From contig JANMQY010000038.1 of assembly GCA_031370785.1 (NCBI GenBank), forward strand, positions 1-49,569: 49,569 bases of DNA, given 5' to 3'. A program made the position numbers and the translations under genes. Below are positions 1 to 49,569 of the stretch, piece by piece (position 1 is the first letter of the stretch; every line of letters starts with the position of its first letter). The DNA comes from Candidatus Eiseniibacteriota bacterium (lineage in GTDB: Bacteria; Eisenbacteria; RBG-16-71-46). The notes under the pieces are model-generated. The model searched no databases, had not been told where the DNA came from, and saw only the letters and a program-made list of their open reading frames with translations.

Positions 1-1
1 C

Positions 2-925
2 CGCTTCGGCGTAACCGTCGACCCGAACGGTGAGGCGATGCCGCTGGTGGGTTCCAAGGAAGGAATCGCCAAGCTGCTGTTCGCTCACCTGAATCCGGGC
101 GACACCGTCCTGATGTGCACCCCGTGCTATCCCGCATACCTTGGCGTCGCCGCGCTCACCCAGTCGCGGCTGGTCGAAGTGCCGCTCACCGCGAAGAACC
201 GATTCCTTCCCGATCTCTCGGGCGTGGCGCCCGAGGACGCGCGCAAGGCCAAGTTCATCTGCGTGAACTTCCCGAACAATCCGACCGGCGCGGTCGAGAC
301 CCCCGAGTTTTACACGGAACTGCTGCGCTTCGCGCGCGAGTACGACCTGTTCGTGATCTCGGATATCGCCTACTGCGACCTGTCGCTGGACCCCACCTAT
401 CGTGCGAAGTCGTTCCTCGAGTTCGATCGCGACCGGGAGCGAACGCTCGAGTTCCACTCGTTTTCCAAGTCCTACTCGATGCAGGGTTGGCGAATCGGGT
501 TCGTGGCAGGCAACCGCGACGCCATGGCAAATCTGCTGAAGATCAAATCGAACATGGATTTCGGGGTTTTCATGGCGATCCAGCGCGCGGCGCTGGCCGT
601 GCTCACCGGCCCGCAGGACTACTGCCGCCAGGTGTCCGAGATCTACCGCTCGCGGCGCGATACGTTCCTCGCGGCGGTCCGGCCGCTCGGTTATCCGGTC
701 GAAGCTCCGCGCGCGACGCTCTACGTGTGGCTGCCCATGCCGCGCCGCTACCGCACCTCGATGGAGTTCGCGCGCGACCTGCTCGACCAGACCGGCGTGG
801 TGGTGGCGCCGGGCACCGGGTTCGGTCAGGCCGGCGAGGGCTACGTGCGGGTCGCGCTGTGCGTTCCCGAGGCGCGGCTCGCCGAGGCGGGTGAGCGCAT
901 GGCGAAGGCGGGCTTCGGCTACTGA
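2..925 (+). CDS. PLP-dependent class I/II aminotransferase (LL-diaminopimelate aminotransferase-like), 5'-truncated by the window edge
   Basis: Motifs GSKEG, NFPNNPTG, DIAY and SFSKSYSMQGWRIG (PLP lysine). The frame is open from position 2 (RFGVTVDPNGEA). Confidence 0.85.
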   Translation, partial: RFGVTVDPNGEAMPLVGSKEGIAKLLFAHLNPGDTVLMCTPCYPAYLGVAALTQSRLVEVPLTAKNRFLPDLSGVAPEDARKAKFICVNFPNNPTGAVETPEFYTELLRFAREYDLFVISDIAYCDLSLDPTYRAKSFLEFDRDRERTLEFHSFSKSYSMQGWRIGFVAGNRDAMANLLKIKSNMDFGVFMAIQRAALAVLTGPQDYCRQVSEIYRSRRDTFLAAVRPLGYPVEAPRATLYVWLPMPRRYRTSMEFARDLLDQTGVVVAPGTGFGQAGEGYVRVALCVPEARLAEAGERMAKAGFGY

Positions 926-963
926 GCTGCGAACCGTTCCGCCCGCGCGGAAGGGGGCATCAT

Positions 964-2259
964 TCAGGCCGCCGGCGAAACCACGGACTCGATCGCCCAG
1001 TCCGCTTCGGTGAGCGCCCCCTTCGGAGCCGGCCCGAGCGCGGTGAGCGCGAATTTTTCCGGGCGCAGCATGCGCCGCGCGACGTCGATCACCTGGTCGC
1101 GAGTCACCTCCACGATGCGCGCGACCTGCTCATCCGGCCCCACGTAACGGCCGCGGTAGATCTCTTCCTGCGCCAGGTGCGACATGCGGTTCGAAACGCT
1201 TTCCTGGCCCATCACCACGTTGCCCTTGAGCTGGGAGCGGCCCATCTCGATCTCTTCCTCGGTGAGCCCCTCGACCCGGATCTTCTCCAGCTCCTGCCGC
1301 ACCAGAGCGAGCGCCTCGCGCCCGCGCTCCGGCGAGACGCCGAGCTGGATGCAGAGCATGCCGGCGTCGCGATGGAAGTCCGGCGCGGAGTAGACCGAGT
1401 AGGCGAGGCCCGCTTCCTCGCGAACGCTCTGGAACAGGCGCGAGCTCATTCCGCCGCCGAGCAGCGTGTTGAGCAGGACCAGCGGGTAGCGGTCCGCGTC
1501 GTTGTAGGCGACGCCACGCGTCCCCAGCGCGAGATAGAGCTGCTGCAGGTCGGCGCGAACGTGGTGCTGGACCGAGGGGCTGAACGAAAGCGGCGAGTCG
1601 GAAAGCGGCAGCACGTCGCCGGAGGGTGGCGCGCAGTGCTCCTCGGTGAGCTCGGCGATCGACTCGTGGTCGAGCGCTCCCGCCGCCGAAACCACCAGCT
1701 GCGAGGGATGGTAGCGACTCGAGAAATAGCGACGCAGCGCGCGCGGCGAGAGGCCGGTCACGGTCTCGGCGGTGCCGAGGATCGGACGGCCGAGCGCGTG
1801 TCCGCCCCATATCTGCGCGGCGAGCAGCTCGTTGACCTTGTCGTCCGGGTTGTCCTCGCACGAGAAGATCTCCTCGCGCACGACCGACTTCTCGCGCTCG
1901 ACCTCGGTGTCGGCGAATTGCGAATGGCACACCAGGTCGAACAGTACGTCCATCACCTGCGGGCGGTGCTCGGCCAGCGCGCGTGCGTAGTAACACACCT
2001 GCTCGCGTGCGGTGAAGGCGTCGAGGTGTCCGCCGAGGGACTCCAGGCTCTGCGCGATCGCGCGCGCGTTGCGGCGCTCGGTGCCCTTGAACATCATGTG
2101 CTCGATGAAGTGCGAGATGCCCAGCAGGTCGGCCGGCTCGTCGCGCGCGCCGTTGCGAACCCACACCCCGACCGCGATCGACCGCCGCTCGGGCATGGCT
2201 TCGCTCAACAGCGTGACGCCCGAGGGCAGCACGGACTTGCGGAACAGGTTATCGCTCAA
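964..2259 (-). CDS. M16 family zinc peptidase (pitrilysin/MPP-beta-like)
   Basis: Inverted zincin motif HFIEH, plus LGGGMSSRLFQSVRE. TTG start with GGAGG upstream. Typical position downstream of pnp. Confidence 0.92.
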   Translation of the reverse strand: MSDNLFRKSVLPSGVTLLSEAMPERRSIAVGVWVRNGARDEPADLLGISHFIEHMMFKGTERRNARAIAQSLESLGGHLDAFTAREQVCYYARALAEHRPQVMDVLFDLVCHSQFADTEVEREKSVVREEIFSCEDNPDDKVNELLAAQIWGGHALGRPILGTAETVTGLSPRALRRYFSSRYHPSQLVVSAAGALDHESIAELTEEHCAPPSGDVLPLSDSPLSFSPSVQHHVRADLQQLYLALGTRGVAYNDADRYPLVLLNTLLGGGMSSRLFQSVREEAGLAYSVYSAPDFHRDAGMLCIQLGVSPERGREALALVRQELEKIRVEGLTEEEIEMGRSQLKGNVVMGQESVSNRMSHLAQEEIYRGRYVGPDEQVARIVEVTRDQVIDVARRMLRPEKFALTALGPAPKGALTEADWAIESVVSPAA

Positions 2260-2273
2260 CGGACCTCCCGGGG

Positions 2274-2308
2274 AAAACGCCGAGTGGCAGGTCGCCCTGC
2301 CACTCGGC
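2274..2308 (-). terminator. Probable intrinsic terminator after pnp
   Basis: 12-bp stem GCCGAGTGGCAG/CTGCCACTCGGC (2279-2308), followed on the minus strand by GTTTT. Confidence 0.6.
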
Positions 2309-2343
2309 CCAGCACGAATGATTCCAGAAACAGAGGAACGTGA

Positions 2344-4536
2344 CTAGCGGCGCCGGCCGCGATCCCGATCTCCGCCACGGCCGCGATCTCCGCCGCGCTC
2401 GCGGTCCCGATCCCGGCCTCCGCCACTGCCCGCGGCGGCCGCCACGTAGCCCTCGGGCTCCGGTAGCAACGCCTTGCGCGACAGCTTGATCTTGCCGTCC
2501 CGGTCCACCCCGATGACCTTCACCATCACCATGTCGCCGACGTTGAGCACGTCCTCAGTGCGGGCCACCCGGTGGTAGTCGATCTCGGAGATGTGCAACA
2601 GGCCGTCCCGGCCGGGGACGATCTCCACGAAGGCGCCAAAAGCGACAACGCTGCGTACCTTGCCCTGGTACGTCTTGCCCACCTCCGGATCTTCGGTGAT
2701 GTTGCGGATCATCTCCTCGGCGCGCCGGCCGCCTTCGCCGTTGACCGCCGCAATCCGCACCTCGCCCGAGTCCTCGATGTCGATCTGCGTCCCAGTCTCC
2801 TCGGTGATGCGCTTGATGATCTTGCCCCCGGGACCGATGACTTCGCGGATCTTGTCGGGGTTGATGTGCATGATGATGATGCGCGGGGCGTACGGTGACA
2901 TCTCGGCGCGCGGAGCGGGGAGGGTCTGCTCCATGATCGCGAGAATGTGCATGCGGCCCTTCCGCGCCTTCTCGAGCGCGTTCATCATCACGTCGAACGA
3001 GATCCCGCCGATCTTGGTGTCCATCTGGAATGCGGTGACACCGTCACGCGTTCCGGTCACCTTGAAATCCATGTCGCCGAGGTGATCCTCGACGCCGAGG
3101 ATGTCGGCGAGCACTGCGACCTTCTCGCCTTCCTTGATCAGGCCCATCGCGATGCCCGCGACCGGCGCCTTGATCGGGCAGCCCGCGTCCATCAGGGCCA
3201 TCGAGCCGCCGCACACCGACGCCATCGAGGACGAACCGTTCGACTCGAGGATGTCGCTCACGATGCGAATGGTGTAGGGGAAGGTGGTGTCGGCCGGGAT
3301 GACCGGCTCGATCGCGCGCTCGGCCAGGGCGCCGTGCCCGATCTCGCGCCGGCCCGGGCCGCGGATGGGACGGGTCTCGCCCACCGAGAACGGCGGAAAG
3401 TTGTAGTGCAGCATGTAGGACTTCCACGACTGGCCTTCCAGCTCCTCGACGCGCTGCTCGTCGCTCTTGGTGCCGAGCGTGGCCACGACCATCGCCTGGG
3501 TCTCTCCGCGCGTGAACAGGCACGAGCCGTGCGTGCGCGGCAGGACGCCGACCTCGATCGTGATCTTGCGGATGTCGTCGAGCCCACGGCCGTCGGCGCG
3601 CACTCCTTCGTCGAGCACCATCAGGCGAAGCTGCTCGCGCTCGATGTCGTGGAGGATCTTGCCGATGAAGCTCGCCTGCTCGGCGTACTTCTCGGACAGC
3701 GCCGCGGTGGCCTCGCTGGTGATGATGTCCAGCTCCTCCTGGCGCGCGTCCTTGCCCGGAATGCGGATGGCCTGGCGGATGCGGCCGGTATGGCCGGCGA
3801 CCAGCTCGTTGCGCAGCGCGGAGGTATCGATCCCCTCGAGCAGCGGACGCTTGGGCTTGCTGCGACCCCGCATCAGGTCGTGCTGGACCGCGACGATCCG
3901 GCGGATGTGCCCCATCGCGAACTCGAGCGCCCGGATCAGGTCGGCTTCGGGAACCTCGCGGCTGCCGCCCTCGACCATGATGATGTTGTCGGCGGTACCG
4001 GCCACGATGACGTCCATGTCGCTCTCGTCGAGCTGGGTGAACGTCGGATTGACGATGAGTTGTCCGTCCACGCGGCCGACTCGCACCGCGGCAACCGGCT
4101 CGGGAAACGGAATGTCGGAGAGGTTGATCGCCGCGGATGCGCCGATCAGCGCGAGCACGTCCGCGTCGTTCTCCTGATCCGACGACATGACGGTCGCCAT
4201 GATCTGCGTTTCATACGGGAATTGCTTGGAAAACAGCGGCCGGATCGGGCGATCGATCTGCCTCGAGCTCAGCGTTTCCTTCTCGGTCGGGCGCCCTTCG
4301 CGCTTGAAGAATCCACCGGGGATCTTGCCCGCGGCATAGGTGCGCTCGCGGTAGTCCACCGTGAGGGGGACGAAATCCAGGTTGGGCTTCGCGACCTTCG
4401 ACGCGCTCGCCGCAACCAGCACGACCGTGCCACCGAGCTGCACCACGGCGGAACCACCGGCGAGCTTGGCCATCTTGCCCGTGCTGATCGTGAGTTCCTG
4501 GTCCCCCAGCTGTACGGATACCTTGTGCTCTGCCAT
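2344..4536 (-). CDS. pnp: Polyribonucleotide nucleotidyltransferase (PNPase)
   Basis: GKIPGGFFKREGRP, RREIGHGALAE, ESNGSSSMAS, DHLGDMDFKV; KH and S1 domains. Confidence 0.98.
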   Translation of the reverse strand: MAEHKVSVQLGDQELTISTGKMAKLAGGSAVVQLGGTVVLVAASASKVAKPNLDFVPLTVDYRERTYAAGKIPGGFFKREGRPTEKETLSSRQIDRPIRPLFSKQFPYETQIMATVMSSDQENDADVLALIGASAAINLSDIPFPEPVAAVRVGRVDGQLIVNPTFTQLDESDMDVIVAGTADNIIMVEGGSREVPEADLIRALEFAMGHIRRIVAVQHDLMRGRSKPKRPLLEGIDTSALRNELVAGHTGRIRQAIRIPGKDARQEELDIITSEATAALSEKYAEQASFIGKILHDIEREQLRLMVLDEGVRADGRGLDDIRKITIEVGVLPRTHGSCLFTRGETQAMVVATLGTKSDEQRVEELEGQSWKSYMLHYNFPPFSVGETRPIRGPGRREIGHGALAERAIEPVIPADTTFPYTIRIVSDILESNGSSSMASVCGGSMALMDAGCPIKAPVAGIAMGLIKEGEKVAVLADILGVEDHLGDMDFKVTGTRDGVTAFQMDTKIGGISFDVMMNALEKARKGRMHILAIMEQTLPAPRAEMSPYAPRIIIMHINPDKIREVIGPGGKIIKRITEETGTQIDIEDSGEVRIAAVNGEGGRRAEEMIRNITEDPEVGKTYQGKVRSVVAFGAFVEIVPGRDGLLHISEIDYHRVARTEDVLNVGDMVMVKVIGVDRDGKIKLSRKALLPEPEGYVAAAAGSGGGRDRDRERGGDRGRGGDRDRGRRR

Positions 4537-4695
4537 CAGAATCGTCCTGTCCTCTCGCCTCGAGCTCCGGCACGCGCCGCAGCAATCATCCAGCGCCCGT
4601 CCGGAGGAGCGAAATCGCCGGCGGCGCGCGCAGAGGAATCATCCTCCGCAGGGGCACGCGGCGCCGACGTTCGGCGCCGTCCCTTCCCGGTGCGT

Positions 4696-4965
4696 CTAAC
4701 GACGCAGACCGAGTTCCTTGACCACCTTGCGATAGCGGTCGACCTTGGTTGCCTTGAGGTAGTCCAGCAGGCGGCGGCGCTGACCGACCATGCGCAGCAG
4801 ACCACGCCGGGAGGCGTGATCCCGCTTGTGCACCTTGAAGTGCTCAGTGAGGTAATGAATCTTCTCAGTGAGCAGTGCGATCTGGACTTCGGGCGAACCG
4901 GAATCGCCTTCGTGAATCTTGAACTTCCCGATGATCCCCTGCTTCTGCTCCTTGGAGAGCGTCAC
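4696..4965 (-). CDS. rpsO: 30S ribosomal protein S15
   Basis: [13 protein letters not shown] and [21 protein letters not shown] at 4965 follows the SD GGAGGTGA and gives 89 aa. Confidence 0.97.
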
Positions 4966-5075
4966 AGTGGTCACCTCCTGCATGGTTCGTGTGGGAATCA
5001 AGGCCCCGCCATCGGGTGCAAGCTCCCGGGTGGCAGCGCTGTGACACAGCATGGTGAACCGATGTTCAGTGCGAC
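4966..5075 (-). promoter_or_regulatory. Structured rpsO 5' leader, candidate S15 autoregulatory element
   Basis: GGTTC...GAACC closing stem encloses two hairpins (GCTGT/ACAGC; GCCA-CGGG/CCCG-TGGC) and ends next to the SD. Confidence 0.5.
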
Positions 5076-5080
5076 GGGCG

Positions 5081-5109
5081 AATGTAGCATCCCGCACGCG
5101 CGCTGGCAA
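5081..5109 (-). promoter_or_regulatory. sigma70 promoter for rpsO-pnp
   Basis: TTGCCA-N17-TACATT with an extended TGn. Confidence 0.65.
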
Positions 5110-5166
5110 AGTCGATCTGGCCCGCGGCCGCACGGGTCCAGGCCGGGGCGTCGGAGCTGGCCGAGC

Positions 5167-6066
5167 TCACGCCGGGGCGGCCAGCCGCTTCCGAGTCTCA
5201 TCCACATCGCGCGCGATCGCCGCGCGCAGCGCTTCCGGGCCCTCGAAGCGCAGCTCGGGGCGCAGCCAGTCCACCAGCTCGAGCTCCAGGCTGCGCCCGA
5301 CCAGCTCTCCCCTCCAGTCCAGCAGAAAGGCCTCGATGGTCGGCACCTGGCCGCCGTAGGTGGGCCTCACCCCGATCGAGATCGCGGCGGCATGATTTCC
5401 GGTCTCGCCCTCGATCCGCGCCCAGCCGGCGTAGATGCCGAATCCGGGCAGGAATTTCTCCTCGTGCAGTCGCAGGTTCGCGGTTGGGAAGCCCAGGGTG
5501 CGTCCGATCGCCTCTCCGCGCACCACGGTTCCGGCCAGGGTGTAGCGCCTGCCCAGCATGCGCTCCGCAGCCCGGACCTCCCCCCTGCTCAGCGACTCGC
5601 GGATCCGCGTGCTGCTGATCGGAGCCCCGTCGAGCACGCGAAGCGGAACGGCCACGACCTCGAACCCGCACGTGGCGCCAAGCCTGCGCAGGTAGGACAC
5701 GTCGCCCGCACGGCGATGACCCAGCGCGAAGTTCTCCCCGACCACGAGCGCGGTCGGATGGTGGCGCTCGACCAGGTAGCGCTCGACGAAGCTCTCGGGC
5801 GAGAGTGCCGAGAGCTCGCGGGTGAACGGCAGGACATCGAACTCATCCACTCCGAGCCCCGCCATGCGCCGGCGCTTCTCGGCGAGCGGCGTGAGCGGCG
5901 CGACCGTCGAGAACGACTTGGCCAGCACCACGTCCGGATGTGGATCGAAACTCACCACCACGCAATTCCCCCCCGCCGCGTGGGCGCGAACGAGCGCCGC
6001 GTGAAGGATGTCGGTGTGGCCCAGGTGCAGTCCGTCGAACACGCCGATCGCGACTGCCTGGCTCAT
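5167..6066 (-). CDS. ribF: Bifunctional riboflavin kinase/FAD synthetase
   Basis: GVFDGLHLGH, ISSTRIR, GRTLGFPTAN. Start taken at MSQAV. Confidence 0.95.
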   Translation of the reverse strand: MSQAVAIGVFDGLHLGHTDILHAALVRAHAAGGNCVVVSFDPHPDVVLAKSFSTVAPLTPLAEKRRRMAGLGVDEFDVLPFTRELSALSPESFVERYLVERHHPTALVVGENFALGHRRAGDVSYLRRLGATCGFEVVAVPLRVLDGAPISSTRIRESLSRGEVRAAERMLGRRYTLAGTVVRGEAIGRTLGFPTANLRLHEEKFLPGFGIYAGWARIEGETGNHAAAISIGVRPTYGGQVPTIEAFLLDWRGELVGRSLELELVDWLRPELRFEGPEALRAAIARDVDETRKRLAAPA

Positions 6067-6082
6067 CGGCGCGACCGCGCGC

Positions 6083-7087
6083 TCACGCGCCCTCCTCGCG
6101 CCCATCGCGCACCGCCCACGGCATGAGGACATGCGGGCAAACGCGCACGCGGGCCGCATCCGCGGGGTCGGGCGTCAGCTCACCCAGCCCGAGCGCACCT
6201 CCGCCTTCGCCGCGCAACACCACCGAGCGAGGCCCGCCATCCACCGGACCGGTGGCGATGCGCTCCCGCGCGATCGAGGGCCGGCGCCCGAAGCCCAGAT
6301 CGCGCGACTCGGCGGCATCCAGCACGACCGAGGGCAGGTGCGCGAGCGCATCATCGATCGGATAGCCGCCCGCGGCCCATGCCGCATCGGGAGATTCGCG
6401 GGAGAGTGCGCGTAGCGTGACCGCGCGTTCGATCCCGAATGGCTCGCTGCGCAGCCGCCGCAGGCTCTCGAGGCTCGCACCCGAGCCGAGCATGCCCCCA
6501 AGATCGTGGGCGAGCGTGCGTACGTAGGTACCGCCGCTGCAGCGCACGCGGAAGGTGGCCAGCGGCATCGCGAACTCGAGCCACTCCCATTCCAGCACCG
6601 TGACCCGGCGTGGCTGGCGCTCCACCGTGATGCCGCGGCGCGCGAGCCGGTACAGTCGCTCGCCCCCGACCTTGAGCGCGGAAACCATCGGCGGCACCTG
6701 TTCGATGGCGCCGACCATGCCGAGCGCCGCCTCGCGCACCGCCGCCTCATCGAAGGTCACGGCGCGCCGCTCCAGCACTTCGCCCTCAGCGTCCTGCGTG
6801 GACGTGGTGACGCCGAAGCGCAGCGTGGCCTGGTAGGTCTTCTCGCCGCCCTGCCACACCGGGATCATGCGCGTGGCCGGGCCGGTCGCGATCAGCAGCA
6901 GCCCGCTCGCCCCGGGATCGAGCGTGCCCAGGTGCCCCGCGCTCGTCACGCGCAGGCGGCGGCGCACCTCATCCACCACGTCGTGCGAAGTGACGCCGAT
7001 CGGCTTGTCCACCGCCAGCAGCCCGCACGCCCACGGCGGCGCGGCCTCGGCATCCGCTCCGGATGCGCGCGGGACGGCGGCATTCAC
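6083..7087 (-). CDS. truB: tRNA pseudouridine(55) synthase
   Basis: DKPIGVTSHDVV, GHLGTLDP, CSGGTYVRTL. Confidence 0.95.
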   Translation of the reverse strand: MNAAVPRASGADAEAAPPWACGLLAVDKPIGVTSHDVVDEVRRRLRVTSAGHLGTLDPGASGLLLIATGPATRMIPVWQGGEKTYQATLRFGVTTSTQDAEGEVLERRAVTFDEAAVREAALGMVGAIEQVPPMVSALKVGGERLYRLARRGITVERQPRRVTVLEWEWLEFAMPLATFRVRCSGGTYVRTLAHDLGGMLGSGASLESLRRLRSEPFGIERAVTLRALSRESPDAAWAAGGYPIDDALAHLPSVVLDAAESRDLGFGRRPSIARERIATGPVDGGPRSVVLRGEGGGALGLGELTPDPADAARVRVCPHVLMPWAVRDGREEGA

Positions 7088-7464
7088 CGCGGCTCGTCCT
7101 CCGGGTCCTCGATGGGCGCGCCCTCGTGCAGGCGGCGCAGGATCTCGTCCACCCGCGCCCCGCGTTCGATCGAGGTGTCGATCGCGAAGCGCAGGTCCGG
7201 GACCTCGCGAAGGCCGAGCCTCGGCCCCAGCTCGCGGCGGACGAACCCTGCCGCGCTCTGCAGTGCGCGCATCGCGGTTTCGCGCTCGAGTCCGTCGGCA
7301 AGCATGCTCACGAACACGCGCGCCATCGACAGGTCGTGCGTCACCTGCACGTCGGTGACGCTGACCATGCTGCTCGAGAGCCGCGGGTCGCGCAGCCGGT
7401 TCTGGAGGATCTCAGCGATCTCGCGACGCATCAGGTGCGCCACGCGCTCGGGACGGATCTTCAT
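7084..7464 (-). CDS. rbfA: Ribosome-binding factor A
   Basis: RPERVAHLMRREIAEIL, DPRL, VPDLRFAIDTSIERG. ATGA overlap with the upstream gene. Confidence 0.95.
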   Translation of the reverse strand: MKIRPERVAHLMRREIAEILQNRLRDPRLSSSMVSVTDVQVTHDLSMARVFVSMLADGLERETAMRALQSAAGFVRRELGPRLGLREVPDLRFAIDTSIERGARVDEILRRLHEGAPIEDPEDEPR

Positions 7465-7742
7465 AGGAGTTGCTCCTGCCAGTCGAGCAGCTCGGCGCCG
7501 GGCGCCGACTCGACCAGGTTGCGGACCGATTGCAGCAGCTCGCCCACCTGAGCGCTCTCGCCCGAAACCACGGCGACCCCGAGCGCGGCGCGCTGCCACA
7601 GGTCCTGATGATCCACTTCCGCGACCGAGGCCTGAATCCGGGCGCGGATGCGCTCCTTGAGGCCGCGCACCACGGAGCGCTTGTCCTTGAGCGAGCGGGA
7701 GGCCGGAAGATGCAGCTCGATGCGCACCACGCCTACGAACAT
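7461..7742 (-). CDS. ylxP: DUF503 / YlxP family protein
   Basis: SLKDKRSVV and SVAEVDHQDLWQRA; canonical position between infB and rbfA. Confidence 0.9.
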   Translation of the reverse strand: MFVGVVRIELHLPASRSLKDKRSVVRGLKERIRARIQASVAEVDHQDLWQRAALGVAVVSGESAQVGELLQSVRNLVESAPGAELLDWQEQLL

Positions 7743-7800
7743 GAGGACCGTCGATCGCTGATGGCGCGGCGCCCGAGCTGGGAGGGCGCCGGCCGGCCGA

Positions 7801-10112
<2,312 letters not shown>

Positions 10113-10116
<4 letters not shown>

Positions 10117-11534
10117 TTGGGTTCTCCGTCATTCGTCACTGGGACCGCGTCGGACGCGTCGGACGCCGTCGGTTCGACCGGGGCGGCGGGTTCGGCCGGC
10201 GCGGCGGGTTCTGCCGCTTCCGGCGGGGCCGCGCCGTCTTCCGGCGTGAACTCGAGCTCGGCCGCCGGGGCCGCCTCGGGTTCGACCGGCGGATGCGCCG
10301 CCAGGTACTCGTGGGCGGTCGAGAGGATCTTTTCGGCGGTCTTCTCTCCGATGCCCGGAATCTCCACCAGCTTCTCGAGCGGTGTGGCGATCAGCTCCTG
10401 CACGGTTTCGATGCCGGCGGAGATCAGCTTCTCGGTCGTCGCCTCGCCCAGCTCCAGCTTCTCCACCTCGACGCGGCTGGCGCGCTCGAGGTCCTGACGC
10501 TTCTTCTCCTCGCTCTTCGAGATCAGATCGATCTTCCAGCCGGTGAGCCGCGCGGCGAGGCGTGCGTTCTGGCCACCCTTGCCGATGGCCAGCGAAAGCT
10601 GGTCGTCGGCCACCACCACCACCATGCGCTTCTCCGGCTCGTGCACGCGCACGTCCATCACCCGCGCGGGAGACAGCGCGCGCGAGACGAACACCGTCGG
10701 GTCCTGCGACCACGGCACGATGTCGATGCGCTCGCCGCCCAGCTCGCGCACGATGCTCTGCACCCGCGAGCCCTTGAGACCCACGCACGATCCGACCGCG
10801 TCCACTCGCGGGTCGGTCGAGTAGACCGAGATCTTGGAGCGCGCGCCGGCTTCGCGCGAAACCGCCTTGATCTCGACGATGCCCTCGGCGATCTCCGGCA
10901 CTTCGCTCTCGAACAGGCGGCGCAGGAAGTCGGGATGGGTGCGCGACAGGATGACCTGCGGACCCTTGGCCGACTTGTCCACGTTGATCACCACCGCGCG
11001 CACGTAGTCGCCCTGGCGGTGGTAGGAGCGCGGGATCTGCTCGCGGGCCGGCAGGAAACCCTCGGAATGGTCCAGCTTCACGATCACGTTGCCGCGGTCG
11101 ACCTGCTGGACCACGCCGCGCACCAGCACTCCGATCTTGTCGGAGTACTCCTTGAACACCCGGTCGCGCTCCGCCTCGCGCACGCGCTGGATCAGCACCT
11201 GCTTGGCGGTCTGGATGGCGTTGCGCCCGAACTCGGCGATCGACAGCGGGAACACCAGCACTTCGCCGACCTGCGCGTCGCCCTTGGTGCGCCGCGCCTC
11301 GAGTGGACTCAGCTGCAGCGCCGGATCCTCGACGGTCTCGACCACGGTCTTGCGCAGAGCAACGGTGATCGCTCCGGTCTCGTTCGAGAACCGGACCTCG
11401 ACATCCGCGGTCGCGCCGTGTTTCTTTCGGACCGCGCTCGCCAGCCCCGCCTCGAGCGTCTCGATGAGCAGGGCACGATCCACGCTTTTTTCGCGCGTGA
11501 TCTGGCTCAGCGCGTCCAGAATTTCGTTGTTCAT
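10113..11534 (-). CDS. nusA: Transcription termination/antitermination factor NusA
   Basis: [13 protein letters not shown]1 and KH domains, [14 protein letters not shown], HhH, acidic Pro/Ala tail. Start at MNNEIL after GGAGG. Confidence 0.97.
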
Positions 11535-11535
11535 C

Positions 11536-12036
11536 TCAGTCCTCCCCGCGAGCGCCTGCCGCCTTCTTGCGCCGGCTCGCCCACGGATCGACGACCAGGC
11601 GAGCGGACTTGACCTCGTCCCACTCGAACCAGTGCTCGTTTCCGTCTTCGGTGCGCACCCCGACCCGGTTTTCCTGGGGTCCGAGCAGCTCACCTTCGTA
11701 GTTTCTTCGATTGTCGCGCAGCTCGTGCAGCGACACCGCCACCTTCTGGCCGCTGAAGCGGGTGGCCGCTTCCAGCGTCCGGATCGGACGGTCGAGCCCC
11801 GGCGAGCTCACCTCGAGGTGATAGCTCCAGGGCACGGTCTGGTTCATGTCGAGACAATCCGCCAGACGCCGGCTGAACAATGCGCAGTCCCCGACCGTGA
11901 CGCCGCCCGGCTTGTCGAGCAGCACGCGGATGGCACGGTGCCGGCCCTGGACGGCAAATTCGACGTCCACGACTTCATAGCCCGATTCCTCGGCAAGAGG
12001 CAGGGCCAGCAGCCGAACTTCTTCTCGGACTTCCAA
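11536..12036 (-). CDS. rimP: Ribosome maturation factor RimP
   Basis: GGVTVGDC and YHLEVSSPGLDRP. Probable TTG start at 12036. Confidence 0.92.
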   Translation of the reverse strand: MEVREEVRLLALPLAEESGYEVVDVEFAVQGRHRAIRVLLDKPGGVTVGDCALFSRRLADCLDMNQTVPWSYHLEVSSPGLDRPIRTLEAATRFSGQKVAVSLHELRDNRRNYEGELLGPQENRVGVRTEDGNEHWFEWDEVKSARLVVDPWASRRKKAAGARGED

Positions 12037-12053
12037 TTTAGCTCCGGGCGGGG

Positions 12054-12088
12054 ACAAAAAACGGAGTGGTCGCGCCAGCCCCACTCCT
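12054..12088 (-). promoter_or_regulatory. rimP leader attenuator hairpin
   Basis: GGAGTGG-N11-CCACTCC followed by GTTTTTT, matching the widespread rimP-leader terminator pattern upstream of rimP-nusA-infB. Confidence 0.75.
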
Positions 12089-12095
12089 GTGCGGC

Positions 12096-12124
12096 ACATT
12101 ACATAAGGTATGAGACGGGGTCAA
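12096..12124 (-). promoter_or_regulatory. sigma70 promoter of the rimP-nusA-infB operon
   Basis: TTGACC-N17-TAATGT immediately upstream of the leader hairpin. Confidence 0.65.
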
Positions 12125-12221
12125 GCGCAAGCGCAGTCCCCATCCCCTTCCCGAGAGCGCGGAACGGGCGGTTGCAACGGCTTCGGCCAGCGACCGGGCG
12201 CGGTCATGAGGACCCCGCGGA

Positions 12222-13142
12222 TCAGGGACGCGAGAGCGCGCTGCGGTACACGATCCAGGCCGCCACCCGGGCGACCTCGGCCAGACTTTCGGGAGAAACC
12301 TGGTCCGGCAGGTCGAGGTGCGTATGCCAGGCCGGATAGTCGAAGTCGATCACGTCCGCGGCCGGGATCCCTGCCTCGATCAGCGGGACGTGATCGTCGG
12401 TGAGGGTGTAGCGCGGCTCGCTCGAGAAGGCGCGCGCCCCGGTCGCCTTCGCCGCCTCGAGCACGATGCCCACCAGGTTCGCGGCGTACGCCACCGAGTT
12501 GCCCTCGGGGTGAATGTTCAGGTCGCGGTCTCCGACCATGTCGAAGACGAACGCCGCGACCGGACGGCTCCCGGGATTGCCTCCGTTGCGGAACCGCGCG
12601 GCATAGGCCTTCGAACCGAGGCAGAACTCCTCGGGCCGTGAGGAGTGCCCCTGATCCTCGCCGTCCACGAAAACCAGGTCGACCCCGATCCCGGGCCGCC
12701 GATGGTGGAGCAGCTCGGCGACTTCGAGCAGCACCGCGACCCCCGAGCCTCCGTCGTTCGCCCCCGGAACCGGATCGGCCCGGTGCGCGCTTTGCGGATC
12801 CTGATCCGACCACGGACGCGAGTCCCAGTGCGCGAGCAGCGCGATGCGTCGTCCGCCTTGCGGGCCGAAGTGCGCGATGAGATTCACGAGCTCGAGCCGG
12901 AGTCCGGGCAGCGAGTCGGTGAACGCCTGGCGCTCGACCGAAGCGCCGAGGCGTCTGCATTCGGATCCGATCCATTCCTCGATCGCCCGGTGTCCCGGTG
13001 TCCCCGGGATGCGCGGTCCGGCCTCGACCTGATGCACCACCCGCGCATGGGCGCGCGCGCCGTCCACTTCGAAGCGGGAGGCGCACGCCGCCGGGGCGAG
13101 CAGCAGGCTGAGCGCGGCGGCCGCTTCGAGCGCGCGTTTCAT
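12222..13142 (-). CDS. M28 family metallopeptidase / glutaminyl cyclase-like, exported (possible lipoprotein)
   Basis: AHWDSRP, GANDGGSG, DGED, DMVGD, DDH and WHT motifs. The signal peptide ends in PAAC. Confidence 0.85.
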   Translation of the reverse strand: MKRALEAAAALSLLLAPAACASRFEVDGARAHARVVHQVEAGPRIPGTPGHRAIEEWIGSECRRLGASVERQAFTDSLPGLRLELVNLIAHFGPQGGRRIALLAHWDSRPWSDQDPQSAHRADPVPGANDGGSGVAVLLEVAELLHHRRPGIGVDLVFVDGEDQGHSSRPEEFCLGSKAYAARFRNGGNPGSRPVAAFVFDMVGDRDLNIHPEGNSVAYAANLVGIVLEAAKATGARAFSSEPRYTLTDDHVPLIEAGIPAADVIDFDYPAWHTHLDLPDQVSPESLAEVARVAAWIVYRSALSRP

Positions 13143-13144
13143 GC

Positions 13145-16100
13145 TCAGAATGTGAATTGTGCGCGCAGCTCGACGCGCACGTTTCGCCGCACGATGCCGG
13201 TCTGCAGCTCGCGGGTCTGGCCGAAGCCGAGCAGGGCATTGCCGGTGACGTTGCTGCTGAATCCGTAGGATCCGGTCCCGTTCACCGAGAGCCGGTCGTC
13301 ACCGACCGGGAACTGTGGACGATTGTTGCCTTCGCGCAGCGTCTCGCCGGTGCGCCGGTTGTACTCCGCCGAGAACCCGAGATTCACGGTGGTGCGCACC
13401 GTGGTCTGCTTGCCGAGCAGATTCACCTTCTGCCCCTGGGTGTAGGTCCGGTTGATGCCGAGCTGAACGCGGGCGCGTCGCTCGGTCGTGATCGACCGGC
13501 CGAACTGCAGGTTCTCGCGCCGGGTCACCGTCCGCTCCATCTTGAGCTGGGTGCGCGTCCCGTTCTTCAGCGAGCCGTCGATGTCGAGCGGATGGAGCTC
13601 GCTGCTGACCGCGATCGTGAACGGATCGGTGTCGTTGCGGTATTCGGTCTCGCGCGAGCGGCTGTAGCTGGTGGTGAAGCGCGGCTCGCGCAGCACGCGG
13701 CTCACCTGCAGGATCTGCGGGACGCGCCCGTACTCCACATCGAAGTCCGGGAAGCGCGTACGAATCACCCGGCCGATCACGTCATTGGTGTTGCTGCGAT
13801 GCCACGTGTACTCGCCGCGGGTCCCGATCGATGCGCCGCCCCCCATCGCGAGCCGGGTGCGGGCGGCGGCGCGCGCGTCCTGATTCTTGCTCGACTGATT
13901 GGCGATCTGCTCGGCCACATGATTGCCGCCGAATCCCGGGTCGCTGCTCAGCCCGACCAGGTACAACGCGCTCGGGTTCCCGGTGAGCCGGGAGTAGTTG
14001 CTGCTGGTCGTGAAGGAGGCCTCGGTGCTCAGTGCGCCGAGCCGCGAGAGGATCGAGGAGATCGAAGATCGGCGCGGCCGGGCGCGGCCGCTGTCCGCCG
14101 GGCTCGGCGCGGCGACCTGCCCCTGCGGAAGGGCGAGCTGATCGAACGGCACGTTCCAGGTGAAGGAAGTGGTCTGCGAGTTGCCGATCGCGCGAATGCT
14201 CAGGTCCTGCGAGAGCTCGGGACCGTTGCTCTGTGCATAGCCCGAGCTCCAGGTGAGCGAAGGAGTCACCCACTTGCTGCGTTTGAGGGCGTAGTGCGCA
14301 TCCATGCTCTGACGCCAGCTGACCAGCCGCCCAAGATTGATGAAGCCGATCTTCTGAGTGAGATCCTCGCTCAGCGTGAGATTGCGCACGCCTTCGAAGT
14401 GGTGGTGGAGCAGATCGAACGGACGGGTGTCGGCGCCGAAGTTGATGTATGCGATACGTCCCTTGGTCAGGTTGCGAAGCACCAGGGATCCAGTCGAGTC
14501 GCGGTTGCGATCGTAGGTACGGCTCTCGCGCGTGGCCAGTGAGTAATTCCAGTAGATGCGTTCCGGCAGCGGGAACAGGCGCAGCTTGGTGCCGGGCATC
14601 GGGACCGTCAGCAGATTGCGGGGGGTGATCGAGTAGTTGACCGCGGCGCCGACCGAGGTGGACGTATCCACCGTGCTCGGGTTGCGGCTCACGGTACGCG
14701 AACGGCTGACGTTCGCGGTGATTCCTCCGACCGTATAGCGCAGGAACGGATTCGAGCGGTCGCTCCAGGTGCGCTGGTAGCTGGTGCTCCATGCCTGGGT
14801 CTCGCTGCGCGTCTCGCTGGCATCGGCCTGCGCCCCAATGCGCACGATGTCATCCCCGGCGCTGAAGCGCGGCTTCATCGAGGATCGCGCGTACGAGTAG
14901 CCGATCGGGATCACGATCCCGGTGCCCTCGAAGAAGCGGTGGAGGTCGACGCCGGTGTTGAAGTTGACCTGGCTCACGCTGACGCCCTGCCCGCGCGTCT
15001 CGCCCACGCTCAGGAAGTCGGCGTCGCGGCCGTTGTAGCTCAGGTTGTAGCTCAGAAGATTCGCCATGCGGCCGGTGACGAGGAATCGCTGGGCGTGCCC
15101 GACGTCCTTGGCCACGTCGATGGCGCGCAGTTCGTCGAACCAGAGCTGCCCGCGCGGGTAGACGCGGTTGCTGTCGGCGTGGGTGTTGATCAGACCGAAC
15201 GACACGCGCCGGATCCGGGTGAACGAGGGCCGCCCCTTGATGGTGTAGAGCTCGCCCGGATTGGGACCGGGGGCCCGATAGAGAATCGGGTCGATCTTCG
15301 GAAAATCCGGATTCTGCTTCAGGTTCGAGAGGTCGATGAGCTTGAGCTGCACTTCTTTCCAGTCCACCCCGCCGACCACGTGCGGCAGCGGCGCGCGGTA
15401 TTCGTAGTAGTTGTTTCCGATCTCGTCCGACGAGAAACGCACGAAGTACGCGAGCGAGTCCGCGGACGGGTTGTAGTCGAGCACGCCGAAGCCGCTCGCG
15501 AACCAGTCCAGCTTGCCGTAGCGCGTGTAATCCTCGTCGATCGAGAAGGTCTTGAATCCCTCGAGCGTCTGCCCGGCGCGCAGGTTGGTGAACTCGAGCG
15601 CGACCGACTGTTCGCGCCGCGTGATCGCCTGGTTGTTGTTGCGGGTCTGGCCGGGATCGAAAGGCGCCACGTAGGTGTCGGCGTTGTCGAGGGTGTTCAC
15701 CGAATTGAGTGTGAGCGTGGTGCCGCGCTCGGCCACCGAGTCGGGCAGGATCGTCGCCTGCCAGCGGCTTCCCACGATGTCGAGCGCTCCCAGCATGAGC
15801 ATCGGCCTGACCACGGCGTGCGCGAGATCGGACGCGCCGGTCAGCGCCAGCACGCTGTCCGGATCGGGATCGGTGTTGACGATGCCCTCGATCCACACCC
15901 GGACGTGCTGGGCCAGCGTCAGGTCGGGCAGTCCGAACGCGACTCGAAGCGAGTCGTTGAGCGGAATGCGATAGCGCCGCCATCCGTTGTCCGGGGTCAC
16001 GTTGGGATTGCCCGGGTAGTCGCGCTGCACATCGGTCTGAAGGTAGGGCGAGGCAGCGTCTCCCAGATCGATCGTGTACTCGAAGTAGTCCTCGCGCGTC

Positions 16101-19100
16101 TCGAGAATGCCGTTGAGGTTCAAATCCTCGGTGTCCGGATTTGGATTTCCTCCGATGCGGTTGTTCTCGATGCCGTTCGTGAACCGGTAGCGCCGTGGAT
16201 CGATCTCGTCCTTGGCCGCGTTGTCGTCGGTGTTGTGGAAATCGTCGCCCTCCGGATCCGAAGAGCCCGCCGTCACCAGATCGCGCTGTGGACCGGTTTC
16301 CCGCGCCGCGTTCGAAGGCAGCTGATCGGTGGAGTTCGGCGAGAATTTGTTGTCGACTCCGCTGTCCTCGTTGACGTTGTCGTTGGCGGCCATCTTCCCG
16401 TCGCGATCCGGCAGGTCTTCGCTGTTGAGGAGCGTGTCGGGCGGCACGTCCGGGGAGCGCATCTGATCCTCGCTCACCCGGCCGAGATCGATGTGCAGCT
16501 TGAGGCGCCGGCCCCTCACCCGCGGCTCGGAATACCCCTTGATATGCTCGTCGTTGAAATCGTTCACCCACAGCTCGATGAACTGGGAGCGAGAGATGTC
16601 GAGCCCCACGTTGTCGAGCGGATAGGTGAGTCCTGCCCACAGTGTGTCGTAGTTGCCGCCTGCGAAATTATTTTTGGCCGTCTGCGGACGTTCCGGCACC
16701 GAGAGCGCGAGCACCTGCCGGGTCACGTCGCCACCCTCGGCCTGCTTGAGATTGGGCTTGAGCTGCCGGTCCTTGACCGCCGTCGGCGGCGAGAACCAGT
16801 GGATTTCCGCGTTGTGCTGCCGGGGGATATCGAGGCTATCGAGGAACGAGCGCGGAATCGCACCCACGTAGCGGCTGGGAACGCTGGACAGGGTCCAGCG
16901 CTCGCGACCCATGGAGAGCGATACGGCATCGCGCACGCCCTCCATGTCGTCGATGAACACCTCGTTCCGGGTGTTGGGATTGGGGAAGGATGCGCCGAGC
17001 TCGGCCTGCACCCGGAAATCCGAAGGCGCGGTGGTGCGCACCCCGGGCAGGCGGTCCACGAGCCGCGTGATCCACTGCGGATGCGCGCCCCAGTCGCCGT
17101 TCAGATCGGCGATCAGGCTGCGCGAAGGCTCCTCTCCCAGGCGCGGACGCAGATCCTGCGCCCCGCGGCTCTCGTAGAGAAAGGCGCCGCCCAGGCTCTT
17201 CTCACGCCCCTCGAGCCGGAAAGCGCTCCCGACCAGGGTGCGTCCCGCCTGCTGGAACAGCGGCGCGTAGGCGTAGTTGATGTTGAGCTGGTCGGCGGGG
17301 CCCACGCCGCGGATCAGCTTCACCCGCCCGGTGTCGTAGTCGATGGTGTAGTCGCGGTCGCGGACCAGCGTCTGATCGTTGATCGTGACCACGTCCGAGC
17401 CTTCGAGGATCTGCCCGCGCCCGAGTTGAATCTCGTTGCCGACACCCGCGGCGGTGAAGTCGGTGTTGATGGTGTACAGGTATTGAAGATTGGGCTGGCG
17501 GGCGTACGTTTCGTAGATCTTGGAGTTCGCGGCGTTCTGCATCGAGTCGACGGTTCCGATCAGTGAGTCCCGTCGCGAGAGAAAGCTGGCCAGGTACTGG
17601 TCGAAGGCGCGCGCCCTGGGTCCGACCAGGCGCGGCGCGAAAGGACGCAGGTCGAAGAGGAACAGCGTGCCGTTGTCGTAGTCCACAAACACCTTGAACT
17701 TGCTGTCCGGCGCGCTGCCATCGATCCTGTTGTCGTGCTCGCCGAACCGGGGCGTTCCGGAGGTTTCGTCGAAGTTGTCCAGACCCACCGCCTCGATGTA
17801 CGGAACCGGCGTGCCGCCGCCCTTGAAGATCGCGGTGACTGGCGGATCGAAGCTCCCCTTCTCGATGACCAGGCTGAAAGACTTGGGATCGATGCGCTGC
17901 CCGCCCAGCCGGTAGAAGTTGCGCAGTTCGAGCTCGCGGGTCGCGTTCATGCGCGCGGTGTCGGAATAGAAGATGTTGCCCTCGATGTTGATCTTGGGCA
18001 GATCCGCTTCGCGCGGCTTGGTCAGCTTGAGCGATCGCACGCCCAGGGTGTCCCTGCCGCCGTACAGAGTGGTGGGTCCCACCCGCTGACCCGCCGAGTT
18101 CACCGGAGTGCCGGCGAACGAGACGGCCAGCACCTGATCGGCGGGCAGCGCGTCGCGAAGCTTGATGACCTTGTAGAAGGGCCCGTACGGCTGGATGATC
18201 TCGTAGTCCTTGTCCGGCCCCGGCTCGAGCCGCTTGAACGAGCCGCGGATCGAGGTCGTGTCGCCTCCGACGGCCGGATCCGCGTTCGGATCGAGGAATG
18301 CGCGCCCGAACACCGTATTCACGTTCGAGCTGTAGGTGTTGAGGTCGCGGTACACGCGGATGGTGCTGTCCTGCACCTCGAGGGCGGGAGAAAGATTCCC
18401 GTCGTACAGGAAGAAATAGGTGGACTCGATGTACTGGCCATCGAGGATCCGGTTGGTCTGCCGCGACGAACCGCCCGAGTAGGACGCGCGCTCGCTGCGT
18501 CCCTCCTGTTTGCTGGCCAGCAGCGTCATGTCGAGCGGCCCAAGCCGTCCGGCGGCCTTGATTCCAAACAGGCCCTCGTTCTTGCCGCTGTACGACACGT
18601 ACTGGGTGCCGGGCAGCGACAGGTTGGTGTTTCCGAGGTCGAACTCCTGGATCAGGTCGTCCTCGTCGCCCTTGTAGTTGATCGCGATCCGGTTCGCGAG
18701 CGGCACGGTGTTGGTCGAGTTCTGCAGCAGGTTCACCTTGATCCGGTCGCTGAGCTGGCCTTCCAGGCGGATGTCGAGGTTCTGCTGCATGTCGAGCGAG
18801 GGAAACAACGAGCGCTTCTGCCCGAACTGGCCGAGCTGCTGGTTGGTCCAGTCGCTCTGACCCGACAGCTGGATGCTCTCGGAGCCCGACACGTTGAGTG
18901 CGGGTCCGCCGGGGCCGAGCAGGTTCTGGATCCTGGGCGGCAGTGGCGAGGGCAGCTTGAACGAGAAGCCGGGCTGCGACCCCTGATACTGAGGCGTATT
19001 CGCGCCGAGGTTGTTGAGCTTCTCGCGCGTGACCTGGGCCCATGCCTTCTGGAAGTTCCGCGCGAACATCTCGCGCGAATAGTCGAGAAGCGACTCGCGC

Positions 19101-19399
19101 ATCGGCGCGCTCACGTCCACCGAGTTGATCTGCGCGCTCGACGCGAGGCTCGGCACTGCGACGTCGAAGCGCACGTCGATCCGCCGCGGATCATCGGGGC
19201 GGATCGCGAGGCGCGTGAAACGCGGGCCGAGCCTGGGGAGCGCGGAGGTGACGAACTGGTCCTCGAGCGCCAGGCGGGACGCGCTGCGCCACGCCAGCGG
19301 CAGGGTATCGGCAGGCGCTGGGTGTGCGGCGTGCTTCATGCCGAACCCGGGAAAGGAGAATAGAAATACGAGCGCTGCTGGAGCGAGAGAGGTCAGCAT
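13145..19399 (-). CDS. sprA: SprA/Sov-like very large outer-membrane beta-barrel (type IX secretion translocon homolog)
   Basis: 2084 aa. SprA-like segments: IAINYKGDEDDLIQEFDLGNTNLSLPGT, GLFGIK, DYTIDYDTGRV, RPRLGEEP, FIDDMEG, LHIDLGRVSED, DTEDLNLNG, GWRRYRIPL, GQLWFDELR. C-terminal beta-strands end in Phe. Confidence 0.88.
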   Translation of the reverse strand: MLTSLAPAALVFLFSFPGFGMKHAAHPAPADTLPLAWRSASRLALEDQFVTSALPRLGPRFTRLAIRPDDPRRIDVRFDVAVPSLASSAQINSVDVSAPMRESLLDYSREMFARNFQKAWAQVTREKLNNLGANTPQYQGSQPGFSFKLPSPLPPRIQNLLGPGGPALNVSGSESIQLSGQSDWTNQQLGQFGQKRSLFPSLDMQQNLDIRLEGQLSDRIKVNLLQNSTNTVPLANRIAINYKGDEDDLIQEFDLGNTNLSLPGTQYVSYSGKNEGLFGIKAAGRLGPLDMTLLASKQEGRSERASYSGGSSRQTNRILDGQYIESTYFFLYDGNLSPALEVQDSTIRVYRDLNTYSSNVNTVFGRAFLDPNADPAVGGDTTSIRGSFKRLEPGPDKDYEIIQPYGPFYKVIKLRDALPADQVLAVSFAGTPVNSAGQRVGPTTLYGGRDTLGVRSLKLTKPREADLPKINIEGNIFYSDTARMNATRELELRNFYRLGGQRIDPKSFSLVIEKGSFDPPVTAIFKGGGTPVPYIEAVGLDNFDETSGTPRFGEHDNRIDGSAPDSKFKVFVDYDNGTLFLFDLRPFAPRLVGPRARAFDQYLASFLSRRDSLIGTVDSMQNAANSKIYETYARQPNLQYLYTINTDFTAAGVGNEIQLGRGQILEGSDVVTINDQTLVRDRDYTIDYDTGRVKLIRGVGPADQLNINYAYAPLFQQAGRTLVGSAFRLEGREKSLGGAFLYESRGAQDLRPRLGEEPSRSLIADLNGDWGAHPQWITRLVDRLPGVRTTAPSDFRVQAELGASFPNPNTRNEVFIDDMEGVRDAVSLSMGRERWTLSSVPSRYVGAIPRSFLDSLDIPRQHNAEIHWFSPPTAVKDRQLKPNLKQAEGGDVTRQVLALSVPERPQTAKNNFAGGNYDTLWAGLTYPLDNVGLDISRSQFIELWVNDFNDEHIKGYSEPRVRGRRLKLHIDLGRVSEDQMRSPDVPPDTLLNSEDLPDRDGKMAANDNVNEDSGVDNKFSPNSTDQLPSNAARETGPQRDLVTAGSSDPEGDDFHNTDDNAAKDEIDPRRYRFTNGIENNRIGGNPNPDTEDLNLNGILETREDYFEYTIDLGDAASPYLQTDVQRDYPGNPNVTPDNGWRRYRIPLNDSLRVAFGLPDLTLAQHVRVWIEGIVNTDPDPDSVLALTGASDLAHAVVRPMLMLGALDIVGSRWQATILPDSVAERGTTLTLNSVNTLDNADTYVAPFDPGQTRNNNQAITRREQSVALEFTNLRAGQTLEGFKTFSIDEDYTRYGKLDWFASGFGVLDYNPSADSLAYFVRFSSDEIGNNYYEYRAPLPHVVGGVDWKEVQLKLIDLSNLKQNPDFPKIDPILYRAPGPNPGELYTIKGRPSFTRIRRVSFGLINTHADSNRVYPRGQLWFDELRAIDVAKDVGHAQRFLVTGRMANLLSYNLSYNGRDADFLSVGETRGQGVSVSQVNFNTGVDLHRFFEGTGIVIPIGYSYARSSMKPRFSAGDDIVRIGAQADASETRSETQAWSTSYQRTWSDRSNPFLRYTVGGITANVSRSRTVSRNPSTVDTSTSVGAAVNYSITPRNLLTVPMPGTKLRLFPLPERIYWNYSLATRESRTYDRNRDSTGSLVLRNLTKGRIAYINFGADTRPFDLLHHHFEGVRNLTLSEDLTQKIGFINLGRLVSWRQSMDAHYALKRSKWVTPSLTWSSGYAQSNGPELSQDLSIRAIGNSQTTSFTWNVPFDQLALPQGQVAAPSPADSGRARPRRSSISSILSRLGALSTEASFTTSSNYSRLTGNPSALYLVGLSSDPGFGGNHVAEQIANQSSKNQDARAAARTRLAMGGGASIGTRGEYTWHRSNTNDVIGRVIRTRFPDFDVEYGRVPQILQVSRVLREPRFTTSYSRSRETEYRNDTDPFTIAVSSELHPLDIDGSLKNGTRTQLKMERTVTRRENLQFGRSITTERRARVQLGINRTYTQGQKVNLLGKQTTVRTTVNLGFSAEYNRRTGETLREGNNRPQFPVGDDRLSVNGTGSYGFSSNVTGNALLGFGQTRELQTGIVRRNVRVELRAQFTF

Positions 19400-19447
19400 G
19401 AGGGTGGATGGCCGCCTTTTCCGCCCCGGAATCGTGAGCGGCGCGCG

Positions 19448-19476
19448 ACCCTAGCAGCCCAAGTTCGGTCGGTCAA
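19448..19476 (-). promoter_or_regulatory. sigma70 promoter for sprA
   Basis: TTGACC-N17-TAGGGT with TGn. Confidence 0.55.
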
Positions 19477-19534
19477 AGCCTTTAGCGGCAAAATCCATCG
19501 CTCCAACGACGACCCATGGGGTAGGCTGCAGCAC

Positions 19535-20908
19535 GTGCGTCTCCTCCGTTCCTACATTCTTCGCCTGCACCTGGTTCCTTTCCTCCTCGGCTTCGGCGTG
19601 GTCACGTTCATCCTCGAGATGGACGTGCTCTTCGACTATCTCGATCTGGTGGTCAATCGCGGGGTGGCGGTGGGTGTCGTGGCGCAGCTTTTCGGCCTGT
19701 CACTCGGCTACATCGTGGCGCTCTCGGCGCCGTGCGCGGTGCTGGTCGCGGTGCTGATGACCTTCGGGCGGCTGTCTCAGGATAACGAGATCACGGCCCT
19801 GCGCGCGAGCGGGGTGAATCTCGCGAGCGTGCTGCTGGGTCCGCTGGGCGCCGCCGTGGCGCTGGCCATCGGACTCACGCTGTTCAACAACCACGTGCTG
19901 CCCCCGGCGAACCACGCGTTCGCAAACCTGTTGATCGACATCGGGCGCATGCGCCCTACCGTCAAGCTGCAGGAGGGCGTGTTCATCACCGATTTCCCCG
20001 GCTACAACATGCTGGTGCACTCGGTGAACGGGCGCACCAACGAGATGCGGGGCATCACCATCTACCAGACCAACACCGGCGGACCGCCCACCACCATCCT
20101 CGCAAAACGCGGCTTCCTATCCTACACCCCGGATGGACGCGACGCGCTTCTGGAATTGAAGGACGGCGAGATCCACGAGATCCCCTCGGACGAGGGCGGC
20201 TCGCGCCGCTACCGGCGCCTCGCCTTCAAGACCCACGTGATCCACATCGCCGGCGCCGGACGCATGCTGGAGCGCACCGTGCGTGATGCGCGCAGCGACC
20301 GCGAGATGAGCGCGAGAGAGCTGCTGGACGAGCGGGCCGGGCTGATGGTCGAATACCAGCGCGCGCTGGCCGGCTATCAGGAGGCACTGATCCGTCAGGG
20401 AGCGCCGCGCGAGGCGGTGCTGGAGATCGCGCCCGAGCAGATTCCGCCGGGCGCGCTGGTGCGCAACCTGATCGCACGCATGCGTGGCGAGCCGACCGCA
20501 CTCGAGCGATTCTTGAGGCAGCACCCCGAGCTGCGCGGCACGGTCGAGCTGTGGCGCACCGAGCGCGAGGGGCTGCGCCGCCGCATCGCCGGAGTCTCGG
20601 TCGAGATGCACAAGAAATTCTCGCTGCCGGTGGCGTGCGTGGTATTCGTGCTGATCGGCGCTCCGATCGGCATGCGGGTGCGTCGCGCGGGGCCCGCGAT
20701 CGCGTTCATCTCGATCGGCTTCTTCCTGTTCTACTACCTGTGCCTGATCGGAGGCGAGGAGCTGGCGCGCCGCCTGCTGCTGCCGGCGTGGCTGTCGATG
20801 TGGCTGCCGAACATCGTGCTGGGCATCTGGGGAATCCGTGAAACGCTGATCGCATGCGAGCTGCTGCGCCCGGTCCCGAAGAGACAGAAGCTCCGGGCGG
20901 CCGCGTGA
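19535..20908 (+). CDS. lptF: LPS export permease LptF (LptF/LptG family)
   Basis: 3+3 transmembrane layout, FGRLSQDNEITALRASG, HKKFSLP, WLPN. Confidence 0.88.
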   Translation: MRLLRSYILRLHLVPFLLGFGVVTFILEMDVLFDYLDLVVNRGVAVGVVAQLFGLSLGYIVALSAPCAVLVAVLMTFGRLSQDNEITALRASGVNLASVLLGPLGAAVALAIGLTLFNNHVLPPANHAFANLLIDIGRMRPTVKLQEGVFITDFPGYNMLVHSVNGRTNEMRGITIYQTNTGGPPTTILAKRGFLSYTPDGRDALLELKDGEIHEIPSDEGGSRRYRRLAFKTHVIHIAGAGRMLERTVRDARSDREMSARELLDERAGLMVEYQRALAGYQEALIRQGAPREAVLEIAPEQIPPGALVRNLIARMRGEPTALERFLRQHPELRGTVELWRTEREGLRRRIAGVSVEMHKKFSLPVACVVFVLIGAPIGMRVRRAGPAIAFISIGFFLFYYLCLIGGEELARRLLLPAWLSMWLPNIVLGIWGIRETLIACELLRPVPKRQKLRAAA

Positions 20909-21999
20909 ATGTGAAACCGTTTCGCATCCTCGACCGCTACGTGTTCCGCGAGTTCGTCGGCTACCTCGCGCTCGGCCTGGTCGGATTCATCGTCATCTTC
21001 ATCGTGGTCGACATCTTCGAGAAGATCGACGTGTTCCTCGACCACCATGCGCCGATCGCGCTCATCACCAGCTTCTACCTGTATCGCGCCCCCGAGGTGG
21101 TGGTGCAGGTGCTGCCGGTGGCGCTGCTGCTCGCCACCTTTCTCGCGCTCGGCCAGCTCAACAAGTTCGGCGAGCTGACCGCGATGCGCTGCGCCGGCCT
21201 CTCGCTGATGAGCATCCTGCGTCCGGTGTTCATGGTCGCGTGGGCCGCGACCATCGGCGCCCTGCTGCTCGGCGAGTACGTGGTGCCGAGCGCCAACCAC
21301 GCTCGCGACCGGATCTTCCAGGAGCAGATCCAGCGCCTTCAACGCCCGACCGTGACCGAGAGGCCGGATCTCACCTACCTCGGGCAGGACGGGCGGATCT
21401 ACTACATCCACCTTTACGTGGTTCGCGAGCGGCGCATGCACGAGGTGTCGCTGCAGGAGTTCCGGAACGGGGAGCTGGTGCGTCGCATCGACGCGGCCGA
21501 GGCCACGTGGGACGGGAATCGCTGGGTGTTCAGCTCCGGCTACATCCGGAACTTCGCCAATGGACGCGAGTCGGCGAAGGCGTTCGATCACATGGCGGTG
21601 AACGGCCTCGCCGAGCGCCCCGAGGACTTCGCCAAGGAGAGCCCGCAGCCGAGCGAGATGAACTACCTCCAGCTGCGCGCCTACGTCGAGCGCCTGCGCT
21701 CGAGCGGGGCCAGGGTCGCGAACTACCTCGTCGACCTGCACCTGAAGCTCGCCTTCCCGCTGATCAATCTGATCGTGGTGATGATCGGAGCGTCGCTGGC
21801 GACCCGGCTGCGCATGCAGAGCGCCGCGCTCGGTTTCGGTCTCTCCGTCGCGATCTCGTTCCTCTACTACGCGCTGATGCGCACCGGCCAGGCGCTGGGC
21901 CACAACGGCGCGCTCCCGCCCTACCTCGCGGCGTGGATGGCCGACCTGGTGTTCGGCGCGATCGGGATCATCATGCTGCGCGGAGCCCAGAAAACCTGA
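20905..21999 (+). CDS. lptG: LPS export permease LptG
   Basis: RILDRYVFREF, GELTAMRCAG, LHLKLAFP. GTGA overlap with the lptF stop. Confidence 0.88.
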   Translation: MNVKPFRILDRYVFREFVGYLALGLVGFIVIFIVVDIFEKIDVFLDHHAPIALITSFYLYRAPEVVVQVLPVALLLATFLALGQLNKFGELTAMRCAGLSLMSILRPVFMVAWAATIGALLLGEYVVPSANHARDRIFQEQIQRLQRPTVTERPDLTYLGQDGRIYYIHLYVVRERRMHEVSLQEFRNGELVRRIDAAEATWDGNRWVFSSGYIRNFANGRESAKAFDHMAVNGLAERPEDFAKESPQPSEMNYLQLRAYVERLRSSGARVANYLVDLHLKLAFPLINLIVVMIGASLATRLRMQSAALGFGLSVAISFLYYALMRTGQALGHNGALPPYLAAWMADLVFGAIGIIMLRGAQKT

Positions 22000-22019
22000 G
22001 CGCCGGCGCGGCCGGCGCT

Positions 22020-22736
22020 TCAGATCGCAGCCGCCCGGTCGAGCGAATCGAGCGTCGCGCAGAACTCGACGTCGCGCGCATACTCGGGACCGAGGCTGCG
22101 CAGCTCGCGCCCATGGGAAGAGCCCTGCACCAGCGAGCGCACTTCGCCGGCGTCGCGCGGAGCGAGGCGCAGCGAGAGACGCGCGGCCGGTCCCTCGAGC
22201 ACTGCACCGCGCGCGGCGAGCCGCTCGCACAACCAGCCGGCGCATGCGGCGTCCTCGAGCGCGAACCGTCCGAGCTTGCCGGCGCACACGATGCGCACCA
22301 GCGGCCGGTCGGCCAGCGCCTCGAGCACGGCCGAGGCGGTGACGAATGCGGCGAGCAGACGACGACCGCACCCCGCGATCGCGCACATCGCGTGCGAGCC
22401 GTTGGTCGAGGCGAACGCCAGCGTGCGCCCGGCGACGCGATCGGCCGTGTATTCGAACGGCGAATTCCCGAGATCGAAGCCGGGCACGATCCGCCCGTCG
22501 CGCTCGCCGCAGGCGAGCACGTCCGGCGAGCGCGCCCGAAGCGCGAGCGCCTCGTCGACCCGGGCCAGCGGAACCACGCGCTTCGCGCCTGCGGCGAGCG
22601 CGACGCTGAGCGTGGTGGTGGCGCGGAGCACATCGATCGCGACGCCGGTCCAGCGCGGCGTGGCGCGCGCCGGGGCTGCGGGGCCTGAGGGGAGGGCAGG
22701 GCCGGGGACCAGATCGACCCGGACCCGCATCCTCAT
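22020..22736 (-). CDS. comB: 2-phosphosulfolactate phosphatase family protein
   Basis: IDVLRATTT, GFDLGNSP, STNGS, FALEDAACAG. Confidence 0.9.
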   Translation of the reverse strand: MRMRVRVDLVPGPALPSGPAAPARATPRWTGVAIDVLRATTTLSVALAAGAKRVVPLARVDEALALRARSPDVLACGERDGRIVPGFDLGNSPFEYTADRVAGRTLAFASTNGSHAMCAIAGCGRRLLAAFVTASAVLEALADRPLVRIVCAGKLGRFALEDAACAGWLCERLAARGAVLEGPAARLSLRLAPRDAGEVRSLVQGSSHGRELRSLGPEYARDVEFCATLDSLDRAAAI

Positions 22737-22740
22737 GATC

Positions 22741-24099
22741 TCAGCCGGCGACCGGCTCGGGCTTGAGCAGCGCCTCGACGAAGTGGGTGTCGAGGTCTCC
22801 GGCCTGGAAACGCGGATGGCGGAGCGCGAGCTGGTGGAAGGGAATCGTGGTCTTGATCCCCTCGACGATCATCTCTTCGAGCGCGATCTCCATCCGGCGG
22901 AGCGCCTCGGGGCGATCCTTTCCGTACGCGATCAGCTTGCCGATCATCGAGTCGTAGTACGGCGGCACCGTGTAGCCCGCGTAGACGTGGCTGTCCATGC
23001 GCAGGCCGGGCCCGCCCGGCTTGTAGAAGTAGGTGATGGTGCCGGGGCTCGGACGGAAACCGTGCTCGTAGTCTTCGGCGTTGATGCGGCACTCGATCGC
23101 ATGGCCTTCCCACTCGACTTCCGCCTGGGTGAAGGACAGCTTTTCCCCGGCGGCGACCCGGATCTGCTCCTTCACCAGGTCGATGCCGGTGACTTCCTCG
23201 GTCACCGGATGCTCGACCTGGATGCGGGTATTCATCTCCATGAAGTAGAAGGAGCCGTCCTGGTCGAACAGGAATTCCATGGTGCCGGCGTTGAGATAGC
23301 CGATCGACGACGCGCCCTTCGCGGCCATCTCCCCGACCTTGAGGCGCTGGGCCTCGGACAGAAACGGGCTCGGCGCCTCCTCGATCAGCTTCTGGTGGTT
23401 GCGCTGAACCGAGCACTCCCGCTCGCCGAGGTGAATGAGATTGCCGTGCGAATCCCCGAACAGCTGGAACTCGATGTGGCGCGGACGCGCCAGGTACTTC
23501 TCGAGGTAGACCGCGTTGTTGCTGAACGCCGCCCCCGCTTCCGCCTGTGCGATGCCGAAGCCGGCGCGCAGCTGCTTCTCGTCCCACGCCACCCGCATGC
23601 CGCGCCCGCCGCCGCCGGCCGAGGCCTTGATGATGACCGGATAGCCGATGTCCTTCGCGATCCCCATCGCCTGGTCCGCATTCGGGAGCTCGCCCTCGCT
23701 TCCCGGCACCACCGGCAGTCCCGCGTCCTGCATGGTGCGTCGCGCGACCGACTTGTCGCCCATCTTGCGGATCATCTCCGGAGTCGGCCCGATGAACGTG
23801 AAGCCGCACGAGGCGCAGACCTCGGCGAAGTGCGCGTTCTCGGAGAGGAATCCGTAGCCGGGATGGATCGCGTCGGCGCCGGTGACTTCGGCTGCGGAGA
23901 TCAGGCGGGCGATGTAGTTGTAGGACTGGGCCGGGGGCGGCGGCCCGATGCACACCGACTCATCCGCGAGCCGCACGTGCAGGCTCTCGCGGTCGGCAGC
24001 GCTGAATACCGCGACGGTGGAAATCTTGAGCTCACGACAGGCGCGGATCACGCGCAGCGCAATCTCACCGCGGTTGGCGACCAGGACCTTTCGGAACAT
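22741..24099 (-). CDS. accC: Acetyl-CoA carboxylase, biotin carboxylase subunit
   Basis: [35 protein letters not shown]. Confidence 0.97.
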
Positions 24100-24116
24100 T
24101 CTCCCCTATAGGAGGT

Positions 24117-25274
24117 TCAGTGAGATCCGGGGCGGCTGATGCCCGCGGAGGCCGGGTCGATGTCGCCCTTGGCGTCATCCACCGGCTGCCACATGCGATC
24201 GGAGGCTGAGTTGATGCCCTTGAGCTTGAGGCTGAGCTCGTTCGGATTGGTGCAGTTCTTGAGCGCCTCTTCCTCGGTGATCAGTCCGTCGCGCAGCAGG
24301 CCGAGCACCGACTGATCGAAGGTCTGCATGCCGTACTGGGTCACGCCCTCGGCGACCGCCGCATGCAGGAGATGCGTCTTCTCCGGATTCAGGATGTAGT
24401 CGCGGATGGTCGGAGTGCTGACCATGATCTCGCACGCCGGCACGCGGCCGGTGCCGTCCTTGCGCGGAATCAGTCGTTGCGACACGACCGCGCGCAGGTT
24501 CGAGGAGATCGAAAGGCGGATCTCGTCGTGCTGGTGCGGCGGATAGAACGAGACGATGCGCTGCAGGGTCTGGACCACGTCGGTGGTGTGCAGCGTCGAC
24601 ATGACCAGGTGGCCGGTGTCGGCCGCCATCAGCGCCGTGCTGATGGTGTCCAGGTTGCGGATCTCGCCCACCAGGATGATATCGGGGTCCTGACGCAGAA
24701 CGTACTTGAGGCCGTCCTGGAACGAATGCGTGTCGAGGCCCACCTCGCGCTGGTGAATGAAGGACATCCGGTCGCGGTGGAGGAACTCGATCGGGTCCTC
24801 GACCGTGATCACGTTGCGTGTCGTCACCCGGTTGATGCTGTCGATCATCGCGGCCAGCGTGGTCGACTTGCCCGATCCGGTGCGCCCGGTGACCAGCACC
24901 AGGCCGCGCGGGATGAACGCCAGCTCGCGGACCGCCTGCGGCAGGTGCAGGTCGTCGAGTGAGGGCACCTCGACCGGCACGTGGCGCAGCGCCAGCGCGG
25001 GAGTGCCGCGCTGCATGAAAATGTTGGCTCGGAAACGCGCCAGCCCCGAGACCCCGAACGCGAAGTCGATCTCGTTGTGGGTCGAGAAGAACAGGCGCTG
25101 CTCCTCGTTGAGCAGCTGATCCGAGACGTCGCGCAGGTCCTGCGCGCTCGGCGCAGGCTCGTCCAGTGTGTACAGGACGCCGTCGACGCGCACGACTGGA
25201 GGTGTGCCGGCCTTCAGGTGCAGATCGCTGGCCCTGGCCGCGATCATCTTCTCCAGCACGGTCCGAATATTCAT
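24117..25274 (-). CDS. pilT: PilT/PilU-family type IV pilus retraction ATPase
   Basis: ASDLHL, Walker A GRTGSGKST, TVEDPIE, LRQDPDIILVGEIR, TGHLVMSTLHT, GMQTFDQ. Confidence 0.9.
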   Translation of the reverse strand: MNIRTVLEKMIAARASDLHLKAGTPPVVRVDGVLYTLDEPAPSAQDLRDVSDQLLNEEQRLFFSTHNEIDFAFGVSGLARFRANIFMQRGTPALALRHVPVEVPSLDDLHLPQAVRELAFIPRGLVLVTGRTGSGKSTTLAAMIDSINRVTTRNVITVEDPIEFLHRDRMSFIHQREVGLDTHSFQDGLKYVLRQDPDIILVGEIRNLDTISTALMAADTGHLVMSTLHTTDVVQTLQRIVSFYPPHQHDEIRLSISSNLRAVVSQRLIPRKDGTGRVPACEIMVSTPTIRDYILNPEKTHLLHAAVAEGVTQYGMQTFDQSVLGLLRDGLITEEEALKNCTNPNELSLKLKGINSASDRMWQPVDDAKGDIDPASAGISRPGSH

Positions 25275-25311
25275 GTCGTCGAGTCCTTGCGCGTTGAGCG
25301 CAACGCCGCCG

Positions 25312-25782
25312 TCAGACGGGTTCCACCAGGAACAGCCGTTGCCCGAATTCGACCGGCTGGGCGTTCTCCACCAGGATCTTGACGACTCGACCGCGCACTT
25401 CGGACTCGATCTCGTTCATGAGCTTCATCGCCTCGATGATGCAGACCGTCTGCCCCACCTCGACGATATCGCCCACTTCCACGTATTGATCTGCGTCCGG
25501 CGCGGGCGCCCGGTAGAAGGTGCCCACCATCGGGGAAGTGATCGCAACGTGGTGCTCGACCGCGGGAGCGGCGCCGGCCGCGGATGTCGGAGCGTTGTTC
25601 CCGGAGGCCGTACCTGCGGGAGTGGGCGCCCCCGAAGGGTACGTCACGCTCACCGGAGAGCCGGCATGCGCCGAGATACGCACCGTCCGGCCGCCCGAGC
25701 TGATCTCCAACTCGCCGATACCGGTCCGCTGCACCAGCCGGATGAGCCGCCGGACTTCCGACAGACCGATCCCGCCAAGCAT
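25312..25782 (-). CDS. accB: Biotin carboxyl carrier protein
   Basis: SPMVGTFY and the EAMKLMN biotinylation motif. Start is uncertain (ATG 25782, or GTG 25878 further upstream). Confidence 0.92.
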
Positions 25783-25861
25783 CACGTCCCCCGAATTATC
25801 GGTAGGTCGGACCGGTGACTTGACCGGTTTTGGGGTTTTCTCACCCCTCCCGGGCGGGGAC

Positions 25862-26311
25862 TTACGCTTTGCGGCCACGGTCCAGATGTCCGGCAAGTGC
25901 GCGCAGCCCGAGTGTGTAGCTGTCCGGACCGAAACCCTGGACGACGCCGAGCGCGACAGCCGAGATCAGCGAGCGTTGGCGGAACGACTCCCGGGCGTGG
26001 GGATTGGACACATGCACCTCGATCACGGGAAGACCGGTCGCCAGGACGGCGTCACGCAGCACGACGCTGGTGTGGGTGAGGCCTCCCGGGTTCAGCAGGA
26101 CCCCGTGAAGTCGACCCCGCGCGCCGTAGAGCGCGTCGATGAGCACGCCTTCGTGGTTGCTCTGAAGCGTTTCGATCTCGCATCCCAGCTCGACGGCCAG
26201 CGCCTGCAAGCGGCGCTCGACCTGCTCCAGCGTGGCGTCACCGTAGACTTCCGGCTCGCGCGTGCCCAGTGCGTTGAGATTCGGACCGTGCAGGACCAGA
26301 ATGCGATGCAT
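25862..26311 (-). CDS. aroQ: Type II 3-dehydroquinate dehydratase
   Basis: [37 protein letters not shown]. Confidence 0.96.
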
Positions 26312-26336
26312 CGAGCCTCATTCGTGGCCCGCGGCA

Positions 26337-27440
26337 TCAGACCACGGCCCCGGCTTCGCGCAAAGCCGCCCGCACGAGGCGGCCGGAGATCAGGCGCGGC
26401 ACGCTAGCATGGCCAATTCGAGGCGTCAACACCCAGCGCACCCCGTTCGCGCCACGCTTCTTGTCCCTTAGCATCGCTGCGAGGAGATCCGCGAGCGGTG
26501 TGGGCGGCATGGTGCGCGGCAGGTCGAGCGCATCGAGCACCGATTCGAGTCGGGCACGCGACGTGGGCGCGAGTCCGGCTTCGCGCTCGCTCAGGCGGGC
26601 GGCCACGCGCATCCCGATCGCCACCGCCTCGCCATGCCGGATGGCACGGTAGCCGCGTGCGGCTTCGATCGCGTGGCCGAGCGTGTGGCCGAAGTTGAGC
26701 GCGGTGCGCGCTCCGCCCTCCCGCTCGCGCTCGTCGCGCCGCACCACCCGCGCCTTGACCCGGATCGCGCGCGACACCGCCTCGGCGAGCGCCGCACCTT
26801 CGCCCGAGGCGAGCGCCTTTGCGTTGCGCTCGGCCCACGCAAACAGGGTCGAGTCACACGCCATCCCCATCTTGACCACCTCGGCGAGCCCGGCGCGGCG
26901 TTCGCGAACGGGCAGCGTCGCCAGCAGGCGTGGATCCACCAGCACGCCCGCCGGCTGGTGAAACGCTCCGACCAGGTTCTTGCCCGCGGCGAGGTCGATC
27001 CCGGTCTTGCCGCCCACGCTGCTGTCCACCTGGGCGAGCAGCGAAGTGGGTGCTCCGATCCAGGCGACGCCGCGCAGCCAGCTCGCGGCCGCGAACCCGG
27101 CGAGGTCCCCGACTACGCCGCCGCCGAGCGCCACCACCACGTCGCCCCGCGCGAGATCCAGCGCCGCGAAGTGCTCCCATAGCCGATCGAGAACCGCGGT
27201 GCGCTTGGAGCGCTCCCCGGCGGGCACGGTGATCAGGGTCGCGGCGATGCGGGCCCGCGCCAGCGCACGCACCGCGCGGGCGCCATACAACGCCGCGACG
27301 TTGGTGTCGCTGATCACCGCTGCGCGCGTGGCTCCGGTCAGGTCACGGGTGAATGCGCCGAGCCCATCGAGCGCGCCGGAGGCGATGCGGACGCGCGAGC
27401 GCGCGGCGCGCGGAGGATAGCGAAGGGGAAGGTCGGCCAT
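26337..27440 (-). CDS. aroB: 3-dehydroquinate synthase
   Basis: GGGVVGDLAGF, QVDSSVGGKTG, LNFGHTLGHAIE, HGEAV. Start at MADLP. Confidence 0.95.
   Translation of the reverse strand: MADLPLRYPPRAARSRVRIASGALDGLGAFTRDLTGATRAAVISDTNVAALYGARAVRALARARIAATLITVPAGERSKRTAVLDRLWEHFAALDLARGDVVVALGGGVVGDLAGFAAASWLRGVAWIGAPTSLLAQVDSSVGGKTGIDLAAGKNLVGAFHQPAGVLVDPRLLATLPVRERRAGLAEVVKMGMACDSTLFAWAERNAKALASGEGAALAEAVSRAIRVKARVVRRDEREREGGARTALNFGHTLGHAIEAARGYRAIRHGEAVAIGMRVAARLSEREAGLAPTSRARLESVLDALDLPRTMPPTPLADLLAAMLRDKKRGANGVRWVLTPRIGHASVPRLISGRLVRAALREAGAVV
26401..26429 (-). promoter_or_regulatory. Internal sigma70 promoter inside the aroB 3' end, upstream of aroQ-accB-pilT-accC
   Basis: TTGACG-N17-TAGCGT with TGn. 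Confidence 0.5.
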
Positions 27441-27541
27441 GCGCGGGGCAGTATACGCAACCGCGCCGGAGACCCAAGCGGCGCGCTCAGGGAGAGGTGG
27501 TGCGTGGGGCGCCCCCCTCCAGGACCGGGCCGTCACCTGCT

Positions 27542-28735
27542 CTAAGGAGGGGTTGCGGTGCCCTGGCTCTTGAGCGACTGCAGCTGCTGATTGAGGCGCT
27601 GAATCTGGCGCTCGATCTCGGCGATGCGCGGCTTCTCCGCGCCGCCACCCTGCCCGATCTCGCCGACCGCCCACACCGGCGCGGCGTCGGGCGACTCGGA
27701 GAGCACGACCCGTCCGACTTTCTGCAGGTCGTTCCTCGCCCACACCAGGTCCACGCTGGTTCCGGGATGGCTCGCCGAGATCCAGCGCGCCAGCTGCTCG
27801 GGATACTCGACGCGCTCGCGATCGAAGCCGACGATGAGATCGCCGCTGCGAATGCCGACGCGCTCGGCCGGGCCGCCCGAGACCACGCTCTCGACCAGCG
27901 CACCGAGCGGGACGTGCACGCCGGCCTCGGTGTCGCTCTCGATGACCGCGAGGCGGGTAGTGACGCCGAGGTAGCCGTGGCGCACCCGGCCCTCGCGCCG
28001 CAGGCTCTCGTAGACCGGACGGACGGTCTCGAGCGGAATCACGAAGCTCGCGCCGCCCATCCGCGGCGCATCGAGCCCGCCGACGAGATCCCGAGCGCTC
28101 AGGTCACCCTGCACGATGCCGACCAGCTCGCCGCGGGTGTTGAGCGCCGCGCCGCCGCTGTTGCCCGGCACCACGGTGTTGGTGAGCTGGAGGAGTGCGA
28201 AGCGCGGCTCGCGATGCAGGTAGGCGACGTTGCCCACCGACTGGGTGGGCTGGGCGCCGTAGGTCGTGCCCAGTGCGATCACCCAGTCGCCAAGCTGCGG
28301 GCCGCGTCCACCCGCCATCGGCAGCGGCGGAAGGCGCAGGCCCGGCACGCGCAGCAGCGCGAGATTGAAGATCGGATCGTAGCCGACCAGAGTCGCCTCG
28401 GCCTGCAGGCCATTGGCGGTCTGCACCAGGATATGCTGAGCGCCCTGCACGACGCTCGCGGTGGTGAGCAGCGCGCCCTCTTCAACCGCCACCCCGGAAC
28501 CAACCCGGGTGTGCGTGCGGCGCACGATGCGACCGTTGCGGGCCTTGACCTCGACCGGTCGCTGCGCAAGGACCGTGACCAGCGAAGGGCGAGCGCGGGT
28601 CGCGATCTGATCCACGTCCGCCTGCAGCGCGTTCAGCGAAGCCTGCGCGCCGGCCACCGCGGGAAGCAGCAGCACGGCGAGGAGCGCATGGCACCAGGCT
28701 CGATACCAGGGCCCGGAGTGACACAGCGCGCGCAT
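27542..28735 (-). CDS. HtrA/DegP-family trypsin-like protein with one PDZ domain; catalytic His and Asp substituted
   Basis: Signal peptide, VGSGV, TTASVV (vs TNxHVV), DPIFNLA (vs DxxxDLA), PGNSGG, GYLGV PDZ loop, C-terminal coiled coil. Confidence 0.85.
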   Translation of the reverse strand: MRALCHSGPWYRAWCHALLAVLLLPAVAGAQASLNALQADVDQIATRARPSLVTVLAQRPVEVKARNGRIVRRTHTRVGSGVAVEEGALLTTASVVQGAQHILVQTANGLQAEATLVGYDPIFNLALLRVPGLRLPPLPMAGGRGPQLGDWVIALGTTYGAQPTQSVGNVAYLHREPRFALLQLTNTVVPGNSGGAALNTRGELVGIVQGDLSARDLVGGLDAPRMGGASFVIPLETVRPVYESLRREGRVRHGYLGVTTRLAVIESDTEAGVHVPLGALVESVVSGGPAERVGIRSGDLIVGFDRERVEYPEQLARWISASHPGTSVDLVWARNDLQKVGRVVLSESPDAAPVWAVGEIGQGGGAEKPRIAEIERQIQRLNQQLQSLKSQGTATPP

Positions 28736-28743
28736 GCGAAACC

Positions 28744-29346
28744 TCAGAAGGTGATCGAGGCGCGCTCGCCCTGCACGCCCATCGTCGAGGGAGCAAGCGA
28801 ACGGACGCGACCGCGCTTGAGGGTCACCGGATCGAGGATGAACTCGACGTCCTCGCTGTGGTCGAACAGGCTGTCCGAGATCACCGTCCGGGCGAGCTGC
28901 GAGGCGCCGACGCCGTGTTCGCGCGCCGGCTCATGAACGCCGCTGCGCTCGGGAGTGATGGCCGCCGGGTCGTGCACTGCGACCGGAGCGGCCGGACGCG
29001 TGCCCTCCCGAGGCGTGACGTTGAACCACGGGGCGATGCTCACGAGCGCGAGCACCGCGAGTGCGGCCGCCGCGGTCACCGGCACCCAGCGCAAGCCCTT
29101 CCCCGCGACGCGGTCGGGCGCCGGCGAGACACGCCGCGCCCTTGCCAGCACGCGATCGACCAGATCGGGCGCGGCTTCCGTGCGCGGCAGGCTTCCCATC
29201 AGCTCGAGCGTGCGGCTGAAGACTTCGTATTCGCTGCGGCACTCATCGCAGGCGGTGAAGTGCTGCTCGAGCGCTTCGCGCTCCGCCTGCGTCGTTTCGT
29301 CGTCCCAGTAGGCTCCGAAGAGCTCCCGGACCTGGGCACATTTCAT
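28744..29346 (-). CDS. Zinc-binding (ZAS/zf-HC2) transmembrane anti-sigma factor
   Basis: HFTACDEC (HxxxCxxC) and one TM helix. ATGA overlap with the sigma factor stop. Confidence 0.85.
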   Translation of the reverse strand: MKCAQVRELFGAYWDDETTQAEREALEQHFTACDECRSEYEVFSRTLELMGSLPRTEAAPDLVDRVLARARRVSPAPDRVAGKGLRWVPVTAAAALAVLALVSIAPWFNVTPREGTRPAAPVAVHDPAAITPERSGVHEPAREHGVGASQLARTVISDSLFDHSEDVEFILDPVTLKRGRVRSLAPSTMGVQGERASITF

Positions 29347-29978
29347 GGCTGACCTTCTCGCTTGAGTAGCGGTTGGATTTTGCGCTTCAACATGCTCCTC
29401 GCGCGGTTGATGCGCGAACGCACCGTCCCGCCGGGGATGTTGAGCACCTGTGCGATCTCCTCGTATGCCAGACCCTCGATGTCCCGCAGCACCAGCGCGA
29501 GCCGGTACTTCTCGGGCACCGTTGCGATGGCGTGTCCGACGGCCTTCTGGAGCTGTTCGCGCTCCATGGCGCTTTCGCGCCCCTCCGTCGGATCCGCCAG
29601 CTGGATCGCGCTGTCCTTCAGCACTTCCTGCAACGCATCCAGACTGAACCAGTTTCGGCGCCGCACCCTCCGCCGGATCTCGTTCTTCGCGAGATTGGCG
29701 GCGATGGTGAAGAGCCAGGTCGAGAACTTCGATCCGCGGCGATAATTCCGCCGATGAACGAAGACCCGGATGAAAACTTCCTGCGCGAGGTCGTCCGCGC
29801 ACTCGCGGTCGTTCAACACGCGGCTCACGAGGTTGGTCACGCGCCCCTGATAGCGACGCACCAGCTCGGGAAACGCGCGCTCTTCGTCCTCCGCGACCCG
29901 GCCCATGAGATCTTCGTCGGACAGACTCAGGATCGAAGGCGGAGCGGGATCGCGGTCAGACGCCACGGAGTCGTTCAC
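29343..29978 (-). CDS. ECF RNA polymerase sigma factor (RpoE/SigW-like)
   Basis: DDLAQEVF, KFSTWLFTIAAN, EGLAYEEIA, GTVRSRINRAR. Confidence 0.93.
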   Translation of the reverse strand: MNDSVASDRDPAPPSILSLSDEDLMGRVAEDEERAFPELVRRYQGRVTNLVSRVLNDRECADDLAQEVFIRVFVHRRNYRRGSKFSTWLFTIAANLAKNEIRRRVRRRNWFSLDALQEVLKDSAIQLADPTEGRESAMEREQLQKAVGHAIATVPEKYRLALVLRDIEGLAYEEIAQVLNIPGGTVRSRINRARSMLKRKIQPLLKREGQP

Positions 29979-29986
29979 CCTGTGTA

Positions 29987-30013
29987 GTTACCCCATGCGC
30001 GCAAACGAGTTCC
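29987..30013 (-). promoter_or_regulatory. Candidate autoregulatory ECF promoter
   Basis: GGAACT-N16-GTAAC, 8 nt upstream of the sigma GTG start. Confidence 0.55.
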
Positions 30014-30020
30014 ATGTGGC

Positions 30021-31691
30021 TCACCGAACCCCGATCAGCTTCGCCTTGAGTCGCTCGTTGGCCCGGTCGCCCGCGAGGCTCAGACGGTACTGCTCGCGTG
30101 CCAGATCGTTGAGACGCAACTCTTTGTAGACGTCTCCCAGGTGCTCGTGGACGACCACGTCCCCGCCGGTCAGCACCACGGCCCGCTCCAGCTCGCGGCG
30201 AGCCTCGGTGAAGCGGCCGAGCCGGTAGTAGACCCAGCCCATGGAATCGAGGTACGCGCCGTTGCCCGGGTCGTGCTCGAGCGCCCGCCGGATCAGGCGC
30301 TCGGCCTCCTCGAGGTTGCGATTGTGATCGGCGAACAGGTAGCCGAGCGAGTTGAGCGCCGAGGGATTCTCGGGCTCGCGCCTGAGGAGGTCGCGAACCG
30401 CCTGCTCTGCCCCGTCGAGATCTCCCATCTGTTCGCGGCAGTAGGCGAGGTCGAGTGCCGCCCTGCCGTTCTGCGGGAAGACCTTCAGCACCTGGACCCA
30501 GATGCTCTCCGCCTCGGCCCATCGCTTCGCACCCTGATCGATGCGGGCCAGCAGCACGTGAGTCTGAAGCGACTCGGGAGCCAGAGCCACGGCGCGGCGT
30601 GCGTGGGCAAGCGCAGACGGGATCTTCTCGGCGAGCGCATCCGCACGACCGGCCAGCATCGCGCCCTCGAACCGACCGGGATGACGCGCCGCCCAGCCCT
30701 CGGCCAGCTCGGCGGCATCCGCGGCGCGCTGATGGCGCGCCAGCACGGTGACGATCCGGCCCTGCACCTCGACATCCTCGGCGTGCGCGCGACGGAGCCG
30801 ATCGAGGATCCCGCGCCCTTCGGCGACCTGTCCGGCAAACAGCGCGAGATCCGCTTCGATGAACTGCGAATCCACGTCGCCCTCGCGCGAGCGCGAAACG
30901 ATCTGCGACTCGCGATAGGCTTCCGGATAGCGCCTGCCGCCGACCAGCAGATTGACCAGTCGGCGTCTCGTCACCTGATCCGTGTCGTGAATGCGCAGAT
31001 GACTCCGGTAGAGCTCGATCGCTGCGGCGGCGTGCCCGAGGCTCTCCTGGATCCAGCCCTGCAGGAAGAACAGGCCAGGGCGCGAGGCATTCAGCTGGAT
31101 CGAGCGGGCGAGCGCGCTGTCCGCCTGCTCGAAATGCGCGAGGCGGGCCTCGGCCGCGGCGAGCTGGAACCACGCCTCGGCGTCCCCCTCGTCCAGCTCG
31201 ACTACTCGCTGGTACGCGTCGCGCACGACCTCGAGCCGGTCGAGTTGCTCGGCGACCCGCGCGAGGCTCAGCGCGTAGTCGACGCGCTGACTGTCGGCGC
31301 GCGTGGCCGCGGTCAGGGCTTCGAGCGACTCTTCGCTGCGCCCGAGATTGAACAGGGCCGAGCCGCGCAGCCATTGCCCACGCGCGTTGCCGGGCTCTGC
31401 CGCCAGAGCCCGGTCGGCAAACTCGAGCGAACGGGCCGCGTCACCCTGGCGCGCGGTCAGGTCGGACAGGTGGAGCGGGATCTGTGGGGAGTCGGGGTCG
31501 AGCGAGAGCGCGCGGGAGTACTCGGTGATCGCACCGGGAACGTCCCCGCGCTCGTCGAGGAGGCGGGCGAGCGCATAGTGGCGCAGCGCCTCCAGGCTCA
31601 CGTACGCGCCGGGCGAACCGGACGGACGTGCCTCTGGGAACGCAGCCGTCGCGGCCGTCACCAGCAGGGTGCTCGCGACGATCCACATCAT
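30021..31691 (-). CDS. Exported tetratricopeptide repeat protein
   Basis: Signal peptide and many TPRs. C-terminal ALNSLGYLFAD...YLDSMGWVYY...EHLGDVY. Start at ATG 31691 (alternative 31709). Confidence 0.85.
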   Translation of the reverse strand: MMWIVASTLLVTAATAAFPEARPSGSPGAYVSLEALRHYALARLLDERGDVPGAITEYSRALSLDPDSPQIPLHLSDLTARQGDAARSLEFADRALAAEPGNARGQWLRGSALFNLGRSEESLEALTAATRADSQRVDYALSLARVAEQLDRLEVVRDAYQRVVELDEGDAEAWFQLAAAEARLAHFEQADSALARSIQLNASRPGLFFLQGWIQESLGHAAAAIELYRSHLRIHDTDQVTRRRLVNLLVGGRRYPEAYRESQIVSRSREGDVDSQFIEADLALFAGQVAEGRGILDRLRRAHAEDVEVQGRIVTVLARHQRAADAAELAEGWAARHPGRFEGAMLAGRADALAEKIPSALAHARRAVALAPESLQTHVLLARIDQGAKRWAEAESIWVQVLKVFPQNGRAALDLAYCREQMGDLDGAEQAVRDLLRREPENPSALNSLGYLFADHNRNLEEAERLIRRALEHDPGNGAYLDSMGWVYYRLGRFTEARRELERAVVLTGGDVVVHEHLGDVYKELRLNDLAREQYRLSLAGDRANERLKAKLIGVR

Positions 31692-31838
31692 GATCAGAAA
31701 GCCTAGCATGCGAGCTCCGCACGCCGCCAATGCGCCCGCAATCGATGCGCAGTACGAATCGCGCCGATTCCGGGTAGAGTGTTCGGGAATGCGCGTGGTA
31801 AACCTCACCACCGATTCGTGGAACGAGGGGGATATCGG

Positions 31839-33251
<1,413 letters not shown>

Positions 33252-33432
33252 CCACTCCCGACAAACTCAACGCTGACAGACGGTTCGGCTGGAACGCCCG
33301 ACCGGGTCGGGGTCTTTCCGTCCCATCTCGCGCGGGATCGCGCATGCCTGCCGACCGTTTTGGAGCGCCGGCAATCCCGCGAAGACGCTGAGGCCCAACC
33401 GCTTCAAGATAATTTCAGGGATGCCGGTGCTC

Positions 33433-33449
33433 TTGGCACCGTCGGTGCT
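33433..33449 (+). promoter_or_regulatory. sigma54 (-24/-12) promoter
   Basis: TTGGCAC-CGTCG-GTGCT has exact GG-N10-GC spacing and one mismatch to TGGCAC-N5-TTGC. An AT-rich patch lies upstream at 33403-33417. Confidence 0.7.
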
Positions 33450-33459
33450 CTTGTACGTG

Positions 33460-33649
33460 ATCGAGGCAGCGTCCGAGAGACGCGCCGCCAGTGCAGGGCG
33501 GTCGGACCTACAGCGGTTCGATCGAAGTACCCAGGCGAACGATCTCTGCCGTCACGACGAGAAAGACCGGAAGATCCGAGGGGCCGGTCCGGATCGTCAG
33601 AGGCGGCAGTATCGAAGCGGGGAGCGCAAGCTCCCCGCTTCACTTTTTT
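33460..33649 (+). ncRNA. Putative ~190-nt sigma54-dependent structured small RNA
   Basis: Bounded by the sigma54 promoter and a terminator. Contains no ATG. Folds into three short hairpins and one long interrupted hairpin. Confidence 0.6.
33614..33649 (+). terminator. Intrinsic terminator
   Basis: 12-bp stem GAAGCGGGGAGC/GCTCCCCGCTTC with a GCAA tetraloop, followed by ACTTTTTT. Confidence 0.85.
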
Positions 33650-33685
33650 CCCGCGATGCTCTGGCTCGAAGCTCGGCGCCGTTGT

Positions 33686-35446
33686 TCAGCGTCCGCGCCG
33701 CCTGCCGCGGCGCCCATAGCTGGGTCGCTGTGGCTCGGCGGGAGCGGGCGACTCGCGCTCGTGCGAGAACAGCGATCCCGGCGCCTGCTCGTGCTCATCG
33801 GAATCAGCCGGATCTTCAGAGGGCGACCGCGCCTCGCGGGCCCACGAGTCCTTGGGTCGATCCGCCTCCTCAAGCTCCGCGCTCTCGACCCACGACTCCC
33901 CGGTTTCCGCTGCTTCCCACCTCGGCTCGATCTCCCTTGCCGGGCGTTCCACCCGCTCGACGGCTGCGGCATCGCGCGAGGGCGGCGCGGGCGGATCCCA
34001 TGCGTAAGGATCGACGTGCCGGTCTTCGAGCGGACCATCGGGCCGCCCGACCTCCTCGTCGTCATCCTCTTCGTACGCCGGGGGGATCGGTTCGACCTCG
34101 TTGGACGGCTGGACCGGCGTGGTCGAGATCGCGCGGGGCACGCTCACTCTCGACTCGAAGCGCCGCGGCACGTCGCGATCGGATCCGACGGAGGAGCGGG
34201 GTTCGGTCCGCTCGACGCTTGCTCTGGGCTCGTCCAACTCCTCGTCCTCGCGCACGCTTTCGACTTCCGGCACGCGCGGGGGTAGAACGGGCGGCGGCAC
34301 AACCTGCTCGCGGGGCCTGCGACCGCGCCCTCCGCGGCGACCGCGACGGCGGCGGCCGCTTTCCACCTCGTCGCCTTCTCCGAGATCGACGGTCCCCGGC
34401 TGGACCGGAGCTGCGGACTGCGCCGGCGGGCGCGGGCTTCGTTCGCCCCGATCACCCCGCTCGACTCGCTCACCCCTTGGCTCACGATCGCGACGTGGCT
34501 CGCGCTCAGCGCGTGAGTCCCGCTCCGATCTCGGCTCGCGTTCGATGCGCGCCTCGCGCACGTCACGGGCGTCGCGCGCCTCGGTCTCCGATTCGTGCGG
34601 CGCTCCGACCTTCTCGAGTGCATCGCGCGCGGCAGCCTGCTCCGCTTCCTTCTTGTTTCGCCCCTTGCCCGAGCCGAGCATGCGCTTGCCCACCATCACC
34701 TCGACCAGGAACTGCTTCGAGTGATCCGGCCCCACCTCGCTGCGGATGCGATACACCGGATGGGTGTGGAAGGTGCTCTGCACGTACTCCTGCAGGTGGC
34801 TCTTGTAGTTGGTGTGGCGCTTGTCGGCCGCGATCTCGCGCGAGTCCTTGAGCAGCCAGCGATGGATGAAGGTGCGCGCCGCCTCGAAGCCCTGGTCCAG
34901 GTAGACCGCGCCCACCACCGACTCGAACGCGTCGGCGAGGATGGACAGCCGCTGCCGCCCGCCCGACTCGACCTCGGAGTGACTCATCAGCACGAAGCGC
35001 CCGAGACCCATGGCCAGGGCGCGCCGCGAGAGGATCGCCTTGGAGACCAGCAGCGACTTGGTCTTGGTGAGCTGGCCCTCGTGTTCGTCGGGGTGCTGGC
35101 GGTACAGGAACTCGCTGGTCACGAGCCCGAGCACGGAGTCGCCAAGGAATTCGAGGCGCTCGTTGGATTCGCGCGGACCCTGCCCGGTCACGCTCAGGTA
35201 CGAGCGGTGGGTCAGGGCCAGCTTGAGCAGCCCGGGGTCCTTGAACGTGAGGTCGTAGTGCGTGCAGAACTCCGCGATCGCGCGCGCTTCCTGCTCGCTC
35301 AGCGAACGCGGCCGCTCGCCGCGGATTCGCGGCGCCCGAAACAGGCTCTTCAGCCAGCTCCACAGCGAGAAGCTGCGGCGCGGAGGTTGCGGGCGCGGGC
35401 CGCCACGGCTGCGGCCGCGACCGCCGCGACGGCGGGAGCGGCCTAC
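33686..35446 (-). CDS. rnc: Ribonuclease III with a long disordered C-terminal extension; start codon uncertain
   Basis: ALTHRSY, NERLEFLGDSVL, ADAFESVVGAVYLD, dsRBD (NYKSHLQE...KKEAEQAAA). No in-frame ATG/GTG/TTG between the fabF stop and the catalytic core. Confidence 0.92.
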   Translation of the reverse strand, partial: VGRSRRRGGRGRSRGGPRPQPPRRSFSLWSWLKSLFRAPRIRGERPRSLSEQEARAIAEFCTHYDLTFKDPGLLKLALTHRSYLSVTGQGPRESNERLEFLGDSVLGLVTSEFLYRQHPDEHEGQLTKTKSLLVSKAILSRRALAMGLGRFVLMSHSEVESGGRQRLSILADAFESVVGAVYLDQGFEAARTFIHRWLLKDSREIAADKRHTNYKSHLQEYVQSTFHTHPVYRIRSEVGPDHSKQFLVEVMVGKRMLGSGKGRNKKEAEQAAARDALEKVGAPHESETEARDARDVREARIEREPRSERDSRAEREPRRDREPRGERVERGDRGERSPRPPAQSAAPVQPGTVDLGEGDEVESGRRRRGRRGGRGRRPREQVVPPPVLPPRVPEVESVREDEELDEPRASVERTEPRSSVGSDRDVPRRFESRVSVPRAISTTPVQPSNEVEPIPPAYEEDDDEEVGRPDGPLEDRHVDPYAWDPPAPPSRDAAAVERVERPAREIEPRWEAAETGESWVESAELEEADRPKDSWAREARSPSEDPADSDEHEQAPGSLFSHERESPAPAEPQRPSYGRRGRRRGR

Positions 35447-36690
35447 GCCGCCACGGCCTCCATCGCCAGAGTTACGTTGTGACCCCCGAACCCGAACGAG
35501 TTCGAGAGGGCGCCCTTCACGCGGAGCGTTCGGGCCTGATGGGGAATGAAGTCTAGGTCGCATTGTGGATCCGGTTTGTCCAGGTTGATCGTAGGTGGGA
35601 TGACCCCGCGCTTGAGCGCGAGAGCGGTGATGACCGCTTCGAGTCCGCCGGCGGCACCCAGCAGGTGGCCGGTCATGGACTTGGTGGAACCCATCATGAG
35701 ACGGCGGGCGTGATCCCCGAACACCGACTTCACCGCGACCACTTCGATGGGGTCGCCGGTGGGTGTCGATGTGCCGTGGGAATTGATATAGCCCACATCT
35801 TCCAGAGCCATGCCGGCGTCCTGAAGCGCGCGCTTCATCGCGCGCGCCGCGCCGTTCCCGTCCCCGCATGGGGCGGTCATGTGGTAGGCATCTCCGGAAG
35901 CGCCGTAGCCCGTGAGTTCACACAGGAGCGGTGCACCGCGTCGCCGGGCGTGTTCCTCGGTCTCGAGGATCACCACACCGGCCCCTTCGCCGAGCACGAA
36001 GCCGTCCCGGTCCTGGTCGAACGGACGGCTGGCTCGCTGAGGGTCATCGTTTCGGGTGGAAAGTGCGCGCATGTTGCCGAAGCCGGCAAGGGCCATCGGC
36101 GAGATGGTCGCTTCCGCACCGCCCGCGAGGATCACGTCGGCATCGCCCGCGCGCAGCAGGCGCAGGGCTTCGCCGATCGCATGCGCCCCTGAGGCGCACG
36201 CCGAGACGGTACAGAAATTCGGACCGCGGAGGCCGAACTGGATCGATACCAGCCCCGCCGCCATGTCCGAGATCATCATCGGGATGAAGAATGGACTCAC
36301 TCGTCCGTGACCCTTCTCCATGAGAATGGTGTGCTGGGTCTCGAACGTTTCCATGCCACCGATGCCCGAGCCGATGATGACACCGACGCGGTCGCGGTCG
36401 GTTCGCTCGAGATCGAGGCCGGAGTTCTTCAGCGCTTCGTGGCTGGCCACCACCGCAAACTGTACGAAGCGATCCATGCGCTTCGCGTCCTTGCGGTCGA
36501 TGACGCCTTCGGTGGTGAAGTTCTTGACCTCACACGCGAAGCGCGTCCCGTAGCCGGAGGCGTCGAACCGAGTGATCGGCCCGGCGCCGGACTTGCCGGC
36601 CACGAGATTCTTCCAGAACTCCTCGGTGTCGTTGCCGAGCGGCGAAACCACGCCGCCTGCGGTCACGAACACCCGGTGTCCATTCGACAT
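35443..36690 (-). CDS. fabF: 3-oxoacyl-ACP synthase II
   Basis: SACASG (Cys), NSHGTST, GHLLGAAG, NSFGFGG. Confidence 0.96.
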   Translation of the reverse strand: MSNGHRVFVTAGGVVSPLGNDTEEFWKNLVAGKSGAGPITRFDASGYGTRFACEVKNFTTEGVIDRKDAKRMDRFVQFAVVASHEALKNSGLDLERTDRDRVGVIIGSGIGGMETFETQHTILMEKGHGRVSPFFIPMMISDMAAGLVSIQFGLRGPNFCTVSACASGAHAIGEALRLLRAGDADVILAGGAEATISPMALAGFGNMRALSTRNDDPQRASRPFDQDRDGFVLGEGAGVVILETEEHARRRGAPLLCELTGYGASGDAYHMTAPCGDGNGAARAMKRALQDAGMALEDVGYINSHGTSTPTGDPIEVVAVKSVFGDHARRLMMGSTKSMTGHLLGAAGGLEAVITALALKRGVIPPTINLDKPDPQCDLDFIPHQARTLRVKGALSNSFGFGGHNVTLAMEAVAA

Positions 36691-36801
36691 GTGCGTCCTT
36701 CCCCTCGTGCTCGGCTGCCGGGCTGGCCGCGGCGCGGGCACCGCCCTCGGGGGCGATGTGCGCGCCTGCGGCCCCCAGCCACCGCGCCGTATGCTGCCGC
36801 T

Positions 36802-37044
36802 TTACGCGTTGGCGTGGGACTTCAGATAGTTCATCGCGTCGCCGACGGTCTTGAGCTTGTCGGCGTCCTCGTCCGGGATGTCGAGGCCGAATTCCTCCTC
36901 GAGCGCCATGACGAGCTCCACGATGTCGAGCGAATCCGCGCCGAGGTCCTCGATGAACTTGGCATCGGGCGTGAGCTGCTTGGTGTCGACCTCCAGCTCC
37001 TTTGCGATGATCTCCTTCACTCGATCTTCACTGAACGTTGCCAC
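36802..37044 (-). CDS. acpP: Acyl carrier protein
   Basis: [15 protein letters not shown] start after GGAGGTGA. Confidence 0.97.
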
Positions 37045-37095
37045 TGATTTCACCTCCTGTGGGGGTTGGTAGGGACGCTGTCCTGCTGTGCCTGT

Positions 37096-37875
37096 TCACA
37101 TCACCATGCCGCCGTCCACGGTCCAGACCTGGCCCGTGACGTAGGCGGCGCGCGGCGTGCACAGGAACGCCACGACCTCGGCCACCTCCTCGGGTTTCCC
37201 GAGGCGACCAAGCGGAATCTTCGCCATCAGCTCGCGGCGCGCCTCTTCGGGGAGCGCCGCGGTCATGTCGGTCTCGATGAATCCGGGACACACCGCGTTG
37301 ACCGTCACCGCGCGCGCGCTCAGCTCGCGCGCGAGCGCCTTGGTCAGGCCGAGCAGTCCGGCCTTGGATGCGGCGTAGTTGACCTGCCCGGCGTTGCCCA
37401 TCAGGCCCACCACCGAGGAGATGTTCACGATCCTGCCATAACGCGCCTTCATCATGGTGCGGGCCACGGCCCGGCAGCAGCGAAACGCGCCCTTGAGATT
37501 GGTGTCGAGCACTTCGTCCCACTGCGCGTCGGTCATGCGCACGAACAGGCCATCGCGGGTGAGTCCGGCGTTGTTCACCAGCACGACGACGCGGCCGAAT
37601 GCCTCGAGCGCCGCGGCGAACGCGCTGTCCACCGATTCGGTCTTCGAGATGTCGGCGGCAAACGAGCGCACCTCGGGGCCGGCGCCGCGCAGAGATTCGA
37701 CCGCACCGGCGGCGCGCTCGACGCTGCGATTGAAGATCGCGATCCTCGCTCCGCGGCGCGCGAGCGCACCCGCAATCGCGAGCCCGATGCCGCTCGCACC
37801 GCCGGTCACGAACGCCACCTGACCGTCGAGATCGCGCTCGTGTCCGCTCACCGCTGCGCCCTGGGCCTGAGTCAC
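37096..37875 (-). CDS. fabG: 3-oxoacyl-ACP reductase
   Basis: TGGASGIG, NNAG, YAASK. Confidence 0.95.
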   Translation of the reverse strand: MTQAQGAAVSGHERDLDGQVAFVTGGASGIGLAIAGALARRGARIAIFNRSVERAAGAVESLRGAGPEVRSFAADISKTESVDSAFAAALEAFGRVVVLVNNAGLTRDGLFVRMTDAQWDEVLDTNLKGAFRCCRAVARTMMKARYGRIVNISSVVGLMGNAGQVNYAASKAGLLGLTKALARELSARAVTVNAVCPGFIETDMTAALPEEARRELMAKIPLGRLGKPEEVAEVVAFLCTPRAAYVTGQVWTVDGGMVM

Positions 37876-38831
37876 GAGCTCCTTCCCGCCGCGGGTGATC
37901 CCGCGCCCAGCGCAGTCAGCGTGGCGGTCAGACTCTCCGGATCCTCGATGTTCCAGCTCGGGGTGTGCGCGCTCACGGTGCGGAGCAGGCCGCGCAGCAC
38001 CCGGCCGGTTCCGAGCTCGACGCAGCCCTCGACTCCGGCCGCGAGCAGCGTGTGCAGCGAGTCCTCCCAGCGCACCGCGCCGAGCAGCTGGGCCTTGAGC
38101 GCGGCGCGAATCTCGGCAGCGCGCTGAACCGGTGCGGCCGAGACGTTGGCGATGATCGGGCAGCGCGCGTCGCGGATCTCGACGGCGTCGAGCGCTTCGG
38201 CGAGCCCGGTCGCGGCCGACGCCATCAGTGGCGAATGGAACGCGCCGCTCACCTCGAGACGGATCGCGCGCCGTGCGCCTGCGGCCTTCGCCAGCTCGCA
38301 GGCCTTCTCGACACCCTCAATCGTGCCCGAGATCACGACCTGTCCCGGCGCATTGAGGTTGGCCGGGACGACCACCCCCACGACCGAGGCATCCGCGCAC
38401 ACCGACTCGACCTGTTCGCGGGTGAGTCCCAGGATTGCTGCCATGGTGCCGGGCCGATCCAGCCCGGCCTGGTACATGAGCGCGCCGCGTCTCTGGGTGA
38501 GGCGCAACGCATCCTCGAACTCGAGCGCGCCCGCCGCGACGCACGCGGAGTATTCGCCGAGGCTGTGCCCGGCAACCCAGCTCGGCTTCACTCCCGCGGA
38601 ATCGATCAGACGCCACGCGGCGACGCTGTGCGTGAGCAGCGCGGGCTGCGTGTTGACGGTCTTGCGCAGATCCTCTTCCGGCCCGCTCCAGCACAGCGCC
38701 GAGAGCGCAAAGCCCAGCGCCCGGTCAGCGGTGGCAAAGACCTCGCGCGCGACCGGATGGGCCTGCGCGAGCGTAGCCCCCATTCCGACCGCCTGCGCGC
38801 CCTGCCCCGGGAACAGGAAGGCCAGCTTCAT
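37872..38831 (-). CDS. fabD: Malonyl-CoA:ACP transacylase
   Basis: FPGQGAQ, GHSLGEY, SGAFHS. Confidence 0.96.
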   Translation of the reverse strand: MKLAFLFPGQGAQAVGMGATLAQAHPVAREVFATADRALGFALSALCWSGPEEDLRKTVNTQPALLTHSVAAWRLIDSAGVKPSWVAGHSLGEYSACVAAGALEFEDALRLTQRRGALMYQAGLDRPGTMAAILGLTREQVESVCADASVVGVVVPANLNAPGQVVISGTIEGVEKACELAKAAGARRAIRLEVSGAFHSPLMASAATGLAEALDAVEIRDARCPIIANVSAAPVQRAAEIRAALKAQLLGAVRWEDSLHTLLAAGVEGCVELGTGRVLRGLLRTVSAHTPSWNIEDPESLTATLTALGAGSPAAGRSS

Positions 38832-39895
38832 GACCTCACTCCGTTCACGGTCGCGGCCTGCTCGGCCATCTTCGCCGTGCCCGGCAGCGCGAGCGTCCAG
38901 CGCATGACGCTGGCGCCCCACGTCGCGCCGCCACCGAACGCGGCGAATCCGACGTTGTCGCCGGGCTTGAGCCGGCCGGCGCGCACCACTTCGTCGAGCG
39001 TGATCGGGATCGAGGCCGACGAAGTGTTCCCGTAACGGTCGATGTTGACGATCATCTTCTCCGCAGGAAGCGACATCCGCTCGCGAACCGCATCGATGAT
39101 GCGCAGGTTCGCCTGATGCGGGATCACCATCTCGAGGTCCTCGACGCCGAGCCCGGCACGCTTGAGCGAAAGGCGCAGGCTTTCCTCCATCGCGCGCACC
39201 GCGAACGGAAACAGCCGCTTGCCGTGCATGCGGATGTAGTGCTCGCGCGCGCGAACGGTCTGTTCGCTGGCGGGATTGCGCGAAATGCCGGCCGGCACCT
39301 CGAGCACCTCACCCAGCTCGCCGTCGCTGTGCATCTCGACCGCGAGCAGCCCCTCGCCGGCCGCGCACGGCCGCATCACCACCGCGCCGGCGCCGTCGCC
39401 GAACAGCACGCAGGTGTTGCGGTCGGTGTAGTCGGTCACGCGCGAGAGGGTCTCGACTCCGACCACGAGGACGTTGTCGGCGATCCGGCCGGCGATCAGC
39501 CCCTGCGCAATGCCCAGTCCGAACACGAATCCGGTGCAGGCCGCGAACACGTCGTAGGCGGCCGCATTCGAGGCGCCCAGCTTCTGCTGCAGCGTACACG
39601 CGCAGGAAGGCAGGATGCGGTCGGGGGTCGTCGTCACAAGGACGATGTGTTGCACCTCGGTCGGCAGCATCTGCGCCATCTCGAGCGCCCTGCGCACCGC
39701 GATCAGCGCGAGGTCCGAAGACGCCTGCTCGGGAGCGGCGATGCGCCGTTCGCGAATGCCGGTGCGCTCGACGATCCATTCGTCCGAGGTTTCCACCATG
39801 CGCTCCAGATCGAGGTTGGAGAGCACGCGGTCCGGAACGTACATCCCAGTGCCGGTGATGGTGGCGCCCCGCACGACTTCAGGCCGCGGTGACAT
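38828..39895 (-). CDS. fabH: 3-oxoacyl-ACP synthase III
   Basis: ERTGIRERR, AACTGF, PHQAN, GNTSSAS. Confidence 0.96.
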   Translation of the reverse strand: MSPRPEVVRGATITGTGMYVPDRVLSNLDLERMVETSDEWIVERTGIRERRIAAPEQASSDLALIAVRRALEMAQMLPTEVQHIVLVTTTPDRILPSCACTLQQKLGASNAAAYDVFAACTGFVFGLGIAQGLIAGRIADNVLVVGVETLSRVTDYTDRNTCVLFGDGAGAVVMRPCAAGEGLLAVEMHSDGELGEVLEVPAGISRNPASEQTVRAREHYIRMHGKRLFPFAVRAMEESLRLSLKRAGLGVEDLEMVIPHQANLRIIDAVRERMSLPAEKMIVNIDRYGNTSSASIPITLDEVVRAGRLKPGDNVGFAAFGGGATWGASVMRWTLALPGTAKMAEQAATVNGVRS

Positions 39896-40904
39896 GATCG
39901 GACTGGATCTCCTCGCGGATGTGCTCGTTCACCCGCTCGCCGACGAACTGGGTCAGCGTTCGGATCGCGCTCTTGATGGCTTTGGGGCGGCTCGACCCGT
40001 GGCCGACGAAGCACACGCCATTCACGCCCAGCAGCGGAGCGGCGCCGTGCTCCTCCCAGTCGAGCGAAGCGCGGAGCCGGCGGAGCGCGGGCGCCATGAA
40101 CACCACGCCGAACCTCGCCATCAGATCGTGCTCGATCTCCTGGCGGATCTTGTGTCCGAGCAGCGACGCGACGCTCTCGGCGGTCTTGAGCACGACGTTG
40201 CCGGTGAAGCCGTCGGTCACGACCACGTCGCAGGTGCCCTTGAACACGTCGCGGCCTTCGACGTTGCCGATGAAATTCAGGTGACGGGCGCGGCGAAGCA
40301 GAGGGTGGGTCTCGAGTACGAGGTCGTTGCCCTTGTTCTCCTCTTCGCCGATCGACAGCAGGCCGACACTGGGATTCTCGCGACCCAGCAGGTAACGCGC
40401 GTAGACCGAGCCCATGTGCGCGAACTGGACGAGGTAATTCGCCTTGCACACCGCGTTCGCGCCGACGTCCAGCACGACCGAGCCCTGCCTGGCATTGGGA
40501 AAGAACGCGGCGAGCGCGGGGCGCGAGACGCCCTCCAGCCGGCCGAGGCCAATGGTGGCGGCCGCGACCACCGCGCCGGTGTTGCCGGCGCTGAAGATCG
40601 CGTCGACCTCGCCATCCTTGTGGAGCTGGGTCAGAACGCCGAGCGAGGAGCGGCTCTTGCGACGCACCGCGGCCGCCGCCTTCTCGGCCATCTCGATCTT
40701 CTCTGGCGCGTGAACGACCTCGATCGGGAGATGCTGCGCCCTGGCGTGCTTGAGCCCGGCGCGGATCTCGGTCTCATCGCCGACCAGCGTCATGTGGAAC
40801 TGGCCGGGCATCTCCTTGAACGCGAGCGCGGTCCCAAGAGCGACCACGGAGGGACCGAAATCGCCACCCATCGCGTCGATGCCGATGCGCGGGATCGGGG
40901 TCAT
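39879..40904 (-). CDS. plsX: Phosphate acyltransferase
   Basis: IDAMGGDFGP, SAGNTGA, VTDGFTGNV, HGSS. Confidence 0.96.
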   Translation of the reverse strand: MTPIPRIGIDAMGGDFGPSVVALGTALAFKEMPGQFHMTLVGDETEIRAGLKHARAQHLPIEVVHAPEKIEMAEKAAAAVRRKSRSSLGVLTQLHKDGEVDAIFSAGNTGAVVAAATIGLGRLEGVSRPALAAFFPNARQGSVVLDVGANAVCKANYLVQFAHMGSVYARYLLGRENPSVGLLSIGEEENKGNDLVLETHPLLRRARHLNFIGNVEGRDVFKGTCDVVVTDGFTGNVVLKTAESVASLLGHKIRQEIEHDLMARFGVVFMAPALRRLRASLDWEEHGAAPLLGVNGVCFVGHGSSRPKAIKSAIRTLTQFVGERVNEHIREEIQSDHVTAA

Positions 40905-40925
40905 CTCGGACGGCCTCGGGCCGCG

Positions 40926-41108
40926 CTACTCGTCACGCGGCGGAACGATCTCTTCGCCGTCGTAATAGCCGCAATTCGCACAGACGCGGTGCGGCTGCTT
41001 GGGACTGCTGCAGTGGCTGCAGGTGTTCAGACCGACACGCTTCAGCTTCCAGCCGGTGCGACGCTTCTTGCCGCGGGTGCTGGAGTGTCGACGCTTGGGA
41101 ACCGCCAT
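40926..41108 (-). CDS. rpmF: 50S ribosomal protein L32 (Zn-binding type)
   Basis: MAVPKRRHS with CxxC...CxxC. Confidence 0.96.
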   Translation of the reverse strand: MAVPKRRHSSTRGKKRRTGWKLKRVGLNTCSHCSSPKQPHRVCANCGYYDGEEIVPPRDE

Positions 41109-41156
41109 GAAACCATCCTCCTGAAGAACCGGGTGAGGCTTGAGGCCGCGAGGCTC

Positions 41157-41630
41157 TCAGTCCTGGCAGCTGCACGGAGCCTCGTTGAGGTCCGCGCCGC
41201 AACGTGGACAGAGACCGCGGCACAGCTCCCGGCAGCGGGGAGCCATCGGGATCTCGAGCAACAGGGTTTCGCGAGCGTGCTCGCGAAGGTCCAGCCGTCG
41301 ACCATCGTGAAACAACATGAATCTATCGCGCTCGAGGACCTTTTCGTCCCCGGAACGCCGTCCACTGCCTGAACGCTCGGCATATGCCTCGAACGGCACC
41401 TGAAGCGGCAACTCGAAGTCGCGCAGACAGCGCACGCACTCGAGCTGCGCAACTGCGACGAGCTTGCCTCGAACCGAGATCTGCTCGCCGCTGAGGTCCA
41501 GATCGAGCTCAGCGTGCACCTTCCATGGCCACTGCCCGACGGGCAGGCCGAGCTCAACAGCCTCGGACTCGAGAAGAGCCCGGCTCGCACCCCTGGGAAG
41601 CGTCGCCAGGTCCATGATGAACCCGGACAT
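41157..41630 (-). CDS. yceD: YceD/DUF177 family protein
   Basis: ECVRCL and CRELCRGLCPRCGADLN; lies upstream of rpmF. Confidence 0.9.
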   Translation of the reverse strand: MSGFIMDLATLPRGASRALLESEAVELGLPVGQWPWKVHAELDLDLSGEQISVRGKLVAVAQLECVRCLRDFELPLQVPFEAYAERSGSGRRSGDEKVLERDRFMLFHDGRRLDLREHARETLLLEIPMAPRCRELCRGLCPRCGADLNEAPCSCQD

Positions 41631-41765
41631 CACGAGAGAAGTCCGCTGCGGCAGGATGCGAGATGTCGGCACGTTAACACAGGCTCGAGAACCTCGTCTA
41701 GGCGCCTCACTGCGAGACACTTGCCGGGTCCTGGCGGACCCGGGAGAGGGCTCCCGGACGCCCCC

Positions 41766-42188
41766 CTAGCGCGAAAGCGCCGCGACGCCAAAGAACAGTT
41801 TCACCTCGCGGTCGGCACTGGCGAGGCTGTCGGATGCGTGGACCGAGTTCATCTGCTTGCTCTGTCCGAACAGCTGGCGGACGGTGCCCGGCGCGGCCTG
41901 GGCCGGATCGGTCGCGCCCACCACCTCACGCAGGGTCCGGACCGCATCCTCGCGCTCGAGGCAGGTCAGGAGCACCGGTCCCGAGGTCATGTACTCCACC
42001 AGGTCGTTGAAGAACGGCTTGCCCTGATGCTCGGAGTAGAACGTCTGGGCCTCGTCGCGGGTCATTCGCGAGAAGCGGGCCTCGGCGATGCGGTACCCCT
42101 TGTCTTCGACGTGCGCCAGGATCTTGCCGATCAGGCGGCGCTCGACGGCGTCGGGTTTGATGATGAACAGGGTGCGTTCCAGAGCCAA
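41766..42188 (-). CDS. ndk: Nucleoside diphosphate kinase
   Basis: IIKPDAV, YMTSGP, NSVHASDS. Confidence 0.96.
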   Translation of the reverse strand: MALERTLFIIKPDAVERRLIGKILAHVEDKGYRIAEARFSRMTRDEAQTFYSEHQGKPFFNDLVEYMTSGPVLLTCLEREDAVRTLREVVGATDPAQAAPGTVRQLFGQSKQMNSVHASDSLASADREVKLFFGVAALSR

Positions 42189-42249
42189 CGGAGTTCTCCT
42201 TCCAGTCGTAGGATCCTTGAACCGGATCCCGGTGAGTGCTTTCGAAGCT

Positions 42250-43382
42250 TCAGCGCCCGGAGCGTACCCGCGCTCGACGGGCGCCTGCTGTCGAGCTGGT
42301 CTTTGTGGCGCCGCGCTTGGGCGCGGCCGCGCGCCGCGAGGGCTTGCGCAAGGGCCTCCGACTACCGTTGGATGCGGAGCGGAGCGCCGATTTCGACTTG
42401 GAGCCCGACCGCGCGAGGCGCCTGCCCGCCTTCTTCGCGGTCGACTTGACCGCGCCGTTCCTGGCGCGTGCGCGCCGCCGCCCGAGCACCTCGCCGATCA
42501 GGCCCGGAATCTCGGAGGGAATGCGCGCCACCGGAACTCCGGCGGCCTCGAACGCGGCCATCTTTTCCGCAGCGGTGCCGCTCCCGCCCGAGATGATCGC
42601 GCCCGCGTGACCCATGCGCTTGCCCGCAGGCGCGGTCTGCCCGGCGATGAACGCCACGACCGGCTTCTTCACGTGCCTGCGGATGAACTGCGCGGCCTCT
42701 TCCTCGTCGCTGCCGCCGATCTCGCCCATCAGCACGATCCCCTCGGTCTGCGGATCGGCCTCGAACAGGGCAAGCGCTTCGATGAAGCTGGTGCCGATCA
42801 CCGGATCGCCGCCGATACCGAGGCACGTGGTCTGCCCGAGCCCGGCGCGGCTCAGCTGGTGCACCACTTCGTAGGTGAGGGTTCCGCTGCGCGAGACCAC
42901 GCCGATCGGGCCCGGCTTGCAGATGTGGCCCGGCAGGATGCCCACCTTGGAGAGGCCGGGGCTGATCAGGCCCGGGCAGTTGGGACCGATCAGGCGCGGC
43001 CGGCCGTTCGCAGGCCCCGCGCCGTCCTCGCCCTTGCGGCGCATGCCGGCGACGTGGTGATAGGCGGCGACCGCGTCGCGCACCGGAATGCCTTCGGTGA
43101 TGCACACGATCAGAGCGATCCCGGCATCGGCGGCCTCGAAGATCGCGTCGGCCGCGAACGGGGCCGGCACGTAGATCACTGAAGTATTGGCCCTGGTCGC
43201 GGCGACCGCCTCGACCACGCCGTCGAACACCGGAACGCCGTGCACCTTTCCCCCGCCCTTGCCGGGGGTCACTCCCGCCACCACGCGCGTGCCGTACTTG
43301 ACCATCTGGTCGGTGTGAAACGCGCCGTCACGGCCGGTGATGCCCTGCACGACCAGCCGGGTGTTGCGGTCGATCAGGATGC

Positions 43383-43386
<4 letters not shown>
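42250..43386 (-). CDS. sucD: Succinyl-CoA synthetase alpha subunit with a basic C-terminal extension
   Basis: [29 protein letters not shown]. Confidence 0.96.
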
Positions 43387-44543
<1,157 letters not shown>

Positions 44544-44597
44544 GAAGACTCCCGGTCTTGCGTGAAGAGTGGACCGCGGTGCGGACCGCTTTCCGAA

Positions 44598-46082
44598 TCA
44601 GTTGTTGTCGATCTGGGCGCGCTGCAGCCGCCCACTGAAGTCCACGTAGAGGCTCTTCCACTCGGTGAAGGCGTCGAGCATGGTGTGCCCCGCCTCGCGG
44701 TGACCGTTGCCGGTGCCGCGCGTTCCGCCGAAGGGCAGATGGGTCTCGGCGCCGGTCGTTCCGTGATTCACGTACACGATTCCGGTGTCGAGATCACGCA
44801 TCGCCCGGAACGCACGATTCACGTCACCGACGAAGATCGAGGAGGAGAGCCCGTAAGGTGTGCGATTGTTCACCTCGATCGCCTCATCGAGCGTTGCCAC
44901 ACGGATGAAACTCACCACCGGCCCGAAGATCTCCTCCTGGGCGATGCGCATCCCCGGCAGGACGCCCGAGAACACAGTGGGTGCGTAGAACGTGCCCCTG
45001 GCGAGCGCGCCGCGGGTCTCGGGCGCACCGCCGGTCGCGAGCATCGCGCCCTCGCCCGAGCCCACTCCGACGTACGCGTGCACTTTCTCGAGCTGCTTGC
45101 GATTCACCACCGGCCCCATCTCGGTCGCCGGATCGAGTCCGTCGCCGACGCGGATCGCGCGTGCGCGCAGGACCACGAGGCGCAGCAGTTCATCGTGAAC
45201 CTCCTGGTGCACGATCACCCGGCTGGCCGCGGTGCAGCGTTGACCGGTGGTGCCGAACGCGCTCCAGGCGATCGCGTTCGCCGCGAGATCCAGATCGGCG
45301 TCGTCCATCACCAGGATCGCGTTCTTGCCGCCCATCTCGAGCGACACGCGCTTGCCCTGCTTCGCGCACTCGGTGGCGATCGCGGTGCCGACCGCATTCG
45401 AACCAGTGAACGAGATCACGTTCACGTCGGGATGCGCGACCAGCGGAGCACCGGCGCCGGCGCCCAGGCCGTGCACCAGATTGAGCACGCCGGCGGGAAG
45501 TCCCGCCTCTTCCAGCAGCTTGACGAGGTTGACCGCGGTCTCGGGTGACTCCTCGGACGGCTTGAACACCACGGTATTGCCCGCCACCAACGCGGGGAAG
45601 ATCTTCCAGGTCGGCACCGCGAACGGGAAGTTCCAGGCGGTAATCACGCCGACCACTCCGACCGGCGCGCGCACCGACATCGCCCACTTGTCTGGCATCT
45701 CGCTCGGCGTGGTCACGCCGTGCATGCGCCGGCCTTCGCCCCCGGCGAGGTAGGCCATGTCGATCCCTTCCTGCACGTCGCCGCGGGTCTCGAGCAGGAT
45801 CTTGCCCATCTCGCGGGTCGCAGCGCGCGCCAGCTCTTCCTTGCGTTGCGCGATCAGGGCACCGACGCGGAACAGGATCTCGCCGCGCTTGGGCGCCGGC
45901 GTCAGCTGCCAGGCGCGCTTCGCGGCGGTCGCGGCAGCCACCGCGACGGCGACATCGGCGGCGTCGGAGTCGGGGAATTCGCCGATCACCTCACCATTCG
46001 CGGGATTGATGTTGGCGAAGGTGCGGCCCGAGCGCGCCGCAACCCAGCGCCCGCCGATGTAATTCATGAACTTCTCCGCCAT
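44598..46082 (-). CDS. NAD(P)-dependent aldehyde dehydrogenase (alpha-ketoglutaric semialdehyde dehydrogenase-like)
   Basis: WNFP, FTGS, LEMGGKN, GQRCTA, EEIFGP. Confidence 0.9.
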   Translation of the reverse strand: MAEKFMNYIGGRWVAARSGRTFANINPANGEVIGEFPDSDAADVAVAVAAATAAKRAWQLTPAPKRGEILFRVGALIAQRKEELARAATREMGKILLETRGDVQEGIDMAYLAGGEGRRMHGVTTPSEMPDKWAMSVRAPVGVVGVITAWNFPFAVPTWKIFPALVAGNTVVFKPSEESPETAVNLVKLLEEAGLPAGVLNLVHGLGAGAGAPLVAHPDVNVISFTGSNAVGTAIATECAKQGKRVSLEMGGKNAILVMDDADLDLAANAIAWSAFGTTGQRCTAASRVIVHQEVHDELLRLVVLRARAIRVGDGLDPATEMGPVVNRKQLEKVHAYVGVGSGEGAMLATGGAPETRGALARGTFYAPTVFSGVLPGMRIAQEEIFGPVVSFIRVATLDEAIEVNNRTPYGLSSSIFVGDVNRAFRAMRDLDTGIVYVNHGTTGAETHLPFGGTRGTGNGHREAGHTMLDAFTEWKSLYVDFSGRLQRAQIDNN

Positions 46083-46183
46083 CGCATAAATCTCCCGCGC
46101 CCATTCCGCGGCGCAGACAGATGTGAGTTCGTGGGAAAACCGGCCGCGCAGGGATGCGGGCGTGCCCAGGCAAAGGACGGGAG

Positions 46184-46212
46184 AGGGTAAGGGGGCGACC
46201 GTGCGAAATCAA
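46184..46212 (-). promoter_or_regulatory. sigma70 promoter for aldehyde dehydrogenase-sucCD-ndk
   Basis: TTGATT-N17-TACCCT. Confidence 0.5.
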
Positions 46213-46315
46213 GCGGCAGGACCGGGCCGCAGCGCCGCCTCGCACAACAGTCTGCCGGGGTCGGAGTGAGCCTCGAGCACCGGTCGCGAGCGCGGCCCTT
46301 TAAGGCCGCGCCGAT

Positions 46316-46783
46316 TCAGAATGGCCTGACCGGCGCCGACTGCTCGGGACCGACGCGTCCGGTGACGATGTCCGCGACGAAGTAGTTCTCGCCGTAGACA
46401 GGGGATCCGGCCATGCGCCGCAGCATCATCAGCTGCCCGATGTGATTCAGCGAGTCGGCAATCGGGCCCGCGAGCAGGCGACCGGTATCGCAGCGTATCG
46501 GTCGGTCGGAGGCGAGAGAGGCGTCGAGCGCGGCCAGGGCCGCGTAGAAGCGTGCAACCTCTGCGCTCCAGGCACCGGGATTCACCCCGCTCCACTTGGG
46601 CTCCCCTTCCACGTGGGAGAGCGCCCAGTCGAGCAGGTCCGCGAGGTGCGCGAGGATCACCAGCGGAGAGTGGCCGCGCCCGGTGTCGAATGCGGGAAAC
46701 GAGTCGGGGGCGTCACGCAGCGGCTTTCCGCCACGATACGCAATCACAGCAACGGCGTGGCGAAGGAGTTCACGGTCGGTCAT
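46316..46783 (-). CDS. DinB-like four-helix-bundle protein
   Basis: ILAHLAD...SLNHIGQLMMLRR His pattern. SD GGAGTAGG overlaps the upstream stop. Confidence 0.65.
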   Translation of the reverse strand: MTDRELLRHAVAVIAYRGGKPLRDAPDSFPAFDTGRGHSPLVILAHLADLLDWALSHVEGEPKWSGVNPGAWSAEVARFYAALAALDASLASDRPIRCDTGRLLAGPIADSLNHIGQLMMLRRMAGSPVYGENYFVADIVTGRVGPEQSAPVRPF

Positions 46784-46785
46784 AC

Positions 46786-47274
46786 CTACTCCTCGAGCGC
46801 GCTCTTCCCCGCGATGATTCGCTCGACCAGCGCGGTGGTGCTGAGCCCTTCGCGCAGCGCGATGTTCATCACCCGGCCCCCGTAGGACTCCACGAACTCG
46901 CGACCCACGATCCGGTCGATTGCCCAGTCGCCGCCCTTGACCAGCACGTCCGGTCTGACCGCGCGGATGAGCCGATCCGGCGTGTCGTCATCGAACACGA
47001 TCGCGAGGTCGACGCAGCGCAGCGCCTCGAGCAGCTCGACACGTTCGCCCTCCGGGACCAGCGGACGTTTCGGGCCCTTGAGGCGCTGCACCGCCGCGTC
47101 GGAGTTGACTCCGACCACGAGCCTGCCCCCGAGCGCGCGCGCTTCCTCGAGGTACTCGACATGGCCGCGGTGCAGGAGGTCGAACACGCCGTTCGTGAAC
47201 ACGATCGGCTCGGAGGCACGGCGCCACGCCTCGAGCTTCTGCCACGCCGGCTCGGGCACGACGTGATCGCTCAT
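46786..47274 (-). CDS. hldC: D-glycero-beta-D-manno-heptose 1-phosphate adenylyltransferase (RfaE domain II)
   Basis: FTNGVFDLLHRGH, GVNSD, LVKGGDW, STT. Confidence 0.92.
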   Translation of the reverse strand: MSDHVVPEPAWQKLEAWRRASEPIVFTNGVFDLLHRGHVEYLEEARALGGRLVVGVNSDAAVQRLKGPKRPLVPEGERVELLEALRCVDLAIVFDDDTPDRLIRAVRPDVLVKGGDWAIDRIVGREFVESYGGRVMNIALREGLSTTALVERIIAGKSALEE

Positions 47275-48269
47275 CGCGCGCCGTTCAGCGCCGCGATCAG
47301 CTGGTCGCGGGTGCAGGTCGCGGTCCCCACCTCGCGGATCACGATCCCGGCGGCGTGGTTCGCGAGACGGCACGCGCTCGGGAAATCCGCACCCGCGGAG
47401 AGCGCGAGCGCGACCACGCTGACCACGGTGTCGCCGGCGCCGGTCACATCGAAGACCTCGCGCGCCTCGGTGGGCAGGTAGGTGTAGCGGCCGCCGCGCT
47501 CGAACAGGCTCATGCCTTCGGGCCCGCGCGTCACCAGCAGCGCCTGGGCATCGAGACGCTTCTGCAAACCCCAGCCCACCTCCATCAGGCTCGCCTCGTC
47601 GGTGATGCGGCGCCCCTGCACCCAGCCGGCCTCGTGCTGATTCGGGGTCAGGATGCTCACCCCGCGATACGCTTCGATGTGACTCTCCTTGGGATCCACG
47701 CTCACCGCGCAGTCCCGGGTGCGCGCGAGCCCGAGCGCGCGCTCGAGTGTGGCCGGGTGGAGCACGCCCTTGCCGTAGTCGCTGATCACCAGGCCGTCGC
47801 ACTTCGGCAGCTCGCGCGCCAGCACTTCGAGGAGCCGCTCCAGCGCCGGCCCGGCCACGTCGGCGCGCGACTCGCGGTCGGTGCGCACCACGTGCTGAGA
47901 ATGCGCGACGATCCGGGTCTTGACCGTGGTCGGGCGCGCGGAATCCTCGATGAGAGCGTCGGGGCTGACGCCGCGCGCGCGGAACGCCTCGCGCAACGTC
48001 TTGGCCTCCGCGTCGGCGCCGACCACGCCGATCAGCACCGGCTCGGCGCCGAGCGCCTTGAGGTTGCCCGCGACGTTGCCGGCGCCACCGAGAGCGAACG
48101 TCTCGCGCTCGATCTCGACCACCGGGACCGGAGCCTCGGGCGAGATGCGCTCGACCCGACCCCACAGGTAGCGGTCGATCATGACGTCGCCGAGCACCGC
48201 GATACGGCGGCCGGAGAAGCGCGCGATGATGCCGCCCAGTGTGGCGGAGTCGAACGTCGGCGTTGACAT
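47271..48269 (-). CDS. hldA: D-glycero-beta-D-manno-heptose 7-phosphate kinase (RfaE domain I)
   Basis: RISPEAPVPV, GGAGNVA, SDYGKG, DVTGAGDT. Confidence 0.92.
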   Translation of the reverse strand: MSTPTFDSATLGGIIARFSGRRIAVLGDVMIDRYLWGRVERISPEAPVPVVEIERETFALGGAGNVAGNLKALGAEPVLIGVVGADAEAKTLREAFRARGVSPDALIEDSARPTTVKTRIVAHSQHVVRTDRESRADVAGPALERLLEVLARELPKCDGLVISDYGKGVLHPATLERALGLARTRDCAVSVDPKESHIEAYRGVSILTPNQHEAGWVQGRRITDEASLMEVGWGLQKRLDAQALLVTRGPEGMSLFERGGRYTYLPTEAREVFDVTGAGDTVVSVVALALSAGADFPSACRLANHAAGIVIREVGTATCTRDQLIAALNGAR

Positions 48270-48279
48270 GGTCTCGGGC

Positions 48280-48308
48280 ACGCTACACCGCGTGAGGCGG
48301 TGAATCAA
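48280..48308 (-). promoter_or_regulatory. sigma70 promoter for hldA (near-leaderless)
   Basis: TTGATT-N17-TAGCGT, 10 nt before the ATG. Confidence 0.55.
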
Positions 48309-48368
48309 CGCCCGCGGGCTTCGCCGGGGCGTCGAAGGGCGCGGCACTCGTAGAAGGTGCGCCGCGGC

Positions 48369-48398
48369 TTGACGCTCGTCGCTCGGCGCCCCTAGCGT
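48369..48398 (+). promoter_or_regulatory. sigma70 promoter for GNAT-MFS (leaderless)
   Basis: TTGACG-N18-TAGCGT, 8 nt before the ATG. Confidence 0.55.
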
Positions 48399-48406
48399 GC
48401 GCCCCC

Positions 48407-49354
48407 ATGCCGCTCGAACTCCGGAGCTTTGAGAGCTCCCATGACAGCTCCATCGAGAGCTCCGATCTCGAGACGCTGCGCGCGCTGGTCACCGATCCAT
48501 CGCTCTCAGGCGAGCTGGACACGCTGCAGGGCCCGGGCGGGCTCGAGCGCAAGCTGGCCGATCCCTACCACGCCTCCCCGCTTCTGACGCTGGCGTTTCT
48601 CGACGGCGCGCCGGTCGGTTTCGCGGGCGCTTTCATTCTCAGCGGCCGCGATGGCCGCCGGGCGATCTATCGGGTCGGCGTACTCGAGCGGTTCCGCCGG
48701 CGCGGCGTGGGCGCGGCCCTCCTCGAACACATCGCGAAGGCGCTGATCTCATTCGAACCCGAGGCATGCGAAGAAGGGATGGGCGCATGGCAACCGAGTC
48801 CGGTGGCGGACCGTTTCGCCGCGCGTCACGGGTTCGCGCACGCGCGCTGGTTCTGGCTCATGGAGCGCGCCATCGGACCGATCGCAGAGCCCGTGTGGCC
48901 CGACGGAATCTCGACAGAGGGCTGGGATGGAAGCGAGCAGCGCGCTCGCGACATGAGTGACGCCTACAACGATTCGTTCTCGAGTCACTTCGGCAGCCCG
49001 GTGTCGACGCCCGAAACCGTGCACGGGCTGCTGTCGCGACCCGGCACGAATCCGGACGGGCTGCGCCTCGCCTACCGCAACGGGCGCTGCATCGGGTTCT
49101 GCCGCTGCGAGCTGTTCGAGGCGCGCGGCGAGATCGCGGTGCTCGGGACCACGCACGACTCACGCGGGATCGGCCTCGGACGCGCACTGCTGCGCTGGGG
49201 CGTGCGCTGGCTGGACGCGGCGGGCGCGCCTCGTGTGACGCTGGTCGTCGATGGCGAGAACGAGACCGCGCTCCGCCTGTATCGGGGCGATGGCTTCGAG
49301 GTGGCGCGCACGCGCCACATCTGGACGCGGCCCGGGCCGGCGGGGCTGGGATGA
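48407..49354 (+). CDS. Tandem-domain GNAT N-acetyltransferase
   Basis: Two acetyl-CoA motifs (RRRGVG, RGIGLG) and NETALRLY..GF. Confidence 0.85.
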   Translation: MPLELRSFESSHDSSIESSDLETLRALVTDPSLSGELDTLQGPGGLERKLADPYHASPLLTLAFLDGAPVGFAGAFILSGRDGRRAIYRVGVLERFRRRGVGAALLEHIAKALISFEPEACEEGMGAWQPSPVADRFAARHGFAHARWFWLMERAIGPIAEPVWPDGISTEGWDGSEQRARDMSDAYNDSFSSHFGSPVSTPETVHGLLSRPGTNPDGLRLAYRNGRCIGFCRCELFEARGEIAVLGTTHDSRGIGLGRALLRWGVRWLDAAGAPRVTLVVDGENETALRLYRGDGFEVARTRHIWTRPGPAGLG

Positions 49355-49569
49355 GTCGCCGGGTCCCGCGCGATGGCTGGCGCACCTTCGTCATCGTGTG
49401 GGTGACCCAGTCGCTGTCCATGCTGGGTACGATGATGACGTTCTTCGCGGTCAACATCTGGCTCACCCAGGTGCTCTACCCGCGCCCCGAGCAGAAGGCG
49501 GCGCTGGCCTTCGCGCTCTCCGCCAACGGCCTCGCGTTCGCGCTCCCGAGCGTGATCGCCGCTCCGATC
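49351..49569 (+). CDS. MFS transporter (DHA3/MefA-like), 3'-truncated by the window edge
   Basis: MSRRVPRDGWRTFVIVWVTQSLSMLGTMMTFFAVNIWL..., with hydrophobic TM1-2. ATGA overlap with the GNAT stop. Confidence 0.75.
   Translation, partial: MSRRVPRDGWRTFVIVWVTQSLSMLGTMMTFFAVNIWLTQVLYPRPEQKAALAFALSANGLAFALPSVIAAPI

Follow-up and report, generated by a model that had tools for sequence, protein, structure and literature searches.

The rnc gene of this lineage of uncultured soil and sediment bacteria encodes an RNase III with a real and conserved C-terminal tail of about 300 residues, which is disordered, rich in arginine and acidic residues, and marked by short conserved motifs. The gene was read on the minus strand of the window (the whole analysed stretch of 49,569 nucleotides) at 33686..35563, encoding 625 residues plus a stop codon. 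The protein is a genuine RNase III in which a standard catalytic domain and a domain that binds double-stranded RNA (dsRBD) have disordered regions specific to the lineage on both sides. Our preferred reading, to which we assign a probability of roughly 0.5, is that the tail adds RNA binding and docking and would thereby turn RNase III into a hub resembling RNase E.

The reading frame began with the ATG at 35563 and closed with a stop codon at 33686-33688. The catalytic domain (34844..35239, minus strand, residues 109-240) carried the NERLEFLGD signature, aligned with 1o0w at E = 5.4e-44, and scored 128.5 bits against Ribonucleas_3_3 (PF14622, cut-off 35) and 80.7 bits against PF00636 (cut-off 27). 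NERLEFLGD and ADAFES were both present in the translation, placing the protein in class 1 of RNase III, and each RNase III family matched one stretch only, placing it outside the two-domain Drosha/Dicer type. The single dsRBD (34610..34807, minus strand, residues 253-318) scored 64.2 bits against dsrm (PF00035, cut-off 23) and ended at residue 318 of 625, window position 34610. Five Pfam families matched the protein at E <= 0.01; all were of RNase III or dsRBD type, with no RNase E tail family among them. The catalytic domain, the signature motif and the single dsRBD are shared with the canonical enzymes (1o0w, 7r97, 2ez6), but about 95 N-terminal and 307 C-terminal residues are added here. 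Solved bacterial RNase III chains were 220-252 aa long and aligned only to residues ~87-321 of the 625-aa protein, so the premise of the first-pass annotation that bacterial RNase III normally ends at the dsRBD holds; the departure from the typical 220-250 aa ending at that domain is a variant feature of this protein. The genome has only this one rnc gene, which sits after acpP-fabF. A 12-bp GC-rich hairpin (33614..33641, no strand assigned) lay 45 nt past the rnc stop; a T-run comes after it solely on the plus strand, and relative to rnc it is a 3' hairpin without a U-tract. An Rfam scan of the whole window returned 0 matches.

The first-pass annotation had recognised the C-terminal tail but missed an N-terminal extension of about 95 aa before the core and the overlap of this extension with fabF. 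The overlap (35443..35563, minus strand) spans 121 nt of the 3' end of fabF (35443-36741, minus strand) and is out of frame; it measured 118 nt in 27 of 28 relatives. The ATG at 35563 was kept in all 29 same-family genomes. No canonical in-frame start lay between the stop of fabF and the beginning of the catalytic domain, and the next one, GTG at 35191, falls inside the RNase III domain. Synonymous change was low in rnc codons 1-40, with a dS of 0.16-0.31 compared with 0.58-0.69 in the core. The conserved N-terminal sequence MRPR...LELVRVRG was considered as evidence of translation and rejected, because it mirrors the conserved C-terminus of fabF in another frame; the rnc peptide LELVRVRG is the other-frame reading of fabF SNSFGFGG.

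Two features were found in the N-terminal extension. The first was an Arg/Gly box (box 1; 35399..35443, minus strand, residues 41-55, GRSRRRGGRGRSRGG). The string RRRGGR occurred in 28 of the 110 homologues anchored among the best 120 matches, most of the other gene calls starting further downstream, and the box was also read in family loci. The second was a Trp-rich amphipathic motif, FSLWSWLKSLF (35339..35371, minus strand, residues 65-75), a candidate membrane- or partner-binding helix; AlphaFold2 placed a helix at residues 67-75 with a pLDDT of about 72. This motif was present in 24 of 28 same-family loci and was kept in a second family of the class (f2) too, and in families f3, f7 and f13 it formed the extreme N-terminus of short RNase III forms. 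Its hydrophobic moment varied from 0.25 to 0.87 across relatives.

The C-terminal tail (33689..34609, minus strand, residues 319-625) comprised 307 codons, in agreement with the roughly 300 that the first-pass annotation had placed past the dsRBD at 33686-34600. All strings quoted there, EREPRSERDSRAEREPRRDREPRGER, GRRRRGRRGGRGRR, YGRRGRRRGR, EEDDDEE, DPYAWD, ESWVE and DSWARE, were recovered in the translation. The tail contained 56 R, 51 E, 42 P, 24 D and a single K, giving a net charge of -18, a fraction of charged residues of 0.43 and a net charge per residue of -0.06. The anticipated disorder was borne out by two measures that agreed: the AlphaFold2 pLDDT stayed under 50 across most of residues 320-625 and exceeded 90 in the core, and the charge-hydropathy value of 0.331 fell below the boundary of 0.435, on the disordered side. 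In RNase E, blocky charged disordered regions scaffold degradosomes and BR-bodies, and the tail had been described as similarly blocky. Mixed charge was indeed present, but its segregation was modest (z = 1.74; 109 of 2000 shuffles reached the observed value), and the word blocky therefore overstates it. A mixed-charge R/E/D segment (34439..34588, minus strand, residues 326-375) opened with a predicted helix (323-340), and its DNA contained a weak 18-nt tandem repeat at 34467-34515.

Conserved islands stood out from the variable tail at positions 406-415, 506-507 and 617-622. Box 2, an Arg/Gly box in mid-tail (34316..34357, minus strand, residues 403-416, GRRRRGRRGGRGRR), was invariant or at least 90% conserved at positions 406-415 in an alignment of 71 sequences; its strict pattern was found in 72 of the 110 homologues anchored among the best 120 matches and in 18 of 27 family genomes. 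The terminal motif (33689..33718, minus strand, residues 616-625, YGRRGRRRGR) lies directly before the stop, with G617 invariant. An aromatic-G-R/Q-R/K motif was found within the last 25 residues in 102 of the same 110 homologues and in 26 of 27 family genomes. Together with box 1 this makes three Arg/Gly boxes, in the N-terminal extension, in mid-tail and at the extreme C-terminus, and all three are conserved. A search of the ESM Atlas for look-alikes of the tail gave a best score of 0.80, no better than chance in the control run by the tool itself. Among lower-scoring matches (0.76-0.77) of the same search were RhlB C-terminal and RNase E PNPase-binding-region family clusters, a weak lead.

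The remaining island lies in an acidic-aromatic motif, motif 2 (33989..34102, minus strand, residues 488-525, NEVEPIPPAYEEDDDEEVGRPDGPLEDRHVDPYAWDPP), which was present in 82 of the 110 homologues anchored among the best 120 matches, with its GRP invariant in 18 of 18 aligned sequences. The motif was unique within its own genome, and in a set of 1.84 billion representative proteins it was found solely in tails of RNase III, so that association with other proteins gives no clue to a partner. Absence from every other protein is what would be expected of an intramolecular element, and the motif or the acidic stretches might instead fold onto the protein's own Arg/Gly boxes, dsRBD or catalytic valley and gate the access of RNA. 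Such gating, rather than recruiting proteins, may answer to salt, polyanions or a modifying enzyme. In keeping with this, strongly cationic boxes stand beside strongly acidic stretches (local net charge per residue +0.32 at residues 401-425 and -0.28 at 501-525), and within the tail pLDDT was raised at motif 2 alone (54-63, the tail maximum). However, the model contained no confident docked structure, the tail being all coil with pLDDT below 65, and 10 of 27 complete same-family genomes lacked the acidic motif and kept the tail. We regard a self-gating tail, and equally its response to such signals, as unlikely.

Retention of the tail in relatives was extensive, as the first-pass annotation had proposed checking. 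At E <= 0.001, with 8000 candidates scored, at least 593 proteins of 343-1094 aa from hundreds of independent assemblies matched. The tail was kept in all 110 homologues anchored among the best 120 matches, with a median of 266 aa, the shortest of them looking by eye like truncated gene calls. It was also present in all 27 complete same-family species genomes, at 198-368 aa, and the frame was never broken. Contigs from two further sequencing runs, of which one belonged to a separate study, also contained near-identical DNA spanning the tail; 1-4 letters differed across 33614-34802 and 33614-34552. A lost stop, a frameshift or a mis-assembly fusing non-coding sequence to rnc could have been suspected, since high-GC genomes yield long spurious frames and the rnc frame is open upstream across fabF. 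This explanation is refuted, with practically no probability left to it, by the same architecture in hundreds of independent assemblies and in every complete family genome, and by the near-identical contigs in runs of two studies. Contigs from RNA libraries also spanned rnc. They came from a relative about 93% identical and were not counted as expression of rnc, as carry-over of DNA could not be excluded when one contig was 17 kb long.

Coding-type conservation, which the first-pass annotation had made a test of its reading, was likewise found in the tail. Its dN/dS was 0.33-0.50 against 0.08-0.20 in the core, below 1 in all four relatives compared, although these tail values are rough because the tail alignments were near saturation (dS ~1.3). 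Bulk properties also persisted, with a median charged fraction of 0.42 and a net charge per residue of -0.07 across the 27 species. The ratio of R to K in the 27 tails was 1170:51, compared with 8.1% R and 6.3% K in the folded core, an arginine bias beyond the effect of GC content alone. The tail could have grown after the dsRBD from slippage-prone GC-rich repeats and been tolerated without a function. The weak tandem repeats in its DNA, the obvious short-period repeats in f2 tails, the spread of lengths from 198 to 368 aa inside one family and a dN/dS above that of the core all fit such growth. Against it, the conserved islands persist family-wide, the terminal motif was retained in 102 of the 110 homologues anchored among the best 120 matches, dN/dS was below 1 in four of four comparisons, composition and net charge were narrowly bounded in 27 species, and the frame was unbroken in 27 of 27 complete genomes. 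A functionless expansion was thus already disfavoured, and we consider it very unlikely.

Within the class, RNase III was found in several lengths. Sister families f3, f4 and f13 had a short enzyme of about 245 aa. Family f7 had an intermediate tail of 72-135 aa that opened with the same Arg/Gly box as box 2, and families f1 and f2 had long tails, the upper end of the series reaching 200-440 aa. Because sister families show short or intermediate forms, the tail grew stepwise within the class. Tails of f2 were equally long and carried different motifs, hexapeptide-like R/E/D/P repeats, showing that the specific motifs are not essential for having a tail. The f2 pattern fits a scaffold no better than it fits a bulk physical role or an expansion of repeats.

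No scaffold-type RNase tail was found elsewhere in the genome, as the first-pass annotation had wanted checked. The RNase E/G was a short RNase G type of about 515 aa that ends at the small domain, RNase Y was ordinary at about 520 aa, and the search for RNase J found nothing in this genome, which was scored 100% complete. A complementary pattern, in which families with a short RNase III would have a long RNase E/G, was considered and rejected: RNase E/G open frames were about 510-620 aa in all families, and the long outliers in relatives proved to be non-coding 5' extensions in three of three cases checked. As sister families with a short RNase III have an RNase E/G that is just as short, no complementary pattern of a scaffold swap is seen, and the tail does not visibly compensate for a lost RNase E tail.

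Arg-rich disorder was also present in two further RNA-binding proteins of the genome. PNPase carried an RD/RG tail of about 35 aa, and KhpB/Jag had an Arg-rich disordered insert of about 330 aa with a near-identical Arg/Gly box. A tight link between the insert in KhpB/Jag and the tail of rnc across families was rejected: f3, f10 and f13 combined long KhpB frames with a short rnc, and f7 combined a short KhpB frame with an Arg/Gly-tailed rnc, this comparison across families being one of open-frame lengths, which may be inflated. Crude proteome-wide scans for charged disorder returned mostly upstream over-extensions of open frames or frames without a family. A stricter window scan returned PNPase and rnc only, and a stricter C-terminal scan returned PNPase and two other open frames and missed rnc; both missed KhpB, and the scans were therefore non-exhaustive. 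A complex prediction for the last 138 tail residues with the genome's PNPase, both supplied as alignments, scored 0.26 against a mark of 0.32 and counts neither way.

Acidic-plus-RGG tails of eukaryotic nucleolar proteins act as tethers in ribosome biogenesis. The tail described here might similarly hold RNase III on nascent pre-rRNA or pre-ribosomes, with no role in an mRNA decay complex. Such a role would accord with rRNA maturation, the conserved task that bacterial RNase III enzymes have in common according to PMC10989914. It would also accord with the Arg/Gly boxes being the oldest part of the tail, f7 tails consisting mainly of such boxes, and with the occurrence of the same box in KhpB/Jag, itself RNA-binding. 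No feature of the sequence points specifically to rRNA, however, and we judge this account improbable.

Under our preferred reading of an RNase E-like hub, the RNase III dimer would still cut double-stranded RNA through its ordinary core. The three Arg/Gly boxes, six per dimer, would add non-specific multivalent RNA binding, and the acidic-aromatic motif, possibly together with the Trp-rich N-terminal helix, may serve as docking sites for a partner or the membrane. RNase III could then act as a hub by the logic of the non-catalytic region of RNase E. The role proposed in the first-pass annotation, a scaffold of a degradosome or condensate, is plausible; retention, motifs, constraint, disorder and the lack of a scaffold-type tail on the genome's RNase E/G and RNase Y speak for it, and the modest charge segregation and the lack of a scaffold-swap pattern speak against it.

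Drosha has an N-terminal region that is Pro-rich and Arg/Ser-rich. It thus resembles the present protein as an RNase III with a long Arg-rich, Pro-rich disordered extension, and 5b16 matched the core at E = 5.2e-42. However, Drosha has two catalytic domains and carries its extension at the N-terminus, whereas the protein described here has one, is bacterial and is presumably a homodimer. Another likeness is to the non-catalytic C-terminal region of RNase E, the scaffold of the E. coli degradosome and of Caulobacter BR-bodies, as a long, fast-evolving disordered region on an endoribonuclease. According to PMC4435900, this region of RNase E embeds RNA sites rich in Arg, small microdomains that bind partners, and a membrane helix in fast-evolving disorder; this RNase III likewise has segments rich in Arg, conserved short motifs as putative microdomains and a predicted amphipathic helix. 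The cyanobacterial site for PNPase is, according to PMC10989914, a conserved peptide at the extreme C-terminus, and the most conserved tail motif of this RNase III is likewise terminal. The two systems differ in that the tail here sits on a dsRNA-specific RNase III and showed no sequence similarity in Pfam, the catalytic domain is preceded on its N-terminal side by the amphipathic motif, and the charge blocks are weakly segregated. Arg/Gly-rich disordered tails of RhlE helicases (PMC11260450) and Arg-rich disorder in Helicobacter pylori RNase J (PMC7492731) have reportedly been linked to phase separation or compartmentalised degradosomes; compared with the present tail they are shorter, and they sit on helicases or RNase J.

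The bacterial RNA-decay scaffolds met in the literature searches have RNase E, RNase Y or RNase J as their base, and these searches, one of them on the lineage name, returned no RNase III with such a tail. A bolder version of the hub is conceivable, and we consider it unlikely. RNA processing and decay would be organised around RNase III instead of RNase E, Y or J, its dimer having six boxes that bind RNA, a private acidic docking motif to recruit a partner enzyme, and the helix as a membrane tether. It would form RNA-dependent foci with the Arg-tailed PNPase and KhpB, and would represent a fourth, independently evolved type of bacterial scaffold for degradosomes or condensates, based on a dsRNA-specific nuclease.

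If the hub reading is true, the disordered, motif-studded, Arg-rich architecture of scaffolds can be grafted onto a dsRNA-specific enzyme, in an extension conserved across a whole uncultured lineage that has no RNase E-type tail. The class offers a natural series, from no tail through an Arg/Gly tail of 70-135 aa to one of 200-440 aa, in which the contribution of such tails to a well-understood enzyme can be studied. Although the organisms are uncultured, the proteins can be produced recombinantly, so that the question is open to direct tests.

The longest open reading frame over rnc (minus strand, 33686-35869, 727 aa) passed through fabF (minus strand, 35443-36741) in its initial 426 nt. No in-frame ATG, GTG or TTG occurred in the window from the fabF stop codon to the beginning of the RNase III domain. 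An ATG at 35563, 121 nt inside fabF, was taken as the likely start of a 625-aa protein, since the sole alternative, a GTG at 35191, falls within the catalytic domain. In Pfam, residues 109-240 matched Ribonucleas_3_3 and Ribonuclease_3 and residues 253-318 matched dsrm, all well over the curated cut-offs, and rnc was single copy in the genome. Beyond dsrm, 307 residues remained (319-625; 33689-34609, minus strand); the long tail after the dsRBD described in the first-pass annotation was therefore present, and every peptide string quoted from it was found in the translation. Solved bacterial RNase III chains have 220-252 aa and aligned only to residues ~87-321 of the window protein. Downstream, a gap of 434 nt (33252-33685) separated rnc from a convergent plus-strand gene (31779-33251) that by eye resembles a sigma-54-type response regulator. 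At the rnc-side end of this gap, a hairpin whose 12-bp stem is perfect and which is followed by a plus-strand T-run (33614-33651) could mark an unannotated plus-strand transcript; no Rfam match was found in the gap.

A tail of this kind could arise from a lost stop codon or a mis-assembly, in which case relatives would end after the dsRBD. A word-indexed search limited to proteins of 343-1094 aa, with 8000 candidates scored, returned 593 proteins at E <= 0.001. When 10 of the best 120 of these were excluded for lack of a match to the dsRBD anchor pattern, every one of the 110 remaining homologues had a tail, of 32-352 aa with a median of 266 aa; by eye, the shortest look like truncated gene calls. 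NCBI names were given for 14 of the best 120; 10 were Candidatus Eisenbacteria, and the other four, named as other phyla, may be binning errors because they were 69-91% identical to the window RNase III. In species-representative genomes of the window genome's own family (f1), 28 rnc loci were read, one of them cut by a contig end, and the tail measured 198-368 aa in 27/27 complete loci. Further, 33614-34802 and 33614-34552 recurred with 1-4 differing letters in contigs from another two sequencing runs, which include one of a different study. Recurrence in homologues, f1 genomes and independent runs therefore excluded a lost stop or mis-assembly as the origin of the tail.

Coding-type conservation was also observed. 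Against four relatives, dN/dS was 0.08-0.20 in the core, 0.23-0.63 in residues 41-95 and 0.33-0.50 in the tail, the last being rough because tail dS was ~1.3 and 43-69 codons were gapped. GC3 was 0.77 in the tail versus 0.92 in the core, and the first-position GC of the tail (0.82) matched expectation for a run of Arg/Glu/Pro/Ala/Asp/Gly codons. When 71 sequences were aligned, invariant or >=90%-conserved positions of the tail were confined to 406-415, 506-507 and 617-622, apart from five scattered prolines; this pattern is a stronger argument than dN/dS for constraint on the tail.

These clusters fell in short motifs. The tail comprised a well-mixed R/E/D segment (residues 326-375, its initial part modelled as a helix at 323-340 with pLDDT 56-59), an Arg/Gly box GRRRRGRRGGRGRR (403-416), an acidic-aromatic motif, motif 2 (488-525; f1 consensus xExEPxPPAYEEDExEEVGRPEGPLEERHVDP), acidic stretches with single Trp residues (551-600) and the terminal motif YGRRGRRRGR (616-625). 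Short motifs recurred in related rnc: among the 110 anchored homologues from the best 120 of 593, the Arg/Gly box was present in 72, GRP[ED]G[PR] in 82, [VI][DE]P[YF] in 83 and a terminal aromatic-G-[RQ]-[RK] in 102, and complete f1 genomes had the box in 18/27, motif 2 in 17/27 and the terminal motif in 26/27. When a motif 2 profile was compared with 1.84 billion representative proteins, 61 matches were obtained at E <= 0.001. Two were known full-length rnc proteins; the remaining 59, of which 55 finished in the terminal motif and 14 contained RNase III core sequence, are fragments of the same tail. Three matches opened by eye with unrelated sequence and may be chimeric calls. The profile had no second match in the genome in all six frames, so that, with the database matches being tail fragments, motif 2 is private to this RNase III.

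In an AlphaFold2 model run with a 71-row alignment, pLDDT exceeded 90 over most of residues 90-320 and was below 50 over most of residues 320-625, reaching a tail maximum of 54-63 at motif 2. The tail also lay well under the charge-hydropathy boundary (0.331 versus 0.435), so both measures indicated disorder. Its fraction of charged residues was 0.43 and its net charge per residue -0.06, and bulk charge was kept across 27 species (medians 0.42 and -0.07; hydrophobic 13%), whose tails had an Arg:Lys ratio of 1170:51, versus 8.1% R and 6.3% K in the folded core. Of the blocky charge proposed in the first-pass annotation, local cationic and acidic patches were found; segregation was only modestly above shuffles (z = 1.74; observed value reached by 109/2000) and not strongly blocky.

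The N-terminal extension was not covered by the first-pass annotation. It held an additional Arg/Gly box (residues 41-55) and a Trp-rich amphipathic motif, FSLWSWLKSLF (65-75; modelled helix, pLDDT ~72), which was present in 24 of 28 f1 rnc loci. The Trp-rich motif also occurred in sister family f2 and at the extreme N-terminus of short RNase III in f3, f7 and f13 (e.g., MNFLWRWFG); because it is found on short enzymes, it predates the tail. We take it to be similar in kind to the amphipathic helices that target RNase E and MinD to the membrane. An in-frame rnc ATG lay inside fabF in 29/29 f1 genomes examined (loci L032-L039, L052-L071 and the window). The out-of-frame overlap was 121 nt in the window (35443-35563) and 118 nt in 27/29 genomes; at L065 the search pattern took an ATG 184 nt upstream instead. 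In 24/29, no canonical start codon follows the end of fabF before the Trp-rich motif, so that, judged from the reading frames, the extension must be translated from within fabF. The rnc ATG spans a conserved Cys codon of fabF, where an A-ending codon is used though genome GC3 is ~0.9. Synonymous change was depressed in rnc codons 1-40, and their conserved peptide is the other-frame reading of the conserved fabF C-terminus; for this reason conservation of residues 1-40 alone was rejected as evidence of translation.

An RNase III match was found in 186 of 201 genomes of the phylum, a sample from one class only, and 20/20 loci fetched from seven families were read. One of the 201 genomes is unpublished and supports none of the conclusions. 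Tails were long in f1 (8/8) and f2 (3/3, about 400-440 aa of short-period R/E/D/P repeats), intermediate in f7 (3/3, 72-135 aa, opening with the same Arg/Gly box), 62 aa in f14 (1/1) and short in f3 (3/3, 11-12 residues beyond the core), f4 (1/1) and f13 (1/1). An apparent 671-aa frame in f3 was an upstream artefact. The f2 loci (L040, L041, L042) had ERPERG- or REER-like units, with RD/RE repeats also in their N-terminal extensions. The RGG box, motif 2 and terminal motif were not seen in two of the three f2 tails; L041 had a similar Arg/Gly run, and two loci, but not the third, had in common a conserved C-terminal end, ...WDE.PKEH, unlike that of f1. The short, intermediate and long families, with the box at the start of f7 tails, thus show that the tail grew in steps, the box earliest and later elaboration differing between f1 and f2.

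A disordered region on the genome's other RNases, a point raised with the scaffold proposal, was not found. RNase E/G was encoded by a single gene; its frame has 561 codons, of which the first ~47 precede the start of the protein, and the protein ends at the small domain (~515 aa); RNase Y (~520 aa) had the usual N-terminal membrane helix, and RNase J had no match in this genome, scored 100% complete. Throughout the class, RNase E/G frames measured ~510-620 aa in every family, and 3/3 long outliers examined were non-coding 5' extensions (GC3 ~0.5); the lineage is thus without an RNase E-type tail. Because RNase E/G was equally tail-less in relatives with short RNase III, the RNase III tail is an addition, with no visible replacement of a lost RNase E tail.

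Arg-rich segments were found in other RNA proteins. PNPase (2347-4536, minus strand) had a ~35-aa RD/RG (Arg/Asp/Gly) tail after the S1 domain, ...GGRDRDRERGGDRGRGGDRDRGRRR, retained in 23/23 complete f1 sequences read. The rnc and pnp genes lay ~30 kb apart on one contig in at least 10 f1 genomes, indicating conserved gene order; a 2084-aa open reading frame occupied 13145-19399 (minus strand) of the window. Elsewhere in the genome, a KhpB/Jag-type protein (L031, contig C108:18924-20732, minus strand) had a ~330-aa R/E/P-rich insert between Jag_N and R3H, with an Arg/Gly box, GRRRRRGRRGGRGR, nearly identical to that of the rnc tail. The DNA of the two boxes was only 30/45 identical, so this is no recent duplication. 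Open-frame lengths suggest similar inserts in several families of the class, with a distribution that does not follow that of the rnc tail. Rho was ordinary in appearance, as were two DEAD-box helicases.

A passage of PMC4435900 describes the non-catalytic region of E. coli RNase E as a membrane helix and two Arg-rich RNA sites within disorder, with microdomains binding helicase, enolase and PNPase, its elements evolving through motif gain and loss. In cyanobacterial RNase E, according to part of PMC10989914, PNPase is bound via a conserved nonapeptide at the extreme C-terminus. The window RNase III follows the same design logic on another nuclease, without sequence similarity. No tailed bacterial RNase III was found in literature outside subscription journals on RNase III disorder or extensions, BR-bodies, degradosome scaffolds or the lineage name. 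The long disordered tail of the first-pass annotation was thus confirmed, and extended by the N-terminal findings; the tail may act as a degradosome or condensate scaffold. The best reading is that the tail is a translated, selected and disordered platform, which would add multivalent RNA binding to RNase III and carry at least one private motif that may serve as a docking site.
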